A DNA stretch of 64,000 nt from Longimicrobiales bacterium (GCA_965249725.1 OZ252251.1:311209-375208); one strand, 5' to 3'. Counted from the first letter of the stretch, positions 1 to 64,000 are shown. Notes: generated from the letters alone by a model not told the origin. Made by a program: numbers and translations.

Positions 1-2592
1 CAGTACACGCCCTATCAGGCCGAGATTGCACAGGGGCGCCTCGAGGCACTGCTGAACTACCAGACCATGGTGATCGATCTCACCGGTCTGGAGATCGCCA
101 ACGCGTCCTTGCTCGATGAGAGCACGGCCGCCGCGGAGGCCATGGCCATGCTTTTCGGCGAGAGCCGCGACGAGAGGCGGACGCACTTCTTCGTTTCCGA
201 GGCGTGCCACCCACAGACGATCGCCGTTGTAAAGGGGCGTGCGGCGCCCTTGGGGATCGAGGTCGTCGTCGGGGCCCACGACAACTACGACCTGAAGTCC
301 TTCGGGGACCGACTCTTCGGCGGACTGGTGCAGTATCCCGCTACCGACGGGGCGATTCACGACTACCGCGCGTTCTGTGACGAGTTCCACGAGCATGGGG
401 CCGGCGTGATCATGGCAGCCGATCTCATGGCTCTCACCATGCTCACTCCCCCGGGCGAACTGGGGGCGGATATCGCGGTCGGGAATACGCAGCGCTTCGG
501 GGTGCCGATGGGGTACGGCGGTCCTCACGCTGCTTACCTGGCTGCCCAGGACCGCTTTAAGCGGAAGATGCCTGGCCGGATCATTGGCGTATCGGTGGAT
601 GCGGACGGCAATCTGGCGCTCCGGATGGCTCTTCAGACCCGCGAGCAGCACATCCGCCGTGAGAAGGCGACTTCGAACATCTGCACCGCCCAGGTGCTCC
701 TGGCCATCATGGCGGGCATGTACGCCGTCTATCACGGCCCCGAGGGGCTGAAGCGGATCGCGGGCCGAATCCATCATTTGGCTTCGACGCTTGCGCACGG
801 TCTCGCGGAGCTCGGACACAGCGTCGTGCACGAGCACTTCTTCGACACGCTTCAGGTGGTGCCCGCGGGTGTCTCAGGGGCGGAGATCATCGATCGTGCC
901 CGCGCACTCGGAATGAACCTCCGCGACTATGGAGACGGGACCGTCGGGATCGCGGTGGACGAGACGACGCTCCCGGAGGATATCGAGGACCTGTTCAACG
1001 TCTTCAGCGACGGTGGTCCGAAGGGTGGGGGCGTGAAGCTGACTGCCGACAAGATGTCCCAGGAGGCGACATCGCCGGTTCCCGCTGGCCTGTTGAGGAC
1101 CTCGCGCTTTCTCGAGCACCCGGTCTTCCACAGCTATCGCTCAGAAACCGAAATGCTCCGGTACATCCACAAGCTGGAGAGCCGCGATCTATCGTTGAAC
1201 ACGAGCATGATCTCGCTGGGCTCCTGCACCATGAAGCTCAACGCCACGACCCAGATGCTGCCGGTTACATGGAGGGCGTTCGGCGGTATGCACCCGTTCG
1301 CTCCGATCGATCAGACCCAGGGCTATCAGGAGCTTCTCAGGGACTTGGAGAACTGGCTCGCCGAAATCTCCGGCTTCGCCGCCACCTCACTCCAACCCAA
1401 TTCCGGGGCTTCGGGTGAGTACGCAGGCCTCCTTGTAATTAGAGCCCTTCATGAGAGCAAAGGTGAAGGACACCGGGACGTGTGCCTCATTCCCTCCTCG
1501 GCCCACGGGACGAACCCTGCCAGCGCCGTCATGGCGGGGATGCGGGTGGTGGTGGTGAAGTGCGACGAAATGGGCAACGTCGACCTCGCCGACCTCGAGG
1601 CTCAGGCGGATGCACACGCCGCCGATCTGGCGGCCATCATGATCACCTATCCGTCCACCCATGGCGTCTTCGAATCCGAGATCCGGAGGATCTGCGACAT
1701 CGTCCACGGTCGGGGCGGGCGGGTCTATCTGGACGGCGCGAACCTCAACGCTCAGGTCGGCCTGTGTCGTCCCGGTGACTATGGTGCCGACGTCTGCCAC
1801 ATCAATCTCCACAAGACGTTCTCCATCCCTCACGGGGGTGGCGGGCCCGGTGTCGGACCGATCTGTGTGACGTCCGAGTTGGCGCCGTTCCTTCCGGGGC
1901 ATCCGGTAATCGAGACCGGTGGGTCCGATGCGATCTTGCCGGTCGCGGGTGCGCCGTGGGGTAGTGGTGGGATCATGTTGATTTCGTGGTCCTATATCGC
2001 GCTCCTCGGAAAGCAGGGGGTTCGGCGAGCCACCGAGGTGGCGATCCTGAACGCCAACTACATGGCGAATCGGCTGCAGGATGAATTCGAGGTGCTGTAC
2101 CGCGGAGAAAACGGTCGTGTCGCCCACGAATTCATCTTGGACCTGCGTCCGCTGAAGAAGGCCAGCGGAATCTCGGACGAGGACATTGCGAAGCGTCTGA
2201 TGGACTACGGCTTCCACGCGCCCACGATGTCCTTCCCCGTGGCGGGAACGATCATGGTCGAACCGACCGAGAGTGAGTCCAAGTCGGAGCTCGATCGGCT
2301 CTGTGACGCCCTCTTCTCCATTCGTGCGGAGATCCACGAGGTGGAGTCCGGTGCGGTCGATCCGGAGGACAACCCACTAAAGAATGCACCACACACGGCC
2401 GCGATGCTCACAGCGTCGGCCTGGGAGCATCCGTATTCGCGTGAGAAGGCCGCGTATCCCGCTCCTTGGACGCGGGACTACAAGTTCTGGCCTCCCGTCC
2501 GCAGGGTGAACAACGCCCACGGTGATCGACACCTGGTTTGCGCCTGCCCACCCATCGAGGCCTATGCTGAGGTAGCCGCCGGGACTGACTGA
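1..2592 (+). CDS. gcvP: Glycine dehydrogenase (decarboxylating), single-chain P protein of the glycine cleavage system; N-terminus lies upstream of the window
   Basis: Frame is open from nt 1 ([24 protein letters not shown] precedes the first Met at 67). GcvP hallmarks [13 protein letters not shown] and PLP-lysine region [19 protein letters not shown]. Stop at 2590-2592. Confidence 0.95.
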
Positions 2593-2622
2593 GGACTCTC
2601 GACGACAGCGGAGGATCCGAAG

Positions 2623-3312
2623 ATGGCGAAACTCGATTATCACGGAAACTCGACGTTCACTCTAACGATCGATGACGGAACCCGTATCGTCATCGACCCG
2701 TTCTTCAACGACAACCCCTGGACGGAAATACACGCCGCAGACGTCGAGGCTGACTTCATCTTCTGTACGCACGGACATCCAGATCACTTTTCGGATGCCA
2801 TTGCCGTAGCTCGATCCACGGGCGCCATGCTGGTGGGGACCTTCGAAGTGGTGAGCTACGTGGAGAGCCGGGGTTACGAGAACGTCCACCCCATGTCCAT
2901 CGGTGGAGGCTGGAATTTCCCCTTTGGCCGGGTGAAGATGACCATCGCGCATCACGGCGGGATGGTAGTCGGCGAGAGGGCGGAGGGCTTCACCACCACG
3001 CCGGCGGGCTTTCTCTTCGATCTGGGGCCGGGCAAGCGCCTCTACCACGCGGGTGACACGGCCCTGACGTTGGATCTGCAGCTCCTCAAGGGCAAGGTCG
3101 ACGTGGCGCTCCTTCCCATCGGCGACAACTTCACGATGGGGCCGGAGGACGCGGTGACCGCCATCGAGTTCATCGAACCGTCCGTCGTGATCCCGATCCA
3201 CTACAACACCTGGCCCTGCATTGATCAGAGCGCCGAAGACTTCCGTGCTCTGGTGGGCGATCGAGCCACTGTCGAGATCGTCGAGCCGGGTCGGGGCTCG
3301 TACGAGTTCTGA
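2623..3312 (+). CDS. UPF0173-type metal-dependent hydrolase (metallo-beta-lactamase fold)
   Basis: 229 aa. HxHxDH metal motif in FIFCTHGHPDHFSDA; N-terminus MAKLDYHGNSTFTL typical of the UPF0173 family. Confidence 0.8.
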   Translation: MAKLDYHGNSTFTLTIDDGTRIVIDPFFNDNPWTEIHAADVEADFIFCTHGHPDHFSDAIAVARSTGAMLVGTFEVVSYVESRGYENVHPMSIGGGWNFPFGRVKMTIAHHGGMVVGERAEGFTTTPAGFLFDLGPGKRLYHAGDTALTLDLQLLKGKVDVALLPIGDNFTMGPEDAVTAIEFIEPSVVIPIHYNTWPCIDQSAEDFRALVGDRATVEIVEPGRGSYEF

Positions 3313-3389
3313 TCCAAGCGAGGGCGAGGAGCACCCCCGATACGGGTGCCCTGCGCTGGCGGGTCCTGGAGGACGAGCCCGCGTCGGGG

Positions 3390-4115
3390 GTGGTCAACAT
3401 GGCGGTCGATCACGCGCTGGCTACGTGCCTCGGTTCCGGCGAGGGAGTGCTCCGCCTGTATCGGTGGACAAGCCCGACGGCCTCGTTCGGAAGGAACGAG
3501 CCCTCGAAGGATCGCTACGACCTCCAGGCCGCCAAGAACGCGGGCATCGAGTTCGTGCGTAGACCGACCGGCGGGCGCGCGGTCCTCCATGACAGAGAGC
3601 TCACGTACGCGGTTGTCATGCCGATCACCACGGGAATGAGCCTACGGGGCGCATACAGACTGGTGAACGAGGGCCTGGTGCGCGCTCTTTGCTCTCTCGG
3701 TGTGCCCGCGTCGATGGCTGCGGCCGGGGAGCGTGCCCTGTCGCCAGCGGCGGGGCCTTGCTTCAGGCGGCCGACGGAGGGTGAGGTGATCGTGAACGGC
3801 AGGAAACTCGTGGGGAGCGCCCAGGCTCGCCTCGCGGGTGCGATGCTGCAGCACGGCTCGCTCCTGGTGGGGTCCGGGCAGGAGCGACTGGCCGCCCTGC
3901 GGGGCGAGATCGAAGAGGCCTCCCAACCCACGTGCCTGGATGAAATCCTGGACGTGGTGCCTTCCTGGGACGTTCTTGTAGGGACGGTGGTGGCAGGATT
4001 GAGCGACGTATTGAGCGGAGAGTGGCATCACGAAGGGCTCAGGGACGCCGAGCGAGCGGAAGCCCGGCTCCTAGAGACCCACTATGCTTCCGCCGGGTGG
4101 ACGTGGCGTACGTAG
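3390..4115 (+). CDS. Lipoate-protein ligase / octanoyltransferase family protein (BPL_LplA_LipB catalytic domain)
   Basis: GTG start. LRLYRWTSPTASFGRNE and VNGRKLVGSAQ (conserved catalytic Lys context). Sits two genes downstream of gcvP. Confidence 0.75.
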   Translation: MVNMAVDHALATCLGSGEGVLRLYRWTSPTASFGRNEPSKDRYDLQAAKNAGIEFVRRPTGGRAVLHDRELTYAVVMPITTGMSLRGAYRLVNEGLVRALCSLGVPASMAAAGERALSPAAGPCFRRPTEGEVIVNGRKLVGSAQARLAGAMLQHGSLLVGSGQERLAALRGEIEEASQPTCLDEILDVVPSWDVLVGTVVAGLSDVLSGEWHHEGLRDAERAEARLLETHYASAGWTWRT

Positions 4116-4168
4116 CGGACGCGAAGCCTACGGGTTCCGCATGCAGCGCCGGAGCGGAGAGAGCTGAC

Positions 4169-5940
4169 ATGAGACAGTCGAGGTGGACGGTCCTGGCCGT
4201 GGCGCTCGTGGTTTCGGGAGCGTGTGGAGGTGGGGAGGCGGGTCCCAGTGGAGAAGTCGTGCCGTGGAGTCTCGATGGGGGCGTAGTAGACATCGGCGAT
4301 GGTATCCCCTTCTGTGAGGCCGCGATGGCACGTGTCGCGGAGTACATGGGGCAGTTCGAGGGGCAGGTGCCTGCGGATGAGCGGTACGGGGGCACGGCGG
4401 CGGTGGCGGCGATCGGTCCCATCCCCGGTGGCGTGAATGCCCATGTCTCCGCCGATCAGGGGGGCAATGAGCATCAGACGTTCATCAACCTGATGACGCT
4501 GATCAAGTACGATACCGAGCTCAATGCCGTTCCGTACTTGGCCCAGTCGTGGGAGGTTTCAGACGACAACACGCAACTCACGTTTCACCTCCGGAACGAT
4601 GTGTATTGGCACGACGGCGAGCTCACTGACGCGTACGACGTGGCCTACACGTACCAGCGGGCGATCGACCCGGAGACCGGATTCCCTCAGCCCGCCTTCT
4701 GGGCACACTACGATCAAGATCCCGGAGGCGTGGAGGTCGTGGACTCCTTCACGGTCAGGTTTCGCATGCGGCCGCACGCCGAGTTTCTCGACCCCTGGCG
4801 TGAGTTTCCCATCATGCCGCAGCACCTGCTGGAGGGTGTGCCGTCCGCGGAGTTGCGGCAGCACTCCTACGGGGACGTATGCCCAGTCGGCAACGGTCCT
4901 TTCGTCTTCATACAGCACCAGCAGGGAGCCAACTGGACCTTCCAGGCTAATCCGGCCTTTCCGGCAGGGTTGGGCGGCCGTCCCTTCCTCGATCGATACA
5001 TCTATCAAATCATCGTCGAACCGACCACGATTCTCACCGCTCTGCTCACAGAGAATATCGACGTATACATCGCGCCGACGCCGGACCAGGTGCAGACCAT
5101 CCTCGACTCCGACGACTTGGACTTGAGGGTTTACCCCTACCGGCAGATCAATTTCGTCACGTGGAATGCCCGCCGGCCCCAGTTGTCCGACAAGCGCGTC
5201 CGCCAGGCCATCACCAAGGGCACGGACCGCCGGCAGATCGTGGAGGCGTTGTTCGGCACCTATGCCCGCGTGCCGAACACGACCCTACCCTCTTCTCACT
5301 GGGCGTACGACGCCTCGATCGGGGCCGAGACGATGGCGTACGACCCGGAAGCCGCGAGCGCTTGCTGGCCGAAGCCGGATGGATAGACCGGGACGGGGAC
5401 GGGGTGCGGGAGAATGCGCAGGGTCTCCGCCTCTCGATCGAGCTCATATACAGTCAGAACGCCCTTCGGCAGCAGGTCGTGGAGATCATGCAGGCACAGC
5501 TCTCCGAGATCGGAATCGAGGCTCAGCCGACCGTTTTGGCGTATTCGGCTCTTCTCGACCGCATCTTCGACACCGAAGCGCGGGACTTCGACGGGATAAT
5601 GATCGCGTTCACCATGAGCTTCAAGGCAGATGACACCGACTTCTTCCACAGCGACAATATCGATAACGCCTTCGGCTTTTCCGGGACGCAGCGCGCCGAC
5701 ATGGACGCTCTACTCGAGCGGCTTCCGCTGATCGTTGATCGCGAGGAGGCCAAGCCTGTCTGGAAGGAGTACCAGGAGCTCCTGGTTGACGAGCAGCCTT
5801 GGATGTTCGCCTATGACGCCAATCGTTTCGATGGAGTGAACAAGCGTCTACAGGGTGTCGTCATGGACGCTCGGGGCGAGTGGCAGAACGTCAAGGACTG
5901 GTGGATCCCTGCCGATCAGCGAAAGGGCCCCGGACGCTAG
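4169..5940 (+). pseudogene. Family-5 (DppA/OppA/NikA-type) ABC substrate-binding protein, disrupted by a 1-nt frameshift
   Basis: ORFs 4022-5386 and 5161-5940 carry the N- and C-terminal halves of one SBP. Frame A reads ETMAYDPEAASACWPKPDG-stop; frame B reads RERLLAEAGWIDRDGDGVRE. The conserved YDPE..A..LLAEAGW block is therefore split near 5351-5358. Likely start is ATG 4169 (MRQSRWTVLAVALVVSGAC, signal/lipobox-like). Confidence 0.75.
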
Positions 5941-6166
5941 AAGGCTGTTGAAGAAGTACAGCGGGTCGCGCACAGGGTGCAACCACCCTGTGCCCAACAG
6001 ACGAGTTGATATGAGCTTACGTGTTCGTGGGTTGCGGTGGCACGACCCCATCTCCGTTGTTGGAGCTCCTAACCGTAGCTATGGCTATGGCGTCGTCGCT
6101 CCGCCTAGGATCTGGGGTCGTGGCATCCGCAACGCGGCCCACTGTACTTCTTCAACAGCCTTCTAG
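5937..6166. mobile_element. 230-bp MITE-like palindromic element with perfect 25-bp terminal inverted repeats (including flanking CTAG)
   Basis: CTAGAAGGCTGTTGAAGAAGTACAG (5937-5961) is the exact reverse complement of 6142-6166. Pairing continues imperfectly inward. Internal perfect 9-bp hairpin CACAGGGTG-caac-CACCCTGTG and a second ~20-bp imperfect stem (about 6033-6133). No ORF of its own. Removing 5941-6166 leaves a 42-nt spacer between the SBP stop and the permease start. Confidence 0.5.
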
Positions 6167-6208
6167 TGCCCCCTCGACAGAGGTCGCGTTGACCCGGGAG
6201 TCCGCGGT

Positions 6209-7198
6209 GTGACCCGGTACGTTGCGCGGAGAGTCCTCGCGGCGATTCCGCTGGTCCTCGGGGTCGCCACGATCGTGTTCTTCGTCGTCAACCTGGCGCC
6301 TGGAGATCCGGCGCTCAGGTACATCAACCCGAGGCTCTCCTCCGACGCCATAGACCAGATCCGGGCGAGTATGGGCCTCGACCAGCCGGTCCTTGTCCGG
6401 TACGGGAAGTGGATGGTGGCCCTGGCCAAGGGGGATCTGGGATACTCTCTCACGCAGAATCGACCAGTCCTCGACATAGTCCGAGACCTTCTGCCGAATA
6501 CGCTGCTACTGTCGGTGACCGCCGTGGGGATCGCCTTCGTCGTTGGAGTTCTTCTCGGGGTCGTTCAGGCCGTGCGCCAGTACTCCATCCTGGACTCCGT
6601 GTCTTCGGTGCTAGCCCTCTTCTTCTACTCTATGCCGTCTTTCTGGTTGGCACTGATGATGATCCTCACCTTCGCCCTCTTCGCGCGGAACGTGTGGGAG
6701 TGGCCCATCTGGTTTCCGCCGTCTGGTATGATCGACCAGGCCCGGTACCCCTTCATGTCCTCACTCGAGAAGGTGCAGGACAGGATCATGCACCTGGTAT
6801 TGCCGGCCACATCGCTGGCCCTCGTACTCGCCGCCGGGATCGCGCGCTTCACTCGAGGCAGTATGCTGGAGGTGATCCGACAGGATTATGTTCGCACGGC
6901 CCGCGCGAAGGGGCTTCCCGAGTGGGTGGTGGTCATGAAACACGCCTTGCGCAACGGGCTCATTCCGGTCGTTACCCTCCTCGGGCTTTACCTTCCGTTC
7001 CTTTTTAGTGGAGCCGTGTTCATCGAGTCGGTATTCGCGTGGCCGGGAATGGGTAAGTTGCTCGTGGATGGCGTCGTCGAGGGGGACTATCCGGTGGTCA
7101 TGGGAACGAGCCTGATCTTCGCGACCATGGTCGTTATCGGTAATCTGATCGCCGATCTACTCTATGCCGTGGTTGATCCACGGATCCGGTATGACTGA
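6209..7198 (+). CDS. Peptide/nickel ABC transporter permease (DppB/OppB-like)
   Basis: GTG start, 329 aa. N-terminal MTRYVARRVLAAIPLVLGVATIVFFVVNLAPGDP and EAA-loop region YVRTARAKGLPEWVVVMKHALRN. Confidence 0.9.
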   Translation: MTRYVARRVLAAIPLVLGVATIVFFVVNLAPGDPALRYINPRLSSDAIDQIRASMGLDQPVLVRYGKWMVALAKGDLGYSLTQNRPVLDIVRDLLPNTLLLSVTAVGIAFVVGVLLGVVQAVRQYSILDSVSSVLALFFYSMPSFWLALMMILTFALFARNVWEWPIWFPPSGMIDQARYPFMSSLEKVQDRIMHLVLPATSLALVLAAGIARFTRGSMLEVIRQDYVRTARAKGLPEWVVVMKHALRNGLIPVVTLLGLYLPFLFSGAVFIESVFAWPGMGKLLVDGVVEGDYPVVMGTSLIFATMVVIGNLIADLLYAVVDPRIRYD

Positions 7199-8342
7199 CC
7201 ACACGCTGGATGGGCCGAGCCGGAAACCTCGTGGAGGAGCACGCCTCTCGGCCGTTCTTCCGGGGCTACCCCAACTACTTGCTGGCCGGTGGGCGGTCGG
7301 AACGATGAGCTTGCTGGTCTGGGTCGGCTTCCTGAGCGTGCTCGCCACGCGCTGGAACCGTTTCCAGGAGGCCTGGTCAGGCCCGGCGGATCATCGACTC
7401 GCCGCCGTGATCCTGGTGGCCGGCCTCCTCTCCGCGTGGTCTTGGTCCATGAGGGACACGAAGCGCCCTGCGTTGGCGAGAGAAGGGGGGATTAGCCAGT
7501 GGGATCTGGCGGTAGAGGCCTTCAAGAGGAACCGGATCGCGGTGATCGGCTTGTTCGCCCTCGTGTGCTTCTACCTGATCGCATTGATCACCCCCTTGAT
7601 CTCGCCGCAAGACCCAACGGTCCAGAACTCGCTCACGACGCAGCGGATGCTTGCTCCGGGCGGTGGTTTTCCACTCGGCACAGACCGCTTGGCTCGGGAT
7701 GTGTTCTCACGGATCCTCTACGGCGCGCGCATCTCTCTGTCCATTGGCTTCGTGGCCGTGGGGATCAGTCTCACAATCGGGACCTTGTTGGGCGCGGTTT
7801 CAGGCTTGCTGGGGGGGGGGGTGGTGGACGGACTCATCATGCGCTTCGTGGATATGGTGATCTCGTTTCCGCAACTCGTGCTTCTTATCGCGATCATCGC
7901 CGTCTTCGAGCAGTCCTCCATCTTCACGATCGTCGCCGTCCTCGGCCTTACGCAGTGGCCCGGAACCACGCGGCTCGTGCGTGCGGAGGTGCTCAGCCTG
8001 AGGGAACGCGAGTTCGTTCAGGCGGCCCGGGCTCTGGGCCTGACTCGGATGAGAATCATACTCCGTCATGTGATCCCAAATACGATGGCTCCCGTGATTG
8101 TGGCGGCGACCTTGGGCATCGGAAACGTGATCGTGCTCGAAGCGGGGCTGTCCTTCTTGGGTATCGGAGTCCAGGCCCCGACACCGTCGTGGGGGTCGAT
8201 GGTGGCCGAGGGACAGGATTACCTGTTGAACGCCTGGTGGATCTCGACCTTCCCCGGCCTTGCCATCGTGTTGACGGTAGTGGCCTTCAATCTCGTTGGC
8301 GATGGTCTCAGAGACGCCCTCGATCCGAGGCTGCGCACATGA
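7191..8342 (+). CDS. Peptide/nickel ABC transporter permease (DppC/OppC-like) with ~105-aa N-terminal extension
   Basis: ATG 7191 overlaps the upstream stop (ATGACTGA). [26 protein letters not shown] loop. The canonical DppC start region [18 protein letters not shown] appears only after ~105 aa. Start uncertain (alternative ATG 7449). Confidence 0.85.
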
Positions 8343-9379
8343 GTCGCCTCCTCGCCGTCAACGACCTCCGCACTTACTTCAACACCGACGCGGGTGTGGC
8401 TCGGGCGGTTGACGGCGTGTCCTTCCATGTAGAGGAGGGGGAGACGCTGGGCATCGTGGGCGAGTCCGGGTGCGGCAAGACCGTCACGTCCCTCTCGATC
8501 ATGGGACTGATTCCCGATCCGCCGGGTGAGATCCTGAACGGAAGCTCCATACGTTTCTGCGACGAGGAGTTGGTGGGCGCGTCTAATCGGCGCCTCAGGG
8601 AGATCCGAGGGAACGACATCGCCATGATCTTCCAGGAGCCCATGACCTCGTTGAACCCGGTCTTCACGGTGGGCAATCAAATCGCGGAGGCCCTGAGGCA
8701 GCACCGGGGTCTCAACAAGCGAGAGGCCCGGACGGAGAGCGTCAGACTGCTCGGCGAGGTCGGAATTCCCGGGCCCGATCAGCGCTTTGACGAGTACCCT
8801 CACCAGTTGTCGGGGGGCATGAGACAGAGGGTAATGATCGCGATGGCTCTGTCCTGCGAGCCCAAGCTCCTCATTGCCGACGAACCCACCACCGCTCTGG
8901 ACGTCACGATTCAGGCTCAGATCCTAGACCTACTCGCGGCGCTTCGACGAGCGCACGGGATGTCCATGCTGCTCATCACTCACGACCTCGGGGTCGTGGC
9001 CGAGGTGTGTGATCGCGTTGTAGTCATGTACGCGGGACAGGTGGTAGAATCCGGGTCGGTGGAGGAGATCTTCGAGAATCCGCGCCATCCCTACACCCAG
9101 GGTCTCCTGGCCTCCCTGCCGGAGTTGGGTGGCAAGGGACGCGAGCTCAACCCTATTCCGGGGGTGGTCCCCAGCCCGGTCGCCTGGCCGGAGGGATGCC
9201 GTTTCCGGGAGCGCTGTTCCTTCGCCTGGGAGCGCTGTCAGGGCGAGATGCCCGAGTTGCTGACCGTCGAAGGAGCTGCGGGGCGGGCCGCGCGGTGCTG
9301 GCTCGAGGAGGACTCCGGTTCTCCCGACTCGCCGCCGCCCGATTCGCTCGCCTCTGAGTCCGCCAGAGATCTCCCATGA
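8339..9379 (+). CDS. Peptide ABC transporter ATP-binding protein (DppD/OppD-like)
   Basis: ATGA overlap with the upstream stop. Walker [10 protein letters not shown], signature [15 protein letters not shown], Walker [13 protein letters not shown]. The ORF-track extension back to 7499 overlaps the permease in another frame and is not coding. Confidence 0.9.
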
Positions 9380-10398
9380 GTCCGGGCTCAGGGAGCGGCA
9401 GCGGGTCGCCCGGCGATGTCCTGGTCGACGTCCGGAATCTCGAGAAGCACTTCCCGGTTCACCGTGGTGTCTTGGGGCGCACGGTTGGACAGGTCAGGGC
9501 GGTGGACGGCGTGAGCTTCCAGATTCGCCGGGGTGAGACATTGGGGCTCGTCGGCGAGTCCGGCTGTGGAAAGTCGACTACCGGCCGTGCCATCCTCCGA
9601 CTCCTCGAGCCGACGTCCGGCCAAGTGCTGTTCGATGGCGAAGACGTCGGTGCCATGGACCGCGATCGGTTGCGGGGATTGCGTAGGAGGGCGCAGATCG
9701 TCTTCCAGGACCCCTTCAGCTCTTTGAACCCGCGCATGACCGTCGGCGCGATGCTCAAGGAGGTCCTCAAGGTCCACGACCTGGCTGAGAAGGGCTCGGC
9801 ACGACTGAGGCGCGTGGCCGAGTTGTTGGAGATCGTGGGATTGCGCGCCGAGGACGCCCACCGTTATCCGCATGAGTTCAGCGGAGGTCAGAGGCAGAGG
9901 ATCGGCATCGCGCGTGCCCTATCGGTGGAGCCCGACTTCATCGTGTGTGATGAGCCGGTATCGGCTCTGGACGTGTCGGTTCAGGCGCAGGTGATCAACC
10001 TGTTGAAGGATCTGCAGACGGGGTTCGGTCTCACCTACCTGTTCATCGCCCACGATCTGGCTGTGGTGGAGTACGTGAGCGATCGGGTGGCGGTGATGTA
10101 CCTGGGCAGGATCGTCGAGTCGGCCGTTGCGGAGGACCTGTATCGATCTCCTGAGCATCCCTACACGAGAGCTCTCCTCTCCTCCGTGCTGAGACCCGAT
10201 CCGAAAACCACTCGAGCGCGGGAGCGTATCATGCTCCCGGGAGACGTGCCGAGCCCCATGAATCCCCCAGCGGGATGTCCTTTTCATCCCCGTTGTCCGC
10301 ATCCGGGGAAGGACGAAATGTGCGGCCAGGTCGTTCCTCCGCTGGAGGAAAGAGCGTCGGGTCACTATGCGGCTTGTATCAAAGACGGAATGCCATAG
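9376..10398 (+). CDS. Peptide ABC transporter ATP-binding protein (DppF/OppF-like)
   Basis: ATGA overlap with the upstream stop. [37 protein letters not shown]-terminal oligopeptide-type domain with CPFHPRCP. Confidence 0.9.
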
Positions 10399-10419
10399 GA
10401 GAGTCTTGGAGAATTAGGG

Positions 10420-10448
10420 TTGACAGGGTTGTCGGGCCGCTCCACAAT
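10420..10448 (+). promoter_or_regulatory. Candidate sigma-70-type promoter for the ExbB-like gene
   Basis: TTGACA (10420-10425), 17-nt spacer, CACAAT (10443-10448), in a locally AT-richer spacer after the ABC operon. Confidence 0.3.
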
Positions 10449-10521
10449 TCGACTCCTTGCAAAAATCAGGATGTCTTGGCCTCCCGCATTTTCGGCCGGG
10501 GCGTGTGGTGGAAAAAATCCT

Positions 10522-11244
10522 ATGCTGGAGGTTCCCTTGGTCGGTGTGACGCGTGTCTACAGTGCCCTGATGCAGATCCCCGGGGTCGATGCACCCAATC
10601 TGACGCTGCAAGAGCAGTTGTCGACGAATTGGGATGGAATGGGCTTCATGCGCTGGCCATTGGCTTTATGCGTCGTTCTCGGAGCCATCGTCATTACATG
10701 GAAGTTCTTCGACCTGCTCGTGAAGTCCGCTCGCACGAAGAAGGTGCTCAGCGAGGTCGACGAGCTCCTGAGCCAGCATCGAATCGATGAGGCGCTCGAG
10801 GCCACGCGGAATTCCGATGCCCCCGCGGCCAAAATCCTCTATGCTGGTCTCGATCGGCACGAGGAAGGCACGGAGCGTGTCATGAAGGCCATCGAGAACC
10901 AGGGCTTGATCGAGCTGAGCAGGCTCGAGAAGGGACTCGTGATTTTGGCGACGCTGACCAACGTGGCGCCGCTTCTCGGCTTCCTCGGCACGGTGATCGG
11001 AATGATCATCGCCTTCCAATCCATCGAGGCGGCCGGTGAGGTCGAGGCGACGCTGGTGGCTGGAGGAATCAAGGTGGCGCTGCTCACCACGGCGGCCGGA
11101 CTCGTCATCGCCATTCCGGTGAGCATCTCGCACAACTTCTTCGTGTCGCGGATCGACAGCTTGGTCATCGACATGGAAGAGTCGGCTCAGAAGATGATCG
11201 ACGCGCTCCACGCGATGGAGACGGATCGAACCGCCAGCAGCTAA
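10522..11244 (+). CDS. MotA/TolQ/ExbB proton-channel family protein
   Basis: Conserved C-terminal channel region LATLTNVAPLLGFLGTVIGMIIAFQSI, three hydrophobic spans. Start uncertain (ATG 10471, 10522 or 10570 are all in frame). Confidence 0.8.
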   Translation: MLEVPLVGVTRVYSALMQIPGVDAPNLTLQEQLSTNWDGMGFMRWPLALCVVLGAIVITWKFFDLLVKSARTKKVLSEVDELLSQHRIDEALEATRNSDAPAAKILYAGLDRHEEGTERVMKAIENQGLIELSRLEKGLVILATLTNVAPLLGFLGTVIGMIIAFQSIEAAGEVEATLVAGGIKVALLTTAAGLVIAIPVSISHNFFVSRIDSLVIDMEESAQKMIDALHAMETDRTASS

Positions 11245-11270
11245 GTCTGGCACCGACTCGATGAGCACCG

Positions 11271-11307
11271 AGAGGGGCCACCCGTCAGGGTGGCCCCTCT
11301 TCTTTTC
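11271..11307 (+). terminator. Rho-independent terminator after the ExbB-like gene
   Basis: Perfect 13-bp stem AGAGGGGCCACCC / GGGTGGCCCCTCT with loop GTCA, followed by TCTTTTC. Confidence 0.7.
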
Positions 11308-11317
11308 GCCCGTGTCC

Positions 11318-11395
11318 GACGGTGGTGCACGACGGTGGTGCACGATGGTGGTGCACGACGGTGGTGCACGATGGTGGTGCACGACGGTGGTGCAC
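11318..11395. repeat. Six tandem copies of a 13-bp unit GA(C/T)GGTGGTGCAC
   Basis: Exact head-to-tail copies; the only variable base follows the order C,C,T,C,T,C. Each unit contains the palindrome GTGCAC. Intergenic, between the terminator and the slt start. Confidence 0.9.
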
Positions 11396-11447
11396 AGCGG
11401 TCGTGGCGCGCGAACTTCTGAGACACCACACTAGTATCTAGAACCTG

Positions 11448-13844
11448 TTGGCTTCCTCAGTACTATTCGGTGGGATTCGCAGCACAGTGAGATCCGGCGG
11501 CACACTCCTTCTTCTGACCCTTCTTTCGGGGGCCGCTCCCGGTCCTCGGGTCGAGACCGCTCCGACTGCCCCGAATCTGACTGGTACCCTCTCCCCCTCC
11601 TCCCCATTCCGCTCCGATGCCCTTCTGGATTCGGCCCGAGCGGAGTTCGACGCCGGCCGGTATTGGCACGCCAGCCGTCTCCTGAGGTCGAGGCCCGAGG
11701 ACGCAGAAAGGGAAGTCGCCGAGGTCCTTCTGCTGGCTCGTGCCGACGCCGGATGGAAGAACTGGTCGGGTGTCGTGGAGAGTCTCGAGGGGGTGGAGTG
11801 GCTGGATGCGCTGGAGGGTGCCGAAGGCCGCCGGCTCCTGGCCCGCGGGCTGGAGGCCGAGGAGCGCTGGGATGCCGCCGCCGATCATTTCGCTCTGTTC
11901 CGTAGGACGGATCCTAGCGGGAGCGTCGTAGCGCCCGAGGCTTCACGAGAGGCTCGCTCTGCGGCCAGGGCAGGCCGATGGGAGTCGGTCCCTGAGGCGT
12001 TGGAGATGGCCGGTGGGGAGTCCCCCGAGCTGGTGGCTTGGACGGCCCTCGACGTCGCCGAGTGGTCGGCGGCGGACGCGGACGTACAGCGGGTGCTCCA
12101 GCTGCTTCCGTGGATCCGGCGTGACTCGGCCGCCGCCGAGGCGGCGTGGGACATCGAGCCTCGGGTTCTCCTCGCATCAGGGGATTCCACCCGGGCCCTC
12201 GAGGCCTATGCGCGGAGCCTGGAAACCGAGACGCACCCCTCACGTCGTGGACGGGCCTTCTCGAGGGTAGGGCAGTTGAGGCTCGCCCAGGGCGACTCTG
12301 CGAGTGCGAAGCAGGCGTTTCTTGCCTCGCTCGCGGCCTATCCCCGGGGGCGGAGCGGTGCACGGTCCGCCAGCGCGGTGATCGACATGAACGGGTTGGA
12401 CACCGATCTCTCGCTCTTGGCGGCGCAGGCCCTGGACAGGGCGGGTGATAACAGACGCTCGCTCGATGCCTACGAACGGTACGTGGAGCTGCGCCCCGAC
12501 TCACTAGAAGCTGATCCCGCGGTGCAGCTGGTCATGGCCCGTCTCCTTTCGGCGACCGGGCAGTATGAAGCCGCGGTCCGGGATTTCAGGATACTCGTCG
12601 AAACCGACGATCCCGACTTCGAGCTCAGAGTGCTCGATCAATGGCTCCGCACACGGAGGCGGCAGGGCAGACGCGATGCCGCCCGCACGATCCAGGGCTG
12701 GATCATCGAGCGCTTTCCCGAGAGCCGGCAGGCCGTCGACATCGTGTTTTCCTGGGCTGCTGCCGCTCACGATCGGGGCGCGCATACCGAGGCCTTCGCG
12801 GGCTACGAGAGGGCGATGACCATGGCGCCGTCCCTCAGCTCGGCCGGGCACGCGAGGATGCGACTGGGGCAGATGCACCTCCTGCAGGACGACGTCGAGG
12901 CCGCAGCCGGTGTGTTCGAGGGGTACCTCGAGGACTTCCCGAATGGCCAGCGGTGGGAGGAGGCCGCCTATTGGGCGGCCTCGAGCCTGGAGTCGCTCGG
13001 TCGGGATCCCGAGGCCGAGGACTATTTGCGGATGATCCAGCGAGGGAGTCCGATTTCCTACTACGGGACCCTCGTTTCGGAACACCTCGCCGAGCCCTAC
13101 GCCCCTTCGGTTCCCGACGGGCCTGTCTCCGACCCACCCGGGTGGCTGCGCGCCGGTTTGGCGACTCTGGATCTCCTCGCCGCTGCCGGCTTGGACGCCG
13201 GCGCGGAGAATCAGGTCGAGCAGCTCGTCTCGAGGTCGGACGGCTCTGTGCCGGAGAGCCTGGATCTGGCCGACAACCTGATCGAGCGGGGATTCACGAT
13301 CGACGGGATCAACGTGGGCTGGAAGCTGCTCCGCGAGGGGAGTCCATACAGCCGCAGACTCCTGCGTGTGCTGTATCCCTTCCCGTACCGGGACATCGTG
13401 ACTCGGGAGGCCGAGGAGGCCGGCATCGAGCCCTTCTTTCTCGCCTCGCTGATTCGGCAGGAATCGGCGTTCGCGCCGGCGATCCGGTCACCGGCCGGTG
13501 CCATCGGTCTCATGCAGGTGATGCCGGAGACCGGGCGGGAGCTGGCGAGGGGGCAGGGCATTCGGGGATTCACGCCCGAGAGCCTCGAGACGGCGGAGAT
13601 CAATCTCCACCTTGGCACCACCTTCTGGGTGGATATGGAGCGTCGCTACGGGGACGGCAATCTGCCGTTGGCCCTCTCGGCCTACAACGCTGGACCGACG
13701 CGGGCGCGACGGTGGCGGCGCTTCCCGGAGGCCGAGGATCCCCTACGCTTCACCGAGCGGATTCCCTTCGATGAGACACGTGGCTATGTGAAGAACATCA
13801 CGCGCAACATCCACGTGTACCGCTTCCTCTACGGGCAAGACTGA
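11448..13844 (+). CDS. slt: Soluble lytic murein transglycosylase (Slt70-like: superhelical/TPR-like N-domain + SLT domain)
   Basis: C-terminal SLT motifs LIRQESAFAPAIRSPAGAIGLMQVMPETG and ALSAYNAGPTRARRW. Hydrophobic N-terminal signal. TTG start, uncertain. Confidence 0.85.
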   Translation: MASSVLFGGIRSTVRSGGTLLLLTLLSGAAPGPRVETAPTAPNLTGTLSPSSPFRSDALLDSARAEFDAGRYWHASRLLRSRPEDAEREVAEVLLLARADAGWKNWSGVVESLEGVEWLDALEGAEGRRLLARGLEAEERWDAAADHFALFRRTDPSGSVVAPEASREARSAARAGRWESVPEALEMAGGESPELVAWTALDVAEWSAADADVQRVLQLLPWIRRDSAAAEAAWDIEPRVLLASGDSTRALEAYARSLETETHPSRRGRAFSRVGQLRLAQGDSASAKQAFLASLAAYPRGRSGARSASAVIDMNGLDTDLSLLAAQALDRAGDNRRSLDAYERYVELRPDSLEADPAVQLVMARLLSATGQYEAAVRDFRILVETDDPDFELRVLDQWLRTRRRQGRRDAARTIQGWIIERFPESRQAVDIVFSWAAAAHDRGAHTEAFAGYERAMTMAPSLSSAGHARMRLGQMHLLQDDVEAAAGVFEGYLEDFPNGQRWEEAAYWAASSLESLGRDPEAEDYLRMIQRGSPISYYGTLVSEHLAEPYAPSVPDGPVSDPPGWLRAGLATLDLLAAAGLDAGAENQVEQLVSRSDGSVPESLDLADNLIERGFTIDGINVGWKLLREGSPYSRRLLRVLYPFPYRDIVTREAEEAGIEPFFLASLIRQESAFAPAIRSPAGAIGLMQVMPETGRELARGQGIRGFTPESLETAEINLHLGTTFWVDMERRYGDGNLPLALSAYNAGPTRARRWRRFPEAEDPLRFTERIPFDETRGYVKNITRNIHVYRFLYGQD

Positions 13845-14001
13845 GCGTTTACACGGTCCGTCGGGGGCCTTCTTGACGATGGGCCCGCCTGCCCCCTAAC
13901 CTAGAAGTGCGGGTCGGGAGACCCGGTCGCCGCCCTCGGCTGGACCGCGAGCTCGGGGCGCCGAGTAGCTAGCGTTTCATGCTGCAAAAGGAGTGGTCGG
14001 A

Positions 14002-14202
14002 ATGTCCAAAGGGACCGTCAAGTGGTTCAACGATTCAAAGGGGTACGGCTTCATCTCTCAGCAGGAGGGTGAAGACGTCTTCGTCCACTTCTCCTCTATC
14101 GTAGGGGACGGCTTTCGCACCCTTGCGGAAGGCGAGGAAGTCGAGTTCGAGCTGGCCACGACCGAGAAGGGGTGCCAAGCCGCGAAGGTCATCCGGGCAT
14201 AG
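14002..14202 (+). CDS. cspA: Cold-shock protein (CspA family)
   Basis: 66 aa. RNP motifs [15 protein letters not shown] and [18 protein letters not shown] 8 nt upstream of ATG 14002. Confidence 0.95.
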
Positions 14203-14226
14203 ACGCACTCCCCATCCCAAAGCAAG

Positions 14227-14270
14227 ACGCCCCGCGGACCGCAACGGTCCGCGGGGCGTTCTGTTTCCTG
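14227..14270 (+). terminator. Rho-independent terminator after cspA
   Basis: 15-bp perfect stem ACGCCCCGCGGACCG / CGGTCCGCGGGGCGT with loop CAA, followed by TTCTGTTTCCTGTT. Confidence 0.7.
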
Positions 14271-14276
14271 TTCGAG

Positions 14277-14355
14277 CGCCGGCGGACGAACGCCGGTGGA
14301 CCAACGCCGGCGGACGAACGTCGGTGTCGGTTGCCTGACGCCGGTGTCAGTTGCC
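14277..14355. repeat. Short direct repeats between convergent cspA and the DUF4097 gene
   Basis: CGCCGGCGGACGAACG at 14277-14292 and 14305-14320 (28-bp period). CGGTGTC(G/A)GTTGCC at 14322-14335 and 14342-14355 (20-bp period). The last copy contains the stop codon of the minus-strand gene. Confidence 0.8.
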
Positions 14356-15306
14356 CTGTCGAAGCGAGATCGAACCGTCTCCCGTTCGTAGATCGATCAT
14401 CGGCCCACCTCCGTTCAGCGTACCCTGGACCGAATGCTCCCGGATGCGGCCCATGAGCTGAAGACCCTGCTCGACGCTGAGATCTTCGCCGTCCATGTGT
14501 ACGTCTGCGGCGATGTCTGCAGGCGCTGTCAGAACGATGTCTCCGTCGCCCGTCGACACCGAGATCTCGTTCGCATCAAGCAGGTTGATGCGGATGTCCC
14601 CGTCGCCCGAGGCCACGTCTAGCGGGGCTCGGACAGAACGGAGGATCACATCGCCGTCCGACGTCCGTATTTCGGCCCGTTGGCTCTCGAGCCGATCGAC
14701 GATGATGTCTCCGTCCGAGGTATGGATGTCGAGATCCCCGTTCTCGGCGGCGTCCACGGCGATGTCACCATCGGAACTCCTCAGGACGGTGTTGCCGGAG
14801 AGGCTGGTGGCCTGGATGTCTCCGTCGTCCGTCTGGACGCGTACATCCGTGCCCTCGGGGATGGCTACGACGACGGTGACCGAGAAGCTGCGATGCTCCC
14901 GCCACTCGCTGTTGCTGATGTCATGGTCGTCGGCTTCGACGTAGACCGTGTTGTTCCGCTCGGTCACGCCGAAGTCCATGTCCTCGAAGACCTCGAGAGC
15001 CCACTCCATGTCCGAGGCGTCTACATAGGCACGCACGTCGACAGTGGAGCCCGAAACGGATTCCAGGACGATGTCCGCGTCGGCCAGGTCCACGTCCAGT
15101 CCACCGTCTCGGACGTCGAACTGACGTGTGAAGACTTCCTCGCCGTATGAAGAGTATGCGGCCCTCTGCACGTCGGCCTTCTCTGCGACCCGGGCTTCAC
15201 CGGGGCTTTGGTGAGCCGATAGGCGCGCCTGGATCCTCGCGCCCGCAATGCCCAAGAGAGCTACACTGGCGATACCGGCGATCAGGAGTCTTGGTCGTGT
15301 ATTCAT
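14347..15306 (-). CDS. DUF4097-type repeat protein (LiaG-like putative adhesin), N-terminal membrane anchor
   Basis: Repeated SDGDI/TGDGDI/SGDGDI beta-strand repeats; N-terminal hydrophobic LLIAGIASVALLGIAGA. Confidence 0.7.
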   Translation of the reverse strand: MNTRPRLLIAGIASVALLGIAGARIQARLSAHQSPGEARVAEKADVQRAAYSSYGEEVFTRQFDVRDGGLDVDLADADIVLESVSGSTVDVRAYVDASDMEWALEVFEDMDFGVTERNNTVYVEADDHDISNSEWREHRSFSVTVVVAIPEGTDVRVQTDDGDIQATSLSGNTVLRSSDGDIAVDAAENGDLDIHTSDGDIIVDRLESQRAEIRTSDGDVILRSVRAPLDVASGDGDIRINLLDANEISVSTGDGDIVLTAPADIAADVHMDGEDLSVEQGLQLMGRIREHSVQGTLNGGGPMIDLRTGDGSISLRQGN

Positions 15307-15473
15307 CGTCTTCCCCGCGTCGAGATGGAGCTTCCTTCTGCTCCGTGTTGGACGGCGTCCGAGGCAGGAGGGTTGGAATCACGAGAAGACCGGGTAGGCT
15401 GCTGGCCGGCCCTGTGTACCGGGTCTAGATTCCTCGGCCTATGACACCCCCGCGGCCACCGCTCTCCTAGCAT

Positions 15474-18350
15474 ATGGACGTCCCTCCCAAGGAGGCTCCA
15501 CGCCTCTTCCTGATCGATGCCTATGCCCTGATCTATCGGGCGTTCTTCGCATTCATCAACCGGCCCCTGACCAACTCGAAGGGCGAGAACACCTCTGCCC
15601 CGTTCGGATTCGCGAACTTCCTCATCGAGATCCGCGACAAGTACCAACCCGACTACCTCGCGGTGGTCTTCGACGCGGGCAATAGCCACAGGGAGAAGGT
15701 CTTCCCGGCCTACAAAGCGACCCGGGAGAAGATGCCCGACGAGCTGCGGGCGAGCCTTCCGAGGGTTCGTGAGCTCGTGGCTGGCTTCAACGATGCCCTG
15801 GTGGAGCTGGACGGATACGAGGCGGACGACGTGATCGGCACGTTGGCGGTGAAGGCGCGTGAGGCGGGCCTTGAGGCGGTGATCGTGTCGGGGGACAAGG
15901 ATCTGTACCAACTCGTGGGGCCCGGCATCCACCTCTTGAACCCTGGACGAGGAGGTCCGCATGGGGTCGCGGCCGAGTGGGTGGATGAGAGCAACGCTCA
16001 CGAAAAATTCGGGATTCCGGCGTCCAAGGTCATCGACTACCTGGCGCTGATCGGTGATTCCTCCGACAACATTCCCGGAGCCAAGGGAGTGGGACCCAAG
16101 ACGGCGCTCAAGCTCTTGGAAGAGTTCGGGAGCGTCGACGCCATTCTGGATCGGGCCGAGGAGATATCGGGGAAGCGGGCGAGGGAGTCCCTCACCGAAA
16201 ATGCGGACGAGGTGCGTCTCTCCAAAGAGCTCGTCACTATCATGACCGACCTCGACGTGGATCTGGATCTCGATGCGCTGGAGGTCCACGAGCCGGACAA
16301 GGAGAGGCTGCACCGGTTCTTCGTGGAGATGGAGTTCCGCCGTCTGATGGAGCGATTCGCGCCGAAGGGAGCGCCTGATGCGGCTCTCAGCCCGGTGCCG
16401 TCTCCACCGCAGGACGCAGCCACCGAGGTCATGCCCGATCCCGGTAGCGAAGGCGGGGCCATTGAGGGGGAGGGCGGCTCCACTGGAGGTGTACCGGCCC
16501 CGCCTGCGGTGGTGAGTTGCACACTGATCACCGACGTAGATCAGGTGGCTGATCTACTGGGACGCATCAGGGAGGCGGGCCGTGTGGCCTTGGCCGTCCA
16601 TACCGCGTTTCCCGACCCACATCGAGCCGGCCTGGTGGGCCTGGCGTTGGCCGTCGAGCCCGGGGAGTGCTTCTACCTGTCATTCGATCATGTGCCTCAG
16701 GGCGAGCCGACGCTGGCCTTCGAGTCCGTCGGCATCAGCAATCTCCCCGCTATGGATACGCCCGAACTTCGGCCGCTCGTGGGGCTGCTCGAGGATGCAT
16801 CGATCGAAAAGGTGGGCGCTGACCTGAAGGCCTGCGCGGTGGCCCTCGATCGATTCGGCGTTGCGTTGGCGGGGATCGATTTCGATGTGACCATCGCGTC
16901 CTACGTTCTCGATCCCGGTCGTCGGGCTCACGACTTGGGCGCTCTATGCCAGGATTTCCTCGGGTTTTCGCTGTCGCCCTACAACGACATCGTGGGCACC
17001 GGGAAAAAGCGGGTCAGCTTCGCCGAGGTAGATCAGGAGATCGCCCTCGACTACGCAGGCCGGCAGATCGACGCGGCGCTACGCCTGGCCGAGCGCTTTC
17101 TGGTCGACCTCGAGGATCAGGCCCTCGGGGCTCTCTTTCACGATCTGGAGATGCCGCTCATTCCGGTACTGGCCGGGATGGAGCGCGAGGGCATCCGTAT
17201 CGACGCCGGGTTCTTTCAGGCCATGGGCGAGCGGCTCGATCGGGACCTGACCCTGATCCGAGAGGAGATCCACAAGGTGGCAGGGGAGGAGTTCAACCTG
17301 AACTCGACGCCTCAGCTACGTGAGATCCTGTTCGAGAAGCAGGTTCTTCCGGTCATCAAGCGGACCAAGACCGGTCCTTCCACCGATTCGTCGGTTCTCG
17401 AAGAGCTCGCAGCCGAGGGCCATGAGATTCCGCGGCTGATGATGGAGTACCGTGAGCTCGAGAAGCTCCGCTCGACCTATGTCGACGCGTTGCCGCAGCT
17501 GGTGATTCCACGAACGGGCAGGATTCACACCCGCTTCAATCAGACGGTGGCGGCCACGGGTCGCCTCTCCTCGAGCGAGCCCAACCTGCAGAACATCCCG
17601 ATCCGCACCGATCTGGGGCGTGAGATCAGGAAGGGGTTCATCCCTGCCGAGGGATACGTTTTCTACGGTGCGGACTACTCCCAGGTCGAACTCCGGATCC
17701 TCGCGCATTTCTCGGGTGACGAGCCCCTCGTAAGGGCCTTCCGGGACGGCATCGACGTCCACAAGCAGACGGCGTCGGTCATTTTCGATGTGCCGCTCGA
17801 CGAGGTGACCTCCGATCAGCGGAGCCAGGCCAAGACGATCAACTTCGCCACGTTGTATGGACAAGGCGCCTTCTCGCTCGCCCGGCAACTGGGTATCGAT
17901 CGCGAAGAGGCCAAGGTGTTCATCGAGCAGTACTTCGAGCGATTCAGCGGTGTTCGTGCCTATCTGGACGAGCAGGTCGCGAGTGCACACGAGAAGGGCT
18001 TCGTAGAGACGCTCATGGGCCGGCGACGCTACGTACCGGAACTGAAAGCCAAGAACTGGAACGTGCGACAGTTCGGGGAGCGGGTCGCGCAGAACACACC
18101 TATCCAGGGCACGGCGGCCGACATGATCAAGAAGGCGATGATCGATGTGGACCACGTGCTGGCCGAGGCGGGCACCGGCGCACGTATGCTCCTGCAGGTA
18201 CACGACGAACTGTTGCTCGAGGTGCCCGTTGGGGAAGAGGATGCCCTCGCAGAGTTGGTGGTCGACCGGATGGAGGGGGCCATGGAGCTGAGCGTCCCCT
18301 TGGTTGCCGAAGGTGGCGTGGCGACGTCCTGGTACGACACCAAGGGGTAG
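15474..18350 (+). CDS. polA: DNA polymerase I
   Basis: 958 aa. 5'-nuclease N-terminus, 3'-5' exo region, polymerase motifs DYSQVELRILAH and QVHDELLLEV. Confidence 0.97.
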   Translation: MDVPPKEAPRLFLIDAYALIYRAFFAFINRPLTNSKGENTSAPFGFANFLIEIRDKYQPDYLAVVFDAGNSHREKVFPAYKATREKMPDELRASLPRVRELVAGFNDALVELDGYEADDVIGTLAVKAREAGLEAVIVSGDKDLYQLVGPGIHLLNPGRGGPHGVAAEWVDESNAHEKFGIPASKVIDYLALIGDSSDNIPGAKGVGPKTALKLLEEFGSVDAILDRAEEISGKRARESLTENADEVRLSKELVTIMTDLDVDLDLDALEVHEPDKERLHRFFVEMEFRRLMERFAPKGAPDAALSPVPSPPQDAATEVMPDPGSEGGAIEGEGGSTGGVPAPPAVVSCTLITDVDQVADLLGRIREAGRVALAVHTAFPDPHRAGLVGLALAVEPGECFYLSFDHVPQGEPTLAFESVGISNLPAMDTPELRPLVGLLEDASIEKVGADLKACAVALDRFGVALAGIDFDVTIASYVLDPGRRAHDLGALCQDFLGFSLSPYNDIVGTGKKRVSFAEVDQEIALDYAGRQIDAALRLAERFLVDLEDQALGALFHDLEMPLIPVLAGMEREGIRIDAGFFQAMGERLDRDLTLIREEIHKVAGEEFNLNSTPQLREILFEKQVLPVIKRTKTGPSTDSSVLEELAAEGHEIPRLMMEYRELEKLRSTYVDALPQLVIPRTGRIHTRFNQTVAATGRLSSSEPNLQNIPIRTDLGREIRKGFIPAEGYVFYGADYSQVELRILAHFSGDEPLVRAFRDGIDVHKQTASVIFDVPLDEVTSDQRSQAKTINFATLYGQGAFSLARQLGIDREEAKVFIEQYFERFSGVRAYLDEQVASAHEKGFVETLMGRRRYVPELKAKNWNVRQFGERVAQNTPIQGTAADMIKKAMIDVDHVLAEAGTGARMLLQVHDELLLEVPVGEEDALAELVVDRMEGAMELSVPLVAEGGVATSWYDTKG

Positions 18351-18527
18351 TCGCCAACTCTCGGCCTTGCGGGAGCCTCTCGGCGGGGTGAGGCCTCAGA
18401 GTCCCGTCCGGCCATCCCACGGCCCGGACAGCCCCATCAACTTTCCGTTCCACTCCAGGCCGACCGAAGGGAACGGAATCTCACGGCCCCTTCCTCTGTG
18501 GCCGGAACCACACATGGGAGGAGCAGC

Positions 18528-18878
18528 ATGAGCCGCACCGTCAACAAGATCACGCTCGTCGGAAACGTAGGGCGGGACCCGGACGTTCGTGAAACCAAGA
18601 ACGGCACCAAGGTCGCCCACCTGTCTTTGGCGACCAACCGTCCCCCATTCGGAGACGAAGCTGAAGAGCGCACGGACTGGCACCGTCTCACGTTCTGGGC
18701 CCGCCTCGCGCAGTTCACGGAGGACAACGTCAGAAAGGGCGACCGGATCTACGTGGAAGGGCGTCTGGAGTACGACACCTACGAGCGGGATGGGGTCAGC
18801 ATCCCGACCGCCGACGTGAACGTTCGAGAGCTCGTGCTGCTCTCGCCGAAGGACCTCGTGGTGGAGGCGGCTGCCTAG
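18528..18878 (+). CDS. ssb: Single-stranded DNA-binding protein, OB fold only (no C-terminal tail)
   Basis: GGGAGGAG RBS before ATG 18528. NKITLVGNVGRDPDVRETKNGTKVAHLSLATN. 116 aa, ending LVVEAAA with no Gly/Pro linker or acidic tip. Confidence 0.85.
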   Translation: MSRTVNKITLVGNVGRDPDVRETKNGTKVAHLSLATNRPPFGDEAEERTDWHRLTFWARLAQFTEDNVRKGDRIYVEGRLEYDTYERDGVSIPTADVNVRELVLLSPKDLVVEAAA

Positions 18879-18910
18879 CGAGCCGCCCTGGAAGCTGCCT
18901 TGGGATCTGC

Positions 18911-18945
18911 CTCCGGGGTGGGTGGGGGTGACCCCCGCCCCGGAG
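18911..18945. terminator. GC-rich hairpin between convergent ssb and the outer-membrane protein gene (possible bidirectional terminator)
   Basis: CTCCGGGG...GGGGG tga CCCCC..CCCCGGAG: 8-bp outer stem plus 5-bp inner stem. No clear T tract. Confidence 0.35.
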
Positions 18946-18974
18946 TGCCCGCCGCGCGCCCTCCTCCTAGGCCC

Positions 18975-21047
18975 CTAGAGCCACTCCCAGAAGCGTCGCT
19001 GCACGGAAAGGACGAACTCCCAGTCGCCGCCCTCGCTGAGTCCACGACCCGCGTCGAGATGGAGGAGGTCCCAGCCCAACCCGACACCCAGCCCGGCCGA
19101 GCTCTTGAATCCGCGAGTGCTCTGACCAGGCCACCCATCGGGCAACGTCCGGCCACCGAACCTGGCCTTCCCCGCGACGGCAAACGCTCGCAGGGACAAC
19201 CAAGGGGCGAACAACGGCTGGGCGCCCTCGATCTTCATGAGTAGAACCTGGTCACCGACGAAGGAGCGGTATCCGTGGCCGGGAAGGGTGTGCCTTCCGC
19301 CGAGGAGGAAGAGCGACTGGACGGGGGCCTCCTCCGACACGAGGCCCAACCGCAGGCTGGTTTCGATTGTCGTGCGAGAGGAGGTCACCTGGCGCTTGAG
19401 GCTGGACTCCCACCAGAGCGACGCGTAGCTCTGGCCGTCGAGGGCGCCTAGACGTCCCGTCGCCGATGTCGTGAGGCCCCGCTCGTCGGTCCGTCTCGAG
19501 TAGGAGGCTTCGAGAGCCCAGCCGTCTCCCTCATCGACGGGGAGGACGGGGCGGTACCTCCCCGTCCCGGCCGCAACGTCCACGGCGACGTTCTCTCCCG
19601 AGTCGAACCGTTCCCAGAGTCCGGCCAACCGTAGCGTTCCCAATCCGCCCACAGACCAGTCGTACCTAACTTCCGCACTCGATGTGAAGTACGGATCCGA
19701 ATAGTCCTCGTCGGCCAGGAGCCCCCCCAACGTATTGAGCGCTTTGCTGGCGCCGGGCAGCCGTGCGCTCGATTCGCCAGGTTCGTTCCACCCGACTCGG
19801 ATGGCGAGCCCCTTGCTGGACGGCGCACGGGCGAGGGTCATCGAGAGCTGGCCCTCGTCGCGCCCGAAGGCGTATCCGCCAGTGGACTGCAGTCGCCAGG
19901 TGGGCCCGAGCAAGAAGGCCGCTCCACCTCCCGCGAAGGAGCCTTCCGCTCGGTTGTACCGGTAGATCGAAGAGACGAAGGGCACGTATAGGCGAGACGG
20001 CTTGAGCCCGCTCACGTACCGGCGACCCACCACAGCCATCGCCTGCCTTCGAATGCCCTCGATATCCGGAGACGTCTCGAGGCCCTCTTCCTCTAGCTGA
20101 TCATACAGCCCGGTTTCGAACGGGAAGTTCTCGCGGACCTCCGTGGGAACCGACGAGACGGGTCCGCCCGCGAAAATGAAGTCACCGAGGGGAGGATTGA
20201 AGGTGTAGTCCCGTATCTCGAAGCGGCCCCGAATGATGCTCCCGGCCAAGAAGTCGATCACCGGGAGTTCTCGCCTCAGCTCCACCTCTTGGCGGTACGG
20301 CAGCCAGTACTTCCCGTCCCAGACGGAGTTGTCCATCGAGATGCGGATGTAGTCCAGGTTGCCGTCCACGTAGGAGGCCGGCGTGAACGTGAAGTTCATT
20401 CGGACGATCGCCCCGGACCCCCTCTGCAGGAACACGCTCCCGATCACACCCGGTGCGTCCCGGTCCCTGGGGCGGACCTCGACTTCGTACACCCGTATGT
20501 CCGGGGTGGGGCCTGGCAGCGATACGGTCAGCGAGTCGGAGAGTCTGAAGTCGTAGATCCGCTCGGCTCCCGGGGCTACCGGGTGTGTGACTGCGGCCAC
20601 CTCGTCGCCGTCCCCCAAGCGAATGAGGTCCCCGAAATCGTCCTGTACCACCGTGAGATGATCGAGATGATACTTGATGCTCGTGGGGAGCAGCTTCTCA
20701 TCTCGGAGGCCGATTACGCGCTGCTTGGTTTCATCCGGCGCCCGCCAGAAGAGCTTGAGAGCAATCTGGTCCGTCTTCACCAGGTTGCGCTCGTCGCTGT
20801 CGGGACGGTCCAGGAAGAAGTAGACGTAGCCTCTCGCGTCCGCCTCATAAGATTGGAACGCCGAGTCGATCGCGGTGGCCTGTCGCAGGTCGCGTGCCTC
20901 TCTCACGAGCTGCACCGCCCTCGATCCGTTCCAGCCGTCCTCCGACTGCGCGTCGAGCCCCGGCACGAGCCACACTGACAACGCCAAGCCCGCGACGGTG
21001 AGACCCCAGCTCCGGGTCGGGTAGGTTGGGCCGGTCCTATCGGTCAT
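18975..21047 (-). CDS. Large secreted outer-membrane protein with Omp85-like C-terminal barrel motif; N-terminal half of unknown family
   Basis: Signal-like N-terminus (WGLTVAGLALSVWLVPGLDAQS). C-terminus GLGVGLGWDLLHLDAGRGLSEGGDWEFVLSVQRRFWEWL fits the Omp85 terminal-strand pattern. Start taken at ATG 21047. Confidence 0.55.
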   Translation of the reverse strand: MTDRTGPTYPTRSWGLTVAGLALSVWLVPGLDAQSEDGWNGSRAVQLVREARDLRQATAIDSAFQSYEADARGYVYFFLDRPDSDERNLVKTDQIALKLFWRAPDETKQRVIGLRDEKLLPTSIKYHLDHLTVVQDDFGDLIRLGDGDEVAAVTHPVAPGAERIYDFRLSDSLTVSLPGPTPDIRVYEVEVRPRDRDAPGVIGSVFLQRGSGAIVRMNFTFTPASYVDGNLDYIRISMDNSVWDGKYWLPYRQEVELRRELPVIDFLAGSIIRGRFEIRDYTFNPPLGDFIFAGGPVSSVPTEVRENFPFETGLYDQLEEEGLETSPDIEGIRRQAMAVVGRRYVSGLKPSRLYVPFVSSIYRYNRAEGSFAGGGAAFLLGPTWRLQSTGGYAFGRDEGQLSMTLARAPSSKGLAIRVGWNEPGESSARLPGASKALNTLGGLLADEDYSDPYFTSSAEVRYDWSVGGLGTLRLAGLWERFDSGENVAVDVAAGTGRYRPVLPVDEGDGWALEASYSRRTDERGLTTSATGRLGALDGQSYASLWWESSLKRQVTSSRTTIETSLRLGLVSEEAPVQSLFLLGGRHTLPGHGYRSFVGDQVLLMKIEGAQPLFAPWLSLRAFAVAGKARFGGRTLPDGWPGQSTRGFKSSAGLGVGLGWDLLHLDAGRGLSEGGDWEFVLSVQRRFWEWL

Positions 21048-21143
21048 GCAGATCGTACGCCCCCCTACGATCCCGGTTCCCCGCAAAAAGGGCCCCGTCC
21101 ACTCATGGACGGGGCCCCGGAACTCCCAACGAGAGTCTGTGCG

Positions 21144-22004
21144 TCAGTTCGCGCTCCAGAATCCCGAGAGAGAGTCACCATGCGGGCTCTCGCGGAGCTT
21201 CTCGAAGGCCCGGTTCCGGATCTGGCGGATGCGCTCGCGCGTCACCCCGAGGAGCGAACCGATCTCTTCCAGCGTACGCTCCTCACCATCGTCGAGCCCG
21301 TAGTAGAGATAGAGGATCTTCCGCTCGCGCTCGGTGAGGTAGCTGTCGAACATCGTCTCGAGAAAATCGCGTCGTGCGATGGCCTCGACATCCTCCTCGA
21401 TATCGATCGCCTCGGCTCCGGCGAATCTCTCACCGAAGCTGGCGCTGTTGCCGTCACTCCGATCGATCGGGGCGTCGAGGCTCAGCTCGCTCGCGGCCAC
21501 TCGGCGGAGCGCGCGGATCGTCTCGATGGGCTCGTCCATCTCGCGGGAGATCTCCTGGATCGTCGGCGAGCGGTCCAGCTGCTGCGTGAGAGCCGTATCG
21601 ATCCGGGCCAGCTTGGCCAGGTTCGAATTCTGGTTGAGCGGAATGCGAACGGAGCGGGTCTGCTCCGCGAGAGCCTGCAGGACGGTCTGACGGATCCACC
21701 AGACGGCGTAGGAGATGAACTTCACGCCCTTGTCGGGATCGAACTTCTTCACCGCCTTGAGCAGCCCCTCGTTTCCGATGCAGACGAGCTCGGCGAGACC
21801 AAGGCCACGGCCCTGGTACTTTTTCACGTAGGAGATGACGAATCGCAGGTTGGCGGTGACGAGGCGCTCAGCGGCCTCCTTGTCGCCAGTGCGGGCTCGG
21901 CGGGCCAGGGCGCGTTCCTCCGCGGGGTCCTGGATGAGTGGGTATTTCTCTACGTCTTGCAGATACTGGTCGAAGGAGTCCAGGCCTCGGGAAGTCGAAA
22001 ACAT
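21144..22004 (-). CDS. Short RpoD-type (sigma-70 family, regions 1.2-4) RNA polymerase sigma factor
   Basis: 286 aa. ANLRFVISYVKKYQGRGL, FISYAVWWIRQ, LEEIGSLLGVTRERIRQIRNRA. Paralog of 43428-44321. Confidence 0.9.
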   Translation of the reverse strand: MFSTSRGLDSFDQYLQDVEKYPLIQDPAEERALARRARTGDKEAAERLVTANLRFVISYVKKYQGRGLGLAELVCIGNEGLLKAVKKFDPDKGVKFISYAVWWIRQTVLQALAEQTRSVRIPLNQNSNLAKLARIDTALTQQLDRSPTIQEISREMDEPIETIRALRRVAASELSLDAPIDRSDGNSASFGERFAGAEAIDIEEDVEAIARRDFLETMFDSYLTERERKILYLYYGLDDGEERTLEEIGSLLGVTRERIRQIRNRAFEKLRESPHGDSLSGFWSAN

Positions 22005-22136
22005 TCGTTCCGGGCGCCTCGTTCTGGAGGTGAAGAAAGTGACTAGCTACGCAAGAAACCAACGTCCTTCATTGCGATGCGACCTGCTAAACGAGGCGAG
22101 GAGAACGGCTTAACCCGCATCGCGAGAAGGGTGTGA

Positions 22137-22165
22137 AACTTATAAAAGTGTGTTTCCCGAGTCAA
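22137..22165 (-). promoter_or_regulatory. Candidate promoter for the sigma factor gene
   Basis: Minus strand TTGACT (22165-22160), 17-nt spacer, TAAGTT (22142-22137), in the AT-richer 269-bp spacer. Confidence 0.3.
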
Positions 22166-22273
22166 AGGTTTTCTTCACGTATGGGTGGTGGGGCGAAAAA
22201 GGGCCGACCCGGTGTCAATATGGCAGGTCGCAATCGCCCGATTCGGAGAGGGTTGAGGCGCTCGCCCGCGGGC

Positions 22274-24022
22274 CTATCGGCGGCTTCGGAGGAGCTGGAA
22301 GTCCTCGAATCCGTGCCTCAGTCCGAGCAGTTCGCTTGCCGTCACCCGGAAGACGGGCTCCGAAAACGCATCGGGTCCGTTGATCGGGAAGGCCAGATCG
22401 ATTCGGATCACTCCCCGCGTCCCACCCGGGAAGCCCACCCGCAGGCCCCCACCGGCGGTGGCCCCGAAGCCGGAGTTGTTGCCGAACGGGGCATCGCCAC
22501 GCCATACCGAGCCTGCGTCCACGAACGCCGTGAGGCCGAGATCGAAGACACCACCCGGCGACCAGAGGTAGACACGATCCTCGATCGAGCCGACGAGGCG
22601 TCGACCGCCCGGGGCGTGATCCTGGCTGTAGCCCCGTAGGTTCGATGCGCCTCCCAGCGTCAACTGAAAGGGGATGGTCATGGACCATCCCGCGGCTCCC
22701 GAGATGCGGGCGTACAGCGTGTGTCGTGAGAGAGCGGATGGCTGCCAGTAGGTGTATACGTCGAACTCCCCAATGGCGTCCCGCCACCCCTCCCGCGGCC
22801 CCTCGAATATCTGGCGGCCCTCGAAGCCCACACTCGCAGCGAGGATCCAGCGGCCGGGCGCCATGCCTCCGTAGACTCTTAGGCGCCCGAAGAAGTCGTC
22901 GTCCTCGGTCTCCGAATCGGGCCCCAAGAATCCGATGCTTCGGCCCAGGGTCAGAGCCACCTCGCCGCCCACCGGCACGTCCTGGACACCGCGAAGTGCG
23001 TCGAGTCCGGCCCGCCGTTCGAACCGCAGGTTCCTCTGACCGAGCGTGAAGTTGATTCGGGTCGATCCGGTTCCCTGGGTCTGCGACGCGATCGGTCCGG
23101 AAAGCTCCGGGGGGGCCGGGTCCGTGTTGGCGAAGTCCCGATTCGGAACCGCCTCGGGACCCTCCTCGAATCGCGCGAAGTCGACTTCGTCTCGAGAGAA
23201 CCCGACTCCCAACGTCGTCAGCCGCCCCGCCTGTCCCAACCGGGCCAAGACCGCGGCCTCTGCCCGCTCCCTCAAGAAGGGAGTTACGACATGTGTGTAC
23301 GTGCCCCCCTCCGGTAGGCTGTATGCGAAGAGATCCTCTCTCCGGGTATAGGACTGCGTGGCGGCGTAGCGCCCGATCTCGCCTACGAACGGGTAGACGA
23401 ACGCCTGCTGGAAGAACGGACCGACGCGTGTCTCGCCGGCCCGGAGGTGAGCATCCCACCGGGTGCCCAAGAAGCGGGCGGTCTGGAGTTCGCCCCCGAT
23501 CTCGCGAGCCTCACGGCGCTCGCGGTAGAAGGCCCGTGCCGAGACTCCCCGTCCGAGCACGTTCTCTTCGGTGACGTCGATCCCGTTGAACTCGAAGCCT
23601 TCGTCGAAACGGGCCCGGAGCGTTACCTGAAGGGTCCATTCGTCCTGAGTGTCCACGACGACATGCACCGAACTGTCCGCCTGTGGGACTGCGAAGACGT
23701 CCACTCGGGCGATGAAGCCCAACTGGCGGATGATCCTCTCCGACTCCGCTGCGAGAAACGGGTCGTAGCAGTCGCCTACCTCGAAGAGCAGCTCCCTCGC
23801 GATGAAATCGTCATCGGTCTCCATGTGGAGCCAGTTGGCGAAGTCGAAGAACCAACCGAAGGACTTGCCAGTGTCGAGGTTCGCAGTGTCGAAGACCGGG
23901 TGGCCGTTGATGAAGACGAAGGAGATCTCACCCTCCGCACACGCCTGCCCCACTAGCCCAGCAGGCCTCGCCGCGGCCAACGCGACGATGAGGATCAGTG
24001 CTCGGCTGAGACTCCAGGCCAT
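22274..24022 (-). CDS. Omp85/BamA-superfamily outer-membrane protein (one POTRA-like domain + surface-antigen barrel)
   Basis: Signal peptide LILIVALAAARPAGLVGQA. POTRA-like ISFVFINGHPVF...ARVDVFAVPQADSSVHVVVDTQDEW. Barrel end GGGLRVGFPGGTRGVIRIDLAFPINGPD. Confidence 0.75.
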   Translation of the reverse strand: MAWSLSRALILIVALAAARPAGLVGQACAEGEISFVFINGHPVFDTANLDTGKSFGWFFDFANWLHMETDDDFIARELLFEVGDCYDPFLAAESERIIRQLGFIARVDVFAVPQADSSVHVVVDTQDEWTLQVTLRARFDEGFEFNGIDVTEENVLGRGVSARAFYRERREAREIGGELQTARFLGTRWDAHLRAGETRVGPFFQQAFVYPFVGEIGRYAATQSYTRREDLFAYSLPEGGTYTHVVTPFLRERAEAAVLARLGQAGRLTTLGVGFSRDEVDFARFEEGPEAVPNRDFANTDPAPPELSGPIASQTQGTGSTRINFTLGQRNLRFERRAGLDALRGVQDVPVGGEVALTLGRSIGFLGPDSETEDDDFFGRLRVYGGMAPGRWILAASVGFEGRQIFEGPREGWRDAIGEFDVYTYWQPSALSRHTLYARISGAAGWSMTIPFQLTLGGASNLRGYSQDHAPGGRRLVGSIEDRVYLWSPGGVFDLGLTAFVDAGSVWRGDAPFGNNSGFGATAGGGLRVGFPGGTRGVIRIDLAFPINGPDAFSEPVFRVTASELLGLRHGFEDFQLLRSRR

Positions 24023-24042
24023 CTACGCTCCAGTGGTGGTGA

Positions 24043-24070
24043 TTGACACTCGGTCATGCTCGGCTAAGCT
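24043..24070 (+). promoter_or_regulatory. Candidate sigma-70-type promoter for maeB
   Basis: TTGACA (24043-24048), 16-nt spacer, TAAGCT (24065-24070), 28 nt upstream of ATG 24099. Confidence 0.35.
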
Positions 24071-24098
24071 AAACATCCCCTCTACATAAGGCTTCCGA

Positions 24099-26366
24099 AT
24101 GGACCGTCGTAGCAAAGCAGCCTTGGACTATCATACCAAGGGCCGCCCTGGCAAAATAGAAGTCATTCCCACCAAGTCACTGGGCACGCAGAGGGAGTTG
24201 TCCCTCGCATACAGTCCCGGTGTGGCGGTGCCGTGCCTCGAGATCTACGAGAAGCCGGACGACGTTTTCAAGTACACGGCACGGGGCAATCTGATTGCCG
24301 TCGTGTCGAACGGTACGGCGGTGCTGGGTCTGGGCAACATCGGTCCCTTGGCGTCTAAGCCCGTCATGGAGGGCAAGGGCGTGCTGTTCAAGAAGTTCGC
24401 TGGCATCGACGTGTTCGACCTCGAGGTCGGCTCGGAGGATCCCGAGGACGTCATTCGGTTCTGCGAGCTGCTCGAGCCGACCGTAGGCGGCATCAATCTG
24501 GAGGACATCAAGGCTCCGGACTGCTTCGTCATCGAGAGGCGACTCAAGGAGTCGATGGACATTCCGGTGTTCCACGACGACCAGCACGGAACGGCCATCA
24601 TCGGCGCGGCGGGGCTCGTGAACGCGCTGGAGCTCGTGGGCAAGAAGGCGTCGGAGGTCACGGTCGTCTTCAGCGGGGCCGGCGCATCGGCCATCTCCAC
24701 TGCCGAGCACTTCACTCGCCTCGGTGTTCCGCGTGAGCACATCCTCATGGTCGACAGCAAAGGCGTGATCTACGAGGGCCGCGAAGAGGGCATGAACGAG
24801 TACAAGGAGCCCTTCGCGGTGCCGACGGACCGGCGGACCCTGGAAGACGCCATGAACGGGGCCGATGTGTTCATCGGCCTTTCGGTTCGCGGGTTGGTAA
24901 CCAAGGAGATGGTCGCCTCGATGGCGGAGCGTCCCATCATTTTCGCTCTGGCGAATCCAGATCCGGAAGTGACGCCCGAAGAGGTGGCCGAGGTGCGCGA
25001 CGACGCTCTCGTTGCTACGGGCCGCTCGGACTATCCGAACCAGATCAACAACGTGCTCGGTTTTCCGTTTCTGTTCCGGGGCGCTCTCGACGTGAGGGCT
25101 CGTGGCATCAATCAGGAGATGATGCTGGCCGCGACCTATGCTCTGGCGAATCTGGCGAAGGAGACGGTGCCCCAATCCGTCACTGCGGCCTACGGCGGCG
25201 AGCACTTCGAATTCGGCCCCGAGTACCTGATCCCCAAGCCGTTCGACTCTCGAGTGCTCTTCCATGTCGCCCCGGCCGTCGCGAAGGCGGCGATCGAATC
25301 AGGCGTCGCACGCGAGACCATCGACCTCGCGGAGTACGAGGACCGCCTCAAGGCGAGCCTGGGACCCAGCGGCAACGTGATGAGGGGTGTCGTCGCTCGT
25401 GCGAGAAAGCGGGCCATGCGGGTGGTTCTTACCGATGGCTACAACGAGCGCGTCATCCGGGCGTGCCAGCAAATCGTGGAGGACGGGATCGCGGTCCCGA
25501 TCCTCATTGGCCGCGAGGAGAAGATCAGCCAGATCTGCGAGACCCACGGTCTCGATATCACCGGTACCGAGATCGCACACCCCACGATGGACGAAGACGT
25601 ACGCCACCGATACGCGGAGGAGCTCTACCGATCACGAATGCGGAAGGGTCTGACCCGCGCCGAAGCCCGGGCCAGGATGTACCAAATGACCTACTTCGGA
25701 GGCGTGATGGTTCGTTCTGGTGATGCCGACGCCATGGTCGCGGGCATCGAGTCGCACTATGCCGAACTCCTCCGGCCGGCTCTGGAGATAATGGGCACGG
25801 CGGAGGGGGTCCGGCGGGTGGCCGCCATGTACATGGTGGCGCTGCGTGACCGAGAACTACTCTTCTTCGGTGACACCGCAGTGAATATCGACCCTGATGC
25901 GGAGACCCTTACGGAGATCGCGCTCCATACGGCCGGATTCGTCGAGAAGCTCGGCATCGTCCCACGCATCGCCATGCTCTCCTTCTCGAACTTCGGCTCG
26001 TCCCGCCATCCCAAGTCGACGAAGGTCCGGGCGGCGGTGGAACAGGTGAAGGAGGCTCGTCCGGATCTTGAGGTCGATGGTGAGATGCAGGCCGACACAG
26101 CGGTCAATTTCCGACTCCTGCGCGAGCACTATCCATTCAGTACGCTGACCAAGGCCGCCAACGTCCTCATCTTCCCGAACCTGGCTTCGGCCAACGCGTC
26201 CTATAAGCTGTTGTCGGAGATTGGAGGGGCAGAAGTGGTCGGTCCTATCCTGATGGGAATGAAGCATCCGGTACACTTCATTCAGCGGGGGTCGACCGTC
26301 GAGGATATCGTGAATCTGGTAACCCTCGCGGCGGTGGACGCGCAGGCCCGATCTAAAGAGAATTAG
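24099..26366 (+). CDS. maeB: NADP-dependent malic enzyme (malic enzyme domain fused to PTA-like domain)
   Basis: 755 aa. N-terminus [37 protein letters not shown]-terminal phosphate-acetyltransferase-like half. Confidence 0.95.
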
Positions 26367-26442
26367 GGGTATATCGGCCCACGGCGGTCGGTGGCTTGAT
26401 TGACGTTGAGCTCTACAGAGAGAAGGAATAAAGGACCGACAA

Positions 26443-28065
<1,623 letters not shown>

Positions 28066-28108
28066 GGGGAACCCGGGTGGTGGGCGGTATCATGTCTGAT
28101 ATCAACCG

Positions 28109-29260
28109 TCAGCCTCTCTTGCGGCTACCCACAACCACCGCCGCGCCGGCGCTGGCCAGGACGGTGAGCATAGTCAAAAGGACGGACAGTCGGTCGGTCG
28201 ACGGGCCCGCCCTCTGAGGCCCCTGTTGAGCCTGCGCCCAGCGCATGGTCCATTCGACTATCGGTTCTCCGAACGCGGCCAGGAATGCCTGGTCGGGGTC
28301 CTGCTCGGACGTCCAGAACCGGCGAAGCCGCTCCACCCCGAACTCTTCCTCCAGATCTGCCATCCACCAGCTCTCGGCATCGCCGAACCGGCCCCTTGCT
28401 CCGTCCTCATGTATCCATAGAGGAAGTTGAACGAAGGCCTCTCGCCTCGTGTCCCTGTGACCATGGACCAGGTTCCGGCAAGCCACGGTCCGACCGGCGA
28501 GGCATCCTTCTCCGGCGATGACGCTGCTCCCGGGGTACGTCTGTCTCCACATGCCCCACATCGCCCGATGCTCAGTCATCTCGGCGGGGAGCTGCTCGCC
28601 CAACCAGCGGTTCTCAGCCAGTGAGTATGCTCCCTCGTCGCGCAGCCATCGATCGATCCCCGGTCCCGGGGCGCCGTAGGCCAGATAGAGTCCGCACACT
28701 CCCAGTATCCCCGTCGGGTATGGCGCGGCTTCCGGTGCCCAATCGCGTAATACGCGGCTCAGGCTTTGGCTGCCGACGTCAGCGAATCCTCGAACCACGA
28801 CACAGACTTCCCGCTCATCCACTACTCCCGCGAAGTACTCGGACCCGAAGACGCTCCACGCCCTCCTCAGCGACGGATGGCCCCCGGCCTTCTCATGCAC
28901 AAGCGCAACCCCGACCAGCACATGGGGGTCGAGTGTCTCTACCAGCTGGACCTCATGTCGCACGGCGGTGTGAAGTCGCTCCATCATTTCAGTAGAGGCC
29001 ATGTCTGGAAGTGTCACGACGAAAGGTTCCGTGACCCCACCCTCCGCGCGGACCAGGCCAATCAGGGAGTCGCCTACCAGGGTCCGAGCGATGACCTCGT
29101 TCACCCTCTGGGCTTCGAGCCCGATCCGGCGCGCCTCGCGCCGTTCGGGGGTGAGCTCTGCCCGGCGGTACCCGTCCGAGAACCGGTCCTGCGTTGGGGG
29201 CAACAGCCAGATAGCGGTCAGGACACAGCCCAGACCCAAGAACGAGATCCAGCGCCTCAT
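28109..29260 (-). CDS. Hypothetical bitopic envelope protein (N-terminal anchor, large domain, C-terminal TM)
   Basis: ATG 29260 forms an ATGA overlap with the upstream stop. MRRWISFLGLGCVLTAIWLL anchor; C-terminal LSVLLTMLTVLASAGAAVVVG. No recognisable domain. Confidence 0.6.
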   Translation of the reverse strand: MRRWISFLGLGCVLTAIWLLPPTQDRFSDGYRRAELTPERREARRIGLEAQRVNEVIARTLVGDSLIGLVRAEGGVTEPFVVTLPDMASTEMMERLHTAVRHEVQLVETLDPHVLVGVALVHEKAGGHPSLRRAWSVFGSEYFAGVVDEREVCVVVRGFADVGSQSLSRVLRDWAPEAAPYPTGILGVCGLYLAYGAPGPGIDRWLRDEGAYSLAENRWLGEQLPAEMTEHRAMWGMWRQTYPGSSVIAGEGCLAGRTVACRNLVHGHRDTRREAFVQLPLWIHEDGARGRFGDAESWWMADLEEEFGVERLRRFWTSEQDPDQAFLAAFGEPIVEWTMRWAQAQQGPQRAGPSTDRLSVLLTMLTVLASAGAAVVVGSRKRG

Positions 29261-30390
29261 GCTAGTCGCCATCGAGTACTCCTCATGGAAATAGCGGCGA
29301 GTATGAGCAACCATGCGAACGACGAGAGTCGGCTCGGCACTCCCCCTCCATCGACGGGGGGCCGGGCAGCGATGACGGCCTCACGCCACGAGGTGATGAG
29401 TGCGTCGGGGGCAACGCGCGCAGCTGCGGCGAGCCTGTCTCTGATCGCTCCATCCGCGCCGGCCAATGCCTGGAAGGAGCCGGGTCCCCCGAGAGACAGA
29501 GCGTGTGCGACCAATGTCATTCGTGCGGTGGTGTACAGCGGGATCGCCTCGTCGTGTTCCCAGGACGACATGAGCTCCAAGCAGGGGTCGTCCAGATGGC
29601 GCTCCACACAAGCGCCGACTTGTGGCGAGTCTTCCAAGAGTGCGTAGCGGTCGGCGACGAAGGCGATACGGTCGTCTGCATCATACCAAGACGTCGACCA
29701 CTCCGACTGATGATCCAGGCCCAATGCGTCCCAGCACCGTGTCAGGACGCCGTGGTAGCAGTCTGCTACGGCGCTGGATCGGGTCATGACCAGTTGCCGA
29801 TAGGTCCACTCCAACTCCTGATCAGGATCCGACGGAAGGAAGAAGCCGCCGGTCCATCGAGCCAAGTCCTCCGGGAGGCTCTGATTGAGCACGACGCCCA
29901 TTCGCTTGCTGACGAAGCTTTCTCTCGATCCGGGGGCCCACCTGGCGTCCACGACGGTGGCGTCTTCGATGCCCAGATCCGGATCCCTCCAGCGCGAATC
30001 GGTCTTGCCCAAAAAAGAAAAGAGGTGGCGATCCAGGGGACTGGGGGCGGTACCGACGATCTCGGAATAGCCTGCCCACGCGTGATCGAAGTACTTCTTC
30101 GCGGTCCGCGCCTCGTCCTTGGAAGCGATCACGAAGAAGGGGCCGACCTGGAGCGTGTCGATCGCATTGTCGCCAGCGAGCTGCTCGTGCCAACGAATCG
30201 AATCCCGGACGTTTGCTGCATGGTTGGCCTGCGTGCTGGCTTCCCTCAACGAATCGAGGCGGGCTGTGAGCCTCGACAGGTCAGGCTGTCCCTCCTGGGC
30301 CGCCGCGTGGCTCGTGGTGCCGAGTACGAACGCCGCGAGCAGCCCCAGCCGAAGTGCGCGCCGAATGTCGGGGTGCGCGGCCCTACACAT
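29257..30390 (-). CDS. Hypothetical secreted protein with C-terminal TM anchor
   Basis: Signal peptide RRALRLGLLAAFVLGTTSHAAAQ; C-terminal FAWLLILAAISM. Overlaps the upstream stop by 8 nt. No recognisable domain. Confidence 0.6.
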   Translation of the reverse strand: MCRAAHPDIRRALRLGLLAAFVLGTTSHAAAQEGQPDLSRLTARLDSLREASTQANHAANVRDSIRWHEQLAGDNAIDTLQVGPFFVIASKDEARTAKKYFDHAWAGYSEIVGTAPSPLDRHLFSFLGKTDSRWRDPDLGIEDATVVDARWAPGSRESFVSKRMGVVLNQSLPEDLARWTGGFFLPSDPDQELEWTYRQLVMTRSSAVADCYHGVLTRCWDALGLDHQSEWSTSWYDADDRIAFVADRYALLEDSPQVGACVERHLDDPCLELMSSWEHDEAIPLYTTARMTLVAHALSLGGPGSFQALAGADGAIRDRLAAAARVAPDALITSWREAVIAARPPVDGGGVPSRLSSFAWLLILAAISMRSTRWRLA

Positions 30391-31063
30391 CGATCAGGTT
30401 CCAGTTGCCGAAGAACACCTCGAAGGGGCCTGGCCACTCCGTCACGACTTGCGTCACCCATACGCCCATGCTCCACTCGAACTCGGGGGACAGGGTCGAG
30501 ATGAATTCGGTTACCGCGTCGCCGCCGATGAGCAGGATCGGCACCCCAGCGAGGATGATACTGGTTGTGCGGACCGTTCCGGAGGCCATCGCGAAGAGGA
30601 GTCCGTAGACGATCGCTGCGGCCATCAGGAATCGCGTGGTCAACGCGGCCGGATAGGCATGGAGGCCCGCGGGGAGATCGAGACTTCCGGCCGCAAGGAA
30701 AGTACCGGCCCCCATGGCCACTATCGGGAGAGTCAGAAGGAGACCACCGGCCCCCATCTTGAGCAACACGTACTTCCATCGCGGGACAGGCAACGAAAGC
30801 GAGTACACATGCTCGGCGCGGTGATCCCAATTCCATGCGTTGAGGGCGAGTACGACTCCGACTACGACGGCCAGGCTCGGGAAGAGCGGAAGCCAGATCT
30901 GCCAGCTGCCGAAGATCTCCTCGGCACGAGCCGCCGTGGACGCGTCGCTTGGAGGCGCGAGATCCTGCACCGCCAGCAACGGCAGCGCGAACGACACGAT
31001 CGCCATCGGGAGCAGCCCGAGCCGGACCGACTTCCACTGGGTGTAGAGAATCTGTTGAAACAT
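30383..31063 (-). CDS. ABC-2-type-like polytopic membrane protein
   Basis: 226 aa, about six hydrophobic spans, 4 nt downstream of the ATPase gene. Assignment by position and topology only. Confidence 0.6.
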   Translation of the reverse strand: MFQQILYTQWKSVRLGLLPMAIVSFALPLLAVQDLAPPSDASTAARAEEIFGSWQIWLPLFPSLAVVVGVVLALNAWNWDHRAEHVYSLSLPVPRWKYVLLKMGAGGLLLTLPIVAMGAGTFLAAGSLDLPAGLHAYPAALTTRFLMAAAIVYGLLFAMASGTVRTTSIILAGVPILLIGGDAVTEFISTLSPEFEWSMGVWVTQVVTEWPGPFEVFFGNWNLIDV

Positions 31064-31067
31064 GGTT

Positions 31068-31985
31068 CTACCCTCGGCTCGGGTTGGGACGGGAGGAACG
31101 AAGGAGCTCGACGAAGCCCTCTTCGAGGTCCAGGTCTATGATCTCCCTGACTGTGGCTCCCACACCGTCGAAGTATTGCGTCATCGGATGTTGCCATCCT
31201 CGCACAATCCAAGTTTCTCCTGCCGCCAGGCCGTTACTCGAGCTGCGGGCAAGGAGGACGAACGGGGTGTCACCGGCTGTCGCGGGGGCGTCGGTCACAC
31301 GAATACGCTTGATGCCGTTCTTGAAGCTCTGCATAGGCAGCTCTGCCACGAGTTCTCCGTCGTCGAGCACGCCGACCCAATCGCAGATTCGCTCCAACTC
31401 ATGGACCAGGTGGCTCGAGATGAAGACCGTGGCTCCCGCCGTCGACACATAGTCCAGGACGGCCGTTAGAACCTCTCTCCGCACGACCGGATCGAGACCG
31501 TCCGTCGGCTCGTCCAGCACGAGCAAGTCCGGCTTCTGGGCGAGGGCTTGGACGATCAAGAGCTTGCCGGTCTCGCCCTTGGAGAGGCGCCCGATGCGTT
31601 GGTCGTGCTTCAGCCGCATGCGGCCGAGCAACTCATCGGCCCACGCCTGGTCGAACGTCTTGTAGAAGGCCGAGTGGTACCGGATCGACTCCTCCACCGT
31701 GAGAGCCTCGTAAAGGTGAGGGCTTTCCGGCACGTAGCCGACCTTCGCCAAAGCCCGCGGCGCATCCTTCGGAATCGCATAACCCAGGACCGAGATTTCT
31801 CCGCGGAGCGGCCGGTGCATTCCGGTGAACAACCGAATCGTCGTGGTCTTCCCTGACCCGTTGGGGCCCAGGAATCCGTAGATCGATCCGTACGGGACCT
31901 TCACGGTCAGGTTGCGGATCTCGAAGGACTCCCCGGCCTTGTAGCCGACGTCCCGCAGCTCGATGGCGTTACTCATTGGATCCAT
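31068..31985 (-). CDS. ABC transporter ATP-binding protein (ABC-2/NatA-like with C-terminal accessory domain)
   Basis: Walker A GFLGPNGSGKTTTIRL, variant signature LSKGETGKLLIVQAL, Walker B LLVLDEPTDGLD. Confidence 0.9.
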   Translation of the reverse strand: MDPMSNAIELRDVGYKAGESFEIRNLTVKVPYGSIYGFLGPNGSGKTTTIRLFTGMHRPLRGEISVLGYAIPKDAPRALAKVGYVPESPHLYEALTVEESIRYHSAFYKTFDQAWADELLGRMRLKHDQRIGRLSKGETGKLLIVQALAQKPDLLVLDEPTDGLDPVVRREVLTAVLDYVSTAGATVFISSHLVHELERICDWVGVLDDGELVAELPMQSFKNGIKRIRVTDAPATAGDTPFVLLARSSSNGLAAGETWIVRGWQHPMTQYFDGVGATVREIIDLDLEEGFVELLRSSRPNPSRG

Positions 31986-32352
31986 TGTGGAACTCGCTCG
32001 AGAGGGCCTGTCTCAGAATGTCACTGGAGATCCCCATTCGGGCCGCGTCGCTCATCAGATGTCGCACGAGCTTGCGGCCCTGCTCCTCCAACTCCTCGTC
32101 CCTGTACTTCACCGGCACTTCCTCGACGAACGTTCCGGCTCCGTGACGCATCGACACGAATCCTTCCGCCTCCAGGTCGCGGTACGCCTGTACCACGGTC
32201 GCCGGATTGACACGCAAGAGCGCAGCGAGTTGGCGTACCGAGGGCAGTGGTTCTCCCGGTTGGACTTCTTCCGAGGCCACGGCCAGGCGGATGCGCCCCG
32301 CTATCTGCTCGTAGAGCGGTGTGGGGCTCCGTGGGTCGATGTTATCGAACAT
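31969..32352 (-). CDS. GntR-family transcriptional regulator, short YtrA-like subfamily
   Basis: 127 aa from ATG 32352. wHTH LPSVRQLAALLRVNPATVVQAYRDLEAEGFV with only a short C-terminal region. Overlaps the ATPase gene start by 17 nt. Confidence 0.85.
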   Translation of the reverse strand: MFDNIDPRSPTPLYEQIAGRIRLAVASEEVQPGEPLPSVRQLAALLRVNPATVVQAYRDLEAEGFVSMRHGAGTFVEEVPVKYRDEELEEQGRKLVRHLMSDAARMGISSDILRQALSSEFHNGSNE

Positions 32353-32378
32353 TGAAGACGTTTCGACAGAAAGTGTAT

Positions 32379-32420
32379 TAGTGTACCAGCACACTATGAC
32401 ACATCACTATCAGTTGTCAA
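32379..32420 (-). promoter_or_regulatory. Candidate promoter plus inverted-repeat operator of the GntR/ABC operon
   Basis: Minus strand TTGACA (32420-32415), 18-nt spacer, TAGTGT (32396-32391). The -10 is one arm of the perfect inverted repeat TAGTGT-N6-ACACTA (32379-32396), 27 nt upstream of ATG 32352. Confidence 0.4.
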
Positions 32421-32443
32421 GCATGATGTTCTAGGCGTAATCT
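32414..32443 (+). promoter_or_regulatory. Candidate divergent promoter for the EVE gene
   Basis: TTGTCA (32414-32419), 18-nt spacer, TAATCT (32438-32443). Its -35 overlaps the -35 of the opposite-strand promoter. Confidence 0.25.
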
Positions 32444-32533
32444 CCGAGCCCGTAGATCGGGGGAGCCGCTCGGGAATCACCGAGCAGGCCAAGGAGACCC
32501 CTCCCCGCATCCCAACCCGAGCGAAGAGTGACC

Positions 32534-32992
32534 ATGCCCAAATCCTACTGGCTCATGAAGAGCGAGCCTCACGTCTACTCGATCGACGACCTCAAGAAGG
32601 ACAAGACGACCTATTGGGAGGGCGTGCGGAACTATCAGGCCCGCAATCACATGATGGCGATGAAGAAGGGTGACGACGTGCTCTACTACCACAGCCAGCA
32701 GACGCCTCCGGGTGTGGTGGGAGTAGCCCGCGTGATCAAGGAGGCTTACCCGGACTTCACCCAATTCGACAAGAAAAACCACTACTACGACGCCAAGTCC
32801 AACGAAGAGAAACCGCGCTGGTGGATGGTAAACGTACGGTTCGTGAAGAAGCTGAAGTCGGAGGTGTCCCTTCACGACATCAAGGCCGTGAAGGCGCTCT
32901 CCGACATGGTCCTGGTGAACAACTCCAGGCTCTCGGTCCAACCGGTCCGGAAGAAGGAGTTCGACGCCATCCTGAAGATGGGCGGGGGTTGA
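32534..32992 (+). CDS. EVE (PUA-like, DUF55/THYN1-type) domain protein
   Basis: 152 aa. MPKSYWLMKSEPHVYSIDDL...WEGVRNYQARNHM...VLYYHS, typical of stand-alone EVE proteins. Confidence 0.85.
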   Translation: MPKSYWLMKSEPHVYSIDDLKKDKTTYWEGVRNYQARNHMMAMKKGDDVLYYHSQQTPPGVVGVARVIKEAYPDFTQFDKKNHYYDAKSNEEKPRWWMVNVRFVKKLKSEVSLHDIKAVKALSDMVLVNNSRLSVQPVRKKEFDAILKMGGG

Positions 32993-33074
32993 AGGCGCAA
33001 ATAGCTCGCAGGAACGACCCTCAGACCCTTAGATTGCCGTCTCGAATGATCTCGTTGAATGGAGGAGTGCCGTG

Positions 33075-33980
33075 ATGGTCGATGTCAGATTCCAACTTCG
33101 CGCTGGTGCAGTCGCAGGACTGCTGGTATTGGCGCTCACGCCCGTGCCGGTGGCTGCCCAGGGCATCCCCGACGAGTTCACCAACCTCGAGCTGCTGCCG
33201 GACGACATCAGTCGGCGCGAGATCACCAGTGTCATGCGGGGCTTCACCCGGGCGCTCGACGTGCGGTGCTCCTATTGCCACATGGTCTCTGACGACCTTG
33301 AGTCGGCCGACGACGACTTCGCCTCGGACGACAAGGAGACGAAGGTGGCTGCCCGCCTCATGATGACCATGGTCGCAGCCATCAACGGCGATCACCTGCA
33401 CGAGCTTCCCCACGAGCATGCGCCCGCCGCGGCGGAGCATGACGAGGGAGCCGAAGAGCATGAGCACGCAGAGCCCGAACCTGCGGAGCATGAGCACGAA
33501 GAGGGTGTCGAGGAGCATGAGGACGAGGCGGCCGAACCCGTCGCGACGGCATCGGCAGCTGCGCAACATCGGGAGGTAAGCTGCGCCACCTGCCACTCGG
33601 GGATGACGCGACCTGCTACACTCGTGCAGGAACTCACCTGGGCGGAGCAGGACGGGGGCCTCGATGCCCTGCAGGCGCGGTACAACGAGTTGCGTGACGA
33701 GTACTTCGGCCGTGGCGCGTACGACTTCGGTGCGCGGTCCTTGGTGGACGTGGCTCAGGCCTTGGTCCGGGACGACGCCGACGCGGCCATGACGGTCGTG
33801 GACCTGAATCTCCAGCACCATCCGGAGTCGGTACCGACCTGGAACCTCAAGGGGCAGATCCACGCCTTCGAGGACCGGACGGATCAGGCGATCGAGGCGT
33901 ACGAGAAATCCCTCCAGATCGCACCGAACGATGAGCAGGCGACCGAGGCTCTAGAGCGACTCCGGAGCGGAGGCCCCTAG
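33075..33980 (+). CDS. Secreted c-type cytochrome (PRC-cytochrome-like domain) with His/Glu-rich insert and TPR-like C-terminal extension
   Basis: GGAGGAG RBS 7 nt before ATG 33075. Signal peptide. Two CxxCH motifs (CSYCH, CATCH). Insert HELPHEHAPAAAEHDEGAEEHEHAEPEPAEHEHEEGVEEHEDE. Confidence 0.7.
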   Translation: MVDVRFQLRAGAVAGLLVLALTPVPVAAQGIPDEFTNLELLPDDISRREITSVMRGFTRALDVRCSYCHMVSDDLESADDDFASDDKETKVAARLMMTMVAAINGDHLHELPHEHAPAAAEHDEGAEEHEHAEPEPAEHEHEEGVEEHEDEAAEPVATASAAAQHREVSCATCHSGMTRPATLVQELTWAEQDGGLDALQARYNELRDEYFGRGAYDFGARSLVDVAQALVRDDADAAMTVVDLNLQHHPESVPTWNLKGQIHAFEDRTDQAIEAYEKSLQIAPNDEQATEALERLRSGGP

Positions 33981-34096
33981 GCCACCGGCTTTTGTGAGGA
34001 GGCGTCCCCGAGGGAGGGGGCGCCTCCATCCACTCCCAACCACTGGGATTGACACACCCCACGGGAGTCCGCCCCCCCTGGAAGGCGACCACCATC

Positions 34097-35632
<1,536 letters not shown>

Positions 35633-35693
35633 TCGGCAGCCGTCTTGATCGGATGGGGGCTCCGCGGCCCCACGCCACAACCATGGAGGTAGG

Positions 35694-37016
35694 ATGGAGA
35701 CCAGCGGAGCGGAAACGATGTTGAAGAGCCAGGCCGTCATGGCGGGGCAGAAGGAGTACATCTTCCCAGCCGTGAAGCCTCTATACGACGATCCGGTCGT
35801 GTTGGCAGAGGGCGACGGCGTGAGAGTGCGGGATGTAGACGGTGAGGAGTATCTCGACCTGTTCAGCGGCATCCTCACGACCTCGGTGGGGCACTGCAAT
35901 CCGAAGGTCGTGACCCGCTCCCAGGAGCAGATGGCTCGCCTCGGCCATACGTCGACGCTCTACGTGACCGAGCCCCAAGTAGAGGCCGCCCGGAGGCTGG
36001 CCGACATCGCGCCGGGTCAGCTGAGCCAGACCTTCTTCACGAACTCGGGCACCGAGGCCATCGAGACGGCCATCCACATGGCCTGCCTGCATACGGGCCG
36101 GACCGAGATCATCGCTCTGAGGCAGGCTTACCACGGCCGCAGCTTCCTCGCCACCAACATTACGGCGGTGAGCGTGTGGCGGCCCATGGCCACCACGTTC
36201 CCGGGCATCAAACACACGCTGACCCCCTACCCTTACCGGTGCCCGTTCAAGCAGCCGTGCGACGAGAGCTGTACGGACGCCTTCGTGAACGATCTCGAGG
36301 ACGTCATCCGGACGACGACCAACGGCCGGCCGGCCGCGTTCATCGCGGAGTCCATCATGGGTGTGGGCGGGTACATCATGCCGCCCCCTGGATATTTCGA
36401 GCGGGCCGCCGAGATCATCCGGTCGCATGGCGGGCTCTTCATCTCGGATGAGGTGCAGTCCGGCTTTGGCCGATCCGGTGACCGCTGGTTCGCCATCGAG
36501 CACGCATCAGTAGAGCCCGACATCATGGTCATGGCGAAGGGCATCGCAAACGGAGCGCCGGTAGGCGCCACGATCACACGTCCGGACATCGCCGCGTCGT
36601 GGGAAGCAAAGACGATCTCCACGTTCGGAGGCAGCCCGGTATCCATGGCCGCCACCGCAGCCACGCTTGAGGTCATGGTGGAGGAGGACGTGCCTCAGCG
36701 CGCCGCGGAGCGTGGAGCACAGCTATACGCCGGGCTCATGGAGCTTTACGCGCGCTTCCGGTGGATCGGCGACGTTCGCGGGATGGGCCTGATGCAGGCG
36801 ATGGAGTTGGTTGAGGACCCGGACACAAAGGAGCCGTCTCCCCAGAAGACGAAGGCGCTGCTGGAGGCCGCCAAAGCGGAGGGTCTGCTCATCGGCGTCG
36901 GAGGCCTGCATGGCCACGTCATCCGCATCGGGCCGTCCTTGCTGATCACCGAGGCCGAGATGGCCGAGGGGCTGGAGCGCCTGGAGCGGGCCTGTCACCG
37001 GGTCGAGGGCGCTTAG
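35694..37016 (+). CDS. Class-III PLP-dependent aminotransferase (omega-amino acid/beta-alanine-pyruvate type)
   Basis: FISDEVQSGFGRSG and PLP-lysine MVMAKGIANG. GGAGGTAGG RBS. Confidence 0.9.
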   Translation: METSGAETMLKSQAVMAGQKEYIFPAVKPLYDDPVVLAEGDGVRVRDVDGEEYLDLFSGILTTSVGHCNPKVVTRSQEQMARLGHTSTLYVTEPQVEAARRLADIAPGQLSQTFFTNSGTEAIETAIHMACLHTGRTEIIALRQAYHGRSFLATNITAVSVWRPMATTFPGIKHTLTPYPYRCPFKQPCDESCTDAFVNDLEDVIRTTTNGRPAAFIAESIMGVGGYIMPPPGYFERAAEIIRSHGGLFISDEVQSGFGRSGDRWFAIEHASVEPDIMVMAKGIANGAPVGATITRPDIAASWEAKTISTFGGSPVSMAATAATLEVMVEEDVPQRAAERGAQLYAGLMELYARFRWIGDVRGMGLMQAMELVEDPDTKEPSPQKTKALLEAAKAEGLLIGVGGLHGHVIRIGPSLLITEAEMAEGLERLERACHRVEGA

Positions 37017-37040
37017 TGTCGGCACGCGGATGCTGAGTAC

Positions 37041-38516
37041 GTGACCGTCATCATCGCGGTACTCGTCGTCTACCTGCTCGTCCTCCTGGCCCTCGGGGCG
37101 TGGGGGAGCCGGTCGTCGGGGAGTGTCGCCGGGTACTACGTAGCCGAGAAGCAGCTTCCCTCCTGGGTCATCGCCTTCAGCTCTACGTCCACGGGTGAGA
37201 GTGCCTGGCTGCTGCTGGGGCTCACGGGCATGGGGTACGCCGTCGGGTTCCACGCCTTCTGGGTCGTACTCGGCGAGTTCCTCGGTGTCCTCATCGCATG
37301 GAAGTACGTGGCCCGGCCGTTCAAGGAATACACCGACCGGTACCACTCCATCACGGTTCCGGACTACCTGGAGTCCCGGTTCCACGATGTCGGCCATGTC
37401 ATGCGAGTGATCAGCATGGTCATCATCGTGAGCATGGTCACGGCGTATACCGCGGCTCAACTCACGGCCTCGGGCAAGGCCTTCGGGTCGTTCCTGGGCA
37501 CCAGCTATTCGATGGGCGTCTGGATCGGGGCCGCGGTCATCCTCTACTACACGTCTGTGGGTGGCTTCAAGGCGGTGGCCTACAGCGACCTTCTCCAGGG
37601 CGTCCTGATGCTCATCTGCCTGGCCGTACTCCCGATCGTGGGCATCGCGGCGGTGGGCGGTTGGCCACAGATGATCGCGGGCCTGCGTGCGGAAGATGCA
37701 AACCTCCTGGGCCTCATGGGGGCAAACGGTCTGAGCGTTCGTGGCTTCGCCGACGTGGCCGGGTTCATCGCGATCGGCCTGGCCTTCATGGGAGCGCCTC
37801 AGCTTCTCACGCGCTTCATTGCCGCTCGGAGTCATCGAGACATCGTCCACGGCGGGAGGATCGCCGTGTTCGTGATCCTGATCTTCGACATCGGGGCGGT
37901 TCTGGGGGGGATGGCCGGCCGGGTGCTGTTCCCGGGGCTCCTGGATCAAGAGACGATCCTTCCCGTGATGAGCAGCGAGCTGTTCCCGGCGCTGTTCACC
38001 GGGATCTTCCTGGTGGTGGTCCTCGCCGCCATCATGTCTACGGTGGACTCTCTGCTGATTCTCGCGTCTTCGGCGGTCGTGCGGGATATCATTCAACAGA
38101 TCTTCCACCCCGACGTCACGGAACGGCAGCTCTCCCTCTACGGGAAGGGAGTCACGGTGGTCATCGGAGCGGTGGCGCTCGCGGCGGCGCTCACCGAGGC
38201 CCGCGCGATCTTCTGGTTCATACTCTTCGCTTGGTCGGGTCTGGCGAGCGCGTTCACACCGGTGGTTCTGTCTTCTCTGTTCTGGAAGAGGACGACACGT
38301 GCAGGTGCCATCGCGGGCATGGTGGGGGGCTTCTTGGCTGCGGTGCTCTGGGTTCTGTTGTTCAAGGAGCGGTTCTACGAGCTGTACGAGATGATCCCCG
38401 GCTTCGTGGTGGGATTCGCCTTGACGATCGGGGTCAGCCTCTCCACGTCGGCCCCAGAAGACGCCGCTGAACAGATGGATGCCGTTCGGGATGCGGTTCG
38501 GGTGCCTACCTCGTAG
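37041..38516 (+). CDS. Sodium:solute symporter family transporter (PutP/PanF-like)
   Basis: 491 aa, ~13 hydrophobic spans. SSS motif region GGFKAVAYSDLLQG. GTG start. Confidence 0.85.
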   Translation: MTVIIAVLVVYLLVLLALGAWGSRSSGSVAGYYVAEKQLPSWVIAFSSTSTGESAWLLLGLTGMGYAVGFHAFWVVLGEFLGVLIAWKYVARPFKEYTDRYHSITVPDYLESRFHDVGHVMRVISMVIIVSMVTAYTAAQLTASGKAFGSFLGTSYSMGVWIGAAVILYYTSVGGFKAVAYSDLLQGVLMLICLAVLPIVGIAAVGGWPQMIAGLRAEDANLLGLMGANGLSVRGFADVAGFIAIGLAFMGAPQLLTRFIAARSHRDIVHGGRIAVFVILIFDIGAVLGGMAGRVLFPGLLDQETILPVMSSELFPALFTGIFLVVVLAAIMSTVDSLLILASSAVVRDIIQQIFHPDVTERQLSLYGKGVTVVIGAVALAAALTEARAIFWFILFAWSGLASAFTPVVLSSLFWKRTTRAGAIAGMVGGFLAAVLWVLLFKERFYELYEMIPGFVVGFALTIGVSLSTSAPEDAAEQMDAVRDAVRVPTS

Positions 38517-38574
38517 AGGCACCTGCCTCGACCTAGAGGTGCCTACCTCGTAGAGGCACCTGCCTCTGCCTAGA
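38501..38574. repeat. Two tandem 37-bp units (2 mismatches) that include the transporter stop codon
   Basis: GGTGCCTACCTCGTAGAGGCACCTGCCTC is identical at 38501-38529 and 38538-38566. Contains alternating complementary octamers AGGCACCT / AGGTGCCT able to form alternative hairpins. Confidence 0.85.
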
Positions 38575-38596
38575 GGCCTGACGATTACTGCGGCTC

Positions 38597-39784
38597 CTAG
38601 CTAGCGGCTCCTCCACCCAGCAGATCTTCGATTTCGGCCGGACCGTATCCGAGCTCTGTCAGGACCTCACGCGTGTACTCTCCCGCCCGAGGGGGCGTAC
38701 TCCGCGTCGCGGGGCGCTCATCGTCCCAGCGAACGGGCATCGCCACGTCTCGATAGTCCGTGAGTTCCGGATGATCGACTTCGGGGAGCATACCGGACGC
38801 GTCGACCTGCGCATCCTCGGTGACCGCTTTCATGTCCTGAATCGGAGCGGCGGGGACGGAGTGCTGCCCCATGAGTTCCCAGAGCTCCAGGGTGGAATGC
38901 CTTCGCGTCGCCTCGGCGAGCAGTTCATCGAGCGCGTCGCGCCCTGCAACCCGGGCCGGATTCGTCTCGAAGCGTGGGTCACGCGCGACTTCCGGAAGCT
39001 CGAGCGCCTCACACAGCCTGTCGAAGAGAACGTCGTTCCCCGCGGCGATCATCAATTGCCCGTCACTCGTGGGGAACGCGCCGTAGGGCGCGATCATTCC
39101 GAAGCGAGACCCCATGGGGCCGGGCACGGTGCCGTCGGCCAGGTATCCCATGAGGTGATACGAGACCCAACCGAGGGCCGTATCGAGCAACGCCGTCGTC
39201 ACGTGGCAGCCCTCCCCCGTCTCGCTGCGCTTGTGCAAAGCCGACAGGACGCCCACCGCTCCCCACATGCCCGTGCCGTAGTCCACGACCGAACCCCCTA
39301 TGCGTGCCGGACCGGTTTCAGGGTGACCGGTGACGGACATGATGCCGCTGTACGCCTGCATGAGCGGGTCGTATCCGGGCAGGTCCTTGAGGGGCCCGTT
39401 CGGCCCGTAGGCGGTCACGGACACGTAGATGATCCCGGGTCGCCTCGCTTTCACGGACTCGTAGTCCAGACCGAGCTTCTCGACGACACCGCCTCGGAGG
39501 GACTGCACGAACACGTCGGCCTGCTCGATGAGCCTCCACGCTACCTCCCGTCCGGCGTCGCTTTTCAGATCCAGACGAATACTCCGCTTGTTGCGGTTGG
39601 CGCTCAGGAACAGCGGACTCTCACCGCCCCAGAACGGTGGACCCCAGGCTCTGGCGGAGTCTCCGTTGGGAGGCTCGATCTTCACGACCTCCGCTCCGAG
39701 GTCGCCGAGGATCTGCGTGCAGTACGGGCCCGCGAGATTCTGCGTGAGATCCACGACTCGAAGGCCCACGAGATGATCGGTCAC
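38597..39784 (-). CDS. Family III CoA-transferase (CaiB/BaiF-like)
   Basis: LRVVDLTQNLAGPYCTQILGDLGAEVVKIEPP. GTG 39784 overlaps the upstream stop (GTGA). Confidence 0.85.
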   Translation of the reverse strand: MTDHLVGLRVVDLTQNLAGPYCTQILGDLGAEVVKIEPPNGDSARAWGPPFWGGESPLFLSANRNKRSIRLDLKSDAGREVAWRLIEQADVFVQSLRGGVVEKLGLDYESVKARRPGIIYVSVTAYGPNGPLKDLPGYDPLMQAYSGIMSVTGHPETGPARIGGSVVDYGTGMWGAVGVLSALHKRSETGEGCHVTTALLDTALGWVSYHLMGYLADGTVPGPMGSRFGMIAPYGAFPTSDGQLMIAAGNDVLFDRLCEALELPEVARDPRFETNPARVAGRDALDELLAEATRRHSTLELWELMGQHSVPAAPIQDMKAVTEDAQVDASGMLPEVDHPELTDYRDVAMPVRWDDERPATRSTPPRAGEYTREVLTELGYGPAEIEDLLGGGAAS

Positions 39785-40962
39785 GCCGGCACGCTTCGTT
39801 TGCTTCGGCGGCGCCGACGAATGGATCCATGCTCGAGCCACTGCTTGGGGGTGGCGGTCCGCTTCATCTCTTTCGGTCGGAGTTCGAACCAGCGCGCCAC
39901 CAACAGGATCTCCGCCGCATCGTGTGGTCGCAGCGCCGCGGGACCGCGATCGGCGCTCCGGTAGATCTCCTCCACGGCCTTCGACACACGGATGCGATCC
40001 CGCGCGGACTTGGGATACACGTAATCGCGCTGAATGCGGCCCCGGCGGATCAGATAGAGGCGATCGTCCCCCGCGAAGCCCGTCACTCTATAGAGGAACG
40101 TCAGGCTCTCCACACGTCCTCGGAACGCGGCCAGTCGGTCTTGGAAGGCCTGGAGCCGTTCGATGCGATCCCGGAGGACTCCCGCATACTCGAAGTCGAG
40201 GCGGTCCACGGCCTCTTCCATGCGACGTTCGAGACCGACCAAGGGCTCTCGGGTCCGACCCTCGAGGAACCGGCGTACCACGTCGACCTGCCTCTGATAG
40301 GCGTCTCCGGTACTACCACCGCAACACGGAGCGAGACACGTGCCCAACTCCGCTCTCATGCACAACGGAGTGCGTCTGCCCTTGAAGATCTCCAGTTGGT
40401 CGTCGAAGAACACCGGGGTGGGCCCGGGGCAGTCCCTCAACCCCACGGCGTGCGCGAGTTCACGCACCGTGCTCCCCACCTGTCCCACGGCCGGAAACGG
40501 CCCGAAGTAGATGGATCCGTCCGCGATGACCCTGGTCACGGGTAGGACGCGAGGGGCCAACTCGCGGGTCAGCTTCACGAACGCATACGCACGTTTGCGT
40601 TTGTGCTGGACGTTGAAGCGGGGTTGCCACCGCTGAATGAGCTTCATCTCCCGTACCAGGGCCGAGAACTCGTTGGGGATGTACTCCCACCGGATCCGGC
40701 CGGTCTCGCGGATCAGATTGGCGGCCTTGTCGCCCGCCGGTGCCCGAAAGTAGGAGAGCAGGCGGGTCCTGACCCGGACCGACTTTCCCACATAAAGGGG
40801 GTGCCCATCGACGCCGAGCATCTGGTAGACGCCCGGTCGGTTTTCGGCGTGGGTGCGTACGTGTTCGCGGAGGGCGGAGGTCGGCACGCTTATGGGTGTC
40901 GGAGTCACAGGACTTTCGCTTTTCGTTCGGTAAGTATAAAGGGCGCTGTCCCAAAGAGCCAT
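39781..40962 (-). CDS. UvrC-homolog (Cho-like) GIY-YIG excinuclease: N-terminal half of UvrC only
   Basis: GIY-YIG RPGVYQMLGVDGHPLYVGKSVRVRTRLLSYF and EFSALVREMKLIQRWQPRFN. UVR-like FEYAGVLRDRIERLQ. 393 aa, with no RNase H-like or HhH C-terminal region visible. Confidence 0.7.
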   Translation of the reverse strand: MALWDSALYTYRTKSESPVTPTPISVPTSALREHVRTHAENRPGVYQMLGVDGHPLYVGKSVRVRTRLLSYFRAPAGDKAANLIRETGRIRWEYIPNEFSALVREMKLIQRWQPRFNVQHKRKRAYAFVKLTRELAPRVLPVTRVIADGSIYFGPFPAVGQVGSTVRELAHAVGLRDCPGPTPVFFDDQLEIFKGRRTPLCMRAELGTCLAPCCGGSTGDAYQRQVDVVRRFLEGRTREPLVGLERRMEEAVDRLDFEYAGVLRDRIERLQAFQDRLAAFRGRVESLTFLYRVTGFAGDDRLYLIRRGRIQRDYVYPKSARDRIRVSKAVEEIYRSADRGPAALRPHDAAEILLVARWFELRPKEMKRTATPKQWLEHGSIRRRRRSKRSVPA

Positions 40963-40997
40963 TGCTCCGCGAGGCGCAGAACCGCTAACGTCCGCCC

Positions 40998-42287
40998 ATG
41001 TCTTCAGAGAGCCGCGATCGGATCGTTCGGGACCCACTATGGAACACGATCCGCCTCGATGAGACCGCCGTCCGCATCGTAGACACGCAGGCATTCCAGC
41101 GCCTCCGCTACATACGCCAGCTCGGGTTCGCCCACCTCGTCTATCCCGGAGCGACCCACACCCGATTCGACCACGCCCTCGGGGTCTATCATCTTACCGT
41201 AACGGCGATCCGAAGCTTGAAGGAGACGCGTCGCATGCCCGAGGATATCGGGGATGAGGCTCTGCTGGTGCCCTACGCGGCGCTCCTACACGACATCGGT
41301 CACTACGCGTTCTCGCACGCCCTCGAGGAGTTGGAAACTGACCTCCTGCCGGGGGATCACGAAGCGATCAGCGCGCGCTTCTTCGACTCACCCGAGCTGA
41401 ATGAGGCGTTGGCGACCATCGGACCCGATGTCGGGCCCAAGATCCACGCTCTGATCCGTGGAGAGAGCGAGAACCCGCTCGGTGGGCTGGTGGCGGGCAG
41501 CTTGGATCTGGACAAGATGGAGTACCTCCGACGTGACGCCCGTTTCTGCGGGGTTCCGTACGGCGAGGTCGATGTGGACCGGCTTCTACAGGGGATCGCG
41601 ATCCTTACCGACCCTGCGACGGGGAGGACGGAGGTCGGCGTGCAGGAAAAAGCGGTGGCGGCTCTCGAGTCGCTGCTCTTCGCCAAGTACCAGATGTTCA
41701 GGAACGTTTACTGGCATCACGCTGTACGCGCCGCCACGTGTCTGTACAAACGCATTGTCGACGAGGCTGTGCAGGACGAAATCCTGGACCCGGAGGAACT
41801 CGTCGGGCCTACCGACGAGGAGTTGATTTACGAGACGACGCGACGGGCTCGGGCGTCCGACAGCCCCATCGCGGAGCGGCTCGCGACCCGGTGGCTCCCC
41901 GCGCTCCGAGCCCGAAAGCTACCGAAGCGTGCGTTGGAGGTGACCGCGGCCGAATTGGGCGATCGTGTGGTGGAGGACTGGGCGGTCTCCGAGACGGCCA
42001 TGAAGCGGTCCGTCGAGGATCAGTTGGCTGAAGAGGTCGGGCTGGAGCCCGGCGAGGTCGTCATCGACTTCCCGGCCAAGCGAGCCATGTTTCAGTTGGA
42101 TCTGCTGATCGAGAGACGGGGCGGACAGGTCCAACGTCTGGGTCTGGGGGGATTGCCGGGACTCATCGATCTACCGCGCCTGGCGCAGGAGCTCTACACG
42201 ACGACCCGGGTCCTCAGGGTCTTCACATTCGAGCGGCGTTCGTTGGACCGTGATTCGGTTCTGGAGCGGATCACGCGCCAGGCCTAG
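40998..42287 (+). CDS. HD-domain phosphohydrolase (SAMHD1/dNTP triphosphohydrolase-like)
   Basis: THTRFDHALGVYHL and LLHDIGHYAFSH. 429 aa. Confidence 0.8.
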   Translation: MSSESRDRIVRDPLWNTIRLDETAVRIVDTQAFQRLRYIRQLGFAHLVYPGATHTRFDHALGVYHLTVTAIRSLKETRRMPEDIGDEALLVPYAALLHDIGHYAFSHALEELETDLLPGDHEAISARFFDSPELNEALATIGPDVGPKIHALIRGESENPLGGLVAGSLDLDKMEYLRRDARFCGVPYGEVDVDRLLQGIAILTDPATGRTEVGVQEKAVAALESLLFAKYQMFRNVYWHHAVRAATCLYKRIVDEAVQDEILDPEELVGPTDEELIYETTRRARASDSPIAERLATRWLPALRARKLPKRALEVTAAELGDRVVEDWAVSETAMKRSVEDQLAEEVGLEPGEVVIDFPAKRAMFQLDLLIERRGGQVQRLGLGGLPGLIDLPRLAQELYTTTRVLRVFTFERRSLDRDSVLERITRQA

Positions 42288-43027
42288 GCGGCCCCAAGCG
42301 CCAGCCACCCGATGGTCACGTTGTCCGGCGCCCCCCTGCTGTGCGCCTCGGCTACGAGTCGCGACGTCATCTCCTCGAGACCGTCCCAAGTGAGGCCGTG
42401 AAGTGCCTCTTCGAGTTCAGCGTCCGTCATTAGGCCGGCCAGTCCGTCGGTACAGAGCAAGAAGATGTCGCCGGCCTGGACGGATCCGTCGAAGATATCG
42501 GACTCGACCTCCACTCCAGTCCCGACGGCCCGGCTGATCAGGTGGCGGAGCGGGTGCTCTCCGGCGGCCGATACGGTCAACGCCCCTGATTCCACCAGCG
42601 CCTGCACGACCGTGTGGTCGCGAGTGATGCGGAGGAGTGTTCCGTCCCGATAGAGGTAGGCCCGGCTGTCACCGACGTGGCCGATGACCCACTGGTCCGA
42701 GTCGTCCTGTAGGGAGAGCGCAGTCACCGTGGTGCCCATGCCGGCGCGCTCCGGCTCCACGAGAGCGGCCTGCCAAACGTTGTGGTTGGCCAAGGCGACC
42801 GCCTCCGTCATTCTCTCGCCCCAGCCCCGGGTCGACTCTTCAGAGGTGAGGTGCTCCCGGATGCTCCGGGCGGCCTCTGCGGAGGCGAAGTCACCCGCCG
42901 GGCGGCCCCCGATTCCATCGGCTACGATCACGATGCCGGCGGCCTCGTCGAGGAGCAGCGTGTCTTCGTTACGGCGTCGCTTGAGCCCCGGGTCCGACGT
43001 GCCTGCCACCCGCCACGTGAGTGCCAA
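42284..43027 (-). CDS. PP2C-family Ser/Thr protein phosphatase
   Basis: GLKRRRNEDT, VIVADGIGG, LLCTDGL. 4-nt convergent overlap with the HD gene. Confidence 0.9.
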   Translation of the reverse strand: MALTWRVAGTSDPGLKRRRNEDTLLLDEAAGIVIVADGIGGRPAGDFASAEAARSIREHLTSEESTRGWGERMTEAVALANHNVWQAALVEPERAGMGTTVTALSLQDDSDQWVIGHVGDSRAYLYRDGTLLRITRDHTVVQALVESGALTVSAAGEHPLRHLISRAVGTGVEVESDIFDGSVQAGDIFLLCTDGLAGLMTDAELEEALHGLTWDGLEEMTSRLVAEAHSRGAPDNVTIGWLALGAA

Positions 43028-43427
43028 GTATGCTCCAAGGTGAGAGAAGATCGAGCAAAAAGCTTAACCACAGCGTGATGATGCGCAAAGCGAAGAGAGA
43101 CGGTCCGGCGTGTTGCGGAATCACCCGAATTGCGGGGAACCGAAGGGGGCCGCAGGGTTAGCACAGGGTGGTCACCGACCTGCCTGATCCACCGCCCTTT
43201 GAGGGCTGGCGCCGAAGCTATGGAGATCACGTCGCGGGTGGCCTTGTGCGTTCCCACGAGTGGGAACCCCTCTCGTGGTCCGGTGTCCAATACGCTCTCG
43301 AAACATCTGGACAAGAAATCGGTATGTCGATATCTTGAACGGCTGCATATCCTACGCATGCAGCGGTCGGTCGAGGATCGGCTGATTAGCAATGACAAAC
43401 TCGAGTACTTAGGAGCATAGATTTTCG

Positions 43428-44321
43428 ATGGCTACGGCAACTACGCGGAAGCGGAAGGGACGCAATCCCCTGGCCGGCTTCGACGCTAGCATCGAAGAAA
43501 AGACCGCCCTGGATCAATATCTGAGGGACGTAAGTCGCCATGAGCTCATCACTCCCGACAAGGAGAAGGAGCTTGGTGCCCTCGCTCAGAAAGGTGACCA
43601 GGATGCGATCCAAGAGCTCGCACGAGCGAATCTTCGATTCGTCATCAGTGTGGCCAAGAAGTATCAGAACCGGGGCGTAGCCCTCACGGACCTGATCCAA
43701 GAGGGCAACGTCGGCTTGGTGACGGCCGCCCGGAAGTTCGATCCGGAGCAGGGCGTGAAGTTCATCAGCTACGCGGTTTGGTGGATTCGGCAGGCGATTC
43801 TCGCGTCTCTGGCCAATCACGGTCGGGCCGTGCGGGTACCCCTGAACCGAGCCTCCGACCTGGCGCGCATCTTCCGTGAGAAGGAGCGGCTCAAGCAGGA
43901 GTTGAATCGCGAGCCCACGTCGGACGAGTTGAGCGCGGCCACGGACCTCACGCCGGAGTTGATCGAGTCTCTCCAGACGCTCAACGCCGCAGAGATTCGG
44001 CTCGATGCCCCCATCGGCGACAGTGAGGATTCTCAGCTCGTCGAGCGGTTCATCACCGAAGAGGCCGCCGAGCCCGAGCAAGAGGTCGAGAGCCGGCTCC
44101 TGACCGAGACGGTCGGTGCCGCGCTGGACACCCTCGAGGCGCGTGACGCACGCGTGCTTCGCCTGTACTTCGGTCTCGAGGGCGAGCGCGAGCACACACT
44201 CGAGGAGATCGGCAACATGCTGGGCGTGACGCGTGAGCGTATCCGCCAGCTCCGTGACCGGGCCCTCCGGAGGCTGCGCGAGGGTGGTAAGGGAGATGCG
44301 CTGGAGTCGTTCGCGGCGTGA
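43428..44321 (+). CDS. Short RpoD-type sigma-70 family sigma factor (second copy)
   Basis: 297 aa. ANLRFVISVAKKYQNRGV, FISYAVWWIRQ, LEEIGNMLGVTRERIRQLRDRA. Confidence 0.9.
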   Translation: MATATTRKRKGRNPLAGFDASIEEKTALDQYLRDVSRHELITPDKEKELGALAQKGDQDAIQELARANLRFVISVAKKYQNRGVALTDLIQEGNVGLVTAARKFDPEQGVKFISYAVWWIRQAILASLANHGRAVRVPLNRASDLARIFREKERLKQELNREPTSDELSAATDLTPELIESLQTLNAAEIRLDAPIGDSEDSQLVERFITEEAAEPEQEVESRLLTETVGAALDTLEARDARVLRLYFGLEGEREHTLEEIGNMLGVTRERIRQLRDRALRRLREGGKGDALESFAA

Positions 44322-44338
44322 TCCACCAGCAGGAAAGC

Positions 44339-44388
44339 CCCGCCCGCCCCGAGACGAGATGTTCTCGGTGGGGGGCGGGTTTTTTTTT
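44339..44388 (+). terminator. Rho-independent terminator after the sigma gene
   Basis: GC-rich ~15-bp stem (CCCGCCCGCCCCGAGA / TCTCGGTGGGGGGCGGG, one bulge, one mismatch) followed by T9 (44380-44388). Confidence 0.7.
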
Positions 44389-44414
44389 CGTATGCCGCCT
44401 ATCCGGTTGACCGA

Positions 44415-45314
44415 GTGACGGGCATGGTCCACCAGGTCGGCGGTGGGGTGTACACCGTTGCCCTCGAGGGCGGAGGCATGGTCGAGGCGTCCCTACGGGG
44501 TCGTCTCAAGCTCGAGCAGCGTACGGGCGATCAGGTGGTCATCGGCGATCGAGTCCGCATCGCGGAGGCGGGTGACGACACACACGTGATCGAGGAGATT
44601 CTGCCCCGCGAGACGGCCATCACGCGTAGCCGCTTCGGAGGCCGGTCCACGAAGGTCCTCGTTGCCAACGCCGAGCGACTCCTCGCGGTCTTCGCTTCCA
44701 GCAGGCCGAAGCCACGCCGTGATCTGATCGACCGCCTCTTGGTGGTGGCCGAGTATGGTGGCGTCACCCCAGTCGTCGTCCTCAACAAGATGGACCTGGA
44801 GGGCGCGGCAGACTTCGCGGAGGAGCTTGAGAGCGTGTATGAGCCTCTCGGGTACCTGGTCCTGAAGGTGAGCGCCGAGACCGGTGAGGGCCTGAGCGGG
44901 CTCGCCGAGCAAGTGTGCCACGGCATCGCGGCCTTGGCCGGGCCCTCCGGGGTGGGCAAGTCGAGCCTGGTGAATGCTCTCGAGCCCGAGCACGCCCTCA
45001 GGATCGGTGAGCTCAGCCGCAAGAGCGGTACGGGCCGCCACACCACGGTGTCCTCGCGGCTGATTCAGCTCCGCTGTGGGGGGCTCGTGGCGGATACGCC
45101 GGGCTTCAGCGACATCGGGGTTTGGGGGGTGAAGCAGGGAGATCTCGACGAGTGCTTCCCGGAACTGCGGGCCCTCGCGCCCGGCTGCCGGTTCCGAGGG
45201 TGCAGCCACCTGCACGAGCCGGACTGCGCGGTGCGTGAGGCGCTAGACGCGGGCGAGATCGACGTGGATCGCTTCGAGAGCTACAAGATTCTGTTCGAAG
45301 AGGCCGAGTCTTAG
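44415..45314 (+). CDS. rsgA: Ribosome small-subunit-dependent GTPase A
   Basis: Circularly permuted GTPase: VLNKMDL then LAGPSGVGKSSLVNAL. Zinc-finger CRFRGCSHLHEPDC. Confidence 0.9.
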   Translation: MTGMVHQVGGGVYTVALEGGGMVEASLRGRLKLEQRTGDQVVIGDRVRIAEAGDDTHVIEEILPRETAITRSRFGGRSTKVLVANAERLLAVFASSRPKPRRDLIDRLLVVAEYGGVTPVVVLNKMDLEGAADFAEELESVYEPLGYLVLKVSAETGEGLSGLAEQVCHGIAALAGPSGVGKSSLVNALEPEHALRIGELSRKSGTGRHTTVSSRLIQLRCGGLVADTPGFSDIGVWGVKQGDLDECFPELRALAPGCRFRGCSHLHEPDCAVREALDAGEIDVDRFESYKILFEEAES

Positions 45315-45338
45315 GGTCCAGCTTCAGGAACAGCCTCT

Positions 45339-46145
45339 CTAGGGCCGGTAGCTTCCCGAGAGGGGCGTTACCCGCAGGACACCGGTACCCGGGTCGTCAT
45401 CGACGGACACGGGCCATTGGTAGACCTGCTGCAGCGTCTTCTCCTGCAGGACCTCGCGAGGTCGTCCCTCGGCCGCGACGCGGCCCCGATCCAGAAGCAG
45501 CATCCGGTCTGCGAAACGGGCCGCCAGATCGAGATGGTGTGTGATAAGGAAGATCGTCATGCCCCCGTCCGCCGAGGCGCGGAGCAGCTCGAGGATCTCC
45601 ATCTCGTGACGGATGTCCAGGCTGGCCGTGGGTTCGTCGAGCACCAGGACTTCGGGCTCCTGGGCGAGGGCTCGGGCGACTCGTGCCCGCTGGAGTTCTC
45701 CACCGGACAGGGTCGAGACGAACCGGTGTCCGAGTTCCCAGACGTCGCAGCGTTCCATGGCCCGCTGGACGGCCTCCCGATCGGTTGGGGTCTCCGCCTG
45801 TAGCGGCCCCAGGTACGGATAACGGCCCATGCCGACCAGGTCCCGCACGGTCAGTGGGAAAGCGACCGACTCAGCCTGGGCCACGACCCCGACCTCTCTG
45901 GCCAACGCCCGCCGGTTCCACTCCGAAACCGTCCGTCCCGAAACACGGGTCTCTCCTGTGGCCGTCGGGACCATGCCCAGCAACGCCCTGAGGAGGGTCG
46001 ACTTTCCGGAGCCGTTCGGCCCGAGGACTGCGTAGAAGGCGCCCGGCGGGACCACCATGGATACGCCGTCCAGCGCCGCGTCTTCCGCTCCCGGATAACG
46101 CACGGTGAGATCGACGGCCTCCAGGGCGTTGGATCGGTCCGACAT
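45339..46145 (-). CDS. ABC transporter ATP-binding protein (FepC/BtuD-type)
   Basis: VLGPNGSGKSTLLRAL, LSGGELQRARVARAL, VLVLDEPTASLD. Confidence 0.9.
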   Translation of the reverse strand: MSDRSNALEAVDLTVRYPGAEDAALDGVSMVVPPGAFYAVLGPNGSGKSTLLRALLGMVPTATGETRVSGRTVSEWNRRALAREVGVVAQAESVAFPLTVRDLVGMGRYPYLGPLQAETPTDREAVQRAMERCDVWELGHRFVSTLSGGELQRARVARALAQEPEVLVLDEPTASLDIRHEMEILELLRASADGGMTIFLITHHLDLAARFADRMLLLDRGRVAAEGRPREVLQEKTLQQVYQWPVSVDDDPGTGVLRVTPLSGSYRP

Positions 46146-47143
46146 CAGCCCTCCCCGCTCCCCAGGCTGCGCCGCAGGAGGACCAGGAACAGAGGCACTC
46201 CCACGAAGGCCGTGACGACGCCGATCGGTATCTCGGTCGGCGAGAGAACGGTCCGGGCTGCGACGTCCGCGAGCGTCAGGAAGACCGCTCCGGCCAGGAA
46301 TGACAGCGGAAGGAGTGTTCGATAGTCCGATCCGGCAACCAGCCTTACTCCGTGGGGGACGATGAGTCCGACGAAGCCGATTACGCCTGTTGCGGCTACG
46401 CCGGCCGCTGTGAGGAGCGAGGCCACCACGTAGGCCATCTTCTTCACGCGCTCCACGTTGGTGCCGAGGTAGCCGGCTGTCTCCTCTCCGATCGCCATCA
46501 AGTTGAGTGGGCGCGCCAGGCCGGCCAGCAGTATGGCCGCCGGTAGCGTGTACAGGGCCACCGTCGCCACGGTTGCCCAGTCGGCCCCGGCCAGGCTGCC
46601 CATCATCCAGAGAACGGCGCTTCGTACTGTGCGGGCCTCCGAGACCGACAAGACGAAGGCGATACAGGCCGCGAAGAACGCTCCTACCACGACCCCGGCG
46701 AGGAGGAGGACTCGCACGTCGACCCGGTCGTCCGCCGCCAACGCCACTCTCAGGACGAGCACCACGGCCAATATGGCACCCGCGAAGGATGCCGCCGGGA
46801 GCGCCCAGGAGTGGCTGGCCACCAGGCCCAGAGCCAGCGCCAGAACCGCCCCGGTCGCTGCCCCCCCCGAGATGCCCAGGATGTAGGGCTCAGCGAGCGG
46901 GTTACGGAGCAAGGCCTGAAAGACGGCTCCGGCCAGGGCCAGGCCTCCGCCGACCAAGATGGCGAGCGCGGCCCGGGGGGCCCTCAGCTCGACGACGATC
47001 TGTCGCAGGGCCGGATCTCCGCCACCCGTCAGGGCCGCTACCACCTCCGACGGCGAGAGTTCGACCGAACCGAGCCATATGCTCAACACGAAGGCGGCGA
47101 TCAGGACGACGAGAAGTGCTGCAGCCCAGGCGAACCGCCTCAC
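46145..47143 (-). CDS. FecCD/BtuC-family ABC permease
   Basis: GTG 47143 overlaps the SBP stop (GTGA). Ten-TM-type hydrophobic protein. The ORF-track extension to 47419 overlaps the SBP gene and is not coding. Confidence 0.85.
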   Translation of the reverse strand: MRRFAWAAALLVVLIAAFVLSIWLGSVELSPSEVVAALTGGGDPALRQIVVELRAPRAALAILVGGGLALAGAVFQALLRNPLAEPYILGISGGAATGAVLALALGLVASHSWALPAASFAGAILAVVLVLRVALAADDRVDVRVLLLAGVVVGAFFAACIAFVLSVSEARTVRSAVLWMMGSLAGADWATVATVALYTLPAAILLAGLARPLNLMAIGEETAGYLGTNVERVKKMAYVVASLLTAAGVAATGVIGFVGLIVPHGVRLVAGSDYRTLLPLSFLAGAVFLTLADVAARTVLSPTEIPIGVVTAFVGVPLFLVLLRRSLGSGEG

Positions 47144-48048
47144 CGGAAGGCCTCCGGATGAATCAGGCGAGCAATCGCTGTGGCCGCCTCTCCCAATCGA
47201 GGCCCGGGCACCTCCACCCAGCTGGGCACCGGTGCGTGATCGACGTCGGAGAGCTGGCGCGGAACCTCGCCTGAAGACACCAGGATCAGATCCACCTCTC
47301 GTGTAATCAACTCTTCGAGACTGATCGGGCCGTAGAGACCATCCAGGTCGCCGAAGACGTTGTCCGCCCCGCCGGCGGCCATGAGTTCGTGTATATAGGT
47401 CCCAGGACCGGCCACCCACGGTGGCTCACCGCCCATCAGATAGATGACGTTTCTGCGGGGTAGGCCGGCAACTCGGTCCGCCACGTCGTCGAGAGCCCGC
47501 CGCATGCCCGCCAGAATCGAGTCCACGGTGTCGCCGGTGCCAGTGATCGCCCCAAGACGCTCGACGATCGCTCGGACGTCCGCGATGCCGTCCGGCTGGA
47601 TGGCGAAGTGCGGAATGCCCAGATCACTCAAACGATCGGCGGTAGCCCGATCCGACTCCCCCCCGAATCGGACGACCAGATCTGGGCGGAGCGAGACCAA
47701 TACCTCCAGGTTGGGCTGGAGTCCTCCTCCGACAGACGGTAGCTCCGCGAGCGCCGCCAAATCGTCGTAGTCGGTGCGCCCGACGAGGTGATTCCGGACC
47801 CCAAGCGCGAGGAGCGTCTCCGTGGCCGAGGGCACGAGCGAAATGATCCGGGTGGGGGCGCTGGCGAAGCGGTGGCGCATACCCGAGTCGTCTGTGACCT
47901 CCAAGGGAAAGCCGGCTGCCGGAGCCACCTGGGTCCCGGATCCGACTCGGCTCCCGGGCTCCCCATCGCCTCCGCAGGCCAACTGAGAGGCCAGAAGCGC
48001 CCACACGCCCGCTCGGAGGAACCGCTGCCAGGCCCTGACGGGAGCCAC
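47140..48048 (-). CDS. Periplasmic binding protein of the BtuF/FhuD class (cobalamin or iron-chelate)
   Basis: Signal with Cys (ALLASQLACGG). RIISLVPSATETLLALG. 302 aa. Confidence 0.8.
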   Translation of the reverse strand: MAPVRAWQRFLRAGVWALLASQLACGGDGEPGSRVGSGTQVAPAAGFPLEVTDDSGMRHRFASAPTRIISLVPSATETLLALGVRNHLVGRTDYDDLAALAELPSVGGGLQPNLEVLVSLRPDLVVRFGGESDRATADRLSDLGIPHFAIQPDGIADVRAIVERLGAITGTGDTVDSILAGMRRALDDVADRVAGLPRRNVIYLMGGEPPWVAGPGTYIHELMAAGGADNVFGDLDGLYGPISLEELITREVDLILVSSGEVPRQLSDVDHAPVPSWVEVPGPRLGEAATAIARLIHPEAFR

Positions 48049-48081
48049 TAGCTGACGGCCACTAGAATGCGGACGGAGGCC

Positions 48082-49092
48082 TCAGGGCGCGCCGGCGCCC
48101 TCGGGCGCCGGTAGGCCACAAGAGTCCCGATACACTTCTGTCCAGCCGCCACTTTCTCTCTGAAGGGCCGAGATCCAAACGGATGTCTCACCGACCACCT
48201 CGAGAATGAGTTCGGGGGTGCTGTCACCATCGACGTCGATTCTGCCGAAGTAGCGGGCCGCCCCTTTTCCGTGTTGGCTCCAGATCCTGTGGTCGACGTA
48301 GGTGGTCTGGTAGCCACGACCGTCGGGATCGGAGGCGACGAGGAACACCGAGTAGGCGTTGCTTGGGGCCGGTCCGACCTGAAGAGAGTCCTCGTACACG
48401 AAGGTTGCGACGACCGTGGGAGCTACCGAGGACTCGCCGTTGAAGACCTGGACATCGCGCCGGACACCGAGGACGGATGCGGGCCAAGGAGATCCCAGGG
48501 TGGGCAGAAGCTCCCTCATCATGTTGAGGGACGTGACTCTGAGGTCTCGAGTCTGCTCCACCGGATCGTAGTCGTCGTATCCCACCGAGGTCGTGATGTC
48601 GCTTGGAACCGCGAGAAACGTGGTGGCCGCGGCAGCGCCGGGCACCAGTTCAATCGGACCGTTGACCTGGGCCCTGCCCCCGCAATACGCGTTGCTCGCG
48701 CTGTAGCCGGTCGCGGTCAGCGTGCCCACACGCACCCCTTCGGAGAAGAGAGTGAACGTCGATCCTGCCGCAAAGTACCGCTCGCCAAAGGCCTGAGCCT
48801 CCTGTCCTGATCCCGCACCCGGAAGCTGATGCAGCCCATCAGGATGCAGCTCCGCGACAGGCACCAACCAAGCCTCGGACCCTATGCGGCGTCCGAGAAG
48901 GAGGACGGGCTCCGGGGGGGTAGAATCCACGACGGCCTGGGTCGTGTCGACCGGCGGAGCGGGAGTCTCCATGATCGTTGGTGCCGAGGGGGCTCTCAGG
49001 CCCACGTCGACCCCTCCCCACTCCACGTTGTCGCATCCCAGGGCGACCATTACAATCCCGAGCAACGGGATCCTCTGAAGGCCTTTGACCAT
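48082..49092 (-). CDS. Hypothetical lipoprotein
   Basis: MVKGLQRIPLLGIVMVALGC lipobox-like signal. C-terminal IDVDGDSTPELILEV (FG-GAP/VCBS-like turn). 33 nt upstream of the SBP gene. Confidence 0.55.
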   Translation of the reverse strand: MVKGLQRIPLLGIVMVALGCDNVEWGGVDVGLRAPSAPTIMETPAPPVDTTQAVVDSTPPEPVLLLGRRIGSEAWLVPVAELHPDGLHQLPGAGSGQEAQAFGERYFAAGSTFTLFSEGVRVGTLTATGYSASNAYCGGRAQVNGPIELVPGAAAATTFLAVPSDITTSVGYDDYDPVEQTRDLRVTSLNMMRELLPTLGSPWPASVLGVRRDVQVFNGESSVAPTVVATFVYEDSLQVGPAPSNAYSVFLVASDPDGRGYQTTYVDHRIWSQHGKGAARYFGRIDVDGDSTPELILEVVGETSVWISALQRESGGWTEVYRDSCGLPAPEGAGAP

Positions 49093-49170
49093 GCGGAAAA
49101 GCTATCCCGGCCCTTGGGGGAAATCAAAGGTGCCTCTCTACCACTGGACTGCCCCGAGCGAGGTCGATTT

Positions 49171-49848
49171 GTGGAAGACGGCGACTCGTTGAGGACCCGC
49201 CTGGTCTGGGTGCCCTCTTTTGTGGTGGGTGCGGCCGCGGCCACCTCCGCGGCGGTCGCGGTGGCTCTCCTACTGTATTCCGGCGAGGGTATGCTGCGAT
49301 CATTGACGCTGATCGTCGCGGTGGAGCTCCTGGCATTTGGTGTGGGCCTTGCCGGACCCTCGAGCGGCAGGGATTGGGCCAGAACGGTCGAGGCTCTCCG
49401 AATCCGTTGGCTGAACGTCCTCATCGCCTTCCTGGCAGCCTCGGTCTTTGCGGTGGCGTGGACCTTCGGCGGTGGATTCGGGGCTGAGCAGGGTACACAG
49501 GCCCTTGGGCTGGCTCTGCTGGGAGCGCTGCCGTTGTATGCCTGTGGTCGGCTCCTCACGGCGATTTCTTCGGTTTCGGCGGGGGTTGTGCGCAGCAGCC
49601 CCGGTGCGTTCGCGTCCCTGGGAGCTGCTCTCGGCGTGCTCATAAGCGGGTCGACCGGACTGTCGCGCCTCGGGGCCCCGTCTCTGTTGTTGTTCTTCCT
49701 GGTCGCGCTCTCTGGCACGGCGTTGATGCAGGGATCGGTTCTAGGGGACCTGCGGGAGGTGTTGGACGGAGGCGACGCCGCGCCGACGGGAGTCGAACAT
49801 GGGGCCGGACCTGAGGCTGAGCTCGAGCCCGAGCAGCACTTCTCGTGA
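49171..49848 (+). CDS. Hypothetical polytopic membrane protein (about 6 TM)
   Basis: GTG 49171 preceded by GAGG. Hydrophobic spans throughout. Stop overlaps the GTG start of the next gene (GTGA at 49845-49848). Start uncertain. Confidence 0.5.
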   Translation: MEDGDSLRTRLVWVPSFVVGAAAATSAAVAVALLLYSGEGMLRSLTLIVAVELLAFGVGLAGPSSGRDWARTVEALRIRWLNVLIAFLAASVFAVAWTFGGGFGAEQGTQALGLALLGALPLYACGRLLTAISSVSAGVVRSSPGAFASLGAALGVLISGSTGLSRLGAPSLLLFFLVALSGTALMQGSVLGDLREVLDGGDAAPTGVEHGAGPEAELEPEQHFS

Positions 49849-50927
49849 TTATCGCTCACCTCTCCGATCTGCATCTAGGCTATCGTGCCTACGCCCACGT
49901 GGAGCAGGGCCGGAATGTCCGGGAAACCGACGTGGCCCGCGCCTTTCACCAGGCGGTTGAGAGGGTGATAGGGCTGAAGCCCGCCGCGGTAGTGGTCGCG
50001 GGGGACGTGTTCGACCGGCCGGAGCCCCCCCACTCCGCGTTGGTGGCCCTGGCCCAGGGCCTGCAGGCACTCAGAGAGGCCCTGCCGGACACCCCGGTGC
50101 TCCTCGCTGCCGGCGCGAGGGATACTCCCCCCCCCGTGGCGGATCCGGGGCCACTGGCCACGTTCGACACGATGGCCGCGGTCGAGGCGGTGACCGGAAC
50201 GACGCGGTCGGTGTACTACTCCCAGTTGGGATTGAACGTGACGCTCGTTCCGCATCGGGCTACGCTGCAGGGGCCACCGCCACCAGTGGCTCCCAACCCC
50301 GATGCCCAGTGGAACGTGCTGGTGGGTTATGGGTCGGTCGATGGAGGGGACGAGTCCATGCTCGCACTGGATCCTTCGGACTGGGACTACGTGGCGCTCG
50401 GCTATGAACATCATCGCCGGCAGGTCGGTGGGCCCGTGCACTATGCGGGGTCCCTCGAGCGGGTTGGTCCCACGCCGTGGGAGGAGGCTGCCGAGGAGAA
50501 GGGCTTCCTGACGTGCGAACTGGACTCTGGGCGGGTGCGTTTCCACGCCATCCACGGTCGACCGGTGGTCTCCTTGGCCCCGATTCCCTTTGAGGAGCAT
50601 CGCCCGGAGCGACTCCGTGGGCGAGTGCAGGAGGTGCTGGACGAGGTTCCGGGTGGAATCGAAGAGAAGATCGTACGTATACGCATAGAGGGGCTTCCAC
50701 CGGATCGCTTGAACCTACTTCATGGGTTGTTGCCGGAATACCGACGCCGGGCCCTGCATTTGGAGGTCCAGCTCGATGATGTTCCGGGAGGGGAATCGGC
50801 CGAGGAGCGGCCTGCAGTGCGGTTGGCGTCGAGGCTCGCGGAGCGCCTTGCGGCGGAGGGCGACAGCCTCGAGGATCTAGTAAAGCTGGTGGAGGATTGT
50901 CTGCCGGCGGTGCGGCTAGGGAGATAG
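49845..50927 (+). CDS. Mre11/SbcD-like calcineurin-type phosphoesterase with degenerate motifs III-V
   Basis: MIIAHLSDLHLG (motif I) and VVAGDVFD (motif II) are canonical. The GNHD position reads GARD, motif IV reads VGYGSVDG, and GHxH reads GYEHH. Confidence 0.8.
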   Translation: MIIAHLSDLHLGYRAYAHVEQGRNVRETDVARAFHQAVERVIGLKPAAVVVAGDVFDRPEPPHSALVALAQGLQALREALPDTPVLLAAGARDTPPPVADPGPLATFDTMAAVEAVTGTTRSVYYSQLGLNVTLVPHRATLQGPPPPVAPNPDAQWNVLVGYGSVDGGDESMLALDPSDWDYVALGYEHHRRQVGGPVHYAGSLERVGPTPWEEAAEEKGFLTCELDSGRVRFHAIHGRPVVSLAPIPFEEHRPERLRGRVQEVLDEVPGGIEEKIVRIRIEGLPPDRLNLLHGLLPEYRRRALHLEVQLDDVPGGESAEERPAVRLASRLAERLAAEGDSLEDLVKLVEDCLPAVRLGR

Positions 50928-50931
50928 AAGG

Positions 50932-52350
50932 TTGAGCCACCTCGATATCGGCACATCGTCGTTCGATCAGGACCGACCCGCCTTCCGGTTGGGTCCCGGG
51001 TTGGCCGCGCTCATCGGTGGCGACGGACCCCGTCGCAGCGAGATTCTCGAGCGCTTCGCCGGCCCGCTGGTGAAGGGAGACGAACGGCTTGCGACGCTGG
51101 TCGCCGGGCACGGGCTGGCGGAGCCCGCACAGGCCTGGCGTCGCGCGGTGCGAGTGTTGGCGCAGTGGCTCGGGATGGAGGGCGTCGATAGAGAGATTTC
51201 GAATCTCGAGGGGGATGCTTCAGCCAGCTCGAGTCTTACCTCGATGGACTCCGGAGTGGAGAACCTCCGTGCCCGGGTCCAGGAACTTCGTCGGCTCCCG
51301 GAAGCCGTGCTGATGAAGGAGCGGGAGTTCCGCGAAATGAGGGCGGACAACGTCGAGGTGAGCGGCGACATGGAGGTCGCCAACATGGAGTGGCTCCGTG
51401 AGAGACAGGACGCGGAGACGCATCTTCTCGCTTATCGCGATCGGGCTCGCGAGCTGAAGGTTCGGCTTCAGCAGCTCGAGGTGGGGGGCCCCGAGAGCGA
51501 GTGCCCCACCTGTGATCGCCTGCTCGCGGAGCGGTACGAGTCGGTCCTGACGGTGCTGCGTGAGGAGTGGGAGTCGGTCGTTCAGGACGGCAGCTGGTGG
51601 AAGCGCCGGCGGGAGCAATTGGATTTCAAACCCTCTCATCTGCAGGATCTCGAGGGGAAAGCAATTCGACTCCAAGCCGCCATCGAAGAGTGTGCCGAAG
51701 AGGTCGAGCGTCTCCGCGCACGCCTACCGGAGCTGGCCGATGCCGAGGACACACTCGCCGCCGTCCGGGCGGCGGGAACGTCGAGGGATCGGCGTAAGTC
51801 CGCTCAGGGTGAGGATCAGGCCACCGCAGGCGTGGACGAAGAAATCGATCGGCGTCGCCGGGCGCTCAAGGCTCTGCGGGCGGAGCTGCTCTCCGACGCT
51901 CGAGACACGCTGGCCGCGCGAGCGGGTCGGTACCTCAATCGTCTGACGAGCGGGGGCGTGCTGGGTGTAGGCGTCACGGGCGACGGAGAGCCGACGGTGA
52001 TTCGGGACGAGGGAGAGAGACGGCTCCAGTCCGACGAGGAAGTGGCAGCCTACCTCTTTGCGCTCCGGATGGCGCTCATCCACCTCGGTGTCGCTCAGGG
52101 CATTCAGTTCGACGAGGTGCTGCTCGGAGATACGTTCGATCGACTCGAACCGGAGGCGAAGGTCCGGGCCGTCGGTCTGCTCAGGAGCATGCTCCCACAG
52201 GTCTCGAAGATCCTACTGTTCTGCCGAGGCGAGATCCTGGACACGATCCCCGAGTCGTTCGATTGGATCGTGGATCTGCGCGTGGACCGGGCGGGAGCCC
52301 CTCAAACGCGTGTCCGCAGCAGCGGGGTGGGGAAGCTACGCGTCCACTGA
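50932..52350 (+). CDS. Short Rad50/SbcC-like coiled-coil protein with CxxC zinc hook and degenerate ATPase motifs
   Basis: 472 aa, TTG start 4 nt after the upstream stop. Walker-A position GGDGPRRS, central ESECPTCDRL hook flanked by coiled-coil-like sequence, C-terminal RAGRYLNRLTSGG. Signature position LQSDEE, Walker-B position VLLGDTFDRLE. Confidence 0.6.
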   Translation: MSHLDIGTSSFDQDRPAFRLGPGLAALIGGDGPRRSEILERFAGPLVKGDERLATLVAGHGLAEPAQAWRRAVRVLAQWLGMEGVDREISNLEGDASASSSLTSMDSGVENLRARVQELRRLPEAVLMKEREFREMRADNVEVSGDMEVANMEWLRERQDAETHLLAYRDRARELKVRLQQLEVGGPESECPTCDRLLAERYESVLTVLREEWESVVQDGSWWKRRREQLDFKPSHLQDLEGKAIRLQAAIEECAEEVERLRARLPELADAEDTLAAVRAAGTSRDRRKSAQGEDQATAGVDEEIDRRRRALKALRAELLSDARDTLAARAGRYLNRLTSGGVLGVGVTGDGEPTVIRDEGERRLQSDEEVAAYLFALRMALIHLGVAQGIQFDEVLLGDTFDRLEPEAKVRAVGLLRSMLPQVSKILLFCRGEILDTIPESFDWIVDLRVDRAGAPQTRVRSSGVGKLRVH

Positions 52351-52827
52351 CCCACTCGGGTCTTCGTCGGACTCACCCCATCTTATTCGCGCCGCCGCCT
52401 CGAGAATGGCCGCTTCCACCTTATCGCGGTCCCGGTACTGCCCGATCGAAATCGTGGTGCGCCCCCGACGGGTGCGGCTGACGCGAATTCGGACATCGCC
52501 GCCAAGGTCCCCTGTCCGTATGAAGTCGTCCTTGGGGTCGTCACGGGACTGGTAGCGAAGGCCGGCGTCCAGTACGGCCGCCTTGTACCTCACCACGAGC
52601 TCTTCGCGCACCAAGTCACTGTGAAAGTGCGCACCCCTGTAGAAGGCGCCTGAGGTGGCATGGCTGAACGTGGCCTCGGGGGGGAGCGCCATTCTGAAGC
52701 CTGGCCAGCCCTCGTCCGCGAGGTCCGGGAACTCGGCGTACCGAATCCCGTCCGTCTCCGACTCTTGGATGGACTCACGGCCCGAACCCAGGATGCCGGC
52801 GGAGCGGGCCACGTCCTGCAAACCCAC
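52336..52827 (-). CDS. Hypothetical protein
   Basis: 163-aa ORF with a protein-like composition, no signal peptide, no motif recognised. Converges on and overlaps the Rad50-like gene end by 15 nt. Confidence 0.4.
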   Translation of the reverse strand: MGLQDVARSAGILGSGRESIQESETDGIRYAEFPDLADEGWPGFRMALPPEATFSHATSGAFYRGAHFHSDLVREELVVRYKAAVLDAGLRYQSRDDPKDDFIRTGDLGGDVRIRVSRTRRGRTTISIGQYRDRDKVEAAILEAAARIRWGESDEDPSGSVDA

Positions 52828-52939
52828 GTACCAGCGGTCGACGGTTTGAACGAGCCGCAGAATGATCTCCGCCTCGATACCATGGGACTGAGGCGGATCG
52901 GGCGCGACGCCTATTCCATCGGACGCGGTGTCTATGCGG

Positions 52940-53377
52940 TCAGATCCGTTGGTTGTCGGCCCGCCAGCTCTTCACGCGCTTCTTGACCTCGGCTCGGTCC
53001 GAGATGCCCTCGGCGATGATCGCGTTGAAGAGCTCGCCGACCTCACCGTCCGAGGCGAAGCGGAGGCCGATCAGCAACTCGGTCTCCATCCCGTGGATGG
53101 TATCTCGCTGATCCGACCCGAGAATGCGCTCGAGGCGGGCCCGTTCCTCGAGACGAATCACACGATCCTGCACACCAAGTGCGAAGACCCTGGCGAAGAA
53201 GAACGTGATCAGAATGCCAACAGCGAAGAGTAGAGACAGGAGTGCTCCGACCGAGAAGGCGGTCACGACGACATACAATGACCAAAGGGTGTAGACGGCG
53301 ATGAGCCCAAATGCCACGAAGTGGTACAGGGGCACCAACTTGGCGTGACTCTCGAAGCTTTGCGGGACGCTGCTCAC
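52940..53377 (-). CDS. Hypothetical two-TM membrane protein
   Basis: 145 aa. Two hydrophobic spans (LYHFVAFGLIAVYTLWSLYVVV; ALLSLLFAVGILITFFFARVF), then a soluble helical tail. Confidence 0.6.
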   Translation of the reverse strand: MSSVPQSFESHAKLVPLYHFVAFGLIAVYTLWSLYVVVTAFSVGALLSLLFAVGILITFFFARVFALGVQDRVIRLEERARLERILGSDQRDTIHGMETELLIGLRFASDGEVGELFNAIIAEGISDRAEVKKRVKSWRADNQRI

Positions 53378-53452
53378 AGGGTTCCTCCAGGCAGTGGGAT
53401 TCAGTTCTGGATGAGGATAGCCGACGAGGTCACGCCGCCGCCATCCCCCGCT

Positions 53453-55786
53453 CTACCTGGTCAGGGCCTGCCAAGCCAGCAACCGCTCCTCGTACGGCGC
53501 CGCCGAATCCGGGTCCTCACCCTGGAGCGCGCCCTGCACGAGTGCGGCGTACGCCCATGCGTAGTAGTGCGGTATGCCGATCGTCGAGCGGTCGGGCCAA
53601 TGCAGCCACCCGTCGGGGATCCCACCCCGGTGCATGAACACGTCGTCGACCAGCGTGCGGGTCCGCACCTCGTCGAGCCACGGACCGGTGACAGGGACGA
53701 GGCTGGGGTCCTGGATGAGCATATTGGTCGGGGTCAGGTCAGGAGGCCCTGGATTGAGCCGGAAGGCGAGTCCCTGCCTGACCAGATAGGGCGACAAACC
53801 CAGAGAACGCGCCGCGTTACCGCTCGAGGCGAAGTAGATGGGCCGGTCGTCGATACTGTTCTGGATGAGCGACAGCGCGAACTGCTGCCACGGGAAGACC
53901 ACCGTACCTCCGTCCAGCCTGGCGATCACCGGACCGAGGCGGAAGTCTCGGGCCTCATCCATCGCGAAGTACCCGGCCGGACTCGCCACCTGATCGATCA
54001 CGGAGTCCTCGAGGGCAAGGAGCGACTTCAGTGGCCTCGTCACCGGCTCGTCCATCAGGATCCCAATCTTGCTTTGCCTCTCGGCTTCGACACGATCGTG
54101 GGTATACATCGCCGACGTCGTGGCGGCGCTGTAGGGACGTTGGCACACGATGGTCGTCGGGTCCTGCTCGGGATCGACGTCGTCGGGGCAGGGACTGGTC
54201 AGGTCCCGAATCTGCTTGGTGTACCAGCCGGTGTTGAGATAAGACGTGACGATGACCGTGACGTCTCGGCGGATGCCCTCGGCCTCCTGCAGATACCAGA
54301 GGGGGAACGTGTCATTATCCCCGTTCGTGAAGAGCACCGCGTAGGGCTCGACGCTCATGAGGAGGTTGTATCCCCAGTCCCTGGCGGAGTAGTCGCCCTT
54401 ACGGCTCGCCCAGGACCAATTGAGCATCAGCGGGACGAGGGCCAACAGCAAAACAGGAGCTGCCCGCATCCAGTTTCCGTTCAGCCGCTCTGCGAACCGC
54501 TGCCAGAGAGCCGTGATTCCTAGTCCGGCCCAGAGCCCCCAAATCGAGAAGCCGGCGACGAAGAAGTAGTCGCGTTCCCGCACTTCATGGAACTCGAGCC
54601 CCGGCGTTGGCGACGCGAGCGAGTATCCGTACTTGAAGTTCAGGTAGAAGACCAAGCCCAGCGACAGGGTCGCGAACAGCACCAGGGCGTAGACCCCCGT
54701 GGCCGAGTCGCGTCGAAGGTGCTGGCTCGCTCCGTAGGCGCCCAACCCTGCGAACAGGAACGTGAAGGGGAGCCTGAGGAGTGGGAAGACCGTCTCCGGT
54801 CCCGCCACCCCTCGAGCCCACTGCCAGTCGAAGTACTGAAGGTAGTTGGCGTATTGAGATCCCAGGGACGCCAAGCGCGGGAAGAGCGCGGGCTTGTCGT
54901 ACTGCTGCCTCGAAAGCGACGCCGACAGTTCCGCACACCCCGCCTGCCCCCACGTGACGATGCTGGTCAGGGCGCTCCACACGCTCGGACAAGTCGGGTC
55001 TGCCTGGTTGATCACCGGGGCTAGGCCCGCGCGCAGTGGAAGGAAGAGATGAATGGAGAGGCCGAGGAACACCGCCACGGCTCCAACCGCGTACAACCGC
55101 CAGTTGAGCAGCGTCCGAGGTGATACCAGCAGGATGAACACGCCCAGAGCCGGAGCGGCCAGGAACGCCATCAGGTGGTTCCCCACCGAGAGCGCCAGGA
55201 TAAAGGCCATGAGCACCAGCAGGTTGTCGTCCCGACCCTTGCCCAGGTTCTCTCGCCAGTGGAAGGCGAGCCAGGTCAGCAAAGCGATGGTGAAGAGGGA
55301 GACCGTGTAGACCTTCTCGTTCACGTTGGACTGATTCCACACCGTGAAGGCCGTTGCGCTCACGAGCACTGCGGTTACGGCGCCGACCAAGCGGAAACGC
55401 CGATCACTGGAGAAGAATCCCAGCACGTGGTACACACAAAGAAACCAGAGGCCGTGGGCCAGACTCCCCATCAGGGCTGAGAAGAGGTTGATGCGGGTGG
55501 CTACCGACATCCCGAGGGGGGCCAGCAAGATGTCCCAGGTGCGCGCCAGCACAACGAACAGGGGATTCCCAGGCGGATGGGGAATCCCGAGGATGTGACC
55601 CGTGGCGATGTACTCGCTCGTGTCCCAGAACGCCGTGGTCGGAGCCAAGGTCAGCGTGTAGAGAAGGCCTACCGCTAACGCGACCACGCCCGCCCACTTG
55701 TAGGGCGGATCGACGGCATCGGGGCCGTTCGTCACCTTCTCGGCTGGGACGAGCCGAGGGGCGTTGTCGGTGTCAGAGGGACTCAT
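53453..55786 (-). CDS. DUF2723 (TMEM260-like) GT-C-fold glycosyltransferase family protein
   Basis: 777 aa. FWDTSEYIATGHILGIPHPPGNPLF family signature. About 11 N-terminal TM spans plus a large C-terminal soluble domain. Confidence 0.85.
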   Translation of the reverse strand: MSPSDTDNAPRLVPAEKVTNGPDAVDPPYKWAGVVALAVGLLYTLTLAPTTAFWDTSEYIATGHILGIPHPPGNPLFVVLARTWDILLAPLGMSVATRINLFSALMGSLAHGLWFLCVYHVLGFFSSDRRFRLVGAVTAVLVSATAFTVWNQSNVNEKVYTVSLFTIALLTWLAFHWRENLGKGRDDNLLVLMAFILALSVGNHLMAFLAAPALGVFILLVSPRTLLNWRLYAVGAVAVFLGLSIHLFLPLRAGLAPVINQADPTCPSVWSALTSIVTWGQAGCAELSASLSRQQYDKPALFPRLASLGSQYANYLQYFDWQWARGVAGPETVFPLLRLPFTFLFAGLGAYGASQHLRRDSATGVYALVLFATLSLGLVFYLNFKYGYSLASPTPGLEFHEVRERDYFFVAGFSIWGLWAGLGITALWQRFAERLNGNWMRAAPVLLLALVPLMLNWSWASRKGDYSARDWGYNLLMSVEPYAVLFTNGDNDTFPLWYLQEAEGIRRDVTVIVTSYLNTGWYTKQIRDLTSPCPDDVDPEQDPTTIVCQRPYSAATTSAMYTHDRVEAERQSKIGILMDEPVTRPLKSLLALEDSVIDQVASPAGYFAMDEARDFRLGPVIARLDGGTVVFPWQQFALSLIQNSIDDRPIYFASSGNAARSLGLSPYLVRQGLAFRLNPGPPDLTPTNMLIQDPSLVPVTGPWLDEVRTRTLVDDVFMHRGGIPDGWLHWPDRSTIGIPHYYAWAYAALVQGALQGEDPDSAAPYEERLLAWQALTR

Positions 55787-55863
55787 CTAGGGGCCTGTCG
55801 AGCATCGGTTCGAGCATCGGGTCGGAAGCGTATTGGCGGTTCCAAGATAGCACTGCGCCCGTC

Positions 55864-57852
55864 CTACTGTGCCGCCAGGTGGAGGTTCCCGTACTCGTCC
55901 AGGGTCAGTTGCCACCCCTCCGGCACCCACGTGGTAGAGCTGTACTCCAAGACCACGAGGGGTCCGTGAAGCTCGTGCCCAGGAGACAGCTCACCTCGCC
56001 AGATCCGCCCGGCCTCCACCCATTCTCCGTCCACGTGAACCCGCGTGGCGCCGGGGGTGGCGGCCTCGGTCGCGGGTTCGAAGCGCTCGAGCGCCAGCTC
56101 GGGTCCGGGTGCCGACGCGACGACGCGGAGCGTAACCGCCTCGGCCGGACTCCCGTCTCGACGGTAGCCGTACCTCTCCTCGTGCAGATCGTGGAACGCG
56201 GCGACCCAGTTCTCCCCGGGCACCCGGAGCTCGAAGCTCTGCCCTGCGTAACGGGCGTCGACCCACCGTCTCAGCGTGATCGTGGCCTCATCGACATCCT
56301 CCTGACGCATCGCTTGGAGCGCCTGGCTCTCCAACTCTACGTATTCCGCCTCGATCAGGGCTTCTCCCGAAGGCGTTTCCGTGGAGACCAGGACCGTCCG
56401 CGACGTCTCTCGGGTCACGTCGGCCGCCAGCATCCCATAGGCGGAAAGCAGGCCTGGCAGCGGTGGCACGATGGCGCGGGCGGCACCCAACGTCTGAGCG
56501 AGGCGTGCGGCGTGCAGTCCTCCCGCTCCGCCGAACGCAACGAGAGCGAAGTCCGCAGGGTCGTACCCCCGCTCCACAGAGATCACACGGAGAGCCCGCT
56601 CCATGGCCGAGTCGGCCACCGCGAGGATTCCCTCCGCTGCCTCTTCGAGGCTCGTGCCCAGATCCTGGGCCAAGGCAGCGAGGGCGGGCTCGACGCTGTC
56701 CCGATCGAGCGTGGCCTCACCCCCCAGGAATCCGTCGACGGGCAGTCGACCGAGCCAAACATGGGCGTCGGTGACCGTAACGCCGTCGCCTCCTTTCCCG
56801 TAGCAGATCGGCCCGGGCTCTGCACCGGCGGATTGCGGACCGACCCGGAGTGCCCCGCCTGGGTCGACTCGGGCCAGGGATCCGCCCCCGGCCCCCACCG
56901 TATGGATGTCGATCACCGGGATGGCCACCGGCTGGCCTGCGATCTCGAACTCTCTCGTGTGCAGAAGGCCGCCCGGACACAGGGACACGTCGGTCGAGGT
57001 GCCGCCCATGTCGAACGAGATGATCTGGTCGTATCCGGCCAGGCGTCCCCAGGCCATGGCTCCCACGACTCCACCGGCCGGGCCCGACAGCACCGTGTGG
57101 ATCGGCTCCCGTGATGCCCGGGCCACCGGCAGAGAGCCGCCGTTGGAACCCATGATGCTCACCCGATCCGCCCCGGCCTCTCGATGTAGCCGCTCCAGGT
57201 AGGCCGACATCCGAGGTGCCACGTAGGCGTTTACGACCGTTGTGGACGTTCGTTCGTACTCGCGGTACTCGGGAAGCAGCCTCACGGACACGGACAACGG
57301 TACGGTGAGGTCCGCCAGGGCGTCGGCGACACGCTCCTCATGGTCTGGCAGCGCGTAAGAGTGGAGGAGTACCACTGCGACCGACTCGGCATCGGTGAGG
57401 CGCTCGGCCAGGGTGTTCAGCTCGTCCTGGTCGAGGGGCTCCACCACCTGGCCCTCCGGTCCGACCCTGCCCCCGATGCCGATGCGGTCGTCTCGCTGGA
57501 CCAACGGGGCGGGGCGGTGGCCGACGAGGGCGTACAGCTGTGGGCGATTCTGTCGCCCGATCTCGATTACGTCCTCGAAGCCCGAGTTGGTGACGAGCAT
57601 GACCCGGGCACCGTCGCGCTCCAAAAGGGAATTGGTTGCCACCGTTGAGCCGTGTAGGAGCAGGTAGTCGGCTTGGTCACCGCCGAGCATGGTCCGTACC
57701 CCATCGAGAACCGCGTCGGCGGGGTCAGCAGGCGTAGAGGGCACCTTGAGTGATCGGAGGCGGCCGGCATCGAGGACCAGCACGTCGGTGAACGTGCCTC
57801 CCGTGTCGACCGCGATGATCAGCGGGATCTTTCCCTTCTCCGCTTCACTCAT
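55864..57852 (-). CDS. Hydantoinase/oxoprolinase family protein, A-type subunit
   Basis: 662 aa. IAVDTGGTFTDV N-terminal ASKHA-fold motif. Confidence 0.9.
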   Translation of the reverse strand: MSEAEKGKIPLIIAVDTGGTFTDVLVLDAGRLRSLKVPSTPADPADAVLDGVRTMLGGDQADYLLLHGSTVATNSLLERDGARVMLVTNSGFEDVIEIGRQNRPQLYALVGHRPAPLVQRDDRIGIGGRVGPEGQVVEPLDQDELNTLAERLTDAESVAVVLLHSYALPDHEERVADALADLTVPLSVSVRLLPEYREYERTSTTVVNAYVAPRMSAYLERLHREAGADRVSIMGSNGGSLPVARASREPIHTVLSGPAGGVVGAMAWGRLAGYDQIISFDMGGTSTDVSLCPGGLLHTREFEIAGQPVAIPVIDIHTVGAGGGSLARVDPGGALRVGPQSAGAEPGPICYGKGGDGVTVTDAHVWLGRLPVDGFLGGEATLDRDSVEPALAALAQDLGTSLEEAAEGILAVADSAMERALRVISVERGYDPADFALVAFGGAGGLHAARLAQTLGAARAIVPPLPGLLSAYGMLAADVTRETSRTVLVSTETPSGEALIEAEYVELESQALQAMRQEDVDEATITLRRWVDARYAGQSFELRVPGENWVAAFHDLHEERYGYRRDGSPAEAVTLRVVASAPGPELALERFEPATEAATPGATRVHVDGEWVEAGRIWRGELSPGHELHGPLVVLEYSSTTWVPEGWQLTLDEYGNLHLAAQ

Positions 57853-57894
57853 AAGTTCTCCAGGCCTCGACCCGGGGTCTTCCTCACGAGACGA

Positions 57895-59400
57895 ATGAAG
57901 TCCATGCAGCTCAAGCCCACCTTCGACGAATTCCGCTCAAAGGCAGATCGCTCCGGCGTCCTGCCCGTGTGGCGCGAGTTCCTGTTCGATGTAGACACCG
58001 CCGTTACCGCCTACGCTAAGGTCCGCCGTCCGCCCTTCGGTTTCTTGCTCGAGTCCGTCGTAGGAGGCGAACAGTGGGCCCGCTACACGTTCCTGGGCAG
58101 CGAGCCTGCTGAGGCATGGCGCCTGCAAGAAGGCCGAACTGAACTCTGGACCCGTCAAGATGGCTGGCAGCCCATCTCCACCGACGACCCACTGACCGAT
58201 CTCGACGAGCGACTCCGAGCCCGAGAACCGCTCGCCACTGGAGGCCTTCCCCGGCTGTGGGGAGGCGCCGTAGGGTACTTCGGGTACGACGTGGTGCGCC
58301 AGATCGAGCAGCTTCCCGACGGACCTCCGGACGATCTCCAGCTTCCGGACGGCCTCTTCGTCTTCATCGACGTCGTGCTAGCCATCGACAACCTCTTGGG
58401 GCGTGCCATGGCCATCGCCACCGTCGAGGTAGAGGAGGGTCTGAGCGAGGCGGAGCTCCGCAGACGTTACGACGAGGCTGCGGAGAAGACACAGACGCTG
58501 GTCGATCGGCTGAGCGAGGAGCCGTCCCCGCCACCCTTGGAGCTCGGCCCCGAGCCCGATGAGGATCCGGACTTCAAGAGCACCATGACGCGTGAGGATT
58601 TCGAGGCCTCCGTGGAGCGGATTCGCGAGTACATCATGGCCGGTGACGCCTTCCAGGTCGTTTTGAGCCAGCGCCTCGAGATGCAGCTGCCTGCGGGCCC
58701 CTTCGACCTCTATCGAGCCCTCCGGTCGCTGAATCCGTCCCCCTATCTCTACTTCCTCGAGTTGGATGGACTGTGCCTCGTGGGCAGTTCGCCCGAGGTG
58801 CTGGTGCGGGTCGAGGATGGGGTCGTCACGGTGAGGCCGATCGCAGGGACGAGGCCGAGGGGCGGGACCCCCGAGCAGGATCGTGCGTTCGCCAAGGACC
58901 TTGCGGAAGACGAGAAGGAGTTGGCGGAGCACCGCATGCTGGTCGATCTGGGACGCAATGATGTGGGCCGTGTCGCCGAGTACGGCTCCGTCGAAGTGCC
59001 CGACCTCATGGTGGTGGAGCGCTACTCACACGTCATGCACCTGGTCAGCCAGGTCGAGGGCAGGTTGCGGCCGGAGCTGTCGGCAATGGATGTGTTTCGG
59101 GCTTGCTTCCCGGCCGGGACGGTATCAGGAGCGCCCAAGGTGCGGGCCATGGAGATCATCGACGAACTCGAGCCGGTCAGGAGGGGCCCCTATGCCGGGG
59201 CCGTGGGTCACTTCAGCTGGGGCGGTGCCGCGATGGACACGGCCATCACGATCCGGACGGTCGTAGTAAAGGACGGCACGGCGTACGTCCAAGCGGGTGC
59301 CGGTATCGTGGCCGACTCCGACCCCGGTCTCGAGTATGACGAGACGCTCAACAAGGCCCGGGCGCTGCTGAAAGCCGGCGCCATGCTGCCTTCCCTCTAA
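57895..59400 (+). CDS. trpE: Anthranilate synthase component I
   Basis: 501 aa. LMVVERYSHVMHLVS, GAGIVADSDP. Confidence 0.95.
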   Translation: MKSMQLKPTFDEFRSKADRSGVLPVWREFLFDVDTAVTAYAKVRRPPFGFLLESVVGGEQWARYTFLGSEPAEAWRLQEGRTELWTRQDGWQPISTDDPLTDLDERLRAREPLATGGLPRLWGGAVGYFGYDVVRQIEQLPDGPPDDLQLPDGLFVFIDVVLAIDNLLGRAMAIATVEVEEGLSEAELRRRYDEAAEKTQTLVDRLSEEPSPPPLELGPEPDEDPDFKSTMTREDFEASVERIREYIMAGDAFQVVLSQRLEMQLPAGPFDLYRALRSLNPSPYLYFLELDGLCLVGSSPEVLVRVEDGVVTVRPIAGTRPRGGTPEQDRAFAKDLAEDEKELAEHRMLVDLGRNDVGRVAEYGSVEVPDLMVVERYSHVMHLVSQVEGRLRPELSAMDVFRACFPAGTVSGAPKVRAMEIIDELEPVRRGPYAGAVGHFSWGGAAMDTAITIRTVVVKDGTAYVQAGAGIVADSDPGLEYDETLNKARALLKAGAMLPSL

Positions 59401-60758
59401 CCGAGCTCCTCATAGAGGTAGGCCAGGGCTCGGATGCCCTTCTCGATGTTCTCCTCGGGGAACCACTCGTTCGGCGCGTGCAGATTGGCCCCCGGAAGCG
59501 AGAAGCCTACCAGCAACGCGGGAGCGCCCAAGACCCGCTCGAATTCCCCGACGATCGGTATGCTCCCACCCTCGCCGGCCAAGACGGGCGCAGCGCCAAA
59601 AGCCTTCAGGAGCGCCGCCGTTGCCGCCTCCTTGAGATTTTCGTCGAGTTTGGCTCGCCAAGGCATTCCGCCGTGGAGCTCCTCGACTCGGGTCGTGACC
59701 CCGGTCGGGGTGACTTTGGCGACGTGTTCCCGGACCAACTCGGAGACCCGTTCGGGAGTCTGGTCCGCCACCAGGCGGAAGCTCACCTTGGCCATGGCCT
59801 TCCCGGGTAGCACGGTCTTCGCGCCCTCACCGGTGTAGCCGGAAAGCAGTCCGTTCACCTCGCATGTAGGCCGAATCCAGAGTCGCTCGGGCACGGAGTA
59901 TCCCTTCTCGCCACCGGCGAGGGTGGCACCGACCGATGCGGCGAAATCGTCCTCATCGAAGGGCAGGCTCCGAATACCGTCGCGGGTCTCGGAGTCCCAG
60001 TCGAGGACATCGTCGTAGAACCCGTCGATGACGATGCGTCCTTCATCGTCGAACAGCGTCGCCAGAATCTGGGCCAGCGCCATCGCGGGATTCACGACGG
60101 GACCGCCGTACGCACCGGAATGCAGGTCGCTGGACGGACCCTCGACGTGGATCTCGCAATAGGCGATGCCGCGTAGCGAGAAGAGCAGGGACGGCAGACC
60201 CGGCGCGAACATGGCCGTGTCGGAGATGATCACCGCGGCGCAGGCCAGGCGGTCACTGTTCGCCTCGACGAACGGCACCAGGTTCCGTGAGCCTACCTCC
60301 TCCTCACCCTCTGCCAGGATGATGAGGTTCACGGGCAGTCCGCCCCCCGCCTTCAGGTGCGCTTCGGCCGCCTTCACATGAAGGTAGAGTTGCCCCTTGT
60401 CGTCGGCGGAGCCACGGGCGTATAGGCGGCCCTCCCGGAACTCCGGCTCGAACGGAGGAGAGTCCCAGAGCTCGAGGGGTTCCGGAGGCTGGACGTCGTA
60501 GTGGCCGTATACGAGTACGGTCGGGGCGTCTTCGCCGGCCCCGCGCCACTCCCCCAGTACGATCGGGTGACCGGGTGTCTCGATGACCTCGGCCTCCAGG
60601 CCGGCGTCCACCATCCGCGCCTGAAGCCACTCCGCCGTGCGGCGGGTGTCATCGTCGTGGTCCGATTTGGCACTGATGGACGGGAGCCTCAGGAATTCGA
60701 AGATCTCGTCTGTGAAGCGCTGCAGTCCGTTGCCGATGTATTCCTGGACATCACTCAT
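59397..60758 (-). CDS. M20-family dipeptidase
   Basis: VLVYGHYDVQP, ARGSADDKG, AEGEEEVGS metal ligand motifs. 453 aa. Confidence 0.9.
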   Translation of the reverse strand: MSDVQEYIGNGLQRFTDEIFEFLRLPSISAKSDHDDDTRRTAEWLQARMVDAGLEAEVIETPGHPIVLGEWRGAGEDAPTVLVYGHYDVQPPEPLELWDSPPFEPEFREGRLYARGSADDKGQLYLHVKAAEAHLKAGGGLPVNLIILAEGEEEVGSRNLVPFVEANSDRLACAAVIISDTAMFAPGLPSLLFSLRGIAYCEIHVEGPSSDLHSGAYGGPVVNPAMALAQILATLFDDEGRIVIDGFYDDVLDWDSETRDGIRSLPFDEDDFAASVGATLAGGEKGYSVPERLWIRPTCEVNGLLSGYTGEGAKTVLPGKAMAKVSFRLVADQTPERVSELVREHVAKVTPTGVTTRVEELHGGMPWRAKLDENLKEAATAALLKAFGAAPVLAGEGGSIPIVGEFERVLGAPALLVGFSLPGANLHAPNEWFPEENIEKGIRALAYLYEELG

Positions 60759-60845
60759 GATCGAATCTTCTTCAAGAGGTCCACAACGAAGAGGCGCCGG
60801 CCTGCGGGCCGCCGCCTCCTGATTCCCACACGTGTCGACCGGTCT

Positions 60846-61124
60846 TCAAATGAGGCCGCGGATGCCCCACCGGTAGACGAAACTCATCAAGGCGGAAAAC
60901 GCCAAGGCGCCGCCCATCCCTCCCGCGCTCAGCGCGAGGGGATCGTCGAACTCGAATATGCCGACTCCCAGCATCCCACCGATGACGGCACTGAAGGCGC
61001 CGAGCACCATGAGGAGCGATACGTGTCCGGACGTCTCCTCGGGGCGCTTGACGGCCATGCGCATGACGAGGCCGATAAGGGCCCCCATCACAATCCATAT
61101 GCCGATGCCGATCCAGTTCTCCAT
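60846..61124 (-). CDS. GlsB/YeaQ/YmgE-family stress-response membrane protein
   Basis: 92 aa, Gly-rich TM helices. MENWIGIGIWIVMGALIGLV, typical of the family. Confidence 0.85.
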   Translation of the reverse strand: MENWIGIGIWIVMGALIGLVMRMAVKRPEETSGHVSLLMVLGAFSAVIGGMLGVGIFEFDDPLALSAGGMGGALAFSALMSFVYRWGIRGLI

Positions 61125-61276
61125 TTGTCACCGTTTTGGGTCAGGCGTGGTCTCGTTGTCCGAGGCGAGGCCTCAGGAAGGAGAATCTAAGAAATCCACC
61201 GGTCCGCGCCACCGGTGAAGCGCCGCCGGTGGAGCGCCGCCGTGTGCGCCGTAGGAATCTCATTGCGCCTCAGCGC

Positions 61277-61807
61277 ATGTGGGTCTACGGTTGCTTCGTG
61301 AACGACGACGTCATCGATCTTACCAAGTATCTGGGCCGAACCGGGCCCGAGGCGGCGCAGGAAGGCGCTCGCGGCAACTTCTCCGTCTGGGGTGGTGACG
61401 GAGAGCGATCGCGGTTCGCCCTACCAATATGGCGGTCGATCTATCTGGTCGGTGGCGGCCGGGGCGGTTTGGTCTCGGTGGCCCAACAGGGTGATTCCGA
61501 GCCGGAACCGCTCTTCGTGCTGGATCTGGGGGCCGAGCCCGCCCGCACCGAGTTCACGCTTCCCATGGTCGAGGCCGATATCGGTGGTGATGCGCCCGCG
61601 CTCCTGGAAGAGGGGGATACGGTGGCCGTGTTCTTAGGGGAGCGGAAGGGGCGGAATTGGTTCTTGGTTCTCGACGATCGAGGCGAGGGCCACGAAGCCG
61701 CGGCGGCCGGAACCAGAGAAGATCTGCTGTTTCTTGCGGGAGAATGTGCCGGCCTGCTCTTCTTCCGCGAGCTTGCGGAGGCTGGGGAAGAGCTGGATCT
61801 GGACTAG
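61277..61807 (+). CDS. Hypothetical protein
   Basis: 176 aa from ATG 61277. The Arg-rich upstream part of the track ORF is probably not coding. No motif recognised. Confidence 0.45.
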   Translation: MWVYGCFVNDDVIDLTKYLGRTGPEAAQEGARGNFSVWGGDGERSRFALPIWRSIYLVGGGRGGLVSVAQQGDSEPEPLFVLDLGAEPARTEFTLPMVEADIGGDAPALLEEGDTVAVFLGERKGRNWFLVLDDRGEGHEAAAAGTREDLLFLAGECAGLLFFRELAEAGEELDLD

Positions 61808-61831
61808 AGGCTTGCCGAGGCCCCGGGGCAT

Positions 61832-62500
61832 CTATCCGTCGTCGTCCTCGCCCATCGCCCGCTTCAGGGCGTCCAATCGAGCGTCGACATCCATCGGAGG
61901 TGGTGGAGGAGGCGATCTGAACTCGTCGAGTGGGTCGTCGTCCATCGCCTCGTTCACCTCTATCTGAGCCTCTCGCCGGGCGTCGTCGTCTTCTAAATCA
62001 CCCGCGATGCGGTCCAATTCGGCGAACAGATCCTCGGCCCCGTCGATCGAGTTGCGAGCAGTGGCGCGCCCTGCGGTCGCGGTCAACGTGTCACGGTTCT
62101 TCTCGGCGTCCTTGATCGTCGCGATCATATCCTTGAACTCGGCCCGGCGCATATCGAGCTCTTCCTTGAGGACGATGGCTTTTTGCTCGAGGACTTCCCG
62201 ACGGTGCTCGTGTTTCTCGGCGTACTCTCGAGCGACTCGGGCGGTCTCTTCGTCACCGATGTCGGAGGCCATCTTCTCGCGACGACGACACGTCTCTCCC
62301 TCACGCTTTTCCTTGTCGGTCGCTTCTATGGCCTTCTTGATGGCCGCTTCCAGCCGCTGGGTCTCGGCTTGGGTGTCGGCGGCCTCGCGCTTCATCGCCC
62401 GGAGCAGATTATCCACGGCTTCCGGGACGTCATCGCGGTCCAGCTCTTCCTTGAAGTTGTCCACGGCTTCTCGGAAGGCTCGGCGTAGGTTGTCGAACAT
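61832..62500 (-). CDS. PspA/IM30-like charged coiled-coil protein
   Basis: 222 aa. Amphipathic N-terminus MFDNLRRAFREAVDNFKEEL, long charged helical segments, PPPPPP, acidic tail. No TM. 24 nt downstream of the ECF sigma gene. Confidence 0.5.
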   Translation of the reverse strand: MFDNLRRAFREAVDNFKEELDRDDVPEAVDNLLRAMKREAADTQAETQRLEAAIKKAIEATDKEKREGETCRRREKMASDIGDEETARVAREYAEKHEHRREVLEQKAIVLKEELDMRRAEFKDMIATIKDAEKNRDTLTATAGRATARNSIDGAEDLFAELDRIAGDLEDDDARREAQIEVNEAMDDDPLDEFRSPPPPPPMDVDARLDALKRAMGEDDDG

Positions 62501-62524
62501 AGTCCTAATTGTGGAGCATTGGAC

Positions 62525-63157
62525 TTAGTTCAGGAAGGGCTCTATCCGCTGGGCGAATGAGTTCCTGGCGCGATGCAGCCGGCTCTTCACAGTACCGAGA
62601 TTGACGCCGGTGATCTCGGCGATTTCCTCATAGCTCTTTCCATCGAGCTCACGGAGTCTGAAGACCAGCCGGTGGTGTTCCGGCAGCTCCTCGACGGTGT
62701 CCTCGACGAGGCGTCTCAGATACCGCTTCCTGTAGAGATCGTCCGGCCTCATCCGGAAATCCTCGAACTGCAGGGGCCGATGGTCGTCGTCCCAGTTGCC
62801 GGTGAGCCGCTGAAAGAGAATGAGGGGGCTCCGTGACCGGTTGCGAAGCTCGTTCTTGGAGAGGTTGCTCGCGATGGTGTAGACCCACGTGGAGAACTTC
62901 TTCGTCGTGTCGAACCGGTGGAGGTGTCGAGTCACTCGAATGAAGGCCTCCTGGACGAGATCCTGGGCCCTGTCGCTGTCTCCGGTCTTACGCGTGACGA
63001 AGTGTACCAAGCGGTCGTGATAGCGTTCGTAGAGGTTCTCGAAGGCACCCTTCCGACCCTGCAAGTGAGCCGTGACGAGGTCCTCGTCACTGAGCTGCGT
63101 GAGGGGCTCCTCGGAAAGGTAGGTCACGAATTGCTCGGTCATATTCGGCTTTACCAT
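62525..63157 (-). CDS. ECF-type (group 4) sigma-70 family sigma factor
   Basis: Region 2 DLVQEAFIRV..FSTWVYTIA; region 4 YEEIAEITGVNLGTVKSRLHRAR. Confidence 0.9.
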   Translation of the reverse strand: MVKPNMTEQFVTYLSEEPLTQLSDEDLVTAHLQGRKGAFENLYERYHDRLVHFVTRKTGDSDRAQDLVQEAFIRVTRHLHRFDTTKKFSTWVYTIASNLSKNELRNRSRSPLILFQRLTGNWDDDHRPLQFEDFRMRPDDLYRKRYLRRLVEDTVEELPEHHRLVFRLRELDGKSYEEIAEITGVNLGTVKSRLHRARNSFAQRIEPFLN

Positions 63158-63288
63158 GCGCTATTCCAGTGAGGTACGGCCGTCGGTGAGGATCTTCGGC
63201 GTCGACCTGGTGGGGCCGTTACCAATAATGATTCTCACTTTCAGATTGAAATATGCTCCGTCGGGTACTCGCCTACAAGGGCCAAACC

Positions 63289-64000
63289 TCAAACCGGCCG
63301 GCGGTCCAGTCCCGATAGCCGCGCCCCGTCCGAAAAGCCCGTATACAGGGCTTGTTCCGGCTCGGGGAGGTCTTCTCGCGACCGCAGAGCCTCCTCGGCC
63401 GCTGCGTCTACCAGGGTCCCAGCTTCTTCCTCGATAGAGTTCAGCTGCTCCTCCGAGATGCCCTTGCTCTTCAGGAACTCCTCGAAGAGGCCAACAGGAT
63501 CCCGGCGTCCCCAGGCCTCGAACATCTCCGAGGGGAACGTCGCGCGGGCCTCACCCTCGTCGTGGGTCGCGTGTCCACCCATGCGGAACGTCTCGGCCAA
63601 GACGATGGCCGGACCCTCACCTTGTCTGCACCGGCGAACCGCCAGGGTCGTGGCCGCGAACACGTCGAGCAGGTTGTTGCCGTCCGCGGTCCAGGACGGG
63701 ATGCCGTACATGTCGGGCCACCGCTTCAAGTCCCCAGCGCCGTGCTCGTCGAGTCGGGTGCCGAGCGCGACCTGGTTGTTCTGGATTACGAACACCGCCG
63801 GGACATCCTGTACGGCAGCGAAGCCCAGGCCCTCGTGGCACGCCGCGGTTCGGGTCGCCCCATCGCCCACCCACGTCATGGCGACACGGTCTTGGCCACG
63901 TTGCTTGAACGAAAGTGCCACCCCGGCCATGACCGTCACGCTCGTGCCCATGTGGCTGATGGGTTGTATGACCCCGACCGACAGGTCGCCGGCATGGAGG
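63289..64000 (-). CDS. Thiamine-diphosphate-dependent 2-oxoacid dehydrogenase E1 component, alpha subunit (N-terminus outside window)
   Basis: Frame is open to the window edge. TPP motif VGDGATRTAACHEGLGFAA...VIQNNQVA. Confidence 0.85.
   Translation of the reverse strand, partial: LHAGDLSVGVIQPISHMGTSVTVMAGVALSFKQRGQDRVAMTWVGDGATRTAACHEGLGFAAVQDVPAVFVIQNNQVALGTRLDEHGAGDLKRWPDMYGIPSWTADGNNLLDVFAATTLAVRRCRQGEGPAIVLAETFRMGGHATHDEGEARATFPSEMFEAWGRRDPVGLFEEFLKSKGISEEQLNSIEEEAGTLVDAAAEEALRSREDLPEPEQALYTGFSDGARLSGLDRRPV

Follow-up and report, generated by a model that had tools for sequence, protein, structure and literature searches.

Three coupled genes lie on the plus strand at positions 49171 to 52350 of the window, i.e., the whole 64-kb stretch of Longimicrobiales DNA that was analyzed. 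ORF1 (49171-49848), identified by an ORF scan, encodes 225 residues, a product also predicted by independent gene calls on ENA assemblies. ORF2 (49845-50927) encodes a 360-aa protein with an Mre11/SbcD fold, made up of a nuclease domain with a remodelled metal site, a capping domain, and C-terminal helices. ORF3 (50932-52350) starts with TTG and encodes a 472-aa protein with a Rad50/SbcC fold, comprising a minimal head, a short antiparallel coiled coil, and a zinc hook; it is identical to database protein P0001. The stop of ORF1 and the start of ORF2 overlap in GTGA at 49845-49848, and a 4-nt spacer (AAGG, 50928-50931) separates ORF2 from ORF3. The three same-strand genes, their overlap, and their spacer had all been described in a first-pass annotation of this DNA. 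A consensus scan also returned a weak promoter-like candidate on the plus strand, TTGTCG-17-TACAAT at 49028-49056, approximately 115 nt 5′ of ORF1 and within the 5′ end of the divergent gene. No further SbcC or SbcD homolog was detected in the 64-kb window by phmmer with canonical SbcC and SbcD.

The hydropathy profile of ORF1 displays six hydrophobic spans, at approximately residues 17-35, 44-62, 81-99, 111-129, 146-164, and 172-190, and searches of Pfam, NCBIfam, and PADLOC gave no match, in agreement with its initial description as a six-span protein without a recognizable domain. In approximately 77 of 80 loci, the gene immediately upstream of the Mre11-like one encodes a six-helix homolog, and the dN/dS of ORF1 is 0.14 to 0.22. 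As synteny, homologs, and selection show, the membrane ORF is a real, conserved, and translationally coupled partner, in support of the coupling described at first. While the assignment as a membrane protein held, a kinship to a membrane-plus-spermidine-synthase-like protein had been missed. The homolog in one Longimicrobium-type locus (L007) has 486 aa and combines six membrane spans with a C-terminal domain matching NF037959 (“fused MFS/spermidine synthase”) at 9e-27, as this model expects, and other long forms in relatives match NF037959 or SpeE-type models. ORF1 of the window corresponds to the membrane part only, ends after the sixth span, and does not match the model; the spermidine-synthase-like domain is found only in homologs at other loci. 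ORF1 is what remains here of a larger protein, namely its transmembrane half; in relatives, that protein also has such a domain.

ORF2 matched TIGR00619 (sbcd) at 2.7e-14, with a score of 53.6 bits that is below the curated cutoff of 77.65, as well as Mre11 among PDB sequences at 1e-9, and phmmer with canonical SbcD recovered it at 3e-50, far beyond chance. Its AF2 model (pLDDT 86, pTM 0.80) contains both the Mre11 calcineurin-like nuclease domain and the capping domain, and the top 50 PDB matches found with Foldseek were all Mre11/SbcD, with E values down to 1e-16. Alignment to canonical SbcD from related genomes placed the motifs exactly where the first-pass annotation had put them, including GARD, motif IV, and GYEHH. 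Motif I (D8-L9-H10; 49866-49874) is intact, with D8 and H10 present in 79 of 79 aligned remodelled loci, as is the bridging Asp of motif II (G53-D54-V-F-D57; 50001-50015), in which D54 and D57 are found in 80 of 80; position 57 is Asp, as opposed to the His of canonical GDVFH, which occurs in both canonical loci. At the motif III position (50112-50123), G90-A91-R92-D93 stands in place of GNHD: residue 91 is variable (Ala in 39 loci, Pro in 37, and Ser in 4), the catalytic His is replaced by R92 in all 80 loci, and D93 is invariant in 80, alongside the metal-1 ligands, R92, and D57. The motif IV position (50328-50330) holds Y162, with LVGYG opposite the LMLHG of canonical SbcD; this residue is His in 42 remodelled loci, Tyr in 37, and Thr in 1, and His in the canonical loci. 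At the motif V position (50400-50411), G186-Y187-E-H189 replaces GHxH, with ALGYEH opposite ALGHYH; residue 187 is Gly, His, or Tyr (44, 21, and 13 loci, respectively), and H189 is present in 81 of 81. H137 (LVPHR) was considered as the motif IV His and rejected because canonical SbcD has this His in addition to the true one at LMLHG.

All four metal-1 ligands of ORF2 (D8, H10, D54, and H189) are therefore kept and invariant. The metal-2 site has lost its Asn in every member and both of its His in this genome, leaving the full five-motif set (both metal sites plus the catalytic His) incomplete. As one metal site remains complete and invariant and the pocket contains a fixed Arg, the site has been remodelled rather than abolished, and the term “eroded” used at first does not suit a protein in which D8, H10, D54, H189, and D57 are invariant and R92 occurs in 80 of 80 loci. 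Some family members may still bind two metals, as about half keep the motif IV His and a quarter keep the first His of motif V. Loss of metal ligands has precedents in the B subunits of eukaryotic and archaeal replicative polymerases and in Vps29, whose phosphoesterase folds were kept for structural or binding purposes; ORF2 differs from these in retaining one complete, invariant metal site and a fixed Arg.

The kinship of ORF3 was established by a profile search and by comparing folds; sequence searches of Pfam and PDB returned only coiled-coil noise, and the AAA_23, SMC_N, and SbcC_Walker_B models did not match it. The profile search retrieved canonical SbcC proteins of 804 to 818 aa (1e-28 to 1e-48) whose hook block is nearly the same, and phmmer with canonical SbcC gave 2e-34, again far beyond chance. 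The best Foldseek matches of the AF2 model (pLDDT 83) were the Rad50 heads 3qku, 3qkt, 4ncj, and 1f2u (probability 1.00), with a TM score of 0.73 on the target for 1f2u_D. ORF3 thus has the Rad50 ABC-ATPase head fold with a strongly reduced N-lobe of approximately 60 residues and coiled-coil arms of approximately 120 residues each, modelled as helices 105-188 and 199-287 on either side of the hook.

Motifs of ORF3 were placed by alignment to a canonical 813-aa SbcC. The former Walker A, G29-GDGPRRS-E37 (51016-51042), lies opposite GPNGAGKST, and its Lys position is Arg in 71, Leu in 9, and Lys in none of 82 loci. No alignment restored a Walker A Lys in ORF3, in keeping with the first reading of this motif, and the sole Lys in residues 1 to 70, K48, is not conserved. 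The former signature, L365-QSDE-E370 (52024-52041), is opposite ISGGEE, the GG pair of which is found in 0 of 82 loci. The former Walker B and D-loop, V396-LLGDTFDRL-E406 (52117-52149), are opposite LLILDEVFGSLD, such that VLLGDTF replaces canonical LILDEVF; position 399 is Gly in 38 and Glu in 35 loci, and position 400 is split between Asp and Glu (37 loci each), with Gln in 8. At the former H-loop, L428-LFCR-G433 (52213-52230), LLFCRG is opposite ILITH, with Arg instead of the His in 71 of 82 loci. The segment that would contain the Q-loop has been deleted, and RYLNRLTSGG aligns with canonical FLAQLTDGRY. Every ATP-site element, namely, the Walker A Lys and Ser/Thr, Q-loop, signature, Walker B Asp-Glu, and H-loop, has consequently been replaced or deleted. 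Nucleotide or phosphate binding without hydrolysis may nonetheless persist, as the glycine-rich loop GGxGxxR (G29, G30, G32, and R35) is fairly conserved. The best-conserved part of ORF3 is the hook-proximal block (residues 131-235; 51322-51636), which it has in common with canonical Longimicrobium-type SbcC. Within this block, CPTC (residues 191-194; 51502-51513) lies opposite the canonical CPTC hook, with C191 and C194 present in 82 of 82 loci, and both sequence and model predict an antiparallel coiled coil with a CxxC zinc hook at its apex. The alignment thereby bears out the earlier view of ORF3 as a 472-aa protein of Rad50/SbcC layout with a CxxC hook and no ATPase motifs.

The same remodelled proteins were found in at least 80 species-level Gemmatimonadota genomes, and a survey of related genomes for the triad of membrane ORF, SbcD-like gene, and short Rad50-like gene, as suggested at first pass, showed it to be conserved. 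In approximately 45 of 80 loci, the Mre11-like and Rad50-like proteins are fused in one polypeptide (750 to 930 aa among database proteins), which argues that the two act together. All three genes are under purifying selection, and the dN/dS values of ORF2 (0.065 to 0.085) and ORF3 (0.065 to 0.13) are lower than those of the flanking genes. Compared to canonical SbcC, conservation is inverted, being highest in the hook-proximal coiled coil and lowest in the former P-loop lobe: the mean majority-residue fraction is 0.81 to 0.84 near the hook, 0.71 in the C-lobe, and 0.56 in the N-lobe, versus 0.71 to 0.73, 0.94, and 0.86, respectively, in the canonical family. An IS256-family transposase interrupts the Mre11-like gene in one relative (L023), in which, at least, the module is dispensable. 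No characterized ortholog of the cassette was found, and the family is not described in the literature on Gemmatimonadetes or Gemmatimonas SbcC, SbcD, or Rad50, on pseudoenzyme Mre11/Rad50, or on hook proteins without Walker A.

The window and three other remodelled loci (L001 to L003) have a common gene order, i.e., ABC transporter, 336-aa gene (minus strand), membrane ORF, Mre11-like gene, Rad50-like gene, TMEM260-like gene (minus strand), hydantoinase, and chorismate-binding gene. Canonical sbcD-sbcC pairs in the Longimicrobium-type loci L007 and L008 are flanked by subsets of the same neighbors, and their genes are separated by 4 nt, as are ORF2 and ORF3. Because this neighborhood overlaps that of canonical sbcD-sbcC (386 and 813 aa), partial synteny suggests that the cassette is most likely a positional ortholog of the ordinary operon and not a mobile defense module. 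Relative to canonical SbcCD (L007, L008, P0331, P0408, and P0500), the cassette shares the sbcD-sbcC order, the folds, the CPTC hook, and a nearly identical hook-proximal block (WLRxRQDAET ... VQDGxWW). It differs in the length of the Rad50-like protein (472 versus 813 aa), in the absence of ATP motifs from ORF3, in the altered Mre11 motifs III to V of ORF2, and in its translationally coupled membrane gene. The initial proposal that this is not a canonical SbcCD was upheld, since the whole family lacks the ATPase motifs as well as part of the nuclease site.

We consider the evidence about evenly poised for the cassette being a Gemmatimonadota-specific, catalytically remodelled descendant of SbcCD that forms an ATP-independent, hook-dimerized scaffold coupled to a membrane protein. 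Such a complex would no longer run the ATP-driven clamp-and-cut cycle and would instead assemble as a Zn-hook-dimerized Mre11(2)-Rad50(2)-like scaffold that is probably non-nucleolytic. Selection would then act on the activities of the hook-proximal coiled coil and of a one-metal pocket that contains Arg and binds phosphate. From the gene order and the start/stop overlap, ORF1 probably holds the complex at the membrane, where it may act by binding or tethering, most plausibly of DNA ends or structures, rather than as a processive nuclease. The tethering of DNA is made less plausible by the loss of most of the DNA-binding surface of Rad50 lobe I. A broader proposal, which we advance tentatively and with some doubt, is that most of the phylum replaced SbcCD with an ATP-independent, non-nucleolytic, membrane-anchored complex in which selection maintains a function of the zinc hook and adjacent coiled coil. 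If true, this would be a natural separation-of-function Mre11-Rad50, in which the hook and coiled-coil scaffold has a role of its own, e.g., tethering DNA ends or the chromosome at the membrane.

ORF2 might still be a nuclease, with the metal-1 site (D8, H10, D54, and H189) and Arg92 in place of the catalytic His cleaving DNA or another phosphodiester without ATP and the Rad50-like protein serving only as a dimerizing or positioning arm. Consistent with this, the metal-1 ligands, R92, D57, and D93 are invariant in 80 loci, the dN/dS of ORF2 is very low (approximately 0.07), and the motif IV His is kept in 42 of 80 loci; going by the residues conserved, a metal-1 site with an invariant Arg could support real catalysis. 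However, Mre11 relies on two Mn ions for hydrolysis and loses its nuclease activity in mutants of the His85 type, while the metal-2 Asn is lost in all members and both metal-2 His are lost in this genome. We regard a nuclease as unlikely.

Somewhat more improbable is a role outside DNA metabolism, whereby the module, together with a membrane protein ancestrally fused to a spermidine-synthase-like domain, would act on or sense a small phosphorylated or polyamine-related ligand or organize an envelope structure, the coiled coil being purely architectural. The tight, phylum-wide coupling to ORF1 and the SpeE/NF037959-like domains of its long forms point in this direction, as does deletion of the lobe I region with which Rad50 contacts DNA in known complexes. 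However, the module keeps the capping domain of Mre11 along with the complete Mre11/Rad50 architecture, and L007 has this membrane gene upstream of a canonical SbcCD, indicating that this linkage predates the loss of catalysis.

The first-pass annotation had also raised the possibility of a defense-type module, here of the Lamassu or Wadjet kind and derived from SbcCD. Lamassu itself derives from SbcCD through coiled-coil shortening, and it retains a prototypical Walker A that is required for defense, has lost the SbcD nuclease domain, and carries an LmuA effector (PMC12663957). Its LmuB/LmuC proteins resemble the cassette in that they, too, are reduced from SbcCD, with shorter coiled coils and a CxxC hook, LmuB structures were among the Foldseek matches, and PADLOC gave weak matches to LmuB, JetC, and PbeC (3e-6 and weaker). 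However, these matches cover the coiled coil only (LmuB at 2.9e-6 over residues 111 to 382), and neither the Walker A, nor the loss of the nuclease domain, nor the LmuA effector of Lamassu applies to the cassette. No LmuA, LmuC, or other effector ORF was found near it in the window or in L001 to L003, and the locus is not in a variable island but in conserved core-genome synteny across the phylum, in a neighborhood where Longimicrobium-type genomes have ordinary sbcCD. An anti-phage role is thus very improbable and this earlier suggestion was dropped. Decaying remnants without function, as might be imagined from the lost catalytic motifs, the IS-interrupted ORF2 homolog in L023, and a split ORF1 homolog in L010, are effectively refuted by dN/dS values of 0.07 to 0.2 across the cassette genes, intact frames in approximately 80 species, dozens of invariant residues, and fixed replacement residues.

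What the Rad50 coiled coil and zinc hook do has been hard to separate experimentally from the roles of the ATPase-nuclease head. In this cassette, evolution removed the ATPase and half of the nuclease site while strong constraint persists, strongest around the hook; with fold and hook kept, it offers a natural test of Mre11-Rad50 without ATP, in a compact system of 472 aa or, as a single fused chain, approximately 830 aa. It also represents a second, independent case, after Lamassu, of SbcCD being reduced and repurposed. Mre11/Rad50 fusions of the Mimivirus R555 type, in which Walker A, Walker B, and the D-loop are kept (PMC3175470), likewise form one polypeptide, as in many relatives of the cassette; unlike these, the Gemmatimonadota fusions lack the motifs, and the window carries two separate genes.

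The C7 (50025-50031) and C9 (50127-50135) homopolymers noted earlier in ORF2 were both found, encoding P61-P62 and, immediately after motif III, P95-P97, respectively. Phase variation was rejected, given that the runs code for Pro, that PPP is not kept in relatives (DTPAHV, DTPAPL, and DTPPGP), and that the window contains 12 homopolymers of at least 7 bases; a regulatory meaning of the two runs is not evident from the sequence. Several sources label the cassette proteins “exonuclease SbcCD subunit D” or “SbcCD ATPase subunit,” names that overstate what the sequences support.

The cassette lies on the forward strand at 49171-52350, where ORF calling on the window gave three genes. The end of ORF1 (49171-49848; 225 aa) and the start of ORF2 (49845-50927; 360 aa) share the overlap GTGA, and a 4-nt gap (AAGG) separates ORF2 from ORF3 (50932-52350; 472 aa), which has a TTG start codon. 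The coupling of three same-strand ORFs described in the first-pass annotation is thus present in the sequence, and the same products came from independent gene calls in two ENA assemblies with an identical ORF3. The C7 and C9 homopolymers that it had noted in the SbcD-like gene also exist; they code for proline runs, and the resulting PPP is not kept in aligned relatives. Homopolymers of at least 7 bases occur 12 times in the window. The longest are G11 at 7811-7821 and T9 at 44380-44388.

Searches with ORF2 hit SbcD/Mre11 models and Mre11 chains of the PDB, with scores under the curated cut-offs (53.6 bits against 77.65 for TIGR00619). Its AlphaFold model (pLDDT 86, pTM 0.80) has a nuclease domain, a capping domain, and two helices at the C-terminus, and all of its best 50 PDB matches were Mre11/SbcD. 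The canonical SbcD proteins of two related loci, L007 and L008, carry the motifs HLADLHLG, GDVFH, GNHD, LMLHG, and GHYH, where the aligned ORF2 reads HLSDLHLG, GDVFD, GARD, LVGYG, and GYEH. Since this alignment gives the same positions, the initial motif placement was right: GNHD has become GARD, and motif IV and GHxH are altered. Residue states counted over 80 further species-level loci indicated that the altered pattern is fixed rather than random. D8, H10, D54, and H189, which we take to be the metal-1 ligands by reference to P. furiosus Mre11, are invariant, as is D57 of motif II, a histidine in canonical proteins. The metal-2 Asn (position 91) is replaced by Ala (39 loci), Pro (37), or Ser (4), and the catalytic His (position 92) by Arg in 80/80. 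Position 162, the motif IV His, is His in 42 loci and Tyr in 37, and the first motif V His (position 187) is Gly in 44, His in 21, and Tyr in 13. Because the metal-2 Asn and His residues are missing, two-metal hydrolysis appears unlikely in the window's genome.

Sequence searches of Pfam and PDB with ORF3 returned coiled-coil noise alone. A profile built from 19 members of its family, searched against 1.8 billion representatives, retrieved 1024 proteins, among them canonical SbcC of 804-818 aa with AAA_23, SMC_N, SbcC_Walker_B, and Rad50 hook domains. The hook region is near-identical in the two (WLRDRQDAETKL...CPTCGR...VQDGKWW in canonical SbcC versus WLRERQDAETHL...CPTCDR...VQDGSWW in ORF3), and the pairwise phmmer E value was 2e-34. 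Alignment to canonical SbcC located the ATP-site elements and agrees with the earlier statement that the Walker A Lys, the LSGGE signature, and the Walker B DE pair are lacking: Walker A GPNGAGKST is GGDGPRRSE in ORF3, the Q-loop block is deleted, the signature ISGGEE is LQSDEE, Walker B LILDEVF is VLLGDTF, and the H-loop ILITH is LLFCRG. Of 82 loci, 71 have Arg and 9 have Leu where canonical SbcC has the Walker A Lys, and none has Lys; Arg also replaces the H-loop His in 71. With the P-loop Lys and Ser/Thr, Q-loop, signature, and Walker B pair missing, we infer that ORF3 cannot go through Rad50's ATP-driven engagement cycle. In the ORF3 model (pLDDT 83), two strands and a helix at the N-terminus are followed by helices 65-188; beyond the hook come helices 199-338 and then the C-terminal lobe. 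The best PDB matches of this model are Rad50 heads. The conservation gradient of the ORF3 family is the inverse of that of Longimicrobium-type canonical SbcC, with 0.81-0.84 versus 0.71-0.73 near the hook, 0.71 versus 0.94 in the C-lobe, and 0.56 versus 0.86 in the N-lobe. ORF3 ends in GVGxLxxH (52326-52350, residues 465-472; G465 in 82/82 loci, G467 in 80/82), which has no counterpart in canonical SbcC and may represent a novel motif for interactions.

Scanning one genome per species yielded 243 relatives, of which the best 80 were analyzed. Complete chromosomes with the cassette include a 5.47-Mb contig encoding P0001, a database protein identical to ORF3, and OZ250165.1, OZ252253.1, and CP070829.1. 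All 80 lack the catalytic motifs, and nearly all are labelled Gemmatimonadota (Longimicrobiales, Gemmatimonadales, Gemmatimonas). The family is otherwise confined to Gemmatimonadota; the exception, a fused member on a 4-kb contig labelled Planctomycetota (L043, DATKBQ010000623.1), is probably due to a binning error. The parts of the triad recur in these loci, with an ORF1 homolog directly upstream of the Mre11-like gene in about 77 of the 80. In about 45, the Mre11-like and Rad50-like parts form a single ORF of ~830-940 aa, a fusion borne out by database proteins of matching length, which argues that the ORF2 and ORF3 products work as one complex. Relatives labelled Gemmatimonas, L048 for example, have the fused form. 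Unlike these fused relatives, the described Mre11/Rad50 fusions retain their ATP motifs (PMC3175470).

Hydropathy gives six hydrophobic spans for ORF1, in line with the first annotation, and searches of Pfam, NCBIfam, and PADLOC gave no hit. In 32 of the fused loci, as in the canonical locus L007, its homolog reaches ~420-490 aa and adds a C-terminal spermidine-synthase/class I methyltransferase-like domain to the six-span membrane part (L054:3970-5349, L064:4071-5504, L007:4911-6371; NF037959 at 9e-27 in L007, weaker elsewhere). The window's clade has only the membrane half left. The long homologs always adjoin SbcCD genes, degenerate or canonical.

The window's gene order is kept at degenerate loci only 38-48% identical to ORF3: a FecE/FecCD/binding-protein transporter, a 336-aa gene (minus strand), the triad, a TMEM260-like gene (minus strand), a hydantoinase, and a chorismate-binding enzyme. 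The 336-aa gene (48082-49092), divergent from the cassette, encodes a protein that resembles a lipoprotein at its N-terminus (…ALGCDN) and matches no family; synteny of this gene extends to degenerate loci and to L007. Linkage of the ABC importer (FecE/FecCD/periplasmic-binding-protein type; 45339-48048, minus strand) to this neighbourhood is kept phylum-wide. A 163-aa ORF without a family match (52336-52827, minus strand), convergent with ORF3 and overlapping its last 15 nt, and the DUF6526 gene after it (52940-53377, minus strand) are confined to close relatives. Some of the genes in this neighbourhood also surround the canonical sbcD-sbcC pairs: in L007, the 336-aa gene, the ORF1 homolog, and a flavin reductase that the related locus L003 has too; in L008, the TMEM260-like and chorismate-binding genes. 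Both pairs have the 4-nt gap of ORF2-ORF3. Given these shared flanks and equal gaps, we read the cassette as a probable positional ortholog of sbcD-sbcC, an ordinary SbcCD remodelled in part of the phylum, with old paralogy followed by reciprocal loss as a possible alternative. The 64-kb window contains no second, canonical sbcCD. In architecture and ancestry the cassette is SbcCD-like, but it lacks the defining catalytic features and does not reach curated model scores. Some sources label family members as SbcCD subunits, and our literature search turned up no account of this family.

Selection has kept the hook and its flanks, the C-lobe, an Mre11 core with one metal site and the Arg, and the short GVGxL motif. 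Set beside the established folds, motif loss, fixed replacements, fusions, gene coupling, and constraint, the most likely mode of action in our view is an ATP-independent, Mre11(2)-Rad50(2)-like scaffold, dimerised via the predicted hook and associated with the ORF1 membrane protein, that would bind or tether instead of cutting. Foremost among its rivals is an ATP-independent nuclease using the one remaining metal site. A role outside DNA metabolism, tied to the membrane and a polyamine-like partner, comes second. A defence system ranks third: Lamassu is likewise a reduced SbcCD derivative, but differs from the cassette in keeping a functional Walker A, having lost the SbcD nuclease domain, and carrying an effector (PMC12663957). 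The first-pass suggestion of a defence-type module gave way to that of a remodelled SbcCD, and arrival as a mobile defence island was rejected, on the neighbourhood shared with canonical sbcD-sbcC. Non-functional remnants, the weakest rival, are countered by dN/dS between the window and six relatives at 75-90% protein identity (ORF2, 0.065-0.085; ORF3, 0.065-0.13; ORF1, 0.14-0.22; flanking genes, 0.10-0.26), ratios that are approximate at a near-saturated dS of ~0.8-1.4: the cassette genes are not in decay.

In a Longimicrobiales relative, the Mre11-like gene (L023:4537-6998) is split by an IS256/Mutator-family transposase (Transposase_mut, 5.5e-100), and the Rad50-like gene downstream is intact. 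Together with an ORF1 homolog in two adjacent ORFs at L010:5263-5912 (5263-5727 and 5724-5912), this shows that the module is dispensable at least occasionally. The L010 split reflects a frameshift or, alternatively, misassembly of a long-read MAG.
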